Shown: positions 1 to 64,000 of the stretch, piece by piece | How the letters are laid out: every line of letters starts with the position of its first letter | How positions within the stretch are numbered: position 1 is the first letter of the stretch | Assembly (NCBI RefSeq): GCF_902459465.1 | Contig: NC_047065.1 | Coordinates: 7,750,001 to 7,814,000 of the forward strand | Direction: 5' to 3' | Source of the DNA: Asterias rubens | Taxonomy: Eukaryota | DNA: 64,000 nt | Notes under the pieces: model-generated | The model's input: only the letters and a program-made list of their open reading frames with translations | What the model was told of the DNA's origin: nothing | The model's database searches: none | Program-made: the position numbers and the translations under genes

Positions 1-283
1 TTTTGGCTGAAGTCAGACTTTTTATGTCGGCCTAGTGAAGAAAAGCTACAAAATATTTTTGTCCACACTTAAAGAAATCCTGCTCTTTGGTCTACTTCTC
101 CAGTGCTTTGGATACTGTTTCCAAAAGTTCCTTGGAATCTATAAACCCAGGGGTTACCAAACGGTAGAATGGCCATCATTTCAATATACCTTTGAATTTG
201 TATCCAAGTTTCAGACTCTTTTGGTAGTAATTACTCTCGCCCCTGGTAATTGATGGTTTTGGTTGCGTCTTTTTGCATCGCAG

Positions 284-349
284 GTAGTTTTTACGGTCTA
301 TCCATAGGTCATATTGACACACATAGTGTTGCTGCCATTCTACCAACAG
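284..349 (+). CDS. RPP40: RPP40 internal coding exon (GSFYGLSIGHIDTHSVAAILPTG)
   Basis: ttttgcatcgcag acceptor and gtgagt donor; 66 nt, phase 1/1; peptide resembles human RPP40 GSCYALTYNTHIDEDNTVALLPNG (recalled); phase fits the next exon. Confidence 0.85.
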
Positions 350-371
350 GTGAGTCAAGCAATAGAACAGC

Positions 372-575
372 GCACGTATTACGTCACTGTTGTTAAATAC
401 CCAGCTGTCAGACAAACATGCCACACCACATACGCGATTACTGCGTCATCGACGCGTCATCTGCACTAGTAGTGCACTTAGTTGCGGGTAAACACAATTT
501 GTACTTTACGCGCACATTAGTGAAATTTTACACTTTTGTCTGAGATCTGGGTACGTACATGTAGCTTCTGTTATT
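372..575. repeat. Dispersed repeat, copy 1 (second copy ~3180-3375)
   Basis: Shared blocks ttaaatacccagctgtcagacaaac, ctgcactagtag, cattagtgaaattttac, ctgagatc.gggtac. Confidence 0.65.
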
Positions 576-764
576 AGCATTTAATAGTGCAGAATGCTAT
601 TAACATAAAAATTCTATTATTATGGGCTCTTTGTGACTTGGAAACTTATGCAATATCTTTCCACTTCTTACAACTCTTAGTTTGACGTGGAAGGAAACCA
701 ATCAGTATGTTGTATACTGTTGTCTGAATCCCACTGTATCAGATAGAAAAGATTAGGAGATAAT

Positions 765-943
765 AGACCTTATGCAGTATGCACATGATGTCATTTGAGT
801 AAGGCGCCCTCACTTAGAGGTCAAAGGAAGGTGGCTCATTGGCCACCTCTTGTGCGCTGTGCTTACAAATATGTGCGTTGCGATGTTACGTAGTGTTTTA
901 CCTCTAAGATGGCGGCTTCATGACGTCAATGCATTTAAGGTCT
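765..943. mobile_element. AT-flanked MITE (TIR AGACCTTA..GCA) carrying CRE and YY1-like motifs
   Basis: AT|AGACCTTATGCA...TGCATTTAAGGTCT|AT; inverted homologue at 55644-55794. Confidence 0.7.
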
Positions 944-1567
944 ATACAGACTGTTGCCATATGGGTTAGACCTACAGTGGCATTTAACTGGTTTGTTATT
1001 TACATTTTTTTCATATGTTTCACTAGTTTTTTCCTAAACCCCTTTTGTCTGGTTTATGTGAAATTTTGTCTGTTTGTTTGTTTGTTTGTTTGCTTAGATG
1101 ATCTTCCTGTCAAGAAAGTTGGGCAAACTCCCACAAGGGCCAGGGATAAAGATGTAAAGGCCAAGCCGGCAATAGCCAAATGTTGGTTTAACATCTATGA
1201 TAACTAATTGCACAAATCAAGAAATTATGATTCAGTAACTAGACGACAATATTTATTCAAGTCAATGTGAAATGAACGATTAGCTCGGGGGATTCCAACT
1301 CATAACATTGTAATTGCAAGTCCTGCAGTCTAACCACTGTACCACTGATGCCTTGTTTTACATGATGATTTGCATTTATAATCACATTTCATGTTCACAA
1401 TGACCACATTGCAAAAGAATTTGTACACTTTCTTCAGCTGTTCTTGCCATGTTGTAATCAATCCTTTACATATCAAACAAAATATTCATTGCCTCATTCA
1501 CTTCTAAGCCATTCTCCATTTTACTGTTGATTAAAAAAAAACATTTCTAATTTTGTTCAACTCTCAG

Positions 1568-1666
1568 GTAAATTGATTCTATCGGTCAGCAAAGATTTAT
1601 ACGAGGAGTTGGGCTTGGAAGGAAAGCCTTGCCAATTTGAAAAACCGAGGAAAGTGACGAAATACA
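1568..1666 (+). CDS. RPP40: RPP40 internal coding exon (KLILSVSKDLYEELGLEGKPCQFEKPRKVTKY)
   Basis: ctctcag / gtaagt; 99 nt, phase 1/1; matches RPP40 motif KLILSLDKDTYEETGLQG. Confidence 0.9.
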
Positions 1667-1850
1667 GTAAGTCAAACTTGATAATTTAGAGAATAAGTAT
1701 GAAAAGCTGTTTATTTTGAAATGAAGGTGCAAGATTGGTCTATGAAATGTACTCTGCTATTATGCACTGTCCTAGGGTAAGATAAATAAGCCAAATGCTC
1801 GATCGAGGTCCACTTGCCAACCTATGATACAATACAATTCATGGGAAAGG

Positions 1851-2231
1851 TTAAAGGAACACGTTGCCTTGGACGAGTTGGTCTTTGAAAAGCATTTGTA
1901 ACTGTTTTTTTTATAAAATGCATATGGGTAGAAAGATGTTGTAAAAGTAGGATACAATGATCCACACAAACATGCCTCGAAAATGCACGGTTTACCTCGT
2001 CAACCAACACGGTTGGCCATTTATGGGAGTCAAATTTTTGACTCCCATATAAATGGCCGACATTGATAGTTCGCACAGTAAAAGGAAAACCACGCAATTT
2101 CGAGGCAAACTTGTGTGGATAATGGTATTCTACTTTTAAAACATCTTTCCAACCATATGCATTTTATAAAAAACGGTTACAAATGCTTTTTATAGACCAA
2201 CTCGCCTGATCCAAGGCAACGTGTTCCTTGA
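1851..2231. mobile_element. TTAA-flanked Kolobok-type MITE, family B
   Basis: TIR AGGAACACGTTGCCTTGGA at both ends; second copy 53314-53666. Confidence 0.8.
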
Positions 2232-2598
2232 AATTTTACAGTAAATGCAATAGTTTGAGATCCGACTCGCTTCGCTTTTGAATTGGTTAACCTTTAATCG
2301 CTTTTTATTTAAGATTCTATAACCAACTTTATTTACAGTCAATTTCTTGTAACCCCCTGGTATTTAGTATTATTTTATGCTGATGAGATTTTTATAAACT
2401 TGATTTATATTTTATGAGATTTCATGTATTGTTTGACCATTTGCTGGGAAAGTTACTATGAACCAGTCTTCTAATGCTGTTTGGGTATGAACTACTCAGG
2501 TATCTTTATGTCTGAATTTCAGGAAAATATTTATGCCATTGAGGCATATTTTCTATACTTCTGACAATTTCTGATCTTTTCTAAAAATTTGTTTGCAG

Positions 2599-2724
2599 AT
2601 GTTGAAATTAACTTAACTGCAGAGAGCTTTTGTAAAGGCAAGAAACACTATGAAAGGGTACAGTGGTGTCTGAAAGAGAGGCTGGATATGACCTTCGACA
2701 TCTTGTTGGCATGGCAACCTAATG
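2599..2724 (+). CDS. RPP40: RPP40 internal coding exon (NVEINLTAESFCKGKKHYERVQWCLKERLDMTFDILLAWQPN)
   Basis: gtttgcag / gtaact; 126 nt, phase 1/1; matches RPP40 KKYERISWSFKE..FDFLLAW. Confidence 0.9.
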
Positions 2725-3179
2725 GTAACTGCTTTTTCTAAAATTTCTCATATACTTTTGCAAAGCACAAAATCTTTGGCTTGAGCTGAGTGCAAGCACA
2801 TTCCTTATTTTTTTGGGCCGTGCTAGACCACAGTTTTTCTGTCTATACTATAATATCTAAGGGAGTAGGATTTGATACTTTGCATGGTGGAAATACGATA
2901 TAGAAAGGTTAGCGGTAACACCATGTAATGACTATCTCTAATGAGTTGGGGTGGTTCTGAAAAGAACTGTTGGTTTTCAACTCTTTAATATCTAAGTAGA
3001 AAAACAATTCCGAGCTTAAAGTCAAAAGATTCCGCATTTCATGATAACGGACACAAACATGCAGAGAGTGGGACACAGTGAAAGCAGAAACAATACCTCA
3101 TTACCGTTGCTTCAAGGGACTGGGTATAAGGATTGTCCTCCCATTGCATTGGTCAGCACAACTGAGCATTACAGAATAG

Positions 3180-3375
3180 CGCCTCACACTTTTGCTTTAA
3201 ATACCCGGCTATCAGACAAACGCGCAATCACTGCTTCATCAACCTGCCAAACTGCACTAGTAGTTAAGTTTAATAGTTGCGACTAAACATACAATTTGGA
3301 TACAAATCGGTGCATTAGTGAAATTTTACTCTTGTATCTGAGATCAGGGTACTTTGCTTCTATTTTTAGCATTTT
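3180..3375. repeat. Dispersed repeat, copy 2 (homologous to 372-575)
   Basis: Same shared blocks as copy 1, same orientation. Confidence 0.65.
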
Positions 3376-3703
3376 TGCAATTGCTATTGTAATGATTACA
3401 GTCATTTATTGGTCAGTCCTACCTTTAGTTTTCAGGCAATATTCTGTTAAAAACTATAGATATGAATGTGTTGTCACAGGCCACAAGTAGACTTTTTTCC
3501 TATTACATGCTCACCCACCTGCATTGTTCAGCCCACTAAAACATTTCATAAACCCCTTTTTGTCAAACAGTTTTTCCATTTGAATTCTGTTGAAACCTTG
3601 CATTAAAGAAAGTTGTCTTGAAGGTCAGCCAATTTGACACACACACATAGCACCAAGCAAACCCTGCTAAATGTTCTAGAAAATGTTTTACTTTTTCTTT
3701 CAG

Positions 3704-3974
3704 ACACTACGAAAAGTCTGGATCCACTCAGTACATTTTGGAACAATAAGTATGAATGTCATCAAGTTGAACAGAAGCAGCACAGACTCATCATGAGGGA
3801 CCTGACTATCCCAGTGATTGACAGCTCCATGTTCACAACCAGCCCATCCAAATCAAGCAAGGAACATCTGACAACAAATGGGAGTGGTCAGAGAGATGAA
3901 GATTGCCAAATAAGGTCATGTGAGGCCTCAGAAGTTTATGAATGGCTTGGAGCTATTGCCTGTGAATGTAAATG
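3704..3974 (+). CDS. RPP40: RPP40 internal coding exon (DTTKSLDP...RDLTIPVIDSS...SCEASEVYEWLGAIACEC)
   Basis: ctttttctttcag / gtaagt; 271 nt, phase 1/2; matches RPP40 LRDLQCPVL..SCRALELFDWLGAV; overlaps ORF 3634-3978. Confidence 0.9.
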
Positions 3975-3996
3975 GTAAGTGTTTACTTTTGAGTAC

Positions 3997-4200
3997 AGAC
4001 GATGTGACCTATGTTTACATTCAAACCGCCCTCTGTTGACAAAACACTGTATACGCCATGTTTCGCCGGGCAAAAAGACGCGCAGTCATGGTAAGATTGC
4101 ATACACTTTCTAGCTGGCTGCCAAAACATGAAGGTTTTGCCCGGCAATATGCGCGTGAATCATGTTTGGTTTTCGAGTGACGTTAGAGGTCACATCGTCT
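3997..4200. mobile_element. 204-bp MITE-like element with 14-bp TIR AGACGATGTGACCT
   Basis: Perfect terminal inverted repeat; TSD unclear; single copy in window. Confidence 0.6.
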
Positions 4201-4314
4201 ACACATGCAGTCACATCAAATGAAGGAGTACCTCACCCCTAAGAAACCATATTGGCATCAGGACTCTTGTAATAAAATGGCGCAAACTGCTGCCAAGTTT
4301 AAGATAATAGTAGT

Positions 4315-4797
4315 GACTTCTTAAATAGCATGCATATCCGTCACTCAGTGATGCTCAAGGCGCTTTAACATTCAGTATTTCCTGCCAGGGATGAGGAACT
4401 ATGTTTGAATTATGAGACCTACTCCTTTTACATAGCACCATGTGAAGGTTTACAGGGTGCTGTGGTGCAATATGCTGCCAATTAAAACCAGGAACACCTT
4501 GTCAAATCCCATCTCATTTCGGTAAGCGCACTTACCCTTGGGGTGTACGTCCCATCCGAAGGATGAAACATCATTGTGTGTTATGATTGTGTGTTATTAA
4601 TATTCCCTGTATTGCATGTATGCATAACGAATTTCCTCCATGGTAGGACCAATAAAAATTGAATTGAATTGAATTGAATCATGTTTAAGTGTCTTGCTTA
4701 AGGACACAGGTGTCACAGACTCAAACCCATGCTCTGCTGATCAGAAACATCAGAGTTTTAATCCAGTGCTCTTAACCGCTAGGCCATGACACGCCAC
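4315..4797 (-). mobile_element. tRNA-derived SINE with L2-like tail, interrupted by a (TTGAA)n-tailed fragment
   Basis: A box TGGCCTAGCGG, B-box-like GGTTTGAGTC, gtgtccttaagcaagacactt block and aagcgccttgag..ggatatgc tail shared with 35838-36172. Confidence 0.7.
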
Positions 4798-5059
4798 ATT
4801 CTTTGTCAAGGCAAGGGCTTGGTGTGATTATGACAAATAGTCCCTCTTTCATGTATAAACCCTTATTCTCGAAACAAGAAAAAATGTTTGTGATTTGTCC
4901 TTATTTCCAGTCACTTTTCACTAAGACCTTAATTCTACTTCGACTCATTCGAAGCCTGTGTTGGAAATATTGAAACTTGTAAATCTGATTCAGATTATTC
5001 AATTTTGGTATTTTACCCATATACACTGATGTGTGTTAAAACTGTATACTATCCCGAGT

Positions 5060-5215
5060 TCTGTGAAAAAAATCACAGGCATATTACTCAGGTGGGATTC
5101 AAACCCATTGCCTTTTTCAATTCTACACTCTACAGCAGTGTCATACCAACTAGACCACTGCTTTTGCCCGGTAGCGCGAGGCAGTTCAAATCCCGTTTTA
5201 GCAGCGAGTATTGAC
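5060..5215 (-). mobile_element. tRNA-related repeat fragment (homologue on + at ~24660-24760)
   Basis: gtggtctagttgg ... gggtttgaatcccacctgagtaatatgcctgtg shared between the two loci. Confidence 0.55.
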
Positions 5216-5896
5216 TCAGATTGTTACTGACGCTACTAGATTCGCAAACAACTCTTATTGTTGATTTGATTCTCAACAAGTGCTTTACCTACTCTGGTGC
5301 AGTTCTGACCATGATTTCATTTTTACTTGTGCCACATTTAAAACTAAGATCTCATCAAGCTTTTTGAATGATGCCTCTGGACAATTTGACTGATCCTAGC
5401 ATCCATTTCATTCGCACCAGAGAGATTTGGAGCAAATCTAGGTTGACCCAAATAAATTTTAGTTTCAAAACATTTACAAAGGTTTGGCTTATGATAAGAT
5501 TGGCGTCTGAAACCAAGATGCTCGAGAGTCGCTCTGAACGACTGCACCAGGCAATCTTCTTACTTCCATTGCGCTTAGCAGTCCTAACTGTTTTGAAACG
5601 TCAAACTTTTATGTACTCAATTCAGAATTTGGTTCGACGCTGCTCTGGAGGGCCTATCTGAAATGGGTATAACATTGCCTGGAAAAAATGGCACTTTCTG
5701 TTTAAAAGTGAAGACGACCCAAAATGTTAGAGAGATTTTTCAAGCTGAGAACTGCTTGAGAGGATGCATTTGAAAACTCTTCTCATCTATTTTGTTTATG
5801 TCTGAGCAAATTATCAAGTTTTGAGTTTTGTCAGGAAGTGCCTGGTTTGGGAATTAGGTGCACAAAAACTTTAACTTCTTTAATTGTGTTATTCAG

Positions 5897-6031
5897 TTCA
5901 GATTCTTGCGATGGTTTTGTGTCAAACTACGTGTGTCCTACCCCATCTCAGAAAGTGGCTGGTGCTCTTTGTCAAAGATGGACTGGTTTCATTACACCAG
6001 ATACAATACTCAATATGCTGGATGCACTCAG
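5897..6031 (+). CDS. RPP40: RPP40 internal coding exon (CSDSCDGFVSNYVCPTPSQKVAGALCQRWTGFITPDTILNMLDALR)
   Basis: attcag acceptor at 5891-5896 (the tandem ttcag 5 nt downstream would create a TGA); donor gtgagt at 6032; 135 nt, phase 2/2; matches RPP40 FISTYCCPEPS..TGFILPEKI. Confidence 0.88.
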
Positions 6032-7415
6032 GTGAGTTCTTTCATTACATCAGATACAATACTCAATATGACGGATGCACTCAGGTGAGTTCTAGTGCGT
6101 TCATTCATTACATCAGAAACAATACTCAAAATGCCGGATGCACTAAGTTGAGTTCTAGTGAGTTCTTTCATTACATCATCTACAATACTCAAAATGCTGG
6201 ATGCACTCAGGTAAGTTCTAGTGAGTTCTTTCATTACATTAGATACAATACTCAATATGCGGGATGCACTCAGGTGAGTTCTAGTGAGTTCTTTCATTAC
6301 ATCAGATACAATACTCAAAATGCTGGATGCACTCGGGTAAGTTCTAGTGAGTTCTTTCATTACATTAGATACAATACTCAATATGCTGGATGCACTCAGG
6401 TGAGTTCTAGTGAGTTCTTTCATTACATCAGATACAATACTCAATATGCTGGATGCACTCAGGTGAGTTCTAGTGAGTTCTTTCATTACATCAGATACAA
6501 TACTCAATATGCTGGATGCACTCAGGTGGGTTCTAGTGAGTTCTTTCATTACATTAGATACAATATTCAATATGCTGTTTGCACTCAGGTGAGTTCTAGT
6601 GAGTTATTTCATTACACCAGATACAATACTCAATATGCGGGATGCACTCAGGTAAGTTCTAGTGAGTTCTTTCATTACATCAGATACAATACTCAATATG
6701 CTGGATGCACTCAGGTGAGTTCTAGTGAGTTCTTTCATTACATCAGATACAATACTCAATATGCTGGATGCACTCAGGTGGGTTCTAGTGAGTTCTTTCA
6801 TTACATTAGATACAATATTCAATATGCTGTTTGCACTCAGTTGAGTTCTAGTGAGTTATTTCATTACACCAGATACAATACTCAATATGCTGGATGCACT
6901 CAGGTGAGTTCTAGTGAGTTCCTCCTTTACATTAGATACAATACTCAATATAAACGATGCAATGGGTCATCAAAGTTGTGAGAGAATAATGTGAGAACAC
7001 ATGATGCTTTAGATGCATTAGATACAATATTCAATATGCTGTTTGCACTCAGGTGAGTTCTAGTGAGTTATTTCATTACACCAGATACAATACTCAATAT
7101 GCGGGATGCACTCAGGTAAGTTCTAGTGAGTTCTTTCATTACATCAGATACAATACTCAATATGCTGGATGCACTCAGGTGAGTTCTAGTGAGTTCTTTC
7201 ATTACATCAGATACAATACTCAATATGCTGGATGCACTCAGGTGGGTTCTAGTGAGTTCTTTCATTACATTAGATACAATATTCAATATGCTGTTTGCAC
7301 TCAGTTGAGTTCTAGTGAGTTATTTCATTACACCAGATACAATACTCAATATGCTGGATGCACTCAGGTGAGTTCTAGTGAGTTCCTCCTTTACATTAGA
7401 TACAATACTCAATAT
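5987..7415 (+). repeat. 54-bp minisatellite, about 25 units, derived from the RPP40 exon 3' end plus donor site
   Basis: Unit tttcattacatcagatacaatactcaatatgctggatgcactcag-gtgagttctagtgagttc; interrupted at ~6953-7015; source of the spurious 365-aa and 180-aa ORFs. Confidence 0.95.
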
Positions 7416-7424
7416 AAACGATGC

Positions 7425-7675
7425 AATGGGTCATCAAAGTTGTGAGAGAATAATGTGAGAACACATGATGCTTTCAGATGCTTGAATTTGAGACCGCACA
7501 ACCTCGTAATCAAATTCCTGAACAATTACTTCTTTCTCGAAAGCTACATTACTTCCGAGGGAGCCGTTTCTAACAGTGTTTTATACTATCAATAGCTCTC
7601 CATTACTTGTTACCAAGTAAGTTTTTATGTTAAACATGATTTTGAGTAATTACCAATAGTGTCCACTGACTTTAA
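7425..7675 (+). mobile_element. Kolobok-type MITE family A, 5'-truncated
   Basis: Ends ttaccaatagtgtccactgact|TTAA. Confidence 0.8.
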
Positions 7676-8050
7676 ACTCAGACAATAGGATGGGATGGGC
7701 CTACACCATGCCACATCTCGTGCACCAAATGTCTTTTCTTTCGTTGTCTTGTTCTATGTTCCAACTTTCTGATAACAATTCATTACATTGATTATTACCA
7801 GAACAATGTTGAGTTCTTTGCCCAGCCTCAAGAATTTGTCACATCTATAGTTGGGTCATGTGGATGGGGAAAGGTACACTACGCCTATTTGAGGAGCAGA
7901 AAATCTTATATCACATTTAAACACATAAAATATGGCCGTCCGGGTATTACAGAAATAATATTGATAAAAAACGTAAATTTATTGATTTGGTTTTCAGATT
8001 TTATAGCCAATTTAAAATGGTGCATCGAATGGCTTGCGTTTGGGCAATCA

Positions 8051-8444
8051 TTAAAGACAGTGGACACTATTGGTAATTGTCAAAGACCAGTCTTCTCACT
8101 TGGTGTATCTCAACATAAGCATAAAATAACAAACCTGTGAACAATTGAGCTCAATTGGTCATCGAAGTTGCGAGATAATAATGAAAGAAAAAACACACTT
8201 GTGTGAAGTGTGTGACAAGTTGTGTACTTTCAGATGCTTGATTTCGAGACCTCAAATTCTAAACTTGAGGTCTCGAAATCAAATTTGTGGAAAATTACTT
8301 CTTTCTCCAAAACTACTTTATTTCAGAGGGAACCGTTTCTCAAAATGTTTTATACTACCAACGTCTCCCCGTTACTCGTTACCAAGTAAGGTTTTATGCT
8401 AATAATTATTTTGAATAATTACCAATAGTGTCCACTGACTTTAA
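8051..8444 (+). mobile_element. Kolobok-type MITE family A, full length
   Basis: TTAA|AGACAGTGGACACTATTGGTAATT ... AATTACCAATAGTGTCCACTGACT|TTAA; TTAA TSD with AG termini. Confidence 0.9.
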
Positions 8445-8479
8445 ACTCTTGTTTCTATTTTCTCTGTATTTCTCTACAG

Positions 8480-8675
8480 GATTGAGATAGAAAGGGGTTT
8501 CATGCCATGGGCTTCTCTCACTGTACACGGCTTTCAAGATTCTCCCGTTTCGTGGTCAACCAAAGAGCATGGTTTCCATAAGTTTGGAGACAACTTGTAT
8601 ACATTTTTCATCTTTCCCAATGAGCAGAGATATTGGTTACTCATGAATATTGGAGGTCATGATATCTGTCCTTAA
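8480..8675 (+). CDS. RPP40: RPP40 terminal coding exon (RIEIERGFMPWASLTVHGFQDSPVSWSTKEHGFHKFGDNLYTFFIFPNEQRYWLLMNIGGHDICP*)
   Basis: tttctctacag acceptor; diagnostic RPP40 C-terminus W..L.V.GF.DSPVSW...EHGF; TAA at 8673-8675; absent from the ORF track. Confidence 0.93.
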
Positions 8676-8778
8676 CACAGAAGGGTTTTCACTTCTATGC
8701 ATTTTTTATCGGTGAGTTATTAGTTTGAAAATACTAGTATATTTTATAAATTCACAGCACTTGATAAATCAAATATAC

Positions 8779-9180
8779 TCAAAGACAGTGGACACTATTG
8801 GTAATTGTCAAAGACTAGCCTTCACAGTTTGTGTATCTCAACATATGCATAAAATAACAAACCTGTGAAAATTTGAGCTCAATCGGTCTTCGAATTTGTG
8901 AGATAATAATGAAAGATAAAAACACCCTTGTCACACGAAGGTGTGTGCTTTCTGATGCTTGATTTCGAGACCTCAAATTCTAAACTTGAGGTCTCGAAAT
9001 CAAATTCGTGGAAAATTACTTCTTTCTCGAAAACTACTCAATTCCAGAGGGAGCTGTTTCTCACAATGTTTTAAACTATCAACCTCTCCCTGTTTTATAC
9101 TATCAACCTCGCAAAATCAAGAACGGTTTTATGATAATTTTTTTTTTTTAGTAATTACCAACAGTGTCCACTGCCTTTAA
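8779..9180 (+). mobile_element. Kolobok-type MITE family A, about 100 nt after the RPP40 stop
   Basis: Same TIRs and body as 8051-8444. Confidence 0.9.
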
Positions 9181-9756
9181 AACATTTCTCGATTTCCCTC
9201 GGTTATCTTGAAACCAAACGGTAAGTCTCATCAAAGTTGTCATGGGCCGAATTTGAGGGGGGGGGGGGGCGACCCACAAGATCAAGGTCTATGTCCACAG
9301 CATTGATATGTTGAACTTCATCAGACAACGCCCTCATTTGACCTTATCATTTTGTATCTTGATCTGTGAATACATGTTCTGCACACTTTCGGCAAGCCAA
9401 GTGTTTTGTATAATGATGTGCCCATTTGACTGCTGGTGCTGCACATTACTAGGAGTTGCTTATTACTAAGGAGTTGACATGGTTGCTAAATGCCTGATTA
9501 ACATGAGTATCAAAGTTGCTTTGAGAGGCATACATGTCCTTGACTTGAAAAGGTGCATGTAAAATACAAAGAACTTTTAATCTTAAATTGTCCATTTGTG
9601 TGTAAGTTTATTCCTGTTGATATGATGCAGCCCTTAACATGCTACATATACTCAAGGTTTTCTCACTTGTTTAAAATCTTCACTAAAAGATGCTGAACAG
9701 GCTTCAACAAGTAGCAAAATAGATGTACACGTAAATGTAGAGCATGCTTTATTTTG

Positions 9757-10348
9757 TTAAAGGCAGTGGACACTATTGGTAGTTACTCAATGTAATTATT
9801 AGCATAAAACCTCACTTGGTAACGAGTAATGGGGAGAGGTTGATAGTATAAAACATTGTGAGAAACGGCTCACTCTGAAGTGACATAGTTTTCGAGAAAG
9901 AAGTAATTTTCTAAGAATTTGATTTTGAAACCTCAGATTTAGAATTTGAGGTCACGAAATCAAGCATCTGAAAGCACACAACTTCGTGTGACAAGGGTGT
10001 TTTGTCTTTCAATCCAAGAATTTGATTTTGAAACCTCAGATTTAGAATTTGAGGTCACGAAATCAAGCATCTGAAAGCACACAACTTCGTGTGACAAGGG
10101 TGTTTTTTCTTTCAATCCAAGAATTTGATTTTGAAACCTCAGATTTAGAATTTGAGGTCACGAAATCAAGCATCTGAAAGCACACAACTTCGTGTGACAA
10201 GGGTGTTTTTTCTTTCATTATTATCTCGCAACTTCGACAACCAATTGAGCTCAAGTTGACACAGGTTTGTTATTTTATGCATATGTTAAGATACACCAAG
10301 TGAGAAGACTGGTCTTTGACTATTACCAATAGTGTCTACTGTCTTTAA
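9757..10348 (-). mobile_element. Kolobok-type MITE family A, reverse, with internal 3x103-bp amplification
   Basis: TIRs with TTAA at both ends; internal unit starts at 9913, 10016 and 10119. Confidence 0.9.
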
Positions 10349-10517
10349 ACATAAAGAAAAAATAACAACATTATTTTGTATTTAATCTTGGAAGATAATG
10401 TCTACTGATTACTTGAATACAATGATAAATCCTACAAGTCATCTGTCACTGTACACAAACAACATAGCAGTTTGTTTGCTAACAATTATTTTTTTAGCAA
10501 TTACCAATAGTGTCCAG

Positions 10518-10664
10518 GGGTCGATTTCACAAAGAGTTAGGACTAGTCCTAACTTAGGACTAGTCCTAGGATATATACAAATTACATGGATAGGCCTAAG
10601 TTAGGACGAGTAACTGGTCCTAACTCGAGATAAGACTAGTCCTAACTCTTTGTGAAATCCACCC
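10518..10664. mobile_element. Harbinger-type hairpin MITE (147 bp), CAG TSD, inserted in a family A terminus
   Basis: CAG|GGGTCGATTTCACAAAGAGTTAGGACTAGTC...GACTAGTCCTAACTCTTTGTGAAATCCACCC|CAG; degenerate copy ~19600-19730. Confidence 0.85.
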
Positions 10665-11967
10665 CAGTGTCTTTAAGTAGAAGCCAAGCTGTTCTTTAAA
10701 TGATTACTGTAGTACTGTATTAATAGTGTTCCACTCCTATGCATCCAAAAAGAGTAAAATACATTTTCACTATAAAGTCTTTTTTTAGAACAAAAAAAAT
10801 ACAAATTCTTGCAGCTCATTATTGGATGATCAATTAAATGGTTTGCAGCCATTTTGAATTTGGCTGTCATCTTTAGAAGTAATGTTCTTGTGTCTGTATC
10901 TTTTCTTCCAGAAGTCAAGCTTTTACTTGACAATATTTATTCCAGTAAATGGGCAGTATGTTCAGCAGTGTGCGGACTATTGCTCATAAAATGATACCTG
11001 GCCTACTTCTCATCGTATTTCTCAGTAGATCAGGCACCAGATTATTATTTTGTTAACAAGATTTTTTCATAGGATGGTGTGGCAGTAAGTAAGAGCAAGC
11101 AATGTCATTAAGAACTTAGCCGGTCATCAAATAAGTCATTAGGTGTTAACATTATTGGGAAATTGACATAGTAATTTTAGAAATATATAGTTGTATTGTG
11201 TTGCAGAAACGTGACCTTTTCGGTCTTTGGGATAAACTTGGGGTGTTTTCACATCCACGAAATGTTAGCTAATGAGGGAAATAAATCAATTACTGAAAAA
11301 CTAATACTTTACATTCTTTAATAATTTGATGGTGTACTGGTTCCTTCATGGATTTTGCGTATAAATTACACTCTTACGCATTTGAGGGTTTTAATGATGA
11401 AAGTGTCATCATTTTTGGTGTCAGAAAGTGAAACACGATAATAAGGCTGTTTGAGGTGTGGTGGCCACTAAAGGAGTGCACTGTTTGGTTTTGGGTGTAT
11501 CAGAAAAATTACCCAAGCCATAGTATGTCCGCCATAATCTCAAAATGGCCTCTTCCGATGCGGACTGTTCATTTCCATTCGTGGTTTCAATGAAAACAAA
11601 GACGTTATACCTCACCCGACTGAGTGAGCATAACAACCAATCATTTATTATAAGAAACAAGAGATTATACCATAGTCGTAACATGTTTACCCGTGCATAA
11701 AACAAATGAGGTTGCTTATTTTGCTCCCGCTGAGTTCATGATGGATGTTCCAGGTTATTAGTGCTTAAGTTGTTGTTGTTTTTTTCATCTTAGCAAATTA
11801 TATCATTTCTAAGAAGATATCGAAAGCTTGGATTGAAAAAAAGCCGTACAAACAAACCAGCGCGGATTGATATAACGACATGATACAGGAATATAGTCGA
11901 GTGTCAGAAGTACATTTATTCGCTCTAAGTTATTTTTCTTGCATGAGGTATTTTCTGTTTCGAGTAC

Positions 11968-12115
11968 TTGTGCTGAATATTTGAATATTTGTGCTGAATA
12001 TTTGAATATTTGTGCTGAATATTTGAATATTTGTGCTGTGTATTTGAATATTTGTGCTGAATATTTTAATATTTGTGCTGTATATTTGAATGTTTGTGGT
12101 GTATATTTTAATCAT
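11968..12115. repeat. 21-bp minisatellite (tgtgctgaatatttgaatatt), about 7 units
   Basis: Direct inspection; explains ORFs 11930-12169 and 11939-12151. Confidence 0.9.
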
Positions 12116-12815
12116 GTTAAAGACATGGTAGGCCCGAAGAATTTGTTTTAACCACAGAAGTGAAAACATAAATGCTGGACTTTAAACTGATCTTAGTTAG
12201 CATAATATGTTGTCGGTACTGTACCAGTAAACCCCAGTAAACTTATCTGAAATAATCTCATTTTTCTTAAACTACCTGTGCCTGATTTTTACAAAGAAAT
12301 TATACACCAATCTTGAGATGAACTTTTTAATATTTTACTAATGTTTTACTTTAAGAATGATATAAGAATATGCTGTTTAACCATGCTCAATACGAACGAA
12401 CACATGGAGTCTTTATGTCGATAACAATAAATTGCAAAACAGTATGATGAATTCAAATCATTTTAATTTAAGTTGGTTTGAATATAATTTGGCGAGGACT
12501 TTGCATACTATTGATATATTGATAATATCTCAAACGACGGCTCAACCCAGATGTGATACCTCCCAAATAGTTGCGGGCGGTATTTGAGGCAGGTTGAGAT
12601 AACATAACCAATGTTGTCAATATACTTAAATAATCTTATAGTACCGCGCATTAATGTATTATGTTGCTTTCAATATTTGATTTAAGAGCAAATAAATCCC
12701 CAAGGGATGGACTTTAAAGACATGGTAAGCCTTAAGAATTGGTTATAATCAAATAAATGAATAATATAAATTGCTGGATTGTAAACTTATCTTAGGTAGC
12801 ATAAACAGTCACATC

Positions 12816-13201
12816 TTAAAGTCACTGGACACTATTGGTAATTGTCAAAGACCAGTCTTCTCACTTGGTGTATCTCAACATATGCATAAAATAACAAACA
12901 TGTGAACATTTGAGCTCAAATGGTCATCGAAGTTGCGAGATAACAATGAAAGAAAAAACACCCCTGTCACACGAAGTTGTGTGCTTTCAGATGCTTGATT
13001 TCGAGACCTCAAATTCTAAACTTGAGGTCTCGAAATCAAATTCGTGGAAAAATACTTCTTTCTCGAAAACTACATCACTTCAGAGGGAGCCGTTTCTCAC
13101 AATGTTTTATACTGTCAACCTCTCCCCATTACTCGTCACCAAGTAAGGTTTTATGCCAATAATTATTTTGAGTAATTACCAATAGTGTCCACTGCCTTTA
13201 A
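12816..13201 (+). mobile_element. Kolobok-type MITE family A, full length
   Basis: TIRs plus TTAA at both ends. Confidence 0.9.
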
Positions 13202-13389
13202 ACAATGTCACCTTTGCAAAATTTAGGTTATACCTGTGCCTGATTTTACAAAATATAGCAGGTTAGCATTGATATATATTTTATTCACTTGTCTCATTGA
13301 TACATGTATGAGATTAATGTACACTGTTTTTAATACACTGGGCCAGGGGGCGATTTTTTTCCCCTTAACCTTTCGGGCAGTCTACGTGG

Positions 13390-13495
13390 AGTTTAGCCAA
13401 TCAGAGCGCGAGGTTGTGTTGATGACGTCACTGCGGACTTGGCTCAGCGTCCGTTCAATAACAAAAAGTGGTCGAAAAAGAAAGAACCGTGAGTT
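13390..13495 (+). promoter_or_regulatory. Candidate promoter / first-exon cluster (CCAAT box, CRE, donor-like gtgagt)
   Basis: ttagccaatcag, atgacgtca, CpG-rich segment, then gaacc|gtgagt; motifs only, no transcript evidence. Confidence 0.35.
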
Positions 13496-13675
13496 CGAGT
13501 CCCCCTGTGGAATTTTTTTCTTCTTCACTTTTTGAAGGTCTAAGTAGTTATTTTCGAAGTACACCATGAACTGAAAATCGTTATTATAGGTTATGTTAAC
13601 TCCCCCCCCCCCACTTTTCCCCCCGTCTAAGTAGTTATTTTCGAAGTCAGGGCCGGGTGTATGTATGCCATGTAC

Positions 13676-14085
13676 TTAATGGCAGTGGACACTATTGGTA
13701 ATTACTCAAAATAGTTGTTAGCATAAAAACGTACTTGGTAACAACAATGGAGAGCTGTTGATAGTATAAAGCATTGTGAGAAACGGCTCCCTCTGAAGTA
13801 AGGTAGTTTTCGAGACAGAAGTAATTTTTCACTGAAATATTTGAATTTGATTTCGAGACCGCAGAATTTGATTTTGGGGTCCCGAAATCAAGCATCTGAA
13901 AGCACACAACTTCGTGTGACAAGGGTGTTTTTTATTCCATTATTATCTCGCAACTTCGACGACCAATTGAACTCAAATTTTCACACGTTTGTTATTTTAT
14001 GATGTTGAGATATGGCCTACACCAAGTGAGAAGACCTGTCTTTGACAATTGCCAATAGTCCAATAATAGTGTCCAGTGTCTTTAA
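13676..14085 (-). mobile_element. Kolobok-type MITE family A, reverse
   Basis: TIRs plus TTAA. Confidence 0.85.
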
Positions 14086-14552
14086 AAGGGAATTTATTAA
14101 CCAATGATGCATGTTTGTTGTGCCTTGCACCCAGTATTGATCCCATTTCTAATTTTTATTTTAATGGATCTTTTACGAAATTAACGGGTTTACAAATTAA
14201 AAAAAAACTTGTGTTTAAAATTGGGTGTGTTTCAAATTATTTAAAGTCAGGTAAAAGAGAGATTTCATTTTAGGGCTGTTTATTTTACAACCATAACCAC
14301 ACCCAATCCAAAGTAAACATTGCCAAGTTATATATTATATGTAATAACTTTAATACAGCCACAACATAAATCTGATTTGTATAGAAATACTCAAAGCTGA
14401 CAAGCTGCTATATGGTTATAAGGAACAACTCTTGCCATAGTTAATTATTATGCGTATATTATTATTGCTTTTCCCCCTTTGCTTATGATATACCCACAGG
14501 CCTATCTTTTCTTGGCCGATTATATCAATCTGCGATATAAATGGATCAATGT

Positions 14553-15161
14553 TTAAAGGCATTGACACTTTTGGTAGTTACTCAAAACAGTTGTTAGCAA
14601 TACAAACTGACTTGGTAACGAGCAATGGAGAGCTGTTGATAGTATTACACATTGTAAGAAACGGAACCTTCTGAAGTAACGTAGTTTCTGAGATAGAGGT
14701 ATTTTTTCGTTCAGCAGGCCTGAAGCCTTTTACTAGGCATCTGAAAACACATAAGTTAGTGCAACAAGAGTGTTTTTCTTTCATTGTTTTTTTGCAACTT
14801 CGATGACTAATTATTGAGTCAAACTTTTAACAGCTTTGTTATTTTATGCACATGTTGGATACACCAAGTTAGAATACTGGGCCCAATGTCATGGCTCTGC
14901 TTACCGTAAGCACAGAATCGGCGCTTACGGAAGCAGGGGATTCTGGGCTTACGTATTTCACGGGTTATCGGCGAATTTTGCTTCTGCGCGTGCGTACTCC
15001 ACGTTACTATAGGCATTCTACGCTTACAAGAATAGCACAGAAATTCGGCGCTTGCACGTAAGCGGGGAATCGTGATCGTAAGCGCAGAATTTGGCAGTAA
15101 GCAGAGCCATGAAATTTGGCCCTGGTCTTTTACAATTACCAAACGTGTCCAGTGCCTTTAA
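14553..15161 (-). mobile_element. Kolobok-type MITE (A/C-like), reverse, with nested Harbinger MITE
   Basis: TTAA|AGGC...GCCT|TTAA; body continuous once 14880-15124 is removed. Confidence 0.85.
14880..15121. mobile_element. Harbinger-type MITE, CTG TSD
   Basis: CTG|GGCCCAATGTCATGGCTCTGCTTAC...GTAAGCAGAGCCATGAAATTTGGCC|CTG. Confidence 0.85.
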
Positions 15162-16082
15162 ATGGAGATACAAATCAGCGTACTGAATGTGTCTGGTCGA
15201 CTTCATGACTTGCTACCAGGGGCAAGAAAACAGTTTTGATGCCTGATATTAGTATGGTTTGCTTTCAATGAAGTGTGATGTGCACAGTTTTGCTTTGAAA
15301 ATACAAGAAGATTTGGATTCTAAAATGTTTTACTGTCTTTTATCAAATGGTATCGAAAAGATTCATTCGCATTTATAGAGTTTTAGGCCTACACCAATGT
15401 CAAAATTCCATCATCAAGATTGAGTCCAACAACAGTCCGCCGACTTCCAACACGGTGAAAATCGTTCCTTTTAAAATATGGCCTATGTAGGCTAAAACAA
15501 CAGAATAACCGACCTCATGTTTGTTGGGGTGGTTGTTTGTTTGGTTATTTTTGTGTCTGTTAATTGATCGCCCAATCAGGTGAATTCGGCAACACACGTG
15601 GGCCATAACGAGGCCCAACGCGTTACAACGCCTCAGACCGATGCTGCGATCACTGTTTCAAGACGAGAGATTTTTTCCTGATGCACACAACACCCATCCT
15701 AAACAGTCAGATTGACGCATGGCTTGTGTATTAGCTGCTGGATAAGAAGCCATCTCCCTGATCATTTCTAGGTCAACGCTAAGGCACTGTAGCCAAAACC
15801 CTACAGTCCACTTCACCTATAGGTGTGTTGATCATGATCAGTTTAGCCAGAGTACACATAATTGCCCCTTGTTCATGTCTGGGATACGGATAGCCATCCA
15901 CAGCTCCCAGCTTTGATTCACACGAGTCAAATAAAAACATAGACAACAGACATAAAAAATTGCAAAGCACTTCTTTCCCACACTCCTGCACATTGAAGAG
16001 GACCATACCCTCGGGCCCAAATTTCAACCTTCATTTGGCGCCTTTTTTCCCTTCGTTCCAGGACAGATTTTTAACCAGTCTC

Positions 16083-16190
16083 CTCGCCTCCCCTGGTTGG
16101 CATGGCAACGGCTAGCTCCATTGACGTCATACGGGAGGCGAGCTCGGCAAAGAGTTGGGCAGATGGATAATATGATCACGTGACGCAGTT
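16083..16190. promoter_or_regulatory. Motif cluster: RFX X-box-like, CRE and E-box
   Basis: GTTGGCATGGCAAC, TGACGTCA, TCACGTGAC; X-box and CRE bracketed by inverted repeat ctcgcctccc/gggaggcgag. Confidence 0.35.
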
Positions 16191-16482
16191 AAAGAAGATT
16201 TTAGGGTGTAATATGCCAATTGGGAGCGTGTAATCTGCGCTATGGGTATTGTGCTCTATATTGAAATAGCTAGAACTGGTCTATATAGCGCAGAGTAAAT
16301 TTCAATCGAATGTTGCGTGTGTAAGACGCAGGTTTATTGTACATTTTCTCATATAAACTGTAGGCCGGTCAATGAGCCAGCATATAATTTCAAAGGTCGT
16401 GTATACCATGCAAAGTACACCATAATGCATAAACGTAGCACGAGGGAGACTAGTCTTATCAGTTCAAAGTGGAGACTGTACT

Positions 16483-16634
16483 GGGTGCGTTCGTTTAGCT
16501 TCCCTGGGTCGACCCCGGTGCGTGGCGGTTTTTTCTTCCAGGACGATAGTGGGTAATTATATGCACACGTTCGTCCTGGGAAAAAAAACCGTCACACACC
16601 GGGGTCGACCCAGGGAAGCTAAACGAACGCACAC
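16483..16634. mobile_element. ~150-bp palindromic MITE (TIR GGGTGCGTTCGTTTAGCT)
   Basis: Near-perfect hairpin; further copies at 18765-18880 and 42750-42900. Confidence 0.85.
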
Positions 16635-17108
16635 ATTGAACACTATCAGAACTAAAAAATTTTTTTACTGGAAATCCCTCATTTTGATTTGTTTTAAAGA
16701 TGGAACCGCAGTAGCATGCACATTTTGAGATAGTCAATACAGAGGCATGCTAGTAAACGCAGTATGGCGTAGACCACCTAACACAACTTGTAACAAGCAA
16801 AAAACAAACTGTACCACATGGTTTTTTTTGTACTGCTATCAAGTAGCCCACATGCACTATTTGGAGGTAGAGTTGGTGAGGAACTGTCCTTACAATATTT
16901 TCTTATAGCTGTTACGGGAGTACGTATCAACTGATATCCATTTTGAAATAATCAAAATACATTGGACTGAAACTAGAACTGTGTTTTACGCTATAAGAAC
17001 GGAAATTGGATTGTCCGCATTAATAATTAAAGTTATGGGAACCATTTTACAATATAAGATTTTTCAATGAAAATGTACATTTTACATGTGCTTCTGAGGT
17101 TTTATCTT

Positions 17109-17509
17109 TTAAAGACAGTGGACACCTTTGGTAATTGTCAAAGACCAGTCTTCTCACTTGGTGTACCTGAAGATATGCATAAAACAATAAACCTGTGCAA
17201 ATTCTAGCTCAATTGGTCGTCGAAGTTCTGAGATATGAATGAAATAAAAAAAACACCCTTGTCACACGAAGTTGTGTGCTTGCAGATGCTTGATTTCGAG
17301 ACCTCAAGTTCTAAATCTGAGGTCTCGAAATCAAATTCGTGTAAAATTACTTCTTTCTTGAAAACTACATTACTTCAGACGGAACCGTTTTTCACAATGT
17401 TTTATACTATCAACAGCTCTCCATTACTAATTACCGAGTAAGTTTTTAAGCTAACCATTATTTTGTATTTAAGCTAATAATTATTTTGAGTAATTACCAC
17501 TGCCTTTAA
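17109..17509 (+). mobile_element. Kolobok-type MITE family A
   Basis: Left TIR intact, right TIR partly deleted, TTAA at both ends. Confidence 0.85.
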
Positions 17510-17693
17510 CAAAAATCTAGAAGGGTGAATTTAAAGACTACATTTTTAGTTGTGATAGTGTTGCTGGTCGTTTCGACCCTCGCAGAGTATTTCAAAGGTT
17601 AAACGAATACAACAAATAGAGGTATTACACTGGTTTAACTAAGAGCAGTCAAGTGAATGCCCGTATGAAACAATGCATTTCACAGTCTTTAGT

Positions 17694-18374
17694 TTAAAGG
17701 CATTGAACACGTTTGGTAATTGTCCAAAACCAGTTTTCTCACTTGGTGTATCTCAAAATAAGCATAAAATAACAAGACTGTGAAAATTTGAGCCCAATTG
17801 GTCATCGAAGTTGCGAGAAAATGATAAAAGAAAGAAAAACACCCTTATTGTGTGCTTTCAGATTTCTTATTTTAGTGAGAAATTACCTCTTTCTCAAAAT
17901 CTATGCTACTGCAGAGGGAGCCGTTTCTCATGTTTTATACAGCCCTCCAATGCTCGTTACCAAGTCAGTTTTTCAGGTAATCTTTGTTTTGAGTAGTTAC
18001 CAAACGTGTACCATCCGTTTGGTAATTACTAACAAATATTAACTTAAAAACTGACTTGGTAACGAGCATTGGAGAGCTGTTGATAGTATAAAACATTGTG
18101 GGAAACGACTCCCTCTGAAATATCGTAGTTTTTGTGAGAGAGGTAATTTCTCACTAAAATAATAAAAGACTTCTAGCTATAGAAGTCTTTTATTCTTATC
18201 TGAAAGCACACAAATTCGTCTAAAAAGGGTGTTTTTTGTTTCATCATTTTCTCGCAACTTCGATGACCAATTGAGCCCAAATTTTCACAGGCTTGTTATT
18301 TTATGCTTATGATGGGAAACACCAAGTGAGAAGACTGGTCTTTGACAATTACCAAACCTGTACCTTCCCTTTAA
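17694..18374. mobile_element. Two family C Kolobok-type MITEs fused end to end in inverted orientation
   Basis: Forward copy 17694-~18010, reverse copy ~18015-18374; junction ttaccaaacgtgtaccatccgtttggtaa; outer TTAA at both ends. Confidence 0.75.
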
Positions 18375-18764
18375 AGGACGGTTAAGGCATAAGTTACAAT
18401 AAAGTACAGACATTCCAACTATGGCTTCCTTCAGATAGTGTTCATACTTCGATAAAACGTTGCGTGAAGATAATAGGTTCGGCCCCATCGTTTATAACCA
18501 CACCTCAATCAACGTTATCTGAGGAGTTTGTTTCCCAAAATAAGCATACAATAATATAGCCCTGGCCTAAGCAAGCGTATTGCCGCCACACGAAAGAAAA
18601 ACGTGCACACTATAAGTCCAAAACTTATCATGTACGTGCACGATAAATTATCGTGTACACGATACGAGAGAGATTTGTTGTAATGTTTATATGTAGTTAC
18701 TGGGCATCCTGGAAAACAGCGTTTTACTGAGAGGTTTCCCCAGGGTAAAGAAGAAATATATAAA

Positions 18765-18880
18765 GGGTGCGTTCGTTTAGCTTCTTTTTCCAGGACGAAC
18801 GTGCATGGGTAATTATCTGCACGCGTTCGTCCTGAAAAAAAAAACCGCCGTCGACCCGGGGAAGCTTAATGAACGCACCC
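18765..18880. mobile_element. Internally deleted GGGTGCGTTCG palindromic MITE
   Basis: TIRs GGGTGCGTTC / GAACGCACCC. Confidence 0.8.
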
Positions 18881-20334
18881 ATTATACGCTTCAGTGTACA
18901 ATAGAGCAGGGAACAGCTAACCATGCCTTGTAGTAGATTCATTGAATCATAGAGCATAGAGTAAGGACTCTTATATTCCTTACTCTATGATTCAATATTT
19001 ACAATGATTCCCATGATTCCGTACTCCATGATTTACTGTTTCCAATGATTTCAATACATAGTACTTACCAGCTTAAGGTTGGCCTCCAAACCTGTACTCC
19101 ATAATGTTGAACTCGTGTCGTTGGTGCACTGTAACAAGTGGCGTGCAACGTTGAAAATTATAAATGTCCCGCCTTAGTAGAGAGTGAAATGAACTAGGCA
19201 CAGGGGTGAGACGGCAGACATATTACGTAATGAAGAATGGAGGAGAGTTTCAAACCTTTGTACTTATTGGTCAAGACAGTTCACACCAGGATCACACCAC
19301 TACTAGCACGTACGCCAACATTTTCTTAAACAATTAATTTGACATACACCGCAACCCGGTTCAATGTGTACGAAGGAGAAACTATACTCACACAATTGTA
19401 TGGTTCTACATTCAAAACTTTCGGGATTTGAACTAATCAATATCTGTAATTGAGAACTTGTTTTTTCTCGTATGAAATCATGAGCAAGTGAATCATTTGT
19501 TACTTAAACAAAAATTGTAAGACCAACCATCTCTATAGACCAACTAATGTTGGGTGGAGATGGTTGATTAGTGCCACTCTTATCGTTAGAGGACTACACG
19601 TGTCGATTTCACAAAGATAGTCCTACCTTAGGACAATAGTTCTAGTGTATTAAAAAATGTTTAAGACAAGTTCTAAGTTAGGACGAGTAACTCGTCCTAA
19701 AGGGGAAGATAAGACTGGTGAAATCATCCCTTGGTTTCGAAATTGGGGATGACAAAGGGTATCACTCAAATCCAATCATTGCTTTATAATAAGGAATTAA
19801 AGAGGGGAGTGAGAACCTTTTACAACATTCAGCCTATAACTCTTTTCGAATTAAATCAACGATTAACCCAAGCACTTTGTCCCCATAGTTCGTTTTAATG
19901 TCAACGGCATCAATGACAGTCAATAAAACAATATACAAACATGACAAAAAGTAAGGTTGTTAACCACTTAAATACATCTCAATAACGTCATCATCACGTC
20001 ACCTTTGAAAAAGGAAACAACAGTCGCAGCTACAATCAATTCCGTGATATCCGTTAAAATACACTGAGTTTCCTTGTTTTGTGTTACGTCATAAACGTTT
20101 GTTTAAATATAAACAGTCTTATAGTAAAACACGCCACTTACGGCAGTCATCAGACAGGTTTGAAATTTACAAGTCACGTGCCAAAACATTTGTTTACAAC
20201 ACAGTTTTCACAAAGCCTGACGTCACGTCCTGCCCGTATGGAAATTACATTTTAGTTATACGGTGTTTACACCCCACTCCAACCCAAGTGAATAATATGT
20301 TTATATACCAATTAGTTAATGGTAGTAACACCAT

Positions 20335-20476
20335 TGGAAGACTTTGAAACGCTAGGTGGCAGCAGACTTACCAGGTAAGTTTTCATTGTTTACGTTGTTC
20401 TGAGCACGCGCACTATAACCAAGAACATGGATGTACCTGGTAAGTTTGCTGCCACCTAGAGTCCCAAAAGCCCCTC
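20335..20476. mobile_element. ~145-bp hairpin MITE (TIR GGGAGACTTT..CTAGGTGGCAGCAGACTTACC)
   Basis: Other copies at 28929-29070, 39582-39727 and 59406-59547. Confidence 0.8.
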
Positions 20477-21452
20477 ATTTCTTGCTTATGGCTTTTGTTC
20501 TATGTCGACACGTTTCAAGAAAGAAAAAAGGAAAATGGCGATCTTAAAAAGCAAAGTGAACTCTAGTTTGAATAGCAGTTCTTATAGTGAACATAAAACA
20601 TTTGAGATGTTTTTTTTCGTCATCTGCAATGTCCATTTACACTCACTGAAATCGGAGTGTATTTTGGGGTATTAAAAGAGATGACCAATGCAATTTGTAC
20701 ACGTGTAATGTCTACCGACAGTGTTGATTACGAAACAAGATGTTGCCAATCAGTTTCAAAAAGTACAGGTAACTGAAATTCTTTTGGGTTAGTGGTGTTT
20801 CCTAAGCAAATGTGGAGTACTTTAAAGTCCCTCAAATGTGGCCACTAATACAAATAAAGTTGTAAATTGTCAACATGAATATTCTGGAACAAGGGCCTTG
20901 AAAGATATAGTCTCCCTGTCAGTGTACACAATTTAGGCTAAAACGTACGTCAAGCATCTAATATACATGAACCAGCATCAAAAAAGTGATATAAAAATGT
21001 CACGCAATTTACCGTTAGTGATTCTCTTTAGATATTACAAAAAACGAACGATAACAATCTTTAAAATAATATACAGTACGTTCCAGCCTTGATCATTAAC
21101 TAGTCGTGACACTGCCGCTTTGCAATGTACACTCAAAGTTTAAAACGTTTATTCAGTGTGACTTTAAATAGTAAAATATATGATAAACTGTTAGTTATTT
21201 ATTAACTTCTAAAATAGTACTTTTGGGTAGATGTTATTTTGTTTCCCCCGAATGCAGTGCAAAAGTATTAAACCAGAGCTGTGTTAGGTCTATCCTGCAG
21301 TCAGGCCTTTACTGGGACCCCTATTTTGAAATGTCCATTCAAACATTAATTTAACGATTAGCACCTTTAATCCAAAATAAATAATAATAATCCAAAGTTA
21401 ATCAAAATGTTTGACTCCTCAGGTAAACTTTTACTCTACATTGTTGCGTGCC

Positions 21453-21836
21453 TTAAAGCCAGTGGACACTAATGGTAATTGTCAGAGACACGTCTTCTTA
21501 CTTGGTGTATCTCAACAAATGCATAAAATAACAAAACTGGGAAATATTGAGCTCAATTATTGGTTGTCAAAGTTGCGAGATAATAATGAAAGAAAAAACA
21601 GCCTTGTCACACGAAGTTGTGTGCTTTTAGATGCTTGATTTCGAGACCCAAAATTCTTGATCTGAGTTCTCGAAATCAAATTCGTGGAAAATTACTTCTT
21701 TCTCGAAAACTACGTTACTTCAGAGGGATCCGTTTCTCAGAATGTTTTATATATCAACCGCTCCCCATTACTCGTTACCAAGTAAGGTTTTATGCTATTA
21801 TTTTGAGTAATTACCAATAGTGTCCACTGCCTTTAA
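21453..21836 (+). mobile_element. Kolobok-type MITE family A, full length
   Basis: TIRs plus TTAA. Confidence 0.9.
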
Positions 21837-22153
21837 GAGTGATTTGCAGTTATGATCAATCTTAGCTTTCAAATTTTGTGAAACCGAGTCTTGGGCTCTG
21901 TTATGCCACTTACTTTTGTGATTAGTAAAAATTTAATAAAATTAATTGGTGATGAAAACACATCCTAAGATCAAAGGTATTGCATAATTGCAAGGCCCCT
22001 CTTGTGTTTGACGGCAAGTATTGCCACGTATGCTTGGATCACAACAATATCTGGCATGACGTCATGGTGACGGTGATGAAAACAAACGGTGATGAAAACA
22101 CACCGTGCGTCCAATTGATACTGATTACAAATCATGATGAACTATTTGGTTTT

Positions 22154-22844
22154 ATAATCCAACATAGTTTGGTCACACTGCAGATATAAACCAACTATAG
22201 ATTGATCACACTGCAGAAATAACCCAAACTATAGATTGATCACACAGCAGAAATAATCCAACTATAGATTGATCACACATCAGATATAATCAAACTATAG
22301 ATTGATCCCACTGCAGATATAACCAAACTATAGATTGGTCACACTGCAGATATTATCAAACTATAGATTGGTTACACTGCAGATACAATCCAACTATAGA
22401 TTGGTCACACTGTAGATATCACCAACTATAGATTGATCACACTGCAGAAATAACCCAAACTATAGATTGATCACACAGCAGATATAATCCAACTATAGAC
22501 TGATCACACTGTAGATATAAACCAACTTTAGATTGGTCACACTGCAGATATAAACCAACCATAGATTGGTCACACTGCAAATATCACCAAACTATAGATT
22601 GGTTACACTGCAGATACAATCCAACTATAGATTGGTCACACTGCAGATATCACCAAACTATTGATTGGTCACACAGCAGATATAATCCAACTATAGATTG
22701 GTCACACTGCAGATATACTCCAAGTATAGATTGATCACACTGCAGATATAATCCGACTATAGATTGGTCACACTGCAGATATCACCAAACTATAGATTGG
22801 TCACACTGCAGATATAATCCAAGTATAGATTGGTCACACTGCAG
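22154..22844. repeat. 32-33-bp minisatellite (cactgcagatataatccaactatagattggtca), about 21 units
   Basis: Direct inspection. Confidence 0.95.
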
Positions 22845-24219
22845 GTTGGTGGTAAGGAAACTATAACTTAAATTATATGTGCCCCTCTTTAACGTTTGTG
22901 TATGAAACGTAATGTGTTATCATTCAACGTTGAAACTCTAAGTTTTTGGATACACTATAATATAGATACTAGTATGTAAATGTCTATAACATAGACTTGC
23001 CATTTGGACAACCCGACCATTTCATTCTCTATACATTATGACATAATAGTCATTTATAACTTTCATAGTGCATTGGAAGTATATATGTTTCTCTTTTATG
23101 TCGGTGGAAGTATACATAACACGGTCCTAAGTTTAGTACTTTTATCATTTTGTCAAATATTTTCGTCGAGTTCATTCACGTGAAAGTTACACTTTGTCAC
23201 TGCATATTTTCATCAGATTCATATAACTACAAGAACTAGGCCTATGTCGGTATCATAAAGTGATCCTTGTCAACAGACGGAAACCTTTAAATTGAATAAT
23301 TATACAATGACGTCATTATTAAGGGCCTTTACGTCATCTTTCATCACTATGGCAAACAAAATCGCAGCACTGTTTAATATAGTTTTAAGGTGAAAAAGTA
23401 AAAATTTGTAAAGATGTATCTTTAATAATGCATGAAAAAATGTACCCCTTGCTGCACCAACAGACTGCAGCGGTGTGTCACCTTCAGTAAGTGACGTTAT
23501 TAATATCAATATATACATACTCTTGAATAATTAAAAGTCTTTTTGTTTAAAGCACATACACAACACGATAGGAATGGTCACGTAGCATTCTGCTTCAAAT
23601 CGCCGTCGGTCCAAATATTTCAGACACATCCACGTCACTACTTAATTTGTCTGATTTGAATCTCAGAAAAAAAATATATAAAAAAATTGCACAATTTTCA
23701 TAAAATGAAACGGCACATTATTATGTCACAGAGTACAGCGGGATTGGGCGTCCATACTATAGCAGCGTTCGAACATAGCAACTTTTGTCACGTCTATATG
23801 CCTATCTATATATTATAGCGTCGTGTTATGACGTCACAGCTTAATGAATTATTCATACACATGTAAGCTAAACTATAACTAACAACCTTGTTGTACGTAA
23901 CTCCATCACCCATGGAATTTACGGGCTGTGGGTCGCCGGAAGAAAAACCATGAACGTTTCAAATAAAATAAAAGCCGTGATTATTTTGAAAGACGTCTTA
24001 ACTACGATCTTGGATGGTTTTCCTTTTTTAAAGTGTATCATCTGCCGTTCAAAGTTAACAACCTTTGTATAGTAGTACACTGACATCTGCCTACAAGGAA
24101 GTATCAAATGAAATAAATACTTCTTACTTTTTCCCGCCACTCCCATAATTGCACGCATACATATTTTATTTTAATGTACACTTTCAATACGTCTGGGTCA
24201 GAAATGACCCGGTTTCCAG

Positions 24220-24496
24220 GATGATTTCATAGCGCTGCTTAACGGTACAAATTTTTTCGTGCTAACTGTAGCAGAAAACTTGCTAAGGTGCAAGCGTATT
24301 TCACAGATTAGCATAAAAATCGGGCGGCCATATTGCACGTTTACCATGGATTTGCAATGTGACTTTAACTATTTTCGTGCGGTATGCAACGGAAGGTTAC
24401 CATGTCTTTTCGTGTGCTTACGGTTAGCAGCGCCATGAAATAGAAACCACACAGTAAGCAAACAATCGGCCTCAAGCAGCGCTATGAAATTGGCCC
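24220..24496. mobile_element. Harbinger-type MITE, CAG TSD
   Basis: CAG|GATGATTTCATAGCGCTGCTT...AAGCAGCGCTATGAAATTGGCCC|CAG; left TIR tip degraded. Confidence 0.7.
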
Positions 24497-25978
24497 CAGA
24501 TCCCGTGGCGGCCTGACCCATTTTCTGGGTCAATATGACCCGGAACTGGTGTCAAAGTAACAATAGGTCAAACTAATCAGTTTCAAGATCAGCCTGACCA
24601 AAAAAATGGGTCAGCCATGGGACCCGGAATCCAGATCAAGGATGTATCTTCTTGTTATATCTAGAAGTGTAAGGGTCATGGGTTCGAATCCCACCCGAGT
24701 AATATACCTGTGAGTTTTGTTCACATGACTCGGAAAAGTACTGGGTACGGTGCTGACACATATCGGGTATATGGGTGAAAACCAGAATGAATAATGTTAC
24801 ATCTGGTTACATGCAGCCATGAAAATAATATGGACAATGTCAACAACAATGTTGAACTGTTTTTAAATGTTCCGTCCAGCGGCAGGCATACGCTACAAAT
24901 TTTGTAACAAGAGATGCAGATAACTACCAGTGACAACTCCGTCAAAGCGTCATTTTTTACAAGTTTTGTTTCTGGGTCACAAACTCATGTTCTTTCAATT
25001 AAACCAGAACATAGAACATGGTAGGTCTACTCGATCCTAAATTCGGAACAGGTGCTTATTTCTGATCTCAAATTAAACATCTGAAACACTTCCAATTGGA
25101 ATATCGTCATTATCAAGCAGCTTTATACCAAGCATGGATTGTCCGGTAACACTTGAAGATTCAATTATATAGGGCTTAACCTGAAAGAGTAAATCTGAGA
25201 GAATGGAACTCTGGTTATGGTAATATACTGCACAGCACGTGCAGGTGACTGAGCAGCAAGATTGACAGAAAGTGGGCCCCGATGGATGTACCGATGGATG
25301 TACCCGTGTCTATAGCTTGAAATGTACCCTAAAACGTACGGACAATCGGTTCTTAGTGGTAGTTTGAAAACATTTTATCAGCAAGCTTTACAATAGATCG
25401 GAGAAAATGCTTCGATTTCTGTCACCCAACTTACTCCGATGGATATTTCCTTCTGACAATGAGGTTTCGCAAAAGTCCTCACGATGAACCAGTACAGCGT
25501 GTAAAGAGACCAATTCCCAGCAGACTTTATTTTCATATCAATTCCCCCCAAAATGCAACATTTTATTGGGCAAAAAACCCCATTCAATTCTATTAAAATT
25601 AACTTATTCATTATCCCGTCAAACACCTGGAGATATGACAGAATGATATTGACACACCATTGGTTGAGTGTGACAAATACCAATTAATATACTGTTGATT
25701 ACAGTGTATCCTAAAATGTTTGTATCATCTGCACAGATTAGCCAAGGTAATTTCTTATCATCACAATCCTACCATTTAAAGCGTTTTACTCACTGGTGAA
25801 TGTTCACATTAATGTTTGCTATTATTCCCCAACCTTTTTAGAATTTGTACCGTCACTGTTCACTTATTAATTGGACACAAACACATTGTTGACGGGCACG
25901 GTTAAATGCAAGGATGACACAAGATTACCTCAGTGAGGAACGCATCTCAGGTCATAGTGAATTTAAAAGATGAGTTGT

Positions 25979-26348
25979 TTAAAGGCAGTGGACACTATTG
26001 GTAATTACTCAATAATTTTAAGCATAAAAACTTACTTAGTAATGGGTAATGGAGAGCTGTTGATAGTTTAATACATTGTGGGAAACGGCTCCCTCTAAAG
26101 TAACGTAGTTTTCGAGAAAGAAGTAATTTTCCACGAATTCGATTTCGAGACATCAGAATTAGTCTTAGAAGTCTCGAAATCAAGCATTTGAAAGCACACA
26201 ACTTTGTATGACAAGGGTGTTTTTTATATCTCGGAACTTCGAGGATCAATTAAGCTCAAATTTTCTCCTGTTATTTTATGCATATGTTGAGATACACCAA
26301 ATAGGAAGACTTGTCTATGACAACTACCAATAGTGTCCGGTGTCTTGA
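25979..26348 (-). mobile_element. Kolobok-type MITE family A, reverse
   Basis: TIRs and body. Confidence 0.85.
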
Positions 26349-27463
26349 AAAGAATTGCAATGTGGGCAGTTTTCAGAATAACTGAATTCCCTACATGGTA
26401 TCCATGCTTAACGTTGCAATGCAATGTTCAAATGTTTCTTGCCAAATGTCGCCATTTACTGTGCACTAAACAGACGTGATACTAAAGATTTTGTGGCCTA
26501 AAAACACCTGAAGGTGACAACAAAAATCACTAAAAAAAATTCACAAAAGTATACAAGTATAATGCCACGAAACTATATAAAGTGGTTTCTAAACCGACTC
26601 GCCTGGTGCCCGTGTTCGGTGGTCCTCAGACGTAAGGCAGGTATCCTGTCAACAATATACGTTACGTTGGTCAACTGATTAGGTTACTTTACACGTCATT
26701 TGAAAATATAACAGGGAATTCATTTAATGTATTTTTTCAAAAAAGCAATTTTTTTCTTCTTCAATAATACAAATTTGTCAGAGTCTCATTGTCGTGGTTT
26801 GAAATACCTGATTTCTTTGCTATTGTTTGCAAAATGCATGAAAGCCTGTGGCTATAATCAAAACCTACAATAATGTCCTCGATTTTTATACAAATTTGGT
26901 AAAGTAGACCATCTTATAATCACTAACCACAGTTTGGGATAACCTTGCATTGAAGTTAGCAACAGATTGTCGTAATACGAACGGCACAATACATGATTAC
27001 ATGCAAAATGAATTTTAAAATAAACAACTTGCTGCAAGAAGAGTGGTTATTGGCATCCAAATATTCATCAGTATATCAAATGTAATAGTTACTACACAGT
27101 TCACATTTTTTCTTAATGAAACAGTTTTGTTTTAAATAGTCACAACGAGTACCGAAGGCGGGAAAATTTAGTTTTTAAAATATCTGTCACCTGGTTGTGT
27201 CCCCGTTTATTCCACGTCTGCGTCGATTATTGTCTCTCTCTCGCTGTTAGTAAGTGAAAATCCTGAAGTTGGCAACTGCCAAATAAACTCCAACCATCTT
27301 CACTCCCAACTTAGAATTGATGTCCACAAACTTCAGTTTCCAAAACAGCAGAAGATCTTGATATTCTGCCCACCTCACTGGTTACTTGCGTGGATTCTCC
27401 CATGCGTTTCACACGCACAGGCAATCAGGCAATCGGGCATTTGTCAACGCCACTTTTTTAGCG

Positions 27464-27469
27464 TTTATT
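27464..27469 (-). terminator. Candidate poly(A) signal (AATAAA on -) for G-alpha-o
   Basis: tttatt on + about 150 nt past the stop; other AATAAA lie further out (e.g. ~27206), so usage is unknown. Confidence 0.3.
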
Positions 27470-27621
27470 TCCCGCGTGACGTAACAGACTCGCAACCCCA
27501 ACCGACATCGGCACAAAGGCTTGTTCTCCCGCCGTATGTAGCGAACGGACCATTATTATCCTCAAATGCCCAATGTACAACTTTATATACAGCGTTTGTA
27601 TACGGAGGCCCAGAAAGGCCC

Positions 27622-27809
27622 TCAGTACAAGCCGCATCCTCGCAAGTTGTTTGCTATGATGGTATCTGTGACGGCATCAAATACAAACTGAATATTGGTA
27701 GTGTCCGTAGCACACGTCATGTGTGTATATATTTCCTTGTTGCTACTCTTGTTAAGTGCTTCAAATTGGGACTGGATGTACATGACTGCCGCTAAGTATT
27801 CATTCTCAC
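27622..27809 (-). CDS. GNAO1: G-alpha-o exon 8, terminal ([61 protein letters not shown])
   Basis: Acceptor ttattgaacag on -; 188 nt to TGA; TCAT motif; G-alpha-o-specific C-terminus NNLRGCGLY. Confidence 0.96.
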
Positions 27810-27949
27810 CTGTTCAATAAGACACAAATAATTCCGGTAATTATTGCCCAGTTTAAATAAACTTTTCCTGTCATAACTATGAAATCCATTAAAATACTTC
27901 ACTATAGGCCTACAGTACGTCATGAGATACACGAATTGGGGCTTAAAAC

Positions 27950-28330
27950 GTTTACAAGAGTGGAATTCGAACTAACGACCTCCAGATTGACCTCCAGATT
28001 AACGTGCCGGTTTCCCCGGGGAATTCTGTCCCCCCATGAGTAAAAAAACGTGGGAGGAGGATGATTACAAAGAGGGCGCTATCAGAAGTAGTTTATAACT
28101 CAGTTCACCATGGGGGGGGGGACACCGAATCTCCGGAAGGACAGAATCTCCTGCCACACCGGCGCTCTATAAACTGAGTTATCTTTAGCCTTATGTTGCC
28201 GGTCTCCATATGTTTGTCAATTTGGGGTGCCAGTTATAAAAGCCACATAACTTATAGCTGACATGTAGCCAGGGATCACACCCAAGGTTACAATCTAGCC
28301 TGGAAAGCAGCAGCCAGGGGATCACCTTAA
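27950..28330 (-). mobile_element. tRNA-derived SINE-like repeat interrupted by a 148-bp insertion
   Basis: Removing the insert gives gataactcagtttatagagcgccggcacgttaatctggagg..agttcgaattcc (A box / B box). Confidence 0.55.
28011..28158. mobile_element. 148-bp insertion with CCGG target duplication (Ginger1-like?)
   Basis: CCGG|TTTCCCCGGGGAATTCTGTCC...GGACAGAATCTCCTGCCACA|CCGG; TIR imperfect. Confidence 0.5.
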
Positions 28331-28712
28331 GGTAGTGGACACTATTGGCAATTACTAAAAATAATTATTAGCATAAAACCTTTCTCGGTGACGAGTAATG
28401 GGGAGAGGTTGGTGGAATAAAACATTGCGAGAAACGGCTCCCTCGGAAGTGTCGTAGTTTTCGAGAAAGAAGTAATTTTCCACGAATGTTGATTTCGAGA
28501 CCTCAGATTTAGAACTTGAGATCTCGAAATCAACCCTCTTATCGCACACAACTTCGTGTGACAAGAGTGTTTTTTCTTTCATTATTATCTCGTAACTTCG
28601 ATGACCGATTGAGCTCAAATTTACACAGGTGTGTTATTTTATGCATATGTTGAGATACACCAAGTGAGGAGACTGGTCTTTGACAATAACCAAAGGTGTC
28701 CATTGTCTTTAA
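28327..28712 (-). mobile_element. Kolobok-type MITE family A, reverse (G-alpha-o intron 7)
   Basis: TIRs plus TTAA. Confidence 0.88.
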
Positions 28713-28928
28713 GGGGGGATGCAACTTCTTATATTTCAGATATAAATATTATAAGCCAGGGGAAGCTGACTGGGTTAGGTATCCGTGGTTTATATAAATA
28801 TGAAACACAAATTTGTTTATGAATACAAATTTCCTAATGGTGACTGAATTGCCGACCTTTAAACATATATCATTTCAGAATTAAAATCAGACACGTTCAA
28901 CTTAATCTCTTGTGTGTAAGGGGTCAAT

Positions 28929-29070
28929 AGGAGACTTTCTAGGACGATAGGTGGCAGCAGATTTACCGGGTAAAGCCATTGTTCTCAGAATTATTTGCAT
29001 GCTCAGAACTACGTAAACAATGGAAATTTACCCGGTAAGTCTGCTGCCTCCTAGCGTTGGAAAGTCTCTC
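28929..29070. mobile_element. GGGAGACTTT hairpin MITE
   Basis: AT-flanked, palindromic; ends 33 nt from exon 7. Confidence 0.8.
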
Positions 29071-29103
29071 ATTAAAGAGAAACAATGACCTTTGACCTCT
29101 TAC

Positions 29104-29257
29104 CTGTGTACTCTGGGAAACAAATGGAGAGAGGAGATTTCTCAATCTTGTCCTCAAATAGATCTTTCTTGTTGAGGAAGAGGATGATTGACGTGTCAGT
29201 AAACCATTTATTGTTGCAGATTGAGTCGAAAAGTTTAAGGCTTTCATGCATCCGATT
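29104..29257 (-). CDS. GNAO1: G-alpha-o exon 7 ([52 protein letters not shown])
   Basis: cag / gtaaga; 154 nt as in Gi/o genes; NKKD motif; within ORF 29072-29323. Confidence 0.96.
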
Positions 29258-29344
29258 CTGTAAACAGAAGTGAACGGTTCTCAGTTCATATTTTTTATAC
29301 ACAAAAGTTGCACATAATATCATAACAATAATTTAGCGGATTTG

Positions 29345-29695
29345 GGTACTTTTTCAAAAAGTCCATAGATTTACATTAAACGTACAGGGTTTGAAGATAT
29401 TGATAGTGGAAAGCTTCCCTTCAAATATTACTTACTGAGGTGCTGTAGTTTTTGAGAAATGAGTAAAACAATATCATGAAAAAAACGTTTGTAAATGCTT
29501 AAAATAATTTTCGTCTCATGAGACGAAAATTATTTTCATGACATTGTTTTACTCATGTCCCAAAAACTACAGCACCTCAGCACGTAGTATTTTTAGGGAA
29601 GCTTTCTGCCATCATTATCTTCAAACTGTGTAAGTTTAGTGTAAATCTGTGGACATTGTGTTTTTTGTCCTACAAAAAGTACATACACCCTTTAA
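29345..29695. mobile_element. Kolobok-type MITE family D (long internal inverted arms)
   Basis: gtactttt..agatttacattaaac..gtttgaagat..aagcttccc arm and its reverse complement; CCT|TTAA end; other copies 38936-39140, 46359-46733, 63131-63517. Confidence 0.8.
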
Positions 29696-29839
29696 AACAA
29701 AATAAACGAGGGAGAAAACACCAAAGTAAGCAAAATGTACAATATTTAGGTTGATTAATATCACCAGTGTAGTTCACAATAATACTAATATTAATATCAA
29801 CCATTTATAAATCGCATAAGCAGCGGCACCAATGCGCTG

Positions 29840-30073
29840 GGCCCAATTTCATAAAGCCAAAAACATTTGCTTAGAATGAAGTTTCTTCCTTGATAAAAAC
29901 AGGATTACCATCCAAATTTGTATTTGTTGCATAATTGCTTGATACTGGTATTCAGCTGTTCTTTGCTTATCCTGAAACTCACATGGCAATTTGGTTGGTA
30001 ACCCTGTTTTAATCAAGAAAGACATTTCATGCTTCGCAACTTGTTATGCTTACAGGCTTTATGAAATTGGGCC
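29840..30073. mobile_element. Harbinger-type MITE
   Basis: TIR GGCCCAATTTCATAAAGCC; CTG on the left flank only. Confidence 0.7.
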
Positions 30074-30656
30074 GGCTTTACAAACATAAAAAGACAATCT
30101 AAAAGTACCTTATAACACAATAAAATGTTTACAAAAATGGAAGAACAATACAAATTAAAAAGTACCAAATTGTTGACACGGTCAAACATGCACCAAATAC
30201 TAAAATCACTAAATATTAAATAAAAAAACGGTGAAGAAAAATCAATAGCACGCAGAAACTGATTTAAATTCGTGATGAAAGGCCTTGCCTTATAATTTTC
30301 ATTATTAAAAATGATGTTATAAATAAACCAAGACTTTCAACCAACCTAGACAGTATAACCGTGTTCTCTTAAGTGAACCACGGGTTACCAGGGTAACGGG
30401 TAATTTAGTTGTAAGACCGGATACTTGATAAACACAATGAAGAAATCTGGACCAAGAACATTGGACTAGTTGGAGATATACATGTACATGAACATTATGA
30501 CTGGCATACGCGAAAGTATTTGATTTTTTTTTTCGTTTGGAAAGATCAACATCATTCTGTCTAGAAAAAAAGGTTGTAAAACAGTCTTTCGGCAAAAGAT
30601 CGGAGTGCACATTTCTTAGTAAAACACATGACTATAGTTTGAAAGAAATGCCTTAC

Positions 30657-30786
30657 CGTTGTGTCGTCTTCTAGCAACCGTTGGTCATACCCACTTAATG
30701 CTACACAGAATATGATTGCTGTGACATCTTCAAAACAGTGTATCCACTTTTTCCTTTCTGACCTCTGACCCCCAACGTCAAATAGC
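30657..30786 (-). CDS. GNAO1: G-alpha-o exon 6 ([43 protein letters not shown])
   Basis: ctttctcaaag / gtaagg; 130 nt; DVGGQ switch II motif. Confidence 0.96.
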
Positions 30787-31039
30787 CTTTGAGAAAGTAA
30801 GAAAAATAATACAAATATTTATTGAGAATATCAAATACTTTACAATGAAAATAAGTGACTACCATGTCACGATGCAATCGAATTCCTTTTACTGAGCAGA
30901 AAACATTCTGAAATGATGCTCGCTTCCATGACGAGCAAGAGACTTGTCCTACAGGAACACAAAACTACAGGCGAAACCCAGAACATCTCCCGTTCAATGG
31001 TCGAGGTTTACCCCGACCCATACAGCCCCTCAAACACCC

Positions 31040-31210
31040 NNNNNNNNNNNNNNNNNNNNNNNNNNNNNNNNNNNNNNNNNNNNNNNNNNNNNNNNNNNNN
31101 NNNNNNNNNNNNNNNNNNNNNNNNNNNNNNNNNNNNNNNNNNNNNNNNNNNNNNNNNNNNNNNNNNNNNNNNNNNNNNNNNNNNNNNNNNNNNNNNNNNN
31201 NNNNNNNNNN
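31040..31210. other. Assembly gap (N run)
   Basis: Ns in sequence. Confidence 1.
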
Positions 31211-32289
31211 GACAGAACTCCAAAGCATAATGTGGACGACTTCTGAATTTTTTTATTTGCTGTAGAATATTGATGAAGTGTTTACCCCAGTCCAAATGTT
31301 GTGACTCTATTTCTATGTTTAATCCTTCAAATTTATTTTGGGCAAGGTATAAATGTAGACCACTAAGTGAGAATTTTTAAGGCAGTTTGAATATTGCTTA
31401 TACAAATTACAACTTCAAAAAGTCTCTCAGGCTTTTTATTCGTAACTATCGGTGGGGTGGTAGTTTTGAAACCATTTGCTTTTAAAGTTTTTAAAGTAAA
31501 AATAAAATACAAACAACACAACAAATTGTTCCAAATCTTTGCATCCGTCTATACTCGTACACAGGTCCAATGGGGCCGTGTTTATAAATATGGTTTGGCC
31601 ATGCATTTGTAGATATCCGTCATGTTCCAAAAAGGCCCATTGAATCGGTGCTGAATAGTCATTCAAATAAAGAATGACGTTCTTTCGTTGCCTTCAGTAC
31701 AGCTCTGTTATTTATTAAATAGATTTGAATTTTCTGCAATTTGCATAGGTTCAAAATGTACACTTGCGTTGATATATTAACATTCATTAGTGAAACTGAC
31801 AGTGTGTGTTTTTATTCATCGTAAAATGTCTTTATTTTCATTTAAAAAATCTTTGTTGCATCAAAGGTCAAGGACTCTATAGAAGTTCCAAAATCATGAC
31901 TTTTCATAACAACAATAAGAACAAGTCAAAACATCGATCTCGCATCACAACATGCAATTCGAGCGAGAAAGCGACGAAAATGTTATATTGTTGAATGAGT
32001 CAACGCTAGAGGGACTCAAGCACCATGCGCGTAATGTATTCCCCACTCCACAGACGGTCTCAGGAGAAAATGACGCGTAATGAGATTGTAACGCTGATAT
32101 GTATTGCTGGACCACGAATTGGGCAGATTTCAAAATGCGAGTAGCATTGGCTGCGTCATCAACATTTAATGACCTGAGAATGACCTCACTACGTCAGAGT
32201 ATACCCCTGTTGAGTCATCTTTTTTTCACGTAGCCAATTCATTAACAATGAAACATAAAGGTTAGCCTCGTTATAGACGAGTATTGTTC

Positions 32290-32359
32290 TGCGCCTTGAA
32301 CACCCAGCAGGGTGGATATGTGCGCATTACAAGTCTTATTATTATTATTATTATTATTA
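32290..32359 (+). mobile_element. 3' tail of an L2-like LINE/SINE ending in (ATT)n
   Basis: gcgccttgaacac..ggatatgtgcgcattacaagtctt(att)n resembles the tails at ~4320-4365 and ~35840-35890. Confidence 0.6.
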
Positions 32360-32840
32360 GGGCATAATGCATCTCAATAGTGCACTAATGATAGCATCCG
32401 TTTCTTGTTTTTATTTTGCATGCATCCTTGTAATATACTGACGCCATAATAACGCGGCTTGTCAGACTATTTTATCAATATGCTGCGCTAATATCGCAAG
32501 TGCAATTTATATTTTGCTGTGTTGTGCATGTTGTGGACTTAAGGGAAAATTAAAATTAAAATTAAATCCGACCAAACATCGTGAGGATAACATCCATGAC
32601 GTGCTGTGACTCGTGCACGCGGGCCTGCGTGTACTGTGTGAGCTAAAATAGGCTTTGTGATTAAAATCACGAGTAGTTCATCGAAACGGTGTGCTATCTA
32701 CCTAAGATAGCTAAATTACCTTTACCGTCATAGTAGGCTGGAAAAGCTATGACTAGAATTTATATTATGCCAGACTTGCATTACCCACCGGGTGGTAAAT
32801 TGAAATTTTACATGTCGATCTTGTTTTGGTAAAAAACAAA

Positions 32841-32983
32841 NNNNNNNNNNNNNNNNNNNNNNNNNNNNNNNNNNNNNNNNNNNNNNNNNNNNNNNNNNNN
32901 NNNNNNNNNNNNNNNNNNNNNNNNNNNNNNNNNNNNNNNNNNNNNNNNNNNNNNNNNNNNNNNNNNNNNNNNNNNNNNNNNNN
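32841..32983. other. Assembly gap (N run)
   Basis: Ns in sequence. Confidence 1.
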
Positions 32984-34757
32984 TACTTTCGTCTTATGTA
33001 TTTAATATACTTAAAATAGTTATTTATTTAAATTTAAATTGTATTATTCGTATTGCTTTGTTTAAACATTCTAACCATTGGATATTACACAACAATTTAA
33101 ACAGCATTTCTCGAAAGTGGTAAACTTCAAGAAGGAAATATAATAAAAGAGTGAAACCATTTCAAATACATGTTTTCTTCTGAGAAAAAAAAATAAAAAG
33201 ACCCGTTTGTAATTGTTGTGATAACTTGCGCCTGTTGAGTGTTTTATGTCAACCGTGTTATGTTTTATCTTGAGTAAGAGCTGTGTGCGAGCAAATTAAT
33301 CGAAATTAAATAATTGATAAATTATCTGGTTGAAAAGTGGTTTTGTACTTGATGCAGGCCCTAATCATTGTCTTGCCCGACTCCATTGATTCAGTTATCA
33401 ATCAATTGTTTTGGCATAATGCACCAAAGTTAAAGCTATGTAATCGAATTGATGGCCGTCCCTGCTCCTAATGGGAGGGTGAGTGAGGTATAGTTATAGT
33501 GGGTTCTGAGGGCACTCTACCGTGGTAATGTATAGTGTGGGGATGACTATTCAGCAAGCTCAATTATCAAGGTTATCGCGACCTTAATATGATGATGACA
33601 GGGTACTCGTACCTTTTTTCAACCTTTACACAAACCTGTGTGTTGTTTGTTTCTGAATAAGTCTTTGTATGACTGTATTATGTGTTGGGAATCATGTCCT
33701 TCTGTCAACAGTTTCCCTTCCCTTGTTATAGCTTTTTGTAATAACTTATTAGTATTTGTATTTATAAATAAGGCTCACTCAAATAATCCAGTTAAAGAAA
33801 ATATGATTTTATAAGTTGCCTGTACAATAATTTTACAGAAACAGCTATAGAACTCAGTGTTACATATATAAAATTGACAGTGTGCAAGATTGATGTAATT
33901 ACCTTTTTGAATACGACGTCTGAAATTGTTAACAAATTAATGGACAGTAAAGAAGCTGACTGTAAGTTTCAGCGTGTGCAGTATAAATCAACAGTTAAAA
34001 TTTTAGTACGTAGAACGTTTAACTTAATCGTAAACAACGACTGACTGTACGTTTATACACATTAAACCTCATGTAGAGTGGTTTATTACAAAATGACGAG
34101 TGATTCGGTAAAACAAATACAGGTACTGGGTTCTTCAAAGACAAAGATTTACAATTCTAACTTTTTTTTTAACGAGACCATACATATTAAATGATTCAGC
34201 AAAAATAATGGGTTCGAAGGGCCATGGAACAACGCTTCAGTAACCATTGCAGCGATAGTGTTGCCAATATTTCTTTTGCTGACTTACATATCTCGGTGCA
34301 ATATAAAAGAATGAATAAGCTATATAGTCCCACCCGAGTAAAACAGTGCATGTGGTTTTGTTCACAGGGCTCGAAAAAAAAGCTCGGAGTGTAGCCAATA
34401 CAATGCTAAAGAGACATCGGCGTAGGTTGGTATCCCCGGTGCAAATTTCCATCATCAACATTGTCGCGCTGAGTTGCCCTTCCGATCCAAAGGAAGTAAC
34501 AATGGACAATTTTTGTTTGTTACCCTCATTATGCTGTACCATATCTTGATTCAAAGACAGTATCAAACAGCACCGGAATCAACATGGTCTTCCTCCACGA
34601 TGCACTCAAGGTTGCCCCGGTTGATTTACCCCTGTACAGGCCAGATGCTGAGAATCTTGGCTTAGGGTGAATGCACTAGCCCGCCTCCCTTCCGTTAGTT
34701 TGCATATTTTACAATTTTAGCTGTAACCTTATTCCAGTTAGAAACTTCTAAATTTAC

Positions 34758-35041
34758 TTCTTTCATTTTATTTCATTTATTGTGTGAAGTCAAGGCCTCT
34801 CAGCAAAGCGGACTTAATCGCTGTTAGGCTATTAGCCAATAATCCAATGAAGAGATAGGCAAGGAAGGAAGTTTCAGTTTTAGATGTGGGAGGAAAACCT
34901 TCGAGATTGTTTCCAGGGAAAACCCACGCAGTCAGGTAGGGACTGAAAACACGATCCACATATTATGTGCCCCGGCAGGATTCGAATCGGGTCCCAGAGG
35001 TGGTAAGCGAAGACAGATACCACTACGTCAACAAGGCCACC
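34758..35041 (-). mobile_element. tRNA-derived SINE with V-SINE-like central block
   Basis: A box TGACGTAGTGG, B box GATTCGAATCC, then ctgactgcgtgggttttccc..ggttttcctcccaca, A-rich tail; V-domain likeness is from memory. Confidence 0.7.
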
Positions 35042-35309
35042 ACTTCTGATGTATTTGAATTGTTTTAGTTGCATACTGCTGCGATTTGGCTTGTATCGTC
35101 TTTAAATGTTTGATTATTATGATATCTTGATTTATATGTATTTGCTATTCTACTTTACCAGCGGATATAGCCTCCTGTATGTACAGTACTTTTATTACTT
35201 TGGGTCATGTAAACCCAGCATCGGATGGCAGCAAAAGTTAAAGATCTCTTTTTTTGTTGGGTATTTATAATAAGACACTACCTTCTCAAGTTAAAAAAAG
35301 TGAAGGTTT

Positions 35310-35602
35310 CACCTCGATTGGATGTCGAAGTTGCGAGATAACAATGAAAGAAAAAACACCCTTGTCATACGGAGTTGTGTGCTTTCAGATGCTTGATTTC
35401 GAGACCTCAAAATCCAATTCTGAGGTCTCGAAATCAAATTCGCGGAAAGTTATCTCTTTCTCGAAAACTATGTCACTTCAGAGGAAGCCGTTTCTCACAA
35501 TGTTATATACCATCATCATTTCCCCATTACTTGTTACCAAGTCAGGTTTTATGCTAATACATATTTTGAGTAGTTAGCAATTATAGTGTCCACTGCCTTT
35601 AA
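35310..35602 (+). mobile_element. Kolobok-type MITE family A, truncated, abutting the exon 5 donor
   Basis: Right TIR plus TTAA at 35599-35602. Confidence 0.85.
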
Positions 35603-35615
35603 GAAACTGACTCAC

Positions 35616-35744
35616 CTGAAGTGTAAATTTTTGAAGGTGAAGTGTGTTTCAACGATGCCCGTTGTCTTGACTCGCGTCCGTAGAATGTCTTGTTCGTTAG
35701 GCAGGTAGTCGTCCGAACCGATACGGTCCAAACTGTCTAAAAAG
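35616..35744 (-). CDS. GNAO1: G-alpha-o exon 5 ([43 protein letters not shown])
   Basis: ttattttgtggattag / gtgagt; 129 nt; switch I RTRVKTTG; KNLHFR typical of G-alpha-o. Confidence 0.96.
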
Positions 35745-35837
35745 CTAATCCACAAAATAAAATAAAAAATTGTCAGAACTTACATAGTACTCAAACCCAA
35801 TTATATTTTGAAATCTATAGTTAACAGTTGAAATATC

Positions 35838-36172
35838 GAAGTCTTATATAGTGCACGTATCTACCAAACAAGGTACTCAAGGCGCTGAGTATATACAAAC
35901 TTTCAGAAAGATATGTTGTTGCAGTGATGAATTAAGAGACTAAATAAGTAAGCACCTTATAAGGGTTTACAAGGTGCTATACGGCGCATACAGCAGCCAC
36001 AGCCGGGAACACCGGAGCGAACCGCTTCTCTTTTCGATAAGTGCACTGGGTTCTTTTACATGCGTTACACAACTTATGGGACCAATGGCTTTACGTCCCA
36101 TTCGAAGGACGAAGCAATGTTTAAGTGTCTTGCTTAAGGACACACGTGTCACGGCTGGTGATTCGAACCCAA
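35838..36172 (-). mobile_element. 5'-truncated tRNA-derived SINE with Deu/Nin-like domain and L2-like tail
   Basis: ggttcgaatc B box; gggacgtaaagcc..ggtccc..catgtaaaagaacccagtgcacttatcgaaaagag..ccggtgt resembles the recalled DeuSINE domain. Confidence 0.7.
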
Positions 36173-38185
36173 ACAACTTCAGTCCTGAAGGCTTTTATTA
36201 TGCATCTGAAAGCACACTTGTGCAACAATGGTGTTTTTTCTTGTATTGTTCTCTGACAAATTTAGTCAAAATTTTCAAAGATTATTTTGTTAGATATCAT
36301 TTATGTTAGGATATACATAAAGTGAGAATATAACTATCACACCATAACGACATCTCAAACACAAAACCCCTGCCGAAGATTCCCGTCCCACAATGTCCCC
36401 CAGAACACATGATACCGCGACTTTATCTATCCATAAAAAAAAGACAAAATCACCTCGTACATTTCAACAAAAACCCGCCTCAGGCGATACTCATTTCAGC
36501 CTCTGCCATATTTATAGATTCTCCAAGCCTTTTTATCGGACTCATCTTTCCAAAGACGTTAAGTTTGACCGATACATTTCCTGTAAGTGAGCTAGAGAGG
36601 AAACTAAACGACGTAGACTGAATAGAGAAGGACGTCAGGTTATGTTATAACATCGCCCTCCTCTCTCTATACTCGTTATCATTTATCAATCTACCGATCA
36701 ATCATGTGGTAAAAGATGGCCAGAATTTGATTATCTTTTATAGAATCAAGGAAGATCATGGACGAGCGGATGTTGTTGTCGTCATTGAAAAATAGCTCAT
36801 TATCGTGAAACGAAAAAAAACCCAACAAAAAACAGTATTGTTCTTGAGAAGGTTTCAATGCCGGAATTCCAAGCATCCATTTCCCATGGAATTTTAATAT
36901 TAATTACGCTGTATCCAGGCTTCTGTTGAGTAGGAATTCTTCAGATAAGAGTAAACTATTGGTTTCCTTGGTAAGACGATTATTGATATGCATGTTTGAT
37001 AGAAACTTAAATTAGTATCGTCTTCTTTCATATACTGATAAACTAATACATCAGACAAGAGCAGGAATACCCGACTCATCTGTTTTGAGTCACAACTTGG
37101 GTCCAGTTAGAAACAAACTTGATAAAACTGTAAGCATGCCCGATACACGAAATTTACTATACAAAAAATGGTCACAGCCAAGGAGACTGTTTTTAAAGTT
37201 TTTTTTAATGGGTACGTCCATGAAAAACGAGCATAATATTCCTTAGGGATAGCTAAGTGCTCATTCCAACAGACCATCCTAATATAAAAATCAAGAAGAA
37301 TGCCAATTGCTCCTAACTGGTTCACTGGTTCAATGTACGTTTTTCTTCACCCGGAGTCAAATCTAACTCTCTAGGGGGTCAAATCTAACATGCTTTTTGA
37401 ATCGATTAGGGTCAAAATTGAACCTCAGCACTGGGTTGAATCTGGTCATAAAGGATGTTCGAAATGGCCATCACGAAGAAATGGTACAGTGGTCTGTTAA
37501 AATAAACTGTTACTTGAATTATCACCCCATACGTCATTTTTGTTTTTGTTTGTTACGGTTTTAAAGAGTATTTAAAAAATATTCCTGTAAACTCATTTAT
37601 ACCAATAAACTGTGAAGAGACTTTATCAGATTATAGAACTTCCGAAGGCGACTGTTCTACACTGGAGACGGCAAACAGCATACAGTAACAATGTGTATTC
37701 GGTCTAGTTAAATCCAAATGAGTGGGTAAATAATTGTCACATGCGTTTTCAGATTATTAAAAGCAGGGCCATCGTTTGTTTTTTGTCAACGAAAATTACA
37801 ATGAACTTTAAATAGCTCCTCATTCGTTTAAACTTCTATACATTTAACTGTTTAACTTCTGCATATGTAGAACTATAGTATCAAGTCTGGAAGCTTAATG
37901 CTACGCCTAAGTAACATTTCATTTGAAAAAAAATCTCCTAAAATTGTTCAGATATTCATTTGAAAAACATGAGTGGTCTGCGTAACGAAGAAACGAAGGA
38001 CTTAATTTGATGACATTTTCCAAAGAAGTTAACGTAGGATGTGTTCGTGGAAAACAAGAAAGTATAAATGATTGCAGTCTTTTAAAAGCCACTTAAATTG
38101 AGTCATTTCCTTAATCTATCTATAGCATAAAGGCAAAGTTTACCGTCAATTTTTATAAACCGTTCGATTATTTTAATCCTACACT

Positions 38186-38555
38186 GAAAGACCTGGATAC
38201 TGTTGGTAATTGTCAAAGACTAGTCTTCTCACTTGGAGTATCTCAACAGAATGCATCAAATAATAAACCTGTGAAAATTTGAGCTCAATTGGTCGTCAAA
38301 GTCACAGATAAGCATGAAAGAAAAAACACCATTGTCACACGAAGTTGCTTGATTTCGAGACCCTCAAATTCTAAATCTTAGGTCTCGAAATCAAATTCGT
38401 GGAAAATAACTTCTTTCTCGAAAACTACGTTACTTCAGAGGGAGCCGTTTCTCACAATGTTTTATACTATCAATCTCTCCCCATTACTCACTACCATGAA
38501 ACGTTTTATGCTAACAAGTATTTTGAGTATAATTACCAACAGTGTCCGCCTTTAA
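38186..38555 (+). mobile_element. Kolobok-type MITE family A
   Basis: TIRs and body. Confidence 0.85.
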
Positions 38556-38865
38556 AACTAACCTGGTAAAATTCATTTCAACAAATGGTAGCGTTTTCTT
38601 TTGAGATATTGTGAAGATCTAGAGCAGTTACGTCCACACATGAAGAATTATCCGTAATTGAAATATACAATGTGAGAAACGTTTCATCCAGAAACGTTTC
38701 TCATATTGAAATGTGTTTTAATCATTATCTCTAAAACCAGTTCTTTGAAGGGATTGGTTCCTTTTAACAGCTGAAGTTCTTTTCCTCCAGTAAGTTTCTA
38801 GGGTCCTTATAGTTTATTGATCAATTACTAAAGGTAAACCTCCCTCTAAAGGGTTTTGGTTTTTG

Positions 38866-38909
38866 GTCTCGACGTTTCGACTAACTTGCTCTAGTCATCG
38901 TCAGGAGAC
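38866..38909 (-). ncRNA. Minimal type I hammerhead ribozyme motif (Penelope/retrozyme-like)
   Basis: Minus strand reads GTCTC-CTGACGA-T-GACTAG-AGCAAG-TTAGTC-GAAAC-GTC-GAGAC: core boxes, 6-bp stem II, loopless palindromic stem III (ACGT), GUC triplet, 5-bp stem I. Confidence 0.8.
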
Positions 38910-38935
38910 TGAATAGGTAAGAGAAGAGTCATGAA

Positions 38936-39140
38936 AATACGTTTTTTACATGCTAAAATAATTTTCGTCTCATGATCACTTAGACGAAAATTATTTTCAT
39001 GACATTGTTTTACTCATTTCTCAAAAACTACAGAACCTCAGCAAGTAATATTTTCAGGGAAGCTTTCTATTATCTTCAAACTGTGTAAGTTTAATGTGGA
39101 CATTGTCTTTGTTGTCCTTCAAAAAGTACATAGACCCTTT
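38936..39140. mobile_element. Family D MITE, partial
   Basis: One arm ending aaaaagtacatagaccct. Confidence 0.75.
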
Positions 39141-39176
39141 CAACGTGAATGTCAGGGCTAAATGAAAACGACTTAC

Positions 39177-39337
39177 TATTTAGCAGAATCATTCAGTTGA
39201 TATTCTCTTGATCGATTGAAGCATTCCTTTATACCATGGTCGACCCAGAGTCTTTTTAAGGCGCCTAGCAGGGGGGAGGAGTAGGGTTCAGAATCTAACA
39301 TCTTGCTTACGATGTCCAGCACCATCTTACAATCATC
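39177..39337 (-). CDS. GNAO1: G-alpha-o exon 4 ([54 protein letters not shown])
   Basis: ttctcgcaaacag / gtaagt; 161 nt (G-alpha-o length); [17 protein letters not shown]. Confidence 0.96.
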
Positions 39338-39581
39338 CTGTTTGCGAGAAAGTCCAAATGTTTCAAAAGGGGTTACTGTCTTTCTTTAGAAACACAGATC
39401 AGGTAAAACCATGTGATATAACACTTGGTTACACAAAAACAAACCTCAATTATTGTCATGCAAGAAGTGTGTACAGCTCTATGGAACAAATCAACATCTT
39501 GCAATTATAATTGCAGAAATATATTTTTAAAAACTCGATCAAGGGCAGATTTCAGACGGAGGAGCTAGAGTGAACTTTAAT

Positions 39582-39727
39582 GGGAGACTTTCAAGACGCT
39601 TGGTGGCAGCAGACTTACCAGGTAAAATCCATTGTTCTTGGTAATGTGCGCATGCTCAGAATTACGTAAACAATGGAAATTTACCTAGACGGTAAGTCTG
39701 CTGCCACCTAGCGCCTCAAAGACTCCC
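39582..39727. mobile_element. GGGAGACTTT hairpin MITE, 146 bp
   Basis: AT|GGGAGACTTT...AAAGACTCCC|AT. Confidence 0.85.
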
Positions 39728-40664
39728 ATTGCGGACCTTTTTCTAAGTAGGACAGTTTCATTATCAGGGGATGCCATTGTTCCATGGATCAACCAAAACG
39801 CCTGGGTATAGACAACATCCGAGAATGGTTGGGTTGTGATAACCACCGAACTCAAAACATCAGCAATGGTAAGACGGTCTGTGGTGGGAGTAGTACCAGT
39901 GATTCCAATGGGGTACAGTTGTGGGGGGGGGGGACCACAGGCAAATGGCAAATACCTGTGGCAACATAAGTTGCATTAAGATAAGTTCACAAATCATGTT
40001 GGGTATGGAGCCCTCTTTGGTTAGACCCCAGGAGAAATTTAAACATTATTAGCTCTCCGGTGCAATCTATGACGCTTCACAATCGTTTTAAAACTTGGCC
40101 TAGGCCTATATCGTTGTACCTGTTGTGCCCATTTTTTTTAATCAGAAATTTGATGTTTTTGCCGTTTAACAAAACTTGTCCTTAGTCGGCGGAAATAAAG
40201 AGGGCGCCCGTTACGATCACCCCTATTGTTGGTGAATTAACTACAATTTTTATTTTGACTTAACACGTCAATTTAATGGTACATTTTAAAAATGTGAACT
40301 CTCTATTTTTACTACAAGGAGACGGAAGCCCCAATAAGGTACAGATGGCCTAGTCTTGCATGGTGATTAGCAAGTGACATTTTTATACACTGTGCATGTT
40401 GACACCATTGCTGTCACCAGGTTAAACAATATTGCGTGTGACTTATTTGCACACTTGTAAATACTTTCTGACTGATATTTCAATCTATTGAATAAAATAT
40501 TCTTGATATTGAATAAATACATCTTCTCCTTGAGTTTCAAAGATTGCAGGTCAAATGTCAATGCCTGGTAAGAAAATTGGCCTTTCACCATGGTTCATGT
40601 TTTGAGGAAATTTTGTTTGCATGATTAACAAAGTTTTTATATGAAGGTCTTGTTCCCAACCTAC

Positions 40665-40806
40665 CTCTCTCGCTGGATCTCCATAGGATATTTCCAGTTT
40701 CTCCATGGCTCTGACTATTGATACCATTGACTGCAACGTGTTGCTGAATACGACCGGTCTGAACACCTTGGCGTCTTCATCACTAAATCCTTCTTCGTGA
40801 ATAATT
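40665..40806 (-). CDS. GNAO1: G-alpha-o exon 3 ([47 protein letters not shown])
   Basis: ttcttccag / gtaggt; 142 nt; within ORF 40551-40820. Exons 3-8 total 904 nt; adding the usual 118+43 nt of exons 1-2 would give 354 aa plus stop. Confidence 0.95.
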
Positions 40807-40915
40807 CTGGAAGAAATCAAATAAACAGATTATTGTTAAAAGTGAACACACTGTGCAAGTATCGCGCTTGTTTGTTCGAACATTCGCCGTGAGCGAGTTT
40901 GATTCCTTCACGTGT

Positions 40916-41246
40916 TTAAAGAACTGGACACCTTTTGGTTATTTTCATAGACCATTCTTCTCAGTTGATGTATCACAATATTAAATGAAAGAAAAAAGCC
41001 CTTGTCACACAAATTATGTGCTTTCAGATGCTTGAATTCGAGACCTCAAAATCTAGTTCTGAGGGAAATCATATTCAAATAATTATTTTAGTGAGAAATT
41101 ACTTCTTTCTCGCAAACGACGTTACTTCAGAGGGAACCGTTTCTCACAATGTTTTGTACTATCAGCATCTCTCCAATGATCGTTAAAATAAGTTTTTATG
41201 CTAACAATTATTATGAGCAATTACCAATAGTACTCAGTGCCTTTAA
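40916..41246 (+). mobile_element. Kolobok-type MITE family A, degenerate
   Basis: TTAA at both ends, internal deletion. Confidence 0.75.
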
Positions 41247-42068
41247 AGTTATGCACGTGGGACCAAGGTGGTCCCAAAAAGTTTGAATTTATGCGCGAGA
41301 CTTGTACGGTCTATAGTTGAATTGCACGTGACGACATTGACCACCATCTCTGATGTAAAAGAATGGAAGTGCACGCGTTTACGCGACTGCGCACAACTCT
41401 CAGGCAATGATATAGCCTTTCACGCGTGCACGTTTCATCAAAGATGGCGCCCAATGCAGGGGTATCTTAGCCGATGAGAAGAGTTCAACGAACATGCATC
41501 CTTTGGTGGTAATCTTCGATAAAGAAAGATAGGTTCCTCGAACAATCCCATGTTACAATGCTCTGAATTAAGCATAATCTTGTGTATCAAAACCCATAAG
41601 TTGTCGGAGCTCTTAAAGAAAATAAGTCATTTGATGTTGGTAAAACTATCACATTATGTACAAATACGAGTGTAATGTCACCATTCAACAATTGCCACAG
41701 ATCTGTTTTATATGTGTATTTACCTGAAATCTTAATTAAACCAAGGACAGCAATAAGGTTAAAGTCCTTGCACCATTTCATTTACATGCTCCACATCTCA
41801 TACGACCCTCATTACTATAAAACAACGAACATGAAGGTACTACATCCCGTTATATTAGAATGTGATTAGCTATTGCACTCGGCGGTGAAGGAGCCACGTA
41901 CCCTGGGCACACGGCCCCTGACGGGTTCTAGGAATTTCGTCCCAACCTGTATTGATTCCTTTACTCTTGTTGACAACTCTCATGCAAAATCGTTTATAGC
42001 CAGGTACGGGGGATACTCGGCTCGCCACATATAGAATCAGTTCCAGTCTGCCAGGGTAACTATATTTT

Positions 42069-42452
42069 TTAAAGGCAGTGGACACTATTGGTAATTGTCA
42101 AAGACTAGCCTTCACAGTTGGTGTATCACAACATATGCATAAAATAAACCTGTGAAAATTTGAGCTCAATCTGTCATCAAAGTTGCGAGATAATAATGAC
42201 AGAAGAAAACACCCTTGTCACACGAAGTTGTGTGCGTTTAGATGGTTGATTTCGAAACCTCAAGTTCTAAACTTGAGGTCTCGAAATCAAATTCGTGGAA
42301 AATTACTTCTTTCTCCAAAACTATGGCACTTCAGAGGGAGCTGTTTCTCACAATGTTTTATACCATCAACCTCTCCCCATTACTTGTCACCAAGAAAGGT
42401 TTTATGCTAATAATTATTTTGAGTAATTACCAATAGTGTCCACTGCCTTTAA
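42069..42452 (+). mobile_element. Kolobok-type MITE family A, full length
   Basis: Perfect TIR AGGCAGTGGACACTATTGGTAATT plus TTAA. Confidence 0.92.
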
Positions 42453-42749
42453 ACTCTGAGTTTATGGAAGAGCGGCTTGGCTGCAACAGCCTTATTACGT
42501 GGTCCTATGGAGAAAGTGTGAAATTACAGGTCAACTCGCTGGTGCAGGTGTAACAACCCATTGCAGTTAAACCTAATCAACCTTATCCTATAAAATGAAA
42601 GAAGTTTTTCTGGATTGCGAAGTAGAGGTAGAGCCAAGGGAGATTGTTTGTAATGTAATTGCTTTCATTAAGTTACTGGTATTGTCTATAACCATTTTTT
42701 TAGATGATAATGAGGATGTCTTCAATCCACTATAAGAAACAGTGATATA

Positions 42750-42900
42750 GGGTGCGTTCGTTTAGCTCCCCTTGGTCTACCCCGGTGTGTGGCAATTTTT
42801 TCCCCAGGACGAATGTGGGTAATTATCTACACACGTTCGTCCTGGAAAAAGAAAACGCCACACGCTGGGGTCGACCCGGGGAAGCTAATCGAACGCACCC
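42750..42900. mobile_element. GGGTGCGTTCG palindromic MITE, 151 bp
   Basis: TIRs at both ends. Confidence 0.85.
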
Positions 42901-43090
42901 ATTGTCCCATGCGGACGCCCACCTTCACCCCAAAACATGCCTAAGCCAATGTCATATAGTTCTCCAATATGAAACAAAGAGCTGTTCAAAACTTCGGAAA
43001 TAGACGAATTTGAGTACGACAAAAACGTTTTAAAATTTTATTTCAGTTATCTTCCAAAAGTCAGATTTTTATGAGTGTCAATTAGTCTTC

Positions 43091-43246
43091 AAAACTCTTT
43101 TCACCTAGTATTTTTTTTATCTGAGCAAATGATCAAGTTTTGAGTTTTGTCAGGAAGTGCCTGGTTTGGGAATTAGGTGCACAAAAACTTTAACTCGTTT
43201 TGTTGTGTTATTCAGTTCAGATTCTTGCGATGGTTTTGTGTCAAAC
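43091..43246 (+). pseudogene. 156-bp duplicate of the RPP40 intron/exon junction (source 5773-5927)
   Basis: Long identical runs such as tcaagttttgagttttgtcaggaagtgcctggtttgggaattaggtgcacaaaaactttaac and attcagttcagattcttgcgatggttttgtgtcaaac. Confidence 0.9.
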
Positions 43247-44536
43247 CCAATAAAATCAATTCAGATTGATAGAAATATTTTTATTTTTTTTTTAAACTAG
43301 AGAGTATTTACATTTAAACTCTGGTGAAAGTTCGGGAAGCTGCAGATAACTTGAGCTGATTATTTGTCTTGCCCGCTAAGCAACCGATAATAGAAAATAA
43401 TAGAAAATACAATTTAATCAGGCAGGATGGTTAGTGTGGTGGTTTATTTTACAAAAAAATCCCAATGCAGACCTTTTTTGCTTTTTATTTTAGGCATATA
43501 GGCCTACTCCAATAACACTGTAAATTTCCTGCATATACTACTTTGATATAGGCCCTATATACCTATACACCAAAAGAGAGTGGACATCAAATTAATTAAA
43601 CAGTTTACTGGTGTGGTGATTATGCAAATAGCTCATTCATCCAATAGTATAAATCTACAGCATGATGTGCCAAACAGTCAATAAACCAGACTGATATAAA
43701 AGCTGCCGTGAAAAAAAATACAATAAATCAAACGGCTACTTGTTTATGAAATGCTACTATTTGTCATACCTCTCATAAATTCACGTAGGCCTACTTTAAA
43801 ATGCCTGACAGTGTTGTTGGCTTTCGACCTTCCTTATATGCCGTGCATAATGCACTTAAAGGGATTCCTAACTCAATCCATGTGAGATACGGGCAGTCAA
43901 ACTACGCACAAAGCATCAAGTTCACGACGTTAGGTCTACTGCTTTAATTAGCCGCACACGGATGGCAAACACCTCGCAGTAAAATGGCATTTTGATTCAA
44001 CCTGATGCACACTGTCTTTAGAACGAACCTGAAATCACCAATCCTTGAAAATGTTTCCCCTTTCCAAAATGTCGTGATTACGGATTTCCCAAAGAGACTC
44101 TCATTTACCGTTTCACCACGCTGTAGTCTTTTTGATCAGTGCCGTACTACACACACCATCGTCCAGATATTACCATCTGCTTACCTATAATATACTATAC
44201 CTGTCTATTTATGCAAAGATTTTTGGCGGGAATCGTGTTGTCTGCGGTGAACACGAAGTGCACTAGTTCCAAGCTTGGCACTTTGACATTTAGCGGTGCA
44301 GCAGGCCTAATGTATCATCTACCTGAATACGCGCCAGGGTTTGTGCATGCTCGGCTTAAGCATTTTTTTCCAATGAGGTTTCGTGCGGGTGATATTCGTA
44401 TTTACATAACTTGTTTAACCTGTTGCAATTCCGGCTATATTTATAACAAAAATCAAGCTAAAATACATCAACATGTCAAATGGCATCGTTTAAAAAGTGC
44501 CTTTGAAGTAGATGCCCCTTATTAAACAGGGTGTTT

Positions 44537-44913
44537 TTAAAGGCAGTGGACACTATTGGTAATTACTCAAAATAATAATTAGCATAAAACCTTTCTTGGT
44601 AACGAGTAATGGAGAGCGGTTGACAGTATAAAACATTGTGAGAAACGGCTCCCTCTGAAGCAACGTAGTTTTCGAGAAAGAAGTAATTTTCCACGAATTT
44701 GATTTCGAGACCTCAAGTTTAGAATTTGAGGTCTCGAAATCAAGCATCTGAAAGTACACAACTCCGTGTGACAAGGGTGTTTTTTTTATCTCGCAACTCC
44801 AACGACCGATTGAGCTCGAATTTTCACAGGTTTGTTATTTTATGTATAGAATGAGATACACCAAGTGGGAAGACTGGTCTTTGACAATTACCAATAGTGT
44901 CCACTGTCTTTAA
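44537..44913 (-). mobile_element. Kolobok-type MITE family A, reverse
   Basis: TIRs plus TTAA. Confidence 0.9.
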
Positions 44914-45714
44914 GGGTTTAGTGAAATATGTAGTGAATTAAATATACAGTTTTTCATAAAGGCATTGGAAAAAAAAATGCTCACATCACGGATCATTCAC
45001 GAAAAAAAACGTTGAGGGAAAACAGTCTCAGACAGAGTTTGGTTTTTAGACCTCCACGTGACATCGACTCTATTTTCTCATTGAATGGATGACGCGAAGC
45101 TCTTCTTCCGTATATAAAAATTTGCGTACTATATAAATAAATCAAGGCAAATTAAGGGGGCATTCTGGATACACTGATTCCAGGTTTATCAAAACAATTG
45201 TGTGGAGGGAAATTTCTATTTATCATTTTCAAACATGCTCCCATGGTTTAACATTGAACTGACCAGTTATAGTACAGTTGAGAGTACTTATTGGGAGGTT
45301 GCCGAATGAATTTATTTTATTAATTTATTTATTTAAAATATTTAGACATGCACAATAGTTACAAGTTGTACAGGGGCTGTCAAGGTTAAAACAAAAGTAT
45401 AAAAACTGTAATCAAAAGATGTGTAAAACCAGTTAGGCCTACACAATATAAAAAGGTGATTGCACTGAAACATTTAAAAAATCACACCATGTAGAATTTA
45501 CAAGTGTAAATATTGTTAAACTATATTGTTGCTTCAACTTATTAAATTATACCGTTTATGTAAATCGGTCAGGCATGATAATTGACCTCATTAATTTGTA
45601 GGTTATTTAAAAAGAAATAACGGCGGCAACAACAAACATAGGATGTCAGATTATCATGTACGCATTTTTCTGAGTTTTTAAACTTAAAAAAAGGGTACAC
45701 CTTTTTCTGAGTTG

Positions 45715-46083
45715 TTAAAGCCATTGGACACTTTCGGTAAACAGTATTATCCAAGGCCCACACTTCGTGTATCACAACTTCTATATAAAATAACAAACCT
45801 GTGGAAATTTAGGCTCAATCGGTCATCGGAGTCGGAAAAAGTAACGGGAAAACCCTACCTTGTTTTCGCACGTTTTGCCGTGTCATGATATGTGTTTACT
45901 ATAACTCCGTTATTCTCGTAGTCGAGAATTTATAATTGTTTTAACGTTTTCTCAAAAAGTAGATCATTTCATGGGCTAGTATTTCAAGAGAAGTCTTTTA
46001 CCATTACCTTCTGTAAACCCTGTAAGTCCTTTGTAAATCTGTGAACTTTTTTTGTTTCTGTTCCGAAAGCGTAATGGCTTTAA
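45715..46083 (+). mobile_element. Kolobok-type MITE family E (A-like left arm, D-like right arm)
   Basis: TTAA|AGCCATT...AATGGCT|TTAA; partial reverse copy ~56355-56550. Confidence 0.8.
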
Positions 46084-46358
46084 ACTCAGAAAAAAGGTGT
46101 TCAAAATGTATAGGCCTACATCTGTATATACATTTATTTTTGTACAGGTCAACGCGTTGACAACGTAGATTGGTCTACTATTTTTTTATATAATTTATCG
46201 ACAATGCAGGCCAATATATTTAAATAATTCATTTGTTTATTCCAAGAACGATTCATAAAACAGCTATTGGTTTGATAAACTGAAAGTTTTATAGGTGGGC
46301 CTGCTTAAACCAATTCTGTTCTTGTTTTTTCACTGGGTATGGTGACTTAAAATCGGGC

Positions 46359-46733
46359 TTAAATGGTCTATGTACTTTTTGTAGAACGAAAAACACAATG
46401 TCTACAGATTTACACTAAACTTACACCGTTTGAAGATAATGATAGTATAAAGCTTCCCTGAAAATATTAGTTGCTGAGGAGCTGTAGTTTTTGAGAAATT
46501 AGTAAAACAATGTCATGATAATAATTTTCGTCTCACTGATAATGAGACGAAAATTATTTAAGCTTTTAAAAACGTATTTTCATGACATTGTTTTACTTAT
46601 TTCTCAAAAATTACAGCACCTCAGCAACTAATATTTTATGGGAAGCTTTGTATTATCATTATCTTCAATCTGTGTAAGTTTGATGTAAGTCTGTGGACAT
46701 TGTGTTTTGTGTTAGAAAAAGTACCCAAAGGAA
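46359..46733. mobile_element. Family D MITE
   Basis: Both inverted arms present. Confidence 0.8.
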
Positions 46734-46757
46734 ACAAATTTTTTTTGTGAAAAATTT

Positions 46758-46900
46758 NNNNNNNNNNNNNNNNNNNNNNNNNNNNNNNNNNNNNNNNNNN
46801 NNNNNNNNNNNNNNNNNNNNNNNNNNNNNNNNNNNNNNNNNNNNNNNNNNNNNNNNNNNNNNNNNNNNNNNNNNNNNNNNNNNNNNNNNNNNNNNNNNNN
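46758..46900. other. Assembly gap (N run)
   Basis: Ns in sequence. Confidence 1.
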
Positions 46901-47814
46901 NTTGCTTTATGTAATTGCTATAATTAAAAACAGGCGTAAAACCATTCTCACATGTTACATTGGTATTTTAAACATTTAATGTCACTTAGAAGTTGAATAG
47001 TCGTATCCGGACATTTTTAAGTGAGGTGGGGGGGGGGGGCTCGATAGTTTGAGGCAGTCGTCAATTAAGATTGCACGGTCTGGTTCATAATAAATGAGGT
47101 TTACTATTTGATACGAATCAGTCATTGTATCCAAACACATTAATCTGTCATACTATCAGTTATACACGTTGGATATTTTAATATACAATGTACAAGAGAT
47201 GCACTTTTCGCCGCCCAGTGAAACAATACAACATTAAAAAATAAGGTTCGTTTTGTCATTCTGGAGTAAATTGTCAACACTGCGTCAAATTGTTTCCAAA
47301 CATGGCCAATTTGTCACAGGTGAATGAAAGCATGGTTTACTGGCGCGTAAGTAAAATCCGCTCACTGTTTATGAACAAATATAGGTCAATACATTATAAT
47401 CTTGAACTATATAATAATATACCAGCTATGGCAGGCCATGCCTACCGCCCACGCACTGATATAGCGACAAGTATAGCTAGACAGTGTTTTGTAGGACTCG
47501 GGTTATTATGTTTAATTCATTACCTTCCACGCAGCCTACGTATACCAAGGGTTCTTGTATCATTTGGCCTTCTTATGCTAGGCAAGCTCACTTTGTACAT
47601 GAATTCATGTCGCATGTATATTGCATAGCATAAATACGTTCACGTTTAGGTTAGGTGCGTTATAATTCTTTGGTGAATAACCGAAATCAATGTCAAAAGC
47701 GTTCCCAACTTTGGGAAATTTAAAAATAAAACCAACGGCTCTAAAGAATGGTAGACAGATTTCAGTCAACACACTTCATTATTATGCATTCTATTTAGAA
47801 ATTACAATAAACAT

Positions 47815-48085
47815 ACAAAGACTAGTTTTCACCGTTGGTGTATCTCAAAAGATGTATAAAATAACAAACCTGTGAAAATTTGAACTCAATCGGTTGCAAA
47901 GTTGCGAGATATTAATGAAAGAAAAAAACACCCTTGTCGCACCATTGTCACACGAAGTTGTGTGCTTTCAAATGCTTGATTTCGAGACCTCAAATTGTAA
48001 ATAAATGAGGTCATGAAATCAAATTCGTGGAAAACTACTTCTTTCTCGGAAACTATGTCACTTTAGAGGGAGCTGTTTTCTTGCC
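47815..48085 (+). mobile_element. Family A MITE internal fragment
   Basis: Body sequence without TIRs. Confidence 0.75.
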
Positions 48086-49279
48086 ATGTTTTGATGTGGC
48101 CTGTAGTGAGCACCGTACTCACATTGTTATAGCAATTACAGGCAAATCTATTGTAAGCCCCATACATCACACGGCGGAAAATTTAATTATGAAGTTGATA
48201 ACCAAAACAAAATTGGCTGTGTTTCTATACAGCCTACTTATAATGATTTCCACACTGAAATAAACCCAACACACAAATGTCAACAACAGTCAAATTAAGG
48301 TTGGCTTCTGCAGTCCATTTTGCCCCAAAGCATGCTAACAAAAAAATGTAATTATTATTTCTTTACGCCCCAGTTCACTTGAGAATTTTAAGTCGTAATG
48401 CCGGCGCGGCCATTACTGTTCATTCAATCAACCAATGCTGTCAGTCCGAAGGTGACATTTTACAAACAGTATTTTCCTCGTGCCCAGAAAATGCCTCGTT
48501 TGCATTTGTAGACTTGTGACGTAGATATTCGTTTGGAGATAGCTAGAACTCGCCATCACTGTGTGGAGATGGGCCGGGATGCAATGTTGCATGTGACATG
48601 GCTGATTCTTGAACAATTAGACGGCCATTACAGTCCGTATCTCTTGCATTGCTTTAACAACTCGGTAAATGTTGTTTGATTATCAAGCGGTTATTTTATC
48701 AACTAAAGAGCTTTCTCGGTAAAAGAAATACGATCAGACGTCGTGTGAATTATTTCAGAGCAAAACAAGTGTTTGAATAATATCGTATTATACCCCTTGT
48801 CTTCTGGTCTAAAATCATGGATCAATCAAAGAAGGCATCTTCTAATGTTCCGCGTGTTTTTTCGAAGTACAAATTTGAAATATGAAATCTGTATATATGA
48901 CATGATATGCAAGTCAGCGGATAACAATGGTTCCAATAATAATAATAACAAAATAATTGTTTAAGTTTATTCTATTTTACTAATCTTGTTTGTTCATTCA
49001 TTTATTAATGTAGTCAACTACTGTAATTGATAAATTAATTTATTATTTATTTGTATGTTTATTTATTAATTTGTTTGTTTATGCCTCTACTTTTTACTGT
49101 TTTTATTTTATATTTTAAAGCACAAGTGAAACCTTCTGAGTAATTTTTTGTTATACAACTCTTGATCAGAATTCGCCATTGATAAATGAATATCGCCTTG
49201 GCCGAGTACTGCATTGGCCTATCGAACGTAATAAAAAGCAACACAGAGCCGTGCAAGACCAAAGTGGGCCAATCCAACT

Positions 49280-49710
49280 ACCAAACCAAACCAAACCAAA
49301 CCAAACCAAACCAAACCAAACCTAACCAAACCAAACTAAACCAAACCAAACCTAACCAAATCAAACTATAAACCAAACCAAACCAAACCAAACTAAACNN
49401 NNNNNNNNNNNNNNNNNNNNNNNNNNNNNNNNNNNNNNNNNNNNNNNNNNNNNNNNNNNNNNNNNNNNNNNNNNNNNNNNNNNNNNNNNNNNNNNNNNNN
49501 NNNNNNNNNNNNNNNNNNNNNNNNNNNNNNNNNNNNNNNNNNNNNNNNNNNNNNNNNNNNNNNNNNNNNNNNNNNNNCAACCCAAACCAAACCAAACACC
49601 AAAAAACCCAAACTGAACCAAACCAAACCAAACCAAACCAAACCAAGCCAAACCATAAACCAAACCAAACCAAAACAAATCAAAACAGAAACCAGACTAA
49701 ACCAAACTAT
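49280..49710. repeat. (AAACC)n microsatellite spanning an N gap (49399-49577)
   Basis: Direct inspection; explains the WFGLV ORFs. Confidence 0.95.
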
Positions 49711-50336
49711 TCGGGCATAACCGACCCAACAAACCTAACCTATAACCAAAACTAAATCAGACAAAAACGTAATTACCTAATAAACAACCAAAAGAAGAAA
49801 ATAATCGAAACCAAATTGTCTGCAAACCCTCTGAAGCAAAATGTCATTATTATTAATCCTACAAAACTCGCGCAACGCCAATTGGCGCGAACCAATATCA
49901 AGCACACACCTTCCTCCCGCCATAAACACACAAGAATACCCAAAGTTTAAAAACCTAAATCACCTTCACTAAAAATATTCACACACAGCTTAATACTAAA
50001 AATGAGACAACTATATATCGTCTTCAAGTATACTAGCTACAACAAAACGAAATATAATTGCGGTATTATGTAGATGTTTTAACCAGATGCGGTTGTATGA
50101 AATTATAAGACAGAAATCATACAATCTGCATTTTCGTTCTAAATATATTTAGGTGACTATGAACATTATTCACATGGTTACCTCTTCTTTGCACATGGTT
50201 ACCCTTAAAGCTAAACACCGTAACCCATATGAAAATAAAATCAAAGAATCATTCCAGTAATGTATGTATATCAACCTAACGAGCAAAACAGACGACACAA
50301 AAAGGCACGTACAAGCTATACAGTGACCACGCTTTC

Positions 50337-50367
<31 letters not shown>

Positions 50368-51180
50368 CAGCCTTATTGTGTTAAATCTTAAGCAGCTATC
50401 ACAGTTCCGCCATTTTGTTTTTCTTCGATTTTTTCGGATAAACTTTCCCAGGCTTAAGGTTAAAGTGCAACCGAGTTTGCCTATTTCTGTTCTGAGAACT
50501 TGCGTAATACTTCATTGACATGATGATCTATAGCATGAAACGGCCAAAGTACATGCTGTCACCTTTGTGATGGTGTAGTGCTGTCACCTTTATGATGGTG
50601 TAGTTTTTGGACGAAATAATATCCCACATACTTTAATAGGCCTACTTCTCCTTTCCGTAATCCGGTAAATTGGTCCAGGTGAAAATATCAAAATGCCATT
50701 TATGATGGCTCCTACAATTACACAGTTTTTTTTAAAATATGATCTGTAACTGAGCATTCTTTCATCAAAACTGTTGGCCTTCATGACAAACTCATTATTA
50801 TAGATAGTTCCGGTCTTGCGAACTTGATGAAGCTATGCAGTTTTGAGCCCCCCTGGATCTGCGACTAGACTGTTTCACAATCCTATTATCATAATCTTCT
50901 TATGAAGTCACAGCGTACGTCATGTAAGAAATTGAAAATCGCCAGTAAGGTTCTCACACAGTGCTTCAACAGCAACAGGGTCATACCAAAAATCATAAAC
51001 AAAATATCAAAATGTGTTTGCTTGAATCTTGCGCTTAAAAAGCGTAGTCTCACGGGTACCCCGTCAAGGCTTGCAGCTCTGTTGCTCCCTGAATATGATT
51101 TGGTCACGATTCTTAGCGGGATACCAGCAAATGTTATTACGTATCAATGAAATAAACAAATTTCAGGCCTTAGGCTCTTA

Positions 51181-51328
51181 AGGCCGAGTTATAGTCGGTC
51201 GCGCGATGGTCGGGCGTCGGAAATCTTGACGCGCGATCATAAAAGACACGGTTTTTAGGCCTCAGTCTTAGGATTGCGCGCAAGATTTCCGTCGCGCGAC
51301 CATCGCGCGACCGACTATAAACCGGCCT
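51181..51328. mobile_element. Harbinger/PIF-type hairpin MITE, 148 bp, TTA TSD
   Basis: TTA|AGGCCGAGTTATAGTCGGTCGCGCGATGGTCG...CGACCATCGCGCGACCGACTATAAACCGGCCT|TTA. Confidence 0.85.
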
Positions 51329-51529
51329 TTACCATTCAGGTATTCAGAGCGATGGTAAACATACGCCACCCACTTTGATTTATGATTTCAATAAGGATAC
51401 CAACTGTTACCATAATATCATATACAGAACTGAGACTTGTGTGCGTAAAAATATTCAACTTGGAAATTCAGGCAAAGGTATACAATACCTTCTGCACATG
51501 AGAAAGGAAAAGATGGAGGAATACCTAAC

Positions 51530-51904
51530 TTAAAGGTAACGTACACGTTTGGTGTTTACTCAGAGCGGTATTAACTTAAAAAAATACTTGGTAACGAGTA
51601 TTGGAGAGCTGCTGATAGTATAAAACATTGTGAGAAACGACTCCCTCTGAAGTAGCATAGATTTTTAAATAGAGTTATTTTCTCACTAAAATAATAAAAG
51701 ACTTCTAGCTAGAAATCTTTTATTCCTATCTGAAAGCACACAAATTCGTCCAACAGGGGTGTTTTTTCTTTCATCATTTTCTCCCAACTCCGATGACCAA
51801 TTGAGCTAAAATTTTCACAGGTTTGTTAATTTATGCATATGTTGAGATACACCAAGTGAAAACACTGGTCTTTGACAATTACCAATAGTGTACCTTCCCT
51901 TTAA
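51530..51904 (-). mobile_element. Kolobok-type MITE family C, reverse
   Basis: TTAA|AGGTAACGTACAC...GTGTACCTTCCCT|TTAA. Confidence 0.85.
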
Positions 51905-52776
51905 ACACGATGACGCCCGATAAACTGTCAAAAAGAACTTAACGGCAATTATGTTCAACTCCATTCAATTAGTTCGTTGGGATGGGAAGCACAAGTATTT
52001 CCAACTGCAATAACGTTTATTTTAATGCTAATGCAAGCTTGCCATGCTAATTGTGGTTTTTCACACCAACAACGCGAAAACGAAAAAAAAAGAGGGAATG
52101 ATTTGTTATGGTTATGTAAATAGTGAAACCATTAAATTACAATTAGATATGTTTTCCAAACAATAATTGCTAAAATATAACCAATTATATTATATATATT
52201 ATACTGTAGACTAGATTGTTGTCATCATGTAGATCCCCTTTGCAGTACTGTCAATATGGAGATGACATAGATATAAAACGTATTAACTGCACTCTACAAA
52301 AAGCAGGTCTACAACTCGTCGTACCGCATGGGTAACTGTGAATAATGTCAAGATGATATTGCGTCACGTCTTGATGAAATCCACGGCCTCGGTCAATTAC
52401 AGGTCATTGTGACATCTGTGCGGTTACGCTTGGCCGGTAGCAAAACAACAACGCTCAATGTCGCTTCATCGTAGCTGCTATATACGCAAATGAATTCAGT
52501 ATCCATGATACATGAATCAGTCAGGCCAAGTGCATTGCATATGAAATTAAAATTCGGCTGTCTATATTTTAATTGAAATCGAAGCGGCTTATACAACACA
52601 GCGCCATTTGAGTCCGACAGCTTGGTCAATTCATAATTAGCGTCTAGTATCCAATGGTAGTATGCCTTTTTAGCTGTAATGCAGATTATGATCTGGTGAC
52701 AGTTCAGAACAAACAATTTTGCGGTTATTTCATTTAAACCAGAGCAGCAACAGATCATTATTATACCAAAGAAAAA

Positions 52777-53135
52777 AGCATCGCTACTCGACGAAGCCTC
52801 GAAAGCTACTCGATGAAGCCTCGAAAGGAAAATAGCATCGCTACTCGACAAAGCCTCGAAAGGAATTCTTAGCTGTTCAGCCATAGCATCGCTACTCGAC
52901 GAAGCCTCGAAATGAATTCTTACCTGTTCAGCCATAGCATCGCTACTCGACGAAGCCTCGAAAGGAATTCTTACCTGTTCAGCCATAGCATCGCTACTCG
53001 ACGAAGCCTCGAAAGGAATTCTTAGCGGTTCATTTCCATTTTGTTTAGGGTTTGATAGAAAATAGCATCGCTACTCGACGAAGCCTCGAAAGGAATTCTT
53101 AGCTGTTCATTTCCATTTGTTTTAGGGTTTGATAT
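52777..53135. repeat. 51-bp minisatellite (atagcatcgctactcgacgaagcctcgaaaggaattcttacctgttcagcc), about 7 partial and full units
   Basis: Direct inspection; gives the repetitive N-terminus of ORF 52393-52986. Confidence 0.9.
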
Positions 53136-53313
53136 AGTTGTTGTGGTAATACAAATCTTTATTGATCTCTAAATCTTTATTATTTGAGATAAAAATGACT
53201 GTGGTAATCTGCCTGAAATCTTGATGCCACAGAAGCCGATAAATTATGAAGTCAAAAGAGGGCTTGAATAGCTTCTCTCTCCCTAAGTCGGTATGTATCG
53301 ATGTAACTGCACA

Positions 53314-53666
53314 TTAAAGGAACACGTTGCCTTGGATCAGACGAGTTGGTCTATGAAAAGCGTTTGAAACCGTTTGTTGTGAAAAGCATATGGTTGGAAA
53401 GATGTTTTAAAAGTAGAATATAATGATCCACACAAGTATCACTCGAAATTGCACGGGTTTCCTTTTACGTCGCGAACTATAAATGGCCGACCGTGTTAGT
53501 CGATGGATGAGGTAAAAAGAAAACAACGCAATTTCAAGGCATTTTTGTGTAGATCATTGTATTCTACTTTTACAACATCTTTCTACCCGTTTGCATTTTA
53601 AAACAAACGATTACGGAACGATTTTCAAAGACCAACTCGACCGATCCAAGGCAACGTTTCCTTTAA
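53314..53666. mobile_element. Kolobok-type MITE family B
   Basis: TIR AGGAACACGTTGCCTTGGATC plus TTAA. Confidence 0.85.
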
Positions 53667-54452
53667 TTCTGATAACGCAGAAATGACATCTTACAACCAG
53701 CGCAAAGGTGCTTGTACGTCAGAGGTCTTAATAATTGTATACCGTTTCTTGCGTGAGACAATAGGGGCAGTGTTCTTTTGTCATGACAACGTGGTATCTG
53801 GGATGGATTATACCGTATAGCTGTTCATTAATTTTGCTTTAACTGGTGCTCTAGGGAAACAAACCGGGATATAAAAAAAAAAAATGTAAAGCATCTTTCA
53901 CTTTCACTTTAAAATTATGTTTTGCAAAACTATAAATAAAACTTCTCTATATGTGTACCAGCTTTCATAAAAAGGGGGGGGGGGTGATGAGACCTTTACA
54001 GGGTATCTTGATTCCTATCAGAGGAGAAGGCATAATATAAGTTTCGATGAAGCAATTTTGTCAACACATCATGTGCTTGTGCCATGTCTTTGGATGTACA
54101 ATCTGCCAAAGCTGAGGTGTTAGAATAATAAAAGTCGAGTTGGCCAAAGTGAACGCCAGTTGTCTATTTTTAACACCCTAGATCTTGCAGTGTAAAAGAA
54201 TATAAAAGAAGGTTTTTATCAGAGAAAACATGATCGGATTCATTTCAGGTCTTCTCCTTATGATCATAGGTGCTATATAATTAGGACTACAACGTGAGGC
54301 GGCATCATTTGGATTGCAGTGCACATGGGTCTGTTTTAGTATGCAACTGCTAAGCACAGAAATGTGATAACCAGCAAATGTTATGGATTACTGTCCAGAA
54401 TGGGTTCCCTGCTTACATTATTGGATATGTGCGAATATGATGAGCTATCATG

Positions 54453-54837
54453 TTAGAGACAGTGGACACTCTTGGTAATTGTCAAAGACAAGTCTTCTCA
54501 CTTGGTGTATATCTCATCGTAACCATTCACAAACCTGTAAAAATTTGAGCTCAATTGGTCGTCGAAGTTGCGAGATAGTAATGAAAGAAAAAACACCCTT
54601 GTCACATGAAGTTGTGTGCTTTCAGATGCTTGATTTCGAGACATCCAATTCTAAATATGAGGATTCGAAATCAAAGTCGTGGAAAATTACTTCTTTCTCG
54701 AAAACTATGTCACTTCAGAGGAAGTAGTTTCTCACAATGTTTTTAACTATCAACCTCTCCCCATAGCTTGTTACCAAGTAAGGTTTTATGCTAATAATTG
54801 TTTTTGAGTAGTTACCAATAGTGTCCACTGCCTTTAA
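54453..54837 (+). mobile_element. Kolobok-type MITE family A
   Basis: TIRs and body. Confidence 0.88.
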
Positions 54838-55643
54838 ACTTTAGAACCTCTACATTATGTCCTGATATAGTTTTTTTAACGTGTAGCGCAGAAATAGGCT
54901 GTGCTTGAGTGAGCGGGTATGGACTTATTTCCACGTTAGGGTTGAGGCAAAATAGGAGGACAATAGCAATCACGTATAGCCACTGCCACAGCGTGTAACT
55001 AGAGATGCTCATAGGCGTCCATAATCTAACTTTTATTATTTGCTAATGAAAACAGTGAGGTATCTGGTAGATATTTTGCCAGCAAAACTGAATAAAGGCC
55101 CTATTTAAAAACCTTCAGAATAAGGTTTCTCGATGAGATCAGGAGAAAGGGATATCGGTGACGTCATCTCGTGCCATCGCTCTGATACCATTGTACTATA
55201 AGATGAAAAGCCCCCCCCCACCCCCAAAGAAAAAAAAAGGAAGAAAAAAAGAAAGAAAAAACGAAAAAAACAAACAACAACATTTACATAATCTTGTTAT
55301 GTGTTTACCTTATGTTTGTCAAGGTTATACAAGATAAATATCTTCTTAAAGAACGCTGTCGAACTCGTTTTAAAACATCGTGAATTGATATCAAATCATT
55401 CAGAGCCATTATGAGACATCTTCATGGAATGTTTGATACATGAAATTTGAACTGGAATTTCTACTCTACAAAATATATAGATCATTCTTTAATCTCAGAT
55501 CATACTTAGGGCCTACTTAACGAAAATCTGAATGGAAATTTCTGAAAGAATTTGTTTAAATTAAATTTAGTTAATGTCACTTTATACATCTTTAATATGA
55601 AGTAAAGGCCTGTAGGCTTTTAGAATAAAAACAAATTTGTTAT

Positions 55644-55794
55644 AGGCCTGTAGGCATTGACGTCATACAGCCGCCATCTTAAAGGTAAACAGAATGATGA
55701 AACAATGGAAATGCACATTATTTGTACGTGCGGCGCACAGGACTTGACCTCTATGTGAGGGCGCCCTACTTAAATGACGTCATGCATAAGGTTT
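55644..55794. mobile_element. AT-flanked MITE, inverted homologue of 765-943
   Basis: cattgacgtcat..agccgccatctta.aggtaaa and ttgacctcta.gtgagggcgcc.tact.aaatgac shared. Confidence 0.7.
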
Positions 55795-57142
55795 ATTCTG
55801 GCAATTACCGATCCTAATACGTCATTAGCGGTACATAACATCATTGTTTTTAAAAAAGTACATTCATTTCCATCTTCTTATTTCCATAAACACAACAATA
55901 CAAGATCCAGTCAACCTGTGCTGTGACCATTTTACACAGAATTCAACTTAGCTTGTTAATTGAAACCAACGAAAGCCGGGTTGTGATTTGTCAGTGGTCT
56001 TACGCACATGTTCATATGTACGTACGGTTTCTATTTTCTCAATGTTGACAATATTTCAGATGGAAGTCTGTCTCTCAAGGATTGTTGCTGGTTCGAACTT
56101 TATAATTATTGAGCAACGACAATATCAATACAACTTGCAGTTATTTTAAAGTTATAATTATCCTATACGCATGGCTCCTTTATTTTGACAAATTTTAGTC
56201 GAAGATCTTTCTCTGGAGAGTTGGTGCTGGTTGATCGAACTTTATAACTATAGTGAGCTTTGAAACTAACAATTGTTTGTTTTGCCTGCATTTTATCTTT
56301 AAGTAAATACGAGTATACATGGCTGCTGTTGATACTTTGCACAGAACATCAAAGCCATCGGACACAATTTTGTTTTTAAAGTTCACAGATTTACAAATAG
56401 CTTACGGGTTTACAGAAGGTAATGGTGAAAGACTTCCCTTGAAATATTAATCCATGAAATGCTTTACTTTTTGAGAAAACATTGAAACAATTATCAATTC
56501 TCGATATCGAGAATAACGGATTGATTTTGAATACAAGTCTTGACACGGCGAAGTTTGTTACTTTATACATTCAAGGTGTCAATAAACGAAGTGTTGGCCC
56601 TCTGGACAATACTGTTTACCGATGTTGTGCGAATGCTTTACAATGGGCCTATGTGAACTAATCCCGACCTCTAAACACACTTGCTCAGTTGACAATATTG
56701 TGGGCATGGCTGTATTATACCACAAATGAACAAATACTTTTTAAAATAATCAAGTTTGGGTCCAACACCGGTAACTGAAGTTAAGCAATTTTAAACAAAA
56801 ATGTCGGATATCCGTTCGTCGAATATAGTATTGTCATAAAACTTGAGTTTCACGCGGTGTTTTCGAAAATGCATTTCGATGAATTTTCTTTAGGATTGTC
56901 TATTTTAAACTGGAGAATTAGAATTATGAATGGGGTACAGTGGATAGTGGAGTATTAGCTGCTGTTGTACCATCCTTTTGTTTGACACTGTAGGGGGCCT
57001 ACGTCAACATGAAGTGCTCTCAACCCATGAATGTTATCATAGTTCGTGTTTCAATGTGTCTTATTCAGCCATCGACGTTAATAACTGTTTGTAGCGTTGA
57101 TTTGTACGGGGTTAGGGAAATTATGCACTGACAATATTCAGC

Positions 57143-57514
57143 TTAAAGGCAGTGGACACTATTGGTAAATACTATATTTATAAGCATAAAACCTTACTTG
57201 GTAACGAGTAATGGGGAGCTGTTGATAGAATAAAACATTGTGAGAAACGGCGCCCTCTAAAGTAACGTGGTTTTCGAGAAGGAAGTATTTTTCCACGAAA
57301 ATCATTTCGAGACCTCAGACCCGAAGTCTCGAAATCAAGCATCTTAAAGCACACAACTATGTGTGACTAGGGTGTTTTATATTTAACTATTACCTCGCAA
57401 CTTCGACTACCAATTGAGCCCAAATTTTCACTGGTTTGTTTTATTCATATGTTGAAATACACCAAGTGAGAAGACAGGTCCTTGAAAATTTCCAATAATA
57501 CCCAGTGTCTTTAA
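57143..57514 (-). mobile_element. Kolobok-type MITE family A, reverse
   Basis: TIRs plus TTAA. Confidence 0.85.
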
Positions 57515-57802
57515 TGAACTTACAGAAAACCCACATGGAAAGAGTCACGTTGACATTCTGTATGATTGCTTCCGTTTGTTTTTAAATGTCGAAAGGAAGG
57601 AAACAAATAGCAAAGGTTCTTTCTGTGAGTGTGTTTTTATTTGTTTAAACTATCACAAAAAGTTATTATTTTTGAGGAATTTTATTACCACTTTAAAATA
57701 TTGTCATGTGAATACTGGATATTCATTTTTAAGTGGGGGAATGGGCTTTATACAGGATACTTGTGTTGTGTCAATCGGAGGCTCATTCAAATTAATTAGT
57801 TT

Positions 57803-58408
57803 GCAAATGAAGGACATGTTTAACTCTATTAATTATGCTATCTGGGTTCAATGGAGGAAATCTCAAGTCAATAGAGGCTATCTGGAATCCAGGTTATGTG
57901 GAGGTCAATTGAGGATATTAAGTTCATTTGAGGCCACATGCAAGGCTATATGGAGGCACCAATGTTACAGTGTATCATGGGGATCAATGGACATTATTTG
58001 GAGGTCAATGGAAGGTTCATGACAAACGTATGGGACTATCTGATGGATGTGGTACTCTTTGGGGAAAATTGGGAGGTTTTGGATCCGAGAATTAGTGAGC
58101 ACTTTGCCAATGAAGGACATGTTTAACTCTAATAATGATGCTATCTGGGTTCAATGGAGGAAATCTCAAGTCAATAGAGGCTATCTGGAATCCAGGTTAT
58201 GTGTAGGTCAATTGAGGACATTTGAGGCTACATAGAAGGCTATTATGGAGGTACCAATGTTACTGGGTATCTATGGGGAGCAATGGACATTATTTGGAGG
58301 TCAATGGAAGGTTCATGACAAACGTATGGGACTATCTGATGGATGTGGTACTCTTTGGGCAATATGGTATGGGGTGGTTTTGGATCTGAGGATCAGTGAG
58401 CACTTGAA
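57803..58408. repeat. Tandem duplication with ~303-bp period
   Basis: aatgaaggacatgtttaactcta...ggatgtggtactctttggg starts at 57803 and again at 58106. Confidence 0.9.
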
Positions 58409-59405
58409 TCGGACATCGGGAGGTAAATTACGCCGATGGTATAGGGAGATCCTGGTTTGGAGGTAAAGGGAACTTTTGTTAAGAGGCTTTGACAATGGAA
58501 GTCGCAAGCACGGGGTTTCAAAGGCTGTGGATCTTATAAGGTCAATGGTGACTGTAAAGGATGTTTTGGATTCAGGAAGTCAATAGGGAATAAAGATAAT
58601 GCAAGCGGCTCTGGGTTTGTAGGTCATGGACTTCTGCTTTGGACATGGAGGTTGTTTGGCACTAGGATAAGGAGACCCAGAATACCAAGTTTGATGGGCA
58701 AATAAACTCTGAAACCTAAGGTAAAATTGCGGCATGGAAATGGAGTGCTTTATCCTTATGGATAATGGGATATTTAGTAAAGAGATCCTTGATCCTAGGT
58801 CAACGGGTAACGTGGAAAATACAAGGAAGGTACAATGATAAGGACGTTTCAGATCTGGACTGAGACAGGGAGGTTCTATGTCTTGAGACAAGTGGTATTG
58901 ATGAGTAATGCTGAGTGGAATCTTTAAAACCGAAAGGAGGCTTTGAATTTGAAGATGGTTGAAAGAATGAAAAGGCCGGTTTGAATCAAGGCTGCATGAG
59001 GTTGATATGCACATAGGCAACAACAATGCCCTATAGATCACGAGGTTAAGTTATATTCGTGGAAGGAGAGTGCTTGATCATCAGGTAAACTGGTTATCAT
59101 TGGAAAGAACACTCTGGAGATTGAGTTCAATTAAAATAGAGAAAGAAGGTCAACAATCCGGAGGTTAATTGGCAAATAAAGGAACTTTTGAATCTTGAGG
59201 TCGATGTGTAATGATGGTTTGGAGCTATATGAATGGGTATGGGAAGGAGGCTCTGATCTTGAGGCCAATGGGCGTGGTCTCGAGGTCAATTTGCAATTGC
59301 AAAACGTGGAGTTTCTCATCTTGATGTAAAGAAGCAATGTGTGAAGGGGGTTCTGACCACTAGGGCAATCGGCAATGTGGGAGGTTCTGATCTTGATGGG
59401 TCAAT

Positions 59406-59547
59406 GGGACAAAAAATTTGACACTAGGTGGCAGCAGACTTACCAGGTTGATCCATTGTTCTCGATAATGTGCGCATGCTTAGAACTACATAAACAATGG
59501 ACATTTTCCTGGTAAGGATGCTGCCACCTAGCGTTCCAAAGTCTCCC
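59406..59547. mobile_element. GGGAGACTTT hairpin MITE inside the degenerate satellite
   Basis: ctaggtggcagcagacttacc / ctgccacctagcg..aaagtctccc. Confidence 0.8.
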
Positions 59548-59838
59548 TGGGCAGTAAATAGAATTACTGAAGTATTAAAGCTGCAATTAGGTCTAAAATC
59601 TAAAATACAAAACCACGTATAAAGCATTAACAGTAGCTTAAAAATATACATAGATTAATAACAATGGAATAAGACCGATTGCAAACCCCCAGTCGTGTTT
59701 CTCTCAATTAAAGGTACAAAAGCGAGGTTTTGTATCTGGGAAATAGGTGAAAAGTTCTGGATCTTGAGGTCAACGGCAACACCGGAAGGAGATTCCGAGA
59801 GATTCCCTTGTGTGGCAATAGAGGTAAATGTTAGTAAA

Positions 59839-60980
59839 TGGGTAATATGGGCAGAGGTTTTGATGTTGAGGTCAATGGGTAATAGGGGCAGAGGTTTTGA
59901 TGTTGAGGTCAATGGGTAATATGGCCAGAGGTATCGATGTTGAGGTCAATGGGTAATATGGGCAGAGGTTTTGATGTTGAGGTCAATGGGTATGGCCGGA
60001 GGTTTTGATGTTGAGGTCAATGGGTATGGGCGGAGGCTTTGATGTTGAGGTCAATGGGTAATATGGACAGAGGTTTTGATGTTGAGGTAAATGGGTAATA
60101 TGGGCAGAGGTTTTGACGTGGAAGTCAATGAGTAATATATGGGCAGAGGTTTTGATGTTGAGGTCAATGGGTAATAAATGGGCAGAGGTTTTGATGTTGA
60201 GGTCAATGGGTAATATGGGCAGAGGTTTTGATGTTGAGGTTAATTGGTAATTATGGGCAGAGGTTTTGATGTTGAGGTCAATGGGTAAGGGCCGAGGTTT
60301 TGATGTTAAGGTCAATGGGTAATATGGGCCGAGGTTTTGATGTTGAGGTCAATGGGTATGGGCGGAGGCTTTGATGTTGAGGTCAATGGGTAACATGGGC
60401 AGAGGTTTTGATGTTGAGGTCAATGGGTAAGGGCAGAGGTTTTGATGTTGAGGTCAATGAGTATGGGCAGAGGTTTCGATATAAAGGTCAATGGGTAATA
60501 TGGGCAGCGGGTTTGATGTTGAGGTCAATGGGTAATATGGGCAGAGGTTTTGATGTTGAGGTCAATGGGTATAAAGGCAGAGGTTTTGATGTTGATGTCA
60601 ATGGGTAATATGGGCAGAGGTTTTGATGTGAAGGTCAATGGGTAACATGGGCAGAGGTTTCGATGTTGAGGTTAGTGGGTAACCTGGGCAGAGGTTTTGA
60701 TGTTGAGGTCAATAGGTAATATGGGCAGAGGTTTTGATGTTGAGGTTAATAGGTAATACGGGCAGAGGTTTTGATGATGAGGTCAATAGGTAACATGGGC
60801 AGAGGTTTTGAAGTTGAGGTCAATGGGTAAGGGCAGATGTTTTGATGTTGAGGTCAATGGGTAATATGGGCAGAGGCTTTGATGTTGAGGCCAATGGGTA
60901 ATAATTATGGGCAGAGGTTTCGATGTTGAGGCCAATGGGTAAGGGCAGAGGTTTTTAACTTGAGGCTAATGGGTAATATG
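59839..60980. repeat. 33-37-bp minisatellite (gggcagaggttttgatgttgaggtcaatgggtaatat), about 30 units
   Basis: Direct inspection; flanked by older degenerate gatcttgaggtcaatgg repeats over ~57800-61610. Confidence 0.95.
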
Positions 60981-63130
60981 CCTATGGCCAGGAGATTATA
61001 ATCGAATGATTCTTTTCATTTTGCGGACAACGGAAAATATAGGGAGGAGTTCGTGATCTTGAGGTCAAATGGCGAAACAAGCAGGTTCTGGTATAATGGG
61101 GTCAGCATGCCTTATTTCTGATCTTGAGGACAACTGGCAATGGGAATGAGATTGGGATCTTAGGGTAAATGGGCATCGGATATAGATGATCTTGGGGTCA
61201 ACTGGCAACATGGGGAGGAGATTCTTGTCTCCAGTTCAATATTGAATATGAGGTTATGCCCTTCAGGTCAATGTACAACATGAGGTGGTTCTGATATCGA
61301 GGCCAGTATGCCATAGTGAATGGTGGTTCCGATCTGGAGGTCAAAGGGCAGCAGCGCAAAAAGGTTCTAGTCTTAAGTTCAATAATGGAAGGGCTGTAAT
61401 AGTGAGGTCCATGTGCAATTTCTAAATTTTGAGGTCAATGGGGAGTTTATGAAGAGGGTCTGCTTTTGAGGTCAATTGGCAATATGGAAAGGATGCTCTG
61501 ATATTGAGGTAAATTACGTTACGGGGATGCGGTCATGATCTTCTTGTCAGGTCAACGTGCAAATATGGGGAGGAGGTTGTGATCTTGAGGTCAATGAACA
61601 AATATGGAACTAATTTTAAGAGATGTGTGTGTGTGTGTTTGGTCTGGAACTAGCTTAGACATTTGTTGATTTGAGATAACGAGCCTGCAAAAATGCATCT
61701 ATTAATGCGAATAATCACTCAAAAAATGAGACTGATTGCTAAGTTTCCACAACAAGGAAATCCATATGTTTCTCCCACTTAGCTATTCGGGTCCATTTTT
61801 GCTCTTAGCAGCAGTCAGCTACACTTACATTTCCCCAAAGCCATGAATGTCTTTCCAATGTGTTAAGTTGGTGGTGTGTTTTACGAAAATAACATCATTC
61901 GCAAACATTATATTGATTGATGTGAGGTAATATTAGACGAGTGTGTAACATTGTGTCCAGATGATTGTGTGATGTTGTATACTTCATGAACATTCGTGTA
62001 ATAAATGTGCATAATAACATAAACCCAAGGTTATTTTATAAATAACCACTGTGACCTGCATGATGAATTGTAAACGTCTGGCCAGAACGGCAGCAGTAAA
62101 GTACAGACGAACTTGTTATTTCAGAACACCTCATCGTAAAAAGCAGATATAGCTCCTGTGGTGAACTGCAACAATTATTGCAGTCGCCAACTAAATTTAC
62201 CAACAGGCCTAACTTGTGCCATGTTGAACAATTTCGTTCCCACCAAAAATACTCCTTTATAAAGCTATGAGGAAGTGCAATATCTGTATTGACCTAATTG
62301 TGCATGGAAAACGAACGGGAAGATAAGATGTTTACATAATCTGAGACTTTCACATCTCTATTTTGTCCTTATACACTCTGGTTATTAAAGTTGCATTTTC
62401 TAATTTTTGCCGATTTGTTATAATTTGTTGTCCGAATTTGACAAGATGCTGCTGTTTCAAAACGAAAAGCATACAAATACTTTTGCATCACAGACAATCC
62501 ACAGAATACATGACACATGCAAAAAGGGTTTGACTGATGATGATCGACGTTAATTAATGTCGAGATCCCGATAACTATAAACTACCACTAATCTTGAGGA
62601 TTTGCTAGTGATATACTTTTATATAACGCTTACACCTACCTCGAATATTAACTAGCTTTTTCAAATTTTGATATCAATTTACGAGTCCAAACACCCCAAA
62701 GAATCTGACTTAACTTAAACATTGGATACATTTACCAACAATAAGAGAAGTTTCTCACTCGATATTTACTTTCTCGATAAATGTCACTGGAATAAAAGGA
62801 AGTGGATTTCTTCAAACTACTCAAATTTCAACTACATGAAAGGGTGTTCAAGTTGTATCATGATGCACTCACTACAAAACTGGTATCTGAAATATTTCTG
62901 TGTATGTGCTATATATGGCTGTCAATAATTCGGGTAATATTTTACATAAAACATTTGGTAACATTCGATGGATTCCCCATTGACTGGAATTAATGCACTC
63001 TGCTATAAACCAAGATTGTCTCAAATTATCTTAAATCATTTATGACTTTCATTTTATGAAGGTTTTTGTTTAATACTATGGTTCGTAATAATGTGACGGT
63101 TGGGTGCATTTTATTAATGACGAACATTGG

Positions 63131-63517
63131 TTAAAGGATTCAGGTACTTTTTGTAACGCAAAACACAATGTCCACAGATTTACATTAAACGTACACAGTT
63201 TGAAGATAACGATAGTAGAAAGCGTAGCTTAAAATATTAGTTGCTCAGGCGCTGGTTTTTTTTTTTAGAGATTAGTAAAACAATGTCATGAAAATATGTT
63301 CTTACATGTTCAAAATTACAAAATGCGTCTCATGATCACTGAAACAAAAATTATTTTCATGACATTGTTTTACCCATTTCTCAGAAACTACAACACCTCA
63401 GCATCTAATAGTGTCAGGGAAGCTTTCTACTATCATTGTCTTCAAACCGTGTAAGTTTAATGTATATCTATGGATATTGCGTTTTTTGTCCTGCAAAAAG
63501 TACATTAGAACCTTTAA
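63131..63517. mobile_element. Family D MITE, full length
   Basis: TTAA|AGG...CCT|TTAA with both inverted arms. Confidence 0.85.
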
Positions 63518-64000
63518 CTGAGCAGATGCTATTCGCACTATAGTTAGGCTCTTTGCAAAAAATATAGATATTTCAAAGTGCTAACAATCATTCACAATTA
63601 TTAATTTGTTTTTCTCTAAGATAAAATAAATCATTTTTAATCAAACGACACACTGGCTTATATGACTCGCTGATTTTACTCGATGTTTAAATCAAGACTT
63701 AAACACTTCAGCGTACATGTACAAAGGGTGAGAGTAAATGTTGTTTTTGTTATCAGGAATATAAAATCTTAAAGTGCACAACATTCCAAACATTTTTTCC
63801 AAGATGAATTGTTTTTCTTTTTTTCTAAAGAAATATTTTACTGAATTACATGTCTTCAACAAAAGCTGCACTAGTGCAGATAGATTAAAAACTTGACACA
63901 TGTTTAATATTGAATTTATGTTTAAACCCGTAAAAGCCATTGACATATTATACAAATGGTATAGTTGAAGACAGTTTTACAACGCCAAGCCTTAGGCCAA

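What the first reader, a model, noticed from the sequence alone, without database searches (positions are those of the whole stretch)
38866..38909. Minimal hammerhead ribozyme in G-alpha-o intron 4, on the transcribed strand
Seen (RNA, - strand): GUCUC CUGACGA U GACUAG AGCAAG UUAGUC GAAAC GUC/GAGAC. Stem I is 5 bp, stem II is 6 bp with one G-U, and there is one extra U after the CUGANGA box. Stem III is a loopless palindrome (ACGU). Predicted cleavage falls between 38871 and 38870, about 300 nt downstream of the exon 4 donor. Established: minimal type I hammerheads with palindromic stem III occur in Penelope-like elements and retrozymes and cleave efficiently mainly as dimers. Only one intact copy is in this intron. 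Inference: either a silent relic, or a site that could be cut when paired in trans with another transcript of the family, making G-alpha-o pre-mRNA processing sensitive to retroelement RNA.
Basis: partly seen in the sequence, partly recalled or inferred. Interest (0 to 1): 0.75.

Follow-up and report, generated by a model that had tools for sequence, protein, structure and literature searches.

The report
Penelope-type hammerhead relic in Gαo intron
The 44-base motif is a genuine minimal hammerhead ribozyme sequence, but it is one truncated copy of a jumping-gene repeat present about a thousand times in this genome, and nothing indicates that it cuts or regulates the G-alpha-o message.

Summary
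Window 38866-38909 (- strand) reads exactly as described. It has a complete hammerhead core, a 5-bp stem I, a 6-bp stem II, one extra U after CUGANGA, a loopless ACGU stem III and a GUC cleavage triplet. It lies 306 nt into the sense strand of the intron after the G-alpha-o exon that encodes residues 103-154.

It is not a chance match and not a private feature of this gene. It is a 64-67 nt fragment of a dispersed repeat:
- at least 922 copies within 3 mismatches;
- 395 copies identical to the consensus;
- about 3,400 related minimal hammerheads genome-wide.

The architecture, including the extra nucleotide, is that published for hammerheads of Penelope-like retroelements (PLEs). In this genome a sister family sits 543-560 nt downstream of GIY-YIG endonuclease reading frames in all five first-class copies checked on contig C1.

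No second copy exists in the 64-kb window. The lone RNA is predicted to fold into an inactive rod that pairs the core with the cleavage site. The active dimer is about 10 kcal/mol worse. Published PLE hammerheads cleave poorly even as dimers.

The best reading is a neutral retroelement relic. The trans-cleavage idea has no support here. The scan has noted the same repeat system on other pieces of this genome.

The parts
38866..38909 (-). Minimal type I hammerhead motif. Stem I 38909-38905 pairs with 38870-38866. Core CUGACGA is 38904-38898. The extra U is 38897. Stem II/loop II is 38896-38879. GAAA is 38878-38875. The ACGU palindrome (stem III half) is 38875-38872. C17 is 38871.
   Evidence: Sequence read; descriptor hit; family covariance model 59.6 bits, E 2e-13; 0 hits in 300 shuffles.
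38870..38871 (-). Predicted scissile bond (after C17 = 38871, before G1.1 = 38870). Cleavage was not demonstrated.
   Evidence: Position follows from the hammerhead numbering applied. No RNA-end information was obtainable (table 6: none; all runs are contigs).
38863..38929 (-). Whole extent of the retroelement fragment: about 20 nt of leader, the hammerhead, and 3 nt beyond it. Homology to the repeat family stops here on both sides.
   Evidence: 95.5-96.9% identity to L081 over 64-67 nt. In L008 and L081 the repeat unit runs on for about 240 nt more; the window copy does not. The junction after GAGACCAA is unique in the genome, with 2 loosely similar A-rich junctions.
38930..39144 (-). Unrelated, very abundant repeat of about 235 nt with an internal palindrome (MITE-like), abutting the 5' side of the fragment. 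This is context, not part of the ribozyme element.
   Evidence: 2156 first-look candidates in the genome. Further copies lie in the window at 29464-29695, 46359-46602 and 63336-63518.
38560..38851 (-). Another dispersed repeat on the 3' side (context).
   Evidence: 1450 first-look candidates, 70-85% identity, none of which includes the hammerhead.
39177..39337 (-). G-alpha-o exon (residues 103-154 of vertebrate G(o) alpha). Its GT donor is at 39176-39175.
   Evidence: Best PDB matches are all G(o) alpha, 71 bits against 43 bits or less for Gi/Gq/Gs. Spliced RNA contigs of 2671 and 886 nt cover 39177-39339. Pfam G-alpha exon hits lie on the - strand.
35744..39176 (-). Host intron, about 3.4 kb, in which the fragment lies in sense orientation. 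The next G-alpha exon is at about 35609-35743.
   Evidence: Exon-by-exon Pfam PF00503 matches. The acceptor side was not mapped with RNA.

Best explanation
The motif is a dead-on-arrival or broken fragment (64-67 nt) of a short non-coding retroelement that carries a Penelope-type minimal hammerhead at its 5' end. The element family amplified recently to about 1,000 copies. One copy landed in, or was trimmed within, a repeat-rich intron of the G-alpha-o gene in sense orientation. In the parent elements the hammerhead is thought to work only when two copies pair through the ACGU palindrome, forming a shared 4-bp stem III with swapped stem I strands, probably helped by the element's protein. Here there is a single copy, so that dimer cannot form in cis. 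The transcribed intron RNA most likely folds locally into an inactive rod and is removed and degraded with the intron. It has no effect on G-alpha-o expression. Shown: sequence, family membership, copy numbers, fragment boundaries, absence of a partner, host gene and strand. Inferred: inactivity and neutrality.
For: Family membership: 922 copies within 3 mismatches of the 34-nt core against 0 for the reversed control. 395 copies are identical to the consensus. The broad pattern gives 3961 hits against 598 for the control.

Class features published for PLE hammerheads (PMC4209133) are all present: an unpaired nucleotide between A9 and G10.1, a G10.1-C11.1 pair, palindromic 15.2/16.2, a short helix I and a long helix II.

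Covariation across the families supports stems I and II. 9 of 11 pairs show double changes, 80.6% of cells are paired against 29-44% when partners are slid, and 0 of 500 shuffles reach the observed values.

PLE link in this genome: at least 149 GIY-YIG frames, in open frames of up to 921-931 aa. All five first-class copies on contig C1 up to 13.6 Mb have a sister-family minimal hammerhead 543-560 nt downstream on the same strand. Family A copies show the optional tail of about 30 nt and the head-to-head inverted insertions typical of PLEs (tail described in PMC11167929).

Fragment status: homology covers only 38863-38929, flanked by other repeats.

No partner: nothing else in 64 kb on either strand. 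The window holds almost the whole gene body.

Folding: the monomer MFE pairs G5-A6-C7-G8 with C15.2-G16.2-U16.1-C17 (-16.2 kcal/mol, z -3.3). The active double hammerhead is -20.3 against 2 x -15.2 kcal/mol.

Literature: a single PLE min-HHR shows no detectable cleavage, and dimers and trimers cleave weakly (PMC4209133). In the anole PLE, cleavage needed the element's protein and no RNA-seq reads ended at the site (PMC11167929).
Against: Every catalytic nucleotide is intact. The copy carries GUC, the best-cleaved triplet, whereas the family consensus has GUU; only 6 copies have GUC against 395 with GUU. It lies in sense orientation in a transcribed intron. Hundreds of potential trans partners with the same stem I and the same ACGU palindrome exist in the genome. 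No RNA-end data, no cleavage assay and no comparison with related species could be obtained, so inactivity and neutrality are inferred, not shown. Nearest-neighbour energies ignore the tertiary contacts of the hammerhead core. Family B itself was not seen next to a PLE reading frame with the data I could fetch.
Confidence: 0.86

Rival explanations
1. Conditional trans-cleavage site. When family transcripts are abundant (a retroelement burst, or the PLE protein present), one of them pairs with the intronic copy through stem I and the ACGU palindrome. This forms a double hammerhead that cuts the G-alpha-o pre-mRNA 306 nt into the intron and lowers mRNA output.
For: The core is intact and has GUC. 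The orientation is sense. About 400 identical partners share the same stem I strands and palindrome, so a heterodimer would have 14 intermolecular base pairs. Contigs of runs guessed to be RNA pile up on the hammerhead bins, which may mean family expression or simply DNA/repeat signal. Protein-assisted PLE hammerhead cleavage has been reported (PMC11167929).
Against: The predicted heterodimer in the active fold (-22.5 kcal/mol) is far above the competing inactive folds (-34.6 kcal/mol; two monomers -30 to -31). Published min-HHR dimers cleave slowly even in cis (PMC4209133). No reads ended at the hammerhead site in the anole PLE (PMC11167929). From general knowledge of co-transcriptional splicing, slow intronic cleavage is not expected to disturb splicing. 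The copy differs from its consensus at 2 of 64 positions, which gives no sign of constraint.
Confidence: 0.04
2. Exapted structural element. The stable local rod (stem I, the 4-bp alternative helix and stem II) acts without cleavage, for example as a protein-binding site or splicing modulator near the 5' splice site.
For: The fold is more stable than shuffles (z -3.3) and lies 268 nt from the donor.
Against: The same fold is a property of every copy of the family, so it needs no local explanation. The neighbouring repeats form even stronger hairpins. No conservation data are available.
Confidence: 0.03
3. The fragment is part of a composite repeat (MITE-like element plus hammerhead leader) that is mobilised as one unit, rather than an independent retroelement remnant.
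For: In locus L008 the same MITE-like repeat abuts the 5' side of a family B hammerhead in the same orientation.
Against: L008 was retrieved with a query that contained both parts, so the choice of locus was biased. The junctions differ between the two loci. L081 has the same hammerhead leader without the MITE. Most MITE copies match only the first 83 nt of the query.
Confidence: 0.05
4. A chance match to the hammerhead consensus with no evolutionary relation to ribozymes.
For: Rfam hammerhead models report nothing.
Against: 0 hits in 300 shuffles. Hundreds of near-identical copies and covarying sister families exist.
Confidence: 0.01

Closest known systems
Minimal hammerheads (min-HHR) of Penelope-like elements (Cervera & de la Pena 2014, PMC4209133; dimer cleavage shown by Lunse, Weinberg & Breaker, RNA Biol 14:1499, cited in PMC6765202)
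   Same: Type I topology with an open, 4-5 bp helix I; a long helix II (6 bp here); an unpaired nucleotide between A9 and G10.1; a G10.1-C11.1 pair; no loop 3 and a palindromic 15.2/16.2 pair; thousands of mostly solitary copies per genome, grouped into covarying consensus families.
   Different: This copy is a 64-67 nt fragment with no pLTR, ORF or partner nearby. Its own family (B) is a non-coding unit of about 300 nt whose consensus uses GUU rather than GUC. I could not show that family next to a PLE reading frame; only a sister family was shown there.
Animal non-LTR retrozymes / Schistosoma Sm-alpha-type hammerhead SINE-like elements (PMC7229834; bioRxiv 10.64898/2026.07.22.740005)
   Same: Short non-coding elements that carry a type I hammerhead with a weak stem III and are probably mobilised by PLEs. 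The preprint reports them as depleted from introns and exons relative to intergenic DNA, consistent with intronic copies being tolerated leftovers.
   Different: Retrozymes are defined by tandem units that give circular RNAs. Here there is one unit fragment, no tandem, and no circular-RNA evidence.
Conserved intronic hammerheads of amniotes (HH9/HH10; de la Pena & Garcia-Robles 2010, EMBO Rep, cited in PMC7229834)
   Different: From the literature as I know it, those have a stable stem III, cleave as monomers and are ultraconserved single-copy elements. This one has no stem III hairpin, belongs to a 1,000-copy repeat, and shows no evidence of conservation.
Double-hammerhead self-cleavage of newt satellite 2 and ASBV RNAs (Forster et al. 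1988, cited in PMC4209133 and PMC6765202)
   Same: A weak stem III means that two copies must pair to build two active sites.
   Different: Those RNAs are made as multimers, so the partner is in cis. The G-alpha-o intron provides none.

Membership tests
Penelope-like-element minimal hammerhead (min-HHR) | Conserved catalytic core: C3 U4 G5 A6 N7 G8 A9, G12 A13 A14, A15.1-U16.1, H17 | tested here: met
   CUGACGA ... GAAA, then C-G, U, C17. All positions are canonical.
Penelope-like-element minimal hammerhead (min-HHR) | [quoted passage not shown] | tested here: met
   U at 38897, then G...C closing stem II. The feature is listed as class-defining in PMC4209133. It is also present in families A, C and D of this genome.
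Penelope-like-element minimal hammerhead (min-HHR) | No or minimal loop 3, with palindromic 15.2/16.2 so that two copies can share helix III | tested here: met
   A-C-G-U with no loop.
Penelope-like-element minimal hammerhead (min-HHR) | Many copies per genome forming consensus families with compensatory changes | tested here: met
   922 copies; 1146; 3961 against 598 for the control. 9 of 11 pairs show double changes and 0 of 500 shuffles are as good.
Penelope-like-element minimal hammerhead (min-HHR) | Location in the pseudo-LTR of an element encoding an RT plus GIY-YIG ORF | tested here: inconclusive
   This was not so for this copy, which is an isolated fragment. For the genome, a sister family lies 543-560 nt downstream of all five first-class GIY-YIG frames on C1. 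The family B copies listed were not next to such frames, and the RT domain was not checked because no further genome sequence could be fetched.
Penelope-like-element minimal hammerhead (min-HHR) | Self-cleavage as a dimer | not testable with these tools
   Only thermodynamic prediction was possible. The public runs are contigs without end information.
Rfam Hammerhead_1 (RF00163) and other Rfam hammerhead models | Score at or above the gathering threshold | tested here: not met
   There was no hammerhead hit at gathering, nor at E<=10 on 601 nt. The clear family copies in other loci are also missed, so the models do not cover this loopless class.
Animal non-LTR retrozyme | Two or more tandem units, each with a hammerhead, able to release a unit-length RNA | tested here: not met
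   There is a single motif in 64 kb on both strands, and only 64-67 nt of the unit is present.
Functional conserved intronic hammerhead (HH9/HH10 type) | A stable helix III that allows monomeric cleavage | tested here: not met
   Stem III would be 2 bp with no loop. The monomer MFE is an inactive alternative fold.
Functional conserved intronic hammerhead (HH9/HH10 type) | Single-copy element conserved in the orthologous intron across species | tested here: not met
   It is not single-copy. Cross-species conservation was not testable with the tools available.

The most novel reading that the evidence does not exclude
The intronic copy, which unlike its family consensus carries the optimal GUC triplet, is cleaved in vivo as a heterodimer with abundant family transcripts or with help from the Penelope-like element's protein. 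Bursts of retroelement expression would then lower G-alpha-o pre-mRNA output in trans.
Probability: 0.03. Interest if true: 0.65.

Novelty: new member of a known kind. Interest (0 to 1): 0.14.

Why it matters
It matters little as a discovery. Minimal, dimer-dependent hammerheads scattered by Penelope-like retroelements through animal genomes, introns included, have been described since 2014. The value is practical. It shows that a perfect-looking ribozyme in a neuronal signalling gene is one of roughly a thousand repeat copies. It shows that the 'extra U' is a class hallmark rather than a lesion. And it shows that Rfam hammerhead models miss this class, so a blank there means nothing. If the trans-cleavage idea were ever demonstrated, it would be a new way for retroelement RNA to act on host transcripts, but nothing here points that way.

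Tried and rejected
- Rfam scans found no hammerhead hit, either at gathering on the whole window or at E<=10 on 601 nt. The model set does not cover loopless min-HHRs, so I rejected this as evidence against the motif.
- Low-scoring miRNA-model hits at 38655-38760 and 38943-39011 are hairpins of the flanking repeats, far below gathering. I did not pursue them.
- RNA evidence: the first run search failed and the second listed only Logan contigs. Laying four runs confirmed the exon and the spliced mRNA. The signal over 38842-39147 is repeat pile-up, the unique intron bins have no RNA contigs, and no ends are reported. The 'RNA ends at 38870' test therefore could not be done.
- I looked for the rest of the roughly 300-nt unit elsewhere in the window, in case another insertion had split it. 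Only an unrelated partial copy at about 2866-2982 turned up.
- I looked for PLE ORFs in the 80 fetched loci. There was no RT or GIY-YIG. Two ORFs whose motifs looked LINE-like to me gave no Pfam hit.
- Fetching more genome loci, such as the two family B copies 5 kb apart on C22, was not possible.
- The Lunse et al. paper is not held, so it is cited through a review.
- The hypothesis that the window copy carries the histone-mRNA stem-loop seen behind family A hammerheads is rejected. Rfam Histone3 hits family A loci only, not the window, L008 or L081.

Full report
**What is there**

Read on the - strand, window 38909..38866 is GUCUC-CUGACGA-U-GACUAG-AGCAAG-UUAGUC-GAAAC-GUC-GAGAC. Mapped on the hammerhead numbering:
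- Helix I is 5 bp (38909-38905 with 38870-38866).
- The core is C3-A9.
- One unpaired U lies between A9 and G10.1.
- Helix II is 6 bp, closed by G10.1-C11.1, with one G-U pair and a 6-nt loop.
- G12-A13-A14 follow, then A15.1-C15.2-G16.2-U16.1 with no loop, then C17.
- The scissile bond would lie between 38871 and 38870.

**More than chance**

- The anchored pattern occurs once, against 0.00 expected in 100 shuffles.
- My own relaxed minimal-hammerhead descriptor finds this site and nothing else on either strand. It finds nothing in 300 dinucleotide shuffles of the window.
- Rfam reports no hammerhead, at gathering or at E<=10. It also misses the obvious family copies elsewhere in the genome. 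That blank reflects the model set, not the motif.

**Host gene**

Pfam G-alpha matches lie exon by exon on the - strand at window 40602-40808, 39179-39355, 35609-35743, 30591-30794, 29060-29290 and 27658-27852, with a first exon just beyond the window end.
- The exon upstream of the motif translates to a peptide whose best PDB matches are all G(o) alpha residues 103-154 (71 bits, against 43 bits or less for Gi, Gq, Gs and G12).
- Spliced RNA contigs of 2671 and 886 nt cover exactly 39177-39339.
- The preceding exon, with AG and GT boundaries visible, encodes the stretch that by my recollection of the human sequence is Gαo residues 54-101, which is exon 3 in vertebrates. 'Exon 4 / intron 4' is therefore plausible, although the 43-nt exon 2 was not located.
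- The motif is in sense orientation. It starts 268 nt and would cut 306 nt into an intron of about 3.4 kb.

**It is a repeat copy**

In the window's own genome (417.6 Mb):
- The 34-nt core has 922 matches within 3 mismatches, against 0 for the reversed control.
- 395 copies are identical to a consensus that has a G-C pair where the window has G-U, and GUU where the window has GUC. Only 6 copies, the window included, have GUC.
- A looser pattern ending in GAAACGTC finds 1146 sites against 61 for the control. These are dominated by a second family (A) with a different, compensated helix II.
- A still broader pattern finds 3961 sites against 598 for the control, and reveals further families.
- An alignment of 24 distinct copies from these families supports helices I and II. 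80.6% of cells are paired, against 29-44% when partners are slid. 9 of 11 pairs show changes on both sides. 0 of 500 shuffles reach any of the observed measures.
- A covariance model built from that alignment scores the window copy 59.6 bits, with the next best hit in 64 kb at 11 bits.

**What kind of repeat**

Cervera and de la Pena (PMC4209133) defined the minimal hammerheads of Penelope-like elements by exactly these traits:
- helix I of 4-5 bp and a longer helix II;
- a palindromic 15.2/16.2 pair with little or no loop 3;
- thousands of mostly solitary, covarying copies per genome.

The genome carries at least 149 GIY-YIG endonuclease matches inside open frames of up to 921-931 aa. For all five first-class copies on contig C1 up to 13.6 Mb, a minimal hammerhead of a sister family lies 543-560 nt downstream on the same strand. 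That sister family has an extra A and an AGCU palindrome. This is the expected pseudo-LTR position.

Family A units (about 150 nt) have fixed ends, an optional tail of about 30 nt in some copies, and frequent head-to-head inverted partners. These match the PLE insertion signatures described in PMC11167929 and PMC4209133.

I could not show family B itself next to a PLE reading frame.

**The window copy is only a fragment**

- Homology to the two intact family B units that I hold (L008, L081) covers 38929-38863 at 95.5-96.9% and then stops. In L008 and L081 the unit continues for about 240 nt.
- The junction after GAGACCAA is unique in the genome.
- The 5' flank (38930-39144) is a very abundant MITE-like repeat of about 235 nt, with at least three more copies in the window.
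- The 3' flank (38851-38560) is another dispersed repeat.
- The copy differs from the family consensus at two positions, both transitions, over 64 nt. That is ordinary decay. It happens to create GUC.

**Can it work here?**

A 2-bp helix III with no loop cannot close, so a monomer cannot form the three-way junction.
- As a lone RNA it is predicted to form a rod in which G5-A6-C7-G8 of the core pair with C15.2-G16.2-U16.1-C17 (-16.2 kcal/mol, z = -3.3). The cleavage site and several catalytic bases are thereby sequestered.
- The double hammerhead has swapped helix I strands and a shared 4-bp helix III. It evaluates to -20.3 kcal/mol, against -30.4 for two monomers. Heterodimers with the family consensus do no better. 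Nearest-neighbour energies ignore core tertiary contacts, so this is indicative only.
- No partner exists in cis. The window holds nearly the whole transcription unit and has no second motif.
- Published data point the same way. A single PLE min-HHR gave no detectable cleavage, and dimers and trimers cleaved weakly (PMC4209133). Reviews note very low rates even as dimers (PMC6765202). In the anole PLE, cleavage required the element's protein and no RNA-seq reads ended at the site (PMC11167929).
- The 2026 preprint on animal retrozymes reports depletion from introns and exons, that is, selection against genic copies rather than recruitment.

**RNA evidence**

Only assembled contigs were available. 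They confirm the spliced exon. They give no coverage of the unique intron bins in the runs guessed to be RNA, and no information about ends. Over the motif they show only repeat pile-up.

**Verdict**

The classification as a Penelope-type, dimer-dependent minimal hammerhead is supported. The 'silent relic' alternative is the best explanation (about 0.86). The trans-cleavage regulatory idea is not excluded, but it has no support and several counts against it (about 0.03-0.04).

The kind of element is known. This is one more member of it, in a genome that earlier notes of this scan call a sea star, which I did not verify. Those notes describe the same hammerhead repeats on other pieces of the genome. 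Their observation that family A hammerheads are followed by a histone-mRNA stem-loop holds in my loci, with Rfam Histone3 above gathering. It does not apply to the window copy or to family B.

Noticed in passing
L031:1541-1585 (+), L040:1574-1618 (+) and 1449-1494 (-): Family A hammerhead units are followed within a few bases by a sequence that passes Rfam's gathering score for the histone 3' UTR stem-loop (RF00032, 35-36 bits). Family B loci (L008, L081) and the window copy lack it. Earlier notes of the scan flagged this pairing.
   Followed up: partly
G000 C1: 1314537, 1967930, 2012703, 6288547, 7270640 (hammerheads), beside GIY-YIG matches at 1315127, 1967139, 2011897, 6289137, 7271230: A fourth hammerhead family (extra A, AGCU palindrome, CUA triplet) lies 543-560 nt downstream of GIY-YIG endonuclease frames on the same strand in 5 of 5 cases. 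These are probably the autonomous Penelope-like elements of this genome, with ORFs of up to 921 aa. A second GIY-YIG class (931-aa frames) had no hammerhead that fitted my pattern.
   Followed up: partly
genome-wide: The consensus of family B uses GUU, not GUC, at the cleavage triplet. 395 copies are identical over 34 nt, which points to a very recent burst from a master copy with a sub-optimal triplet.
   Followed up: partly
window 38930-39144, 29464-29695, 46359-46602, 63336-63518 (and inverted partial copies beside them): A MITE-like repeat of about 235 nt with an internal palindrome is very abundant (over 2,000 first-look candidates). It occurs at least four times in this window, often as nested or inverted pairs.
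   Followed up: partly
window 38925-38935 and L008:1585-1600: In two independent loci the 5' end of a family B hammerhead element abuts the same end of the same MITE-like repeat in the same orientation. This may be an insertion preference, or an effect of how L008 was found.
   Followed up: no
window 38672-38706: A perfect 14-bp inverted repeat with a 3-nt loop (GAGAAACGUUUC...) gives weak hits to several miRNA models (best 27.6 bits, gathering 81). It belongs to the dispersed repeat on the 3' side of the fragment.
   Followed up: no
window 39139-39321 in run X8 (record 32): One 1791-nt contig of an unlabelled run covers the G-alpha-o exon with 17 differences. Another contig of the same run matches the intron at 38475-38811 perfectly. 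The run may be a mixed sample, or hold a close relative or a paralogue.
   Followed up: no
window 31040-31210, 32841-32983, 46758-46901, 49399-49577: Four runs of N (637 bases in all) lie in the window.
   Followed up: no
G000 C1:28036988-28037159: Three identical family B hammerheads lie within 170 nt, one on the - strand and two on the +. This is a head-to-head plus tandem cluster that could form dimers in cis.
   Followed up: no
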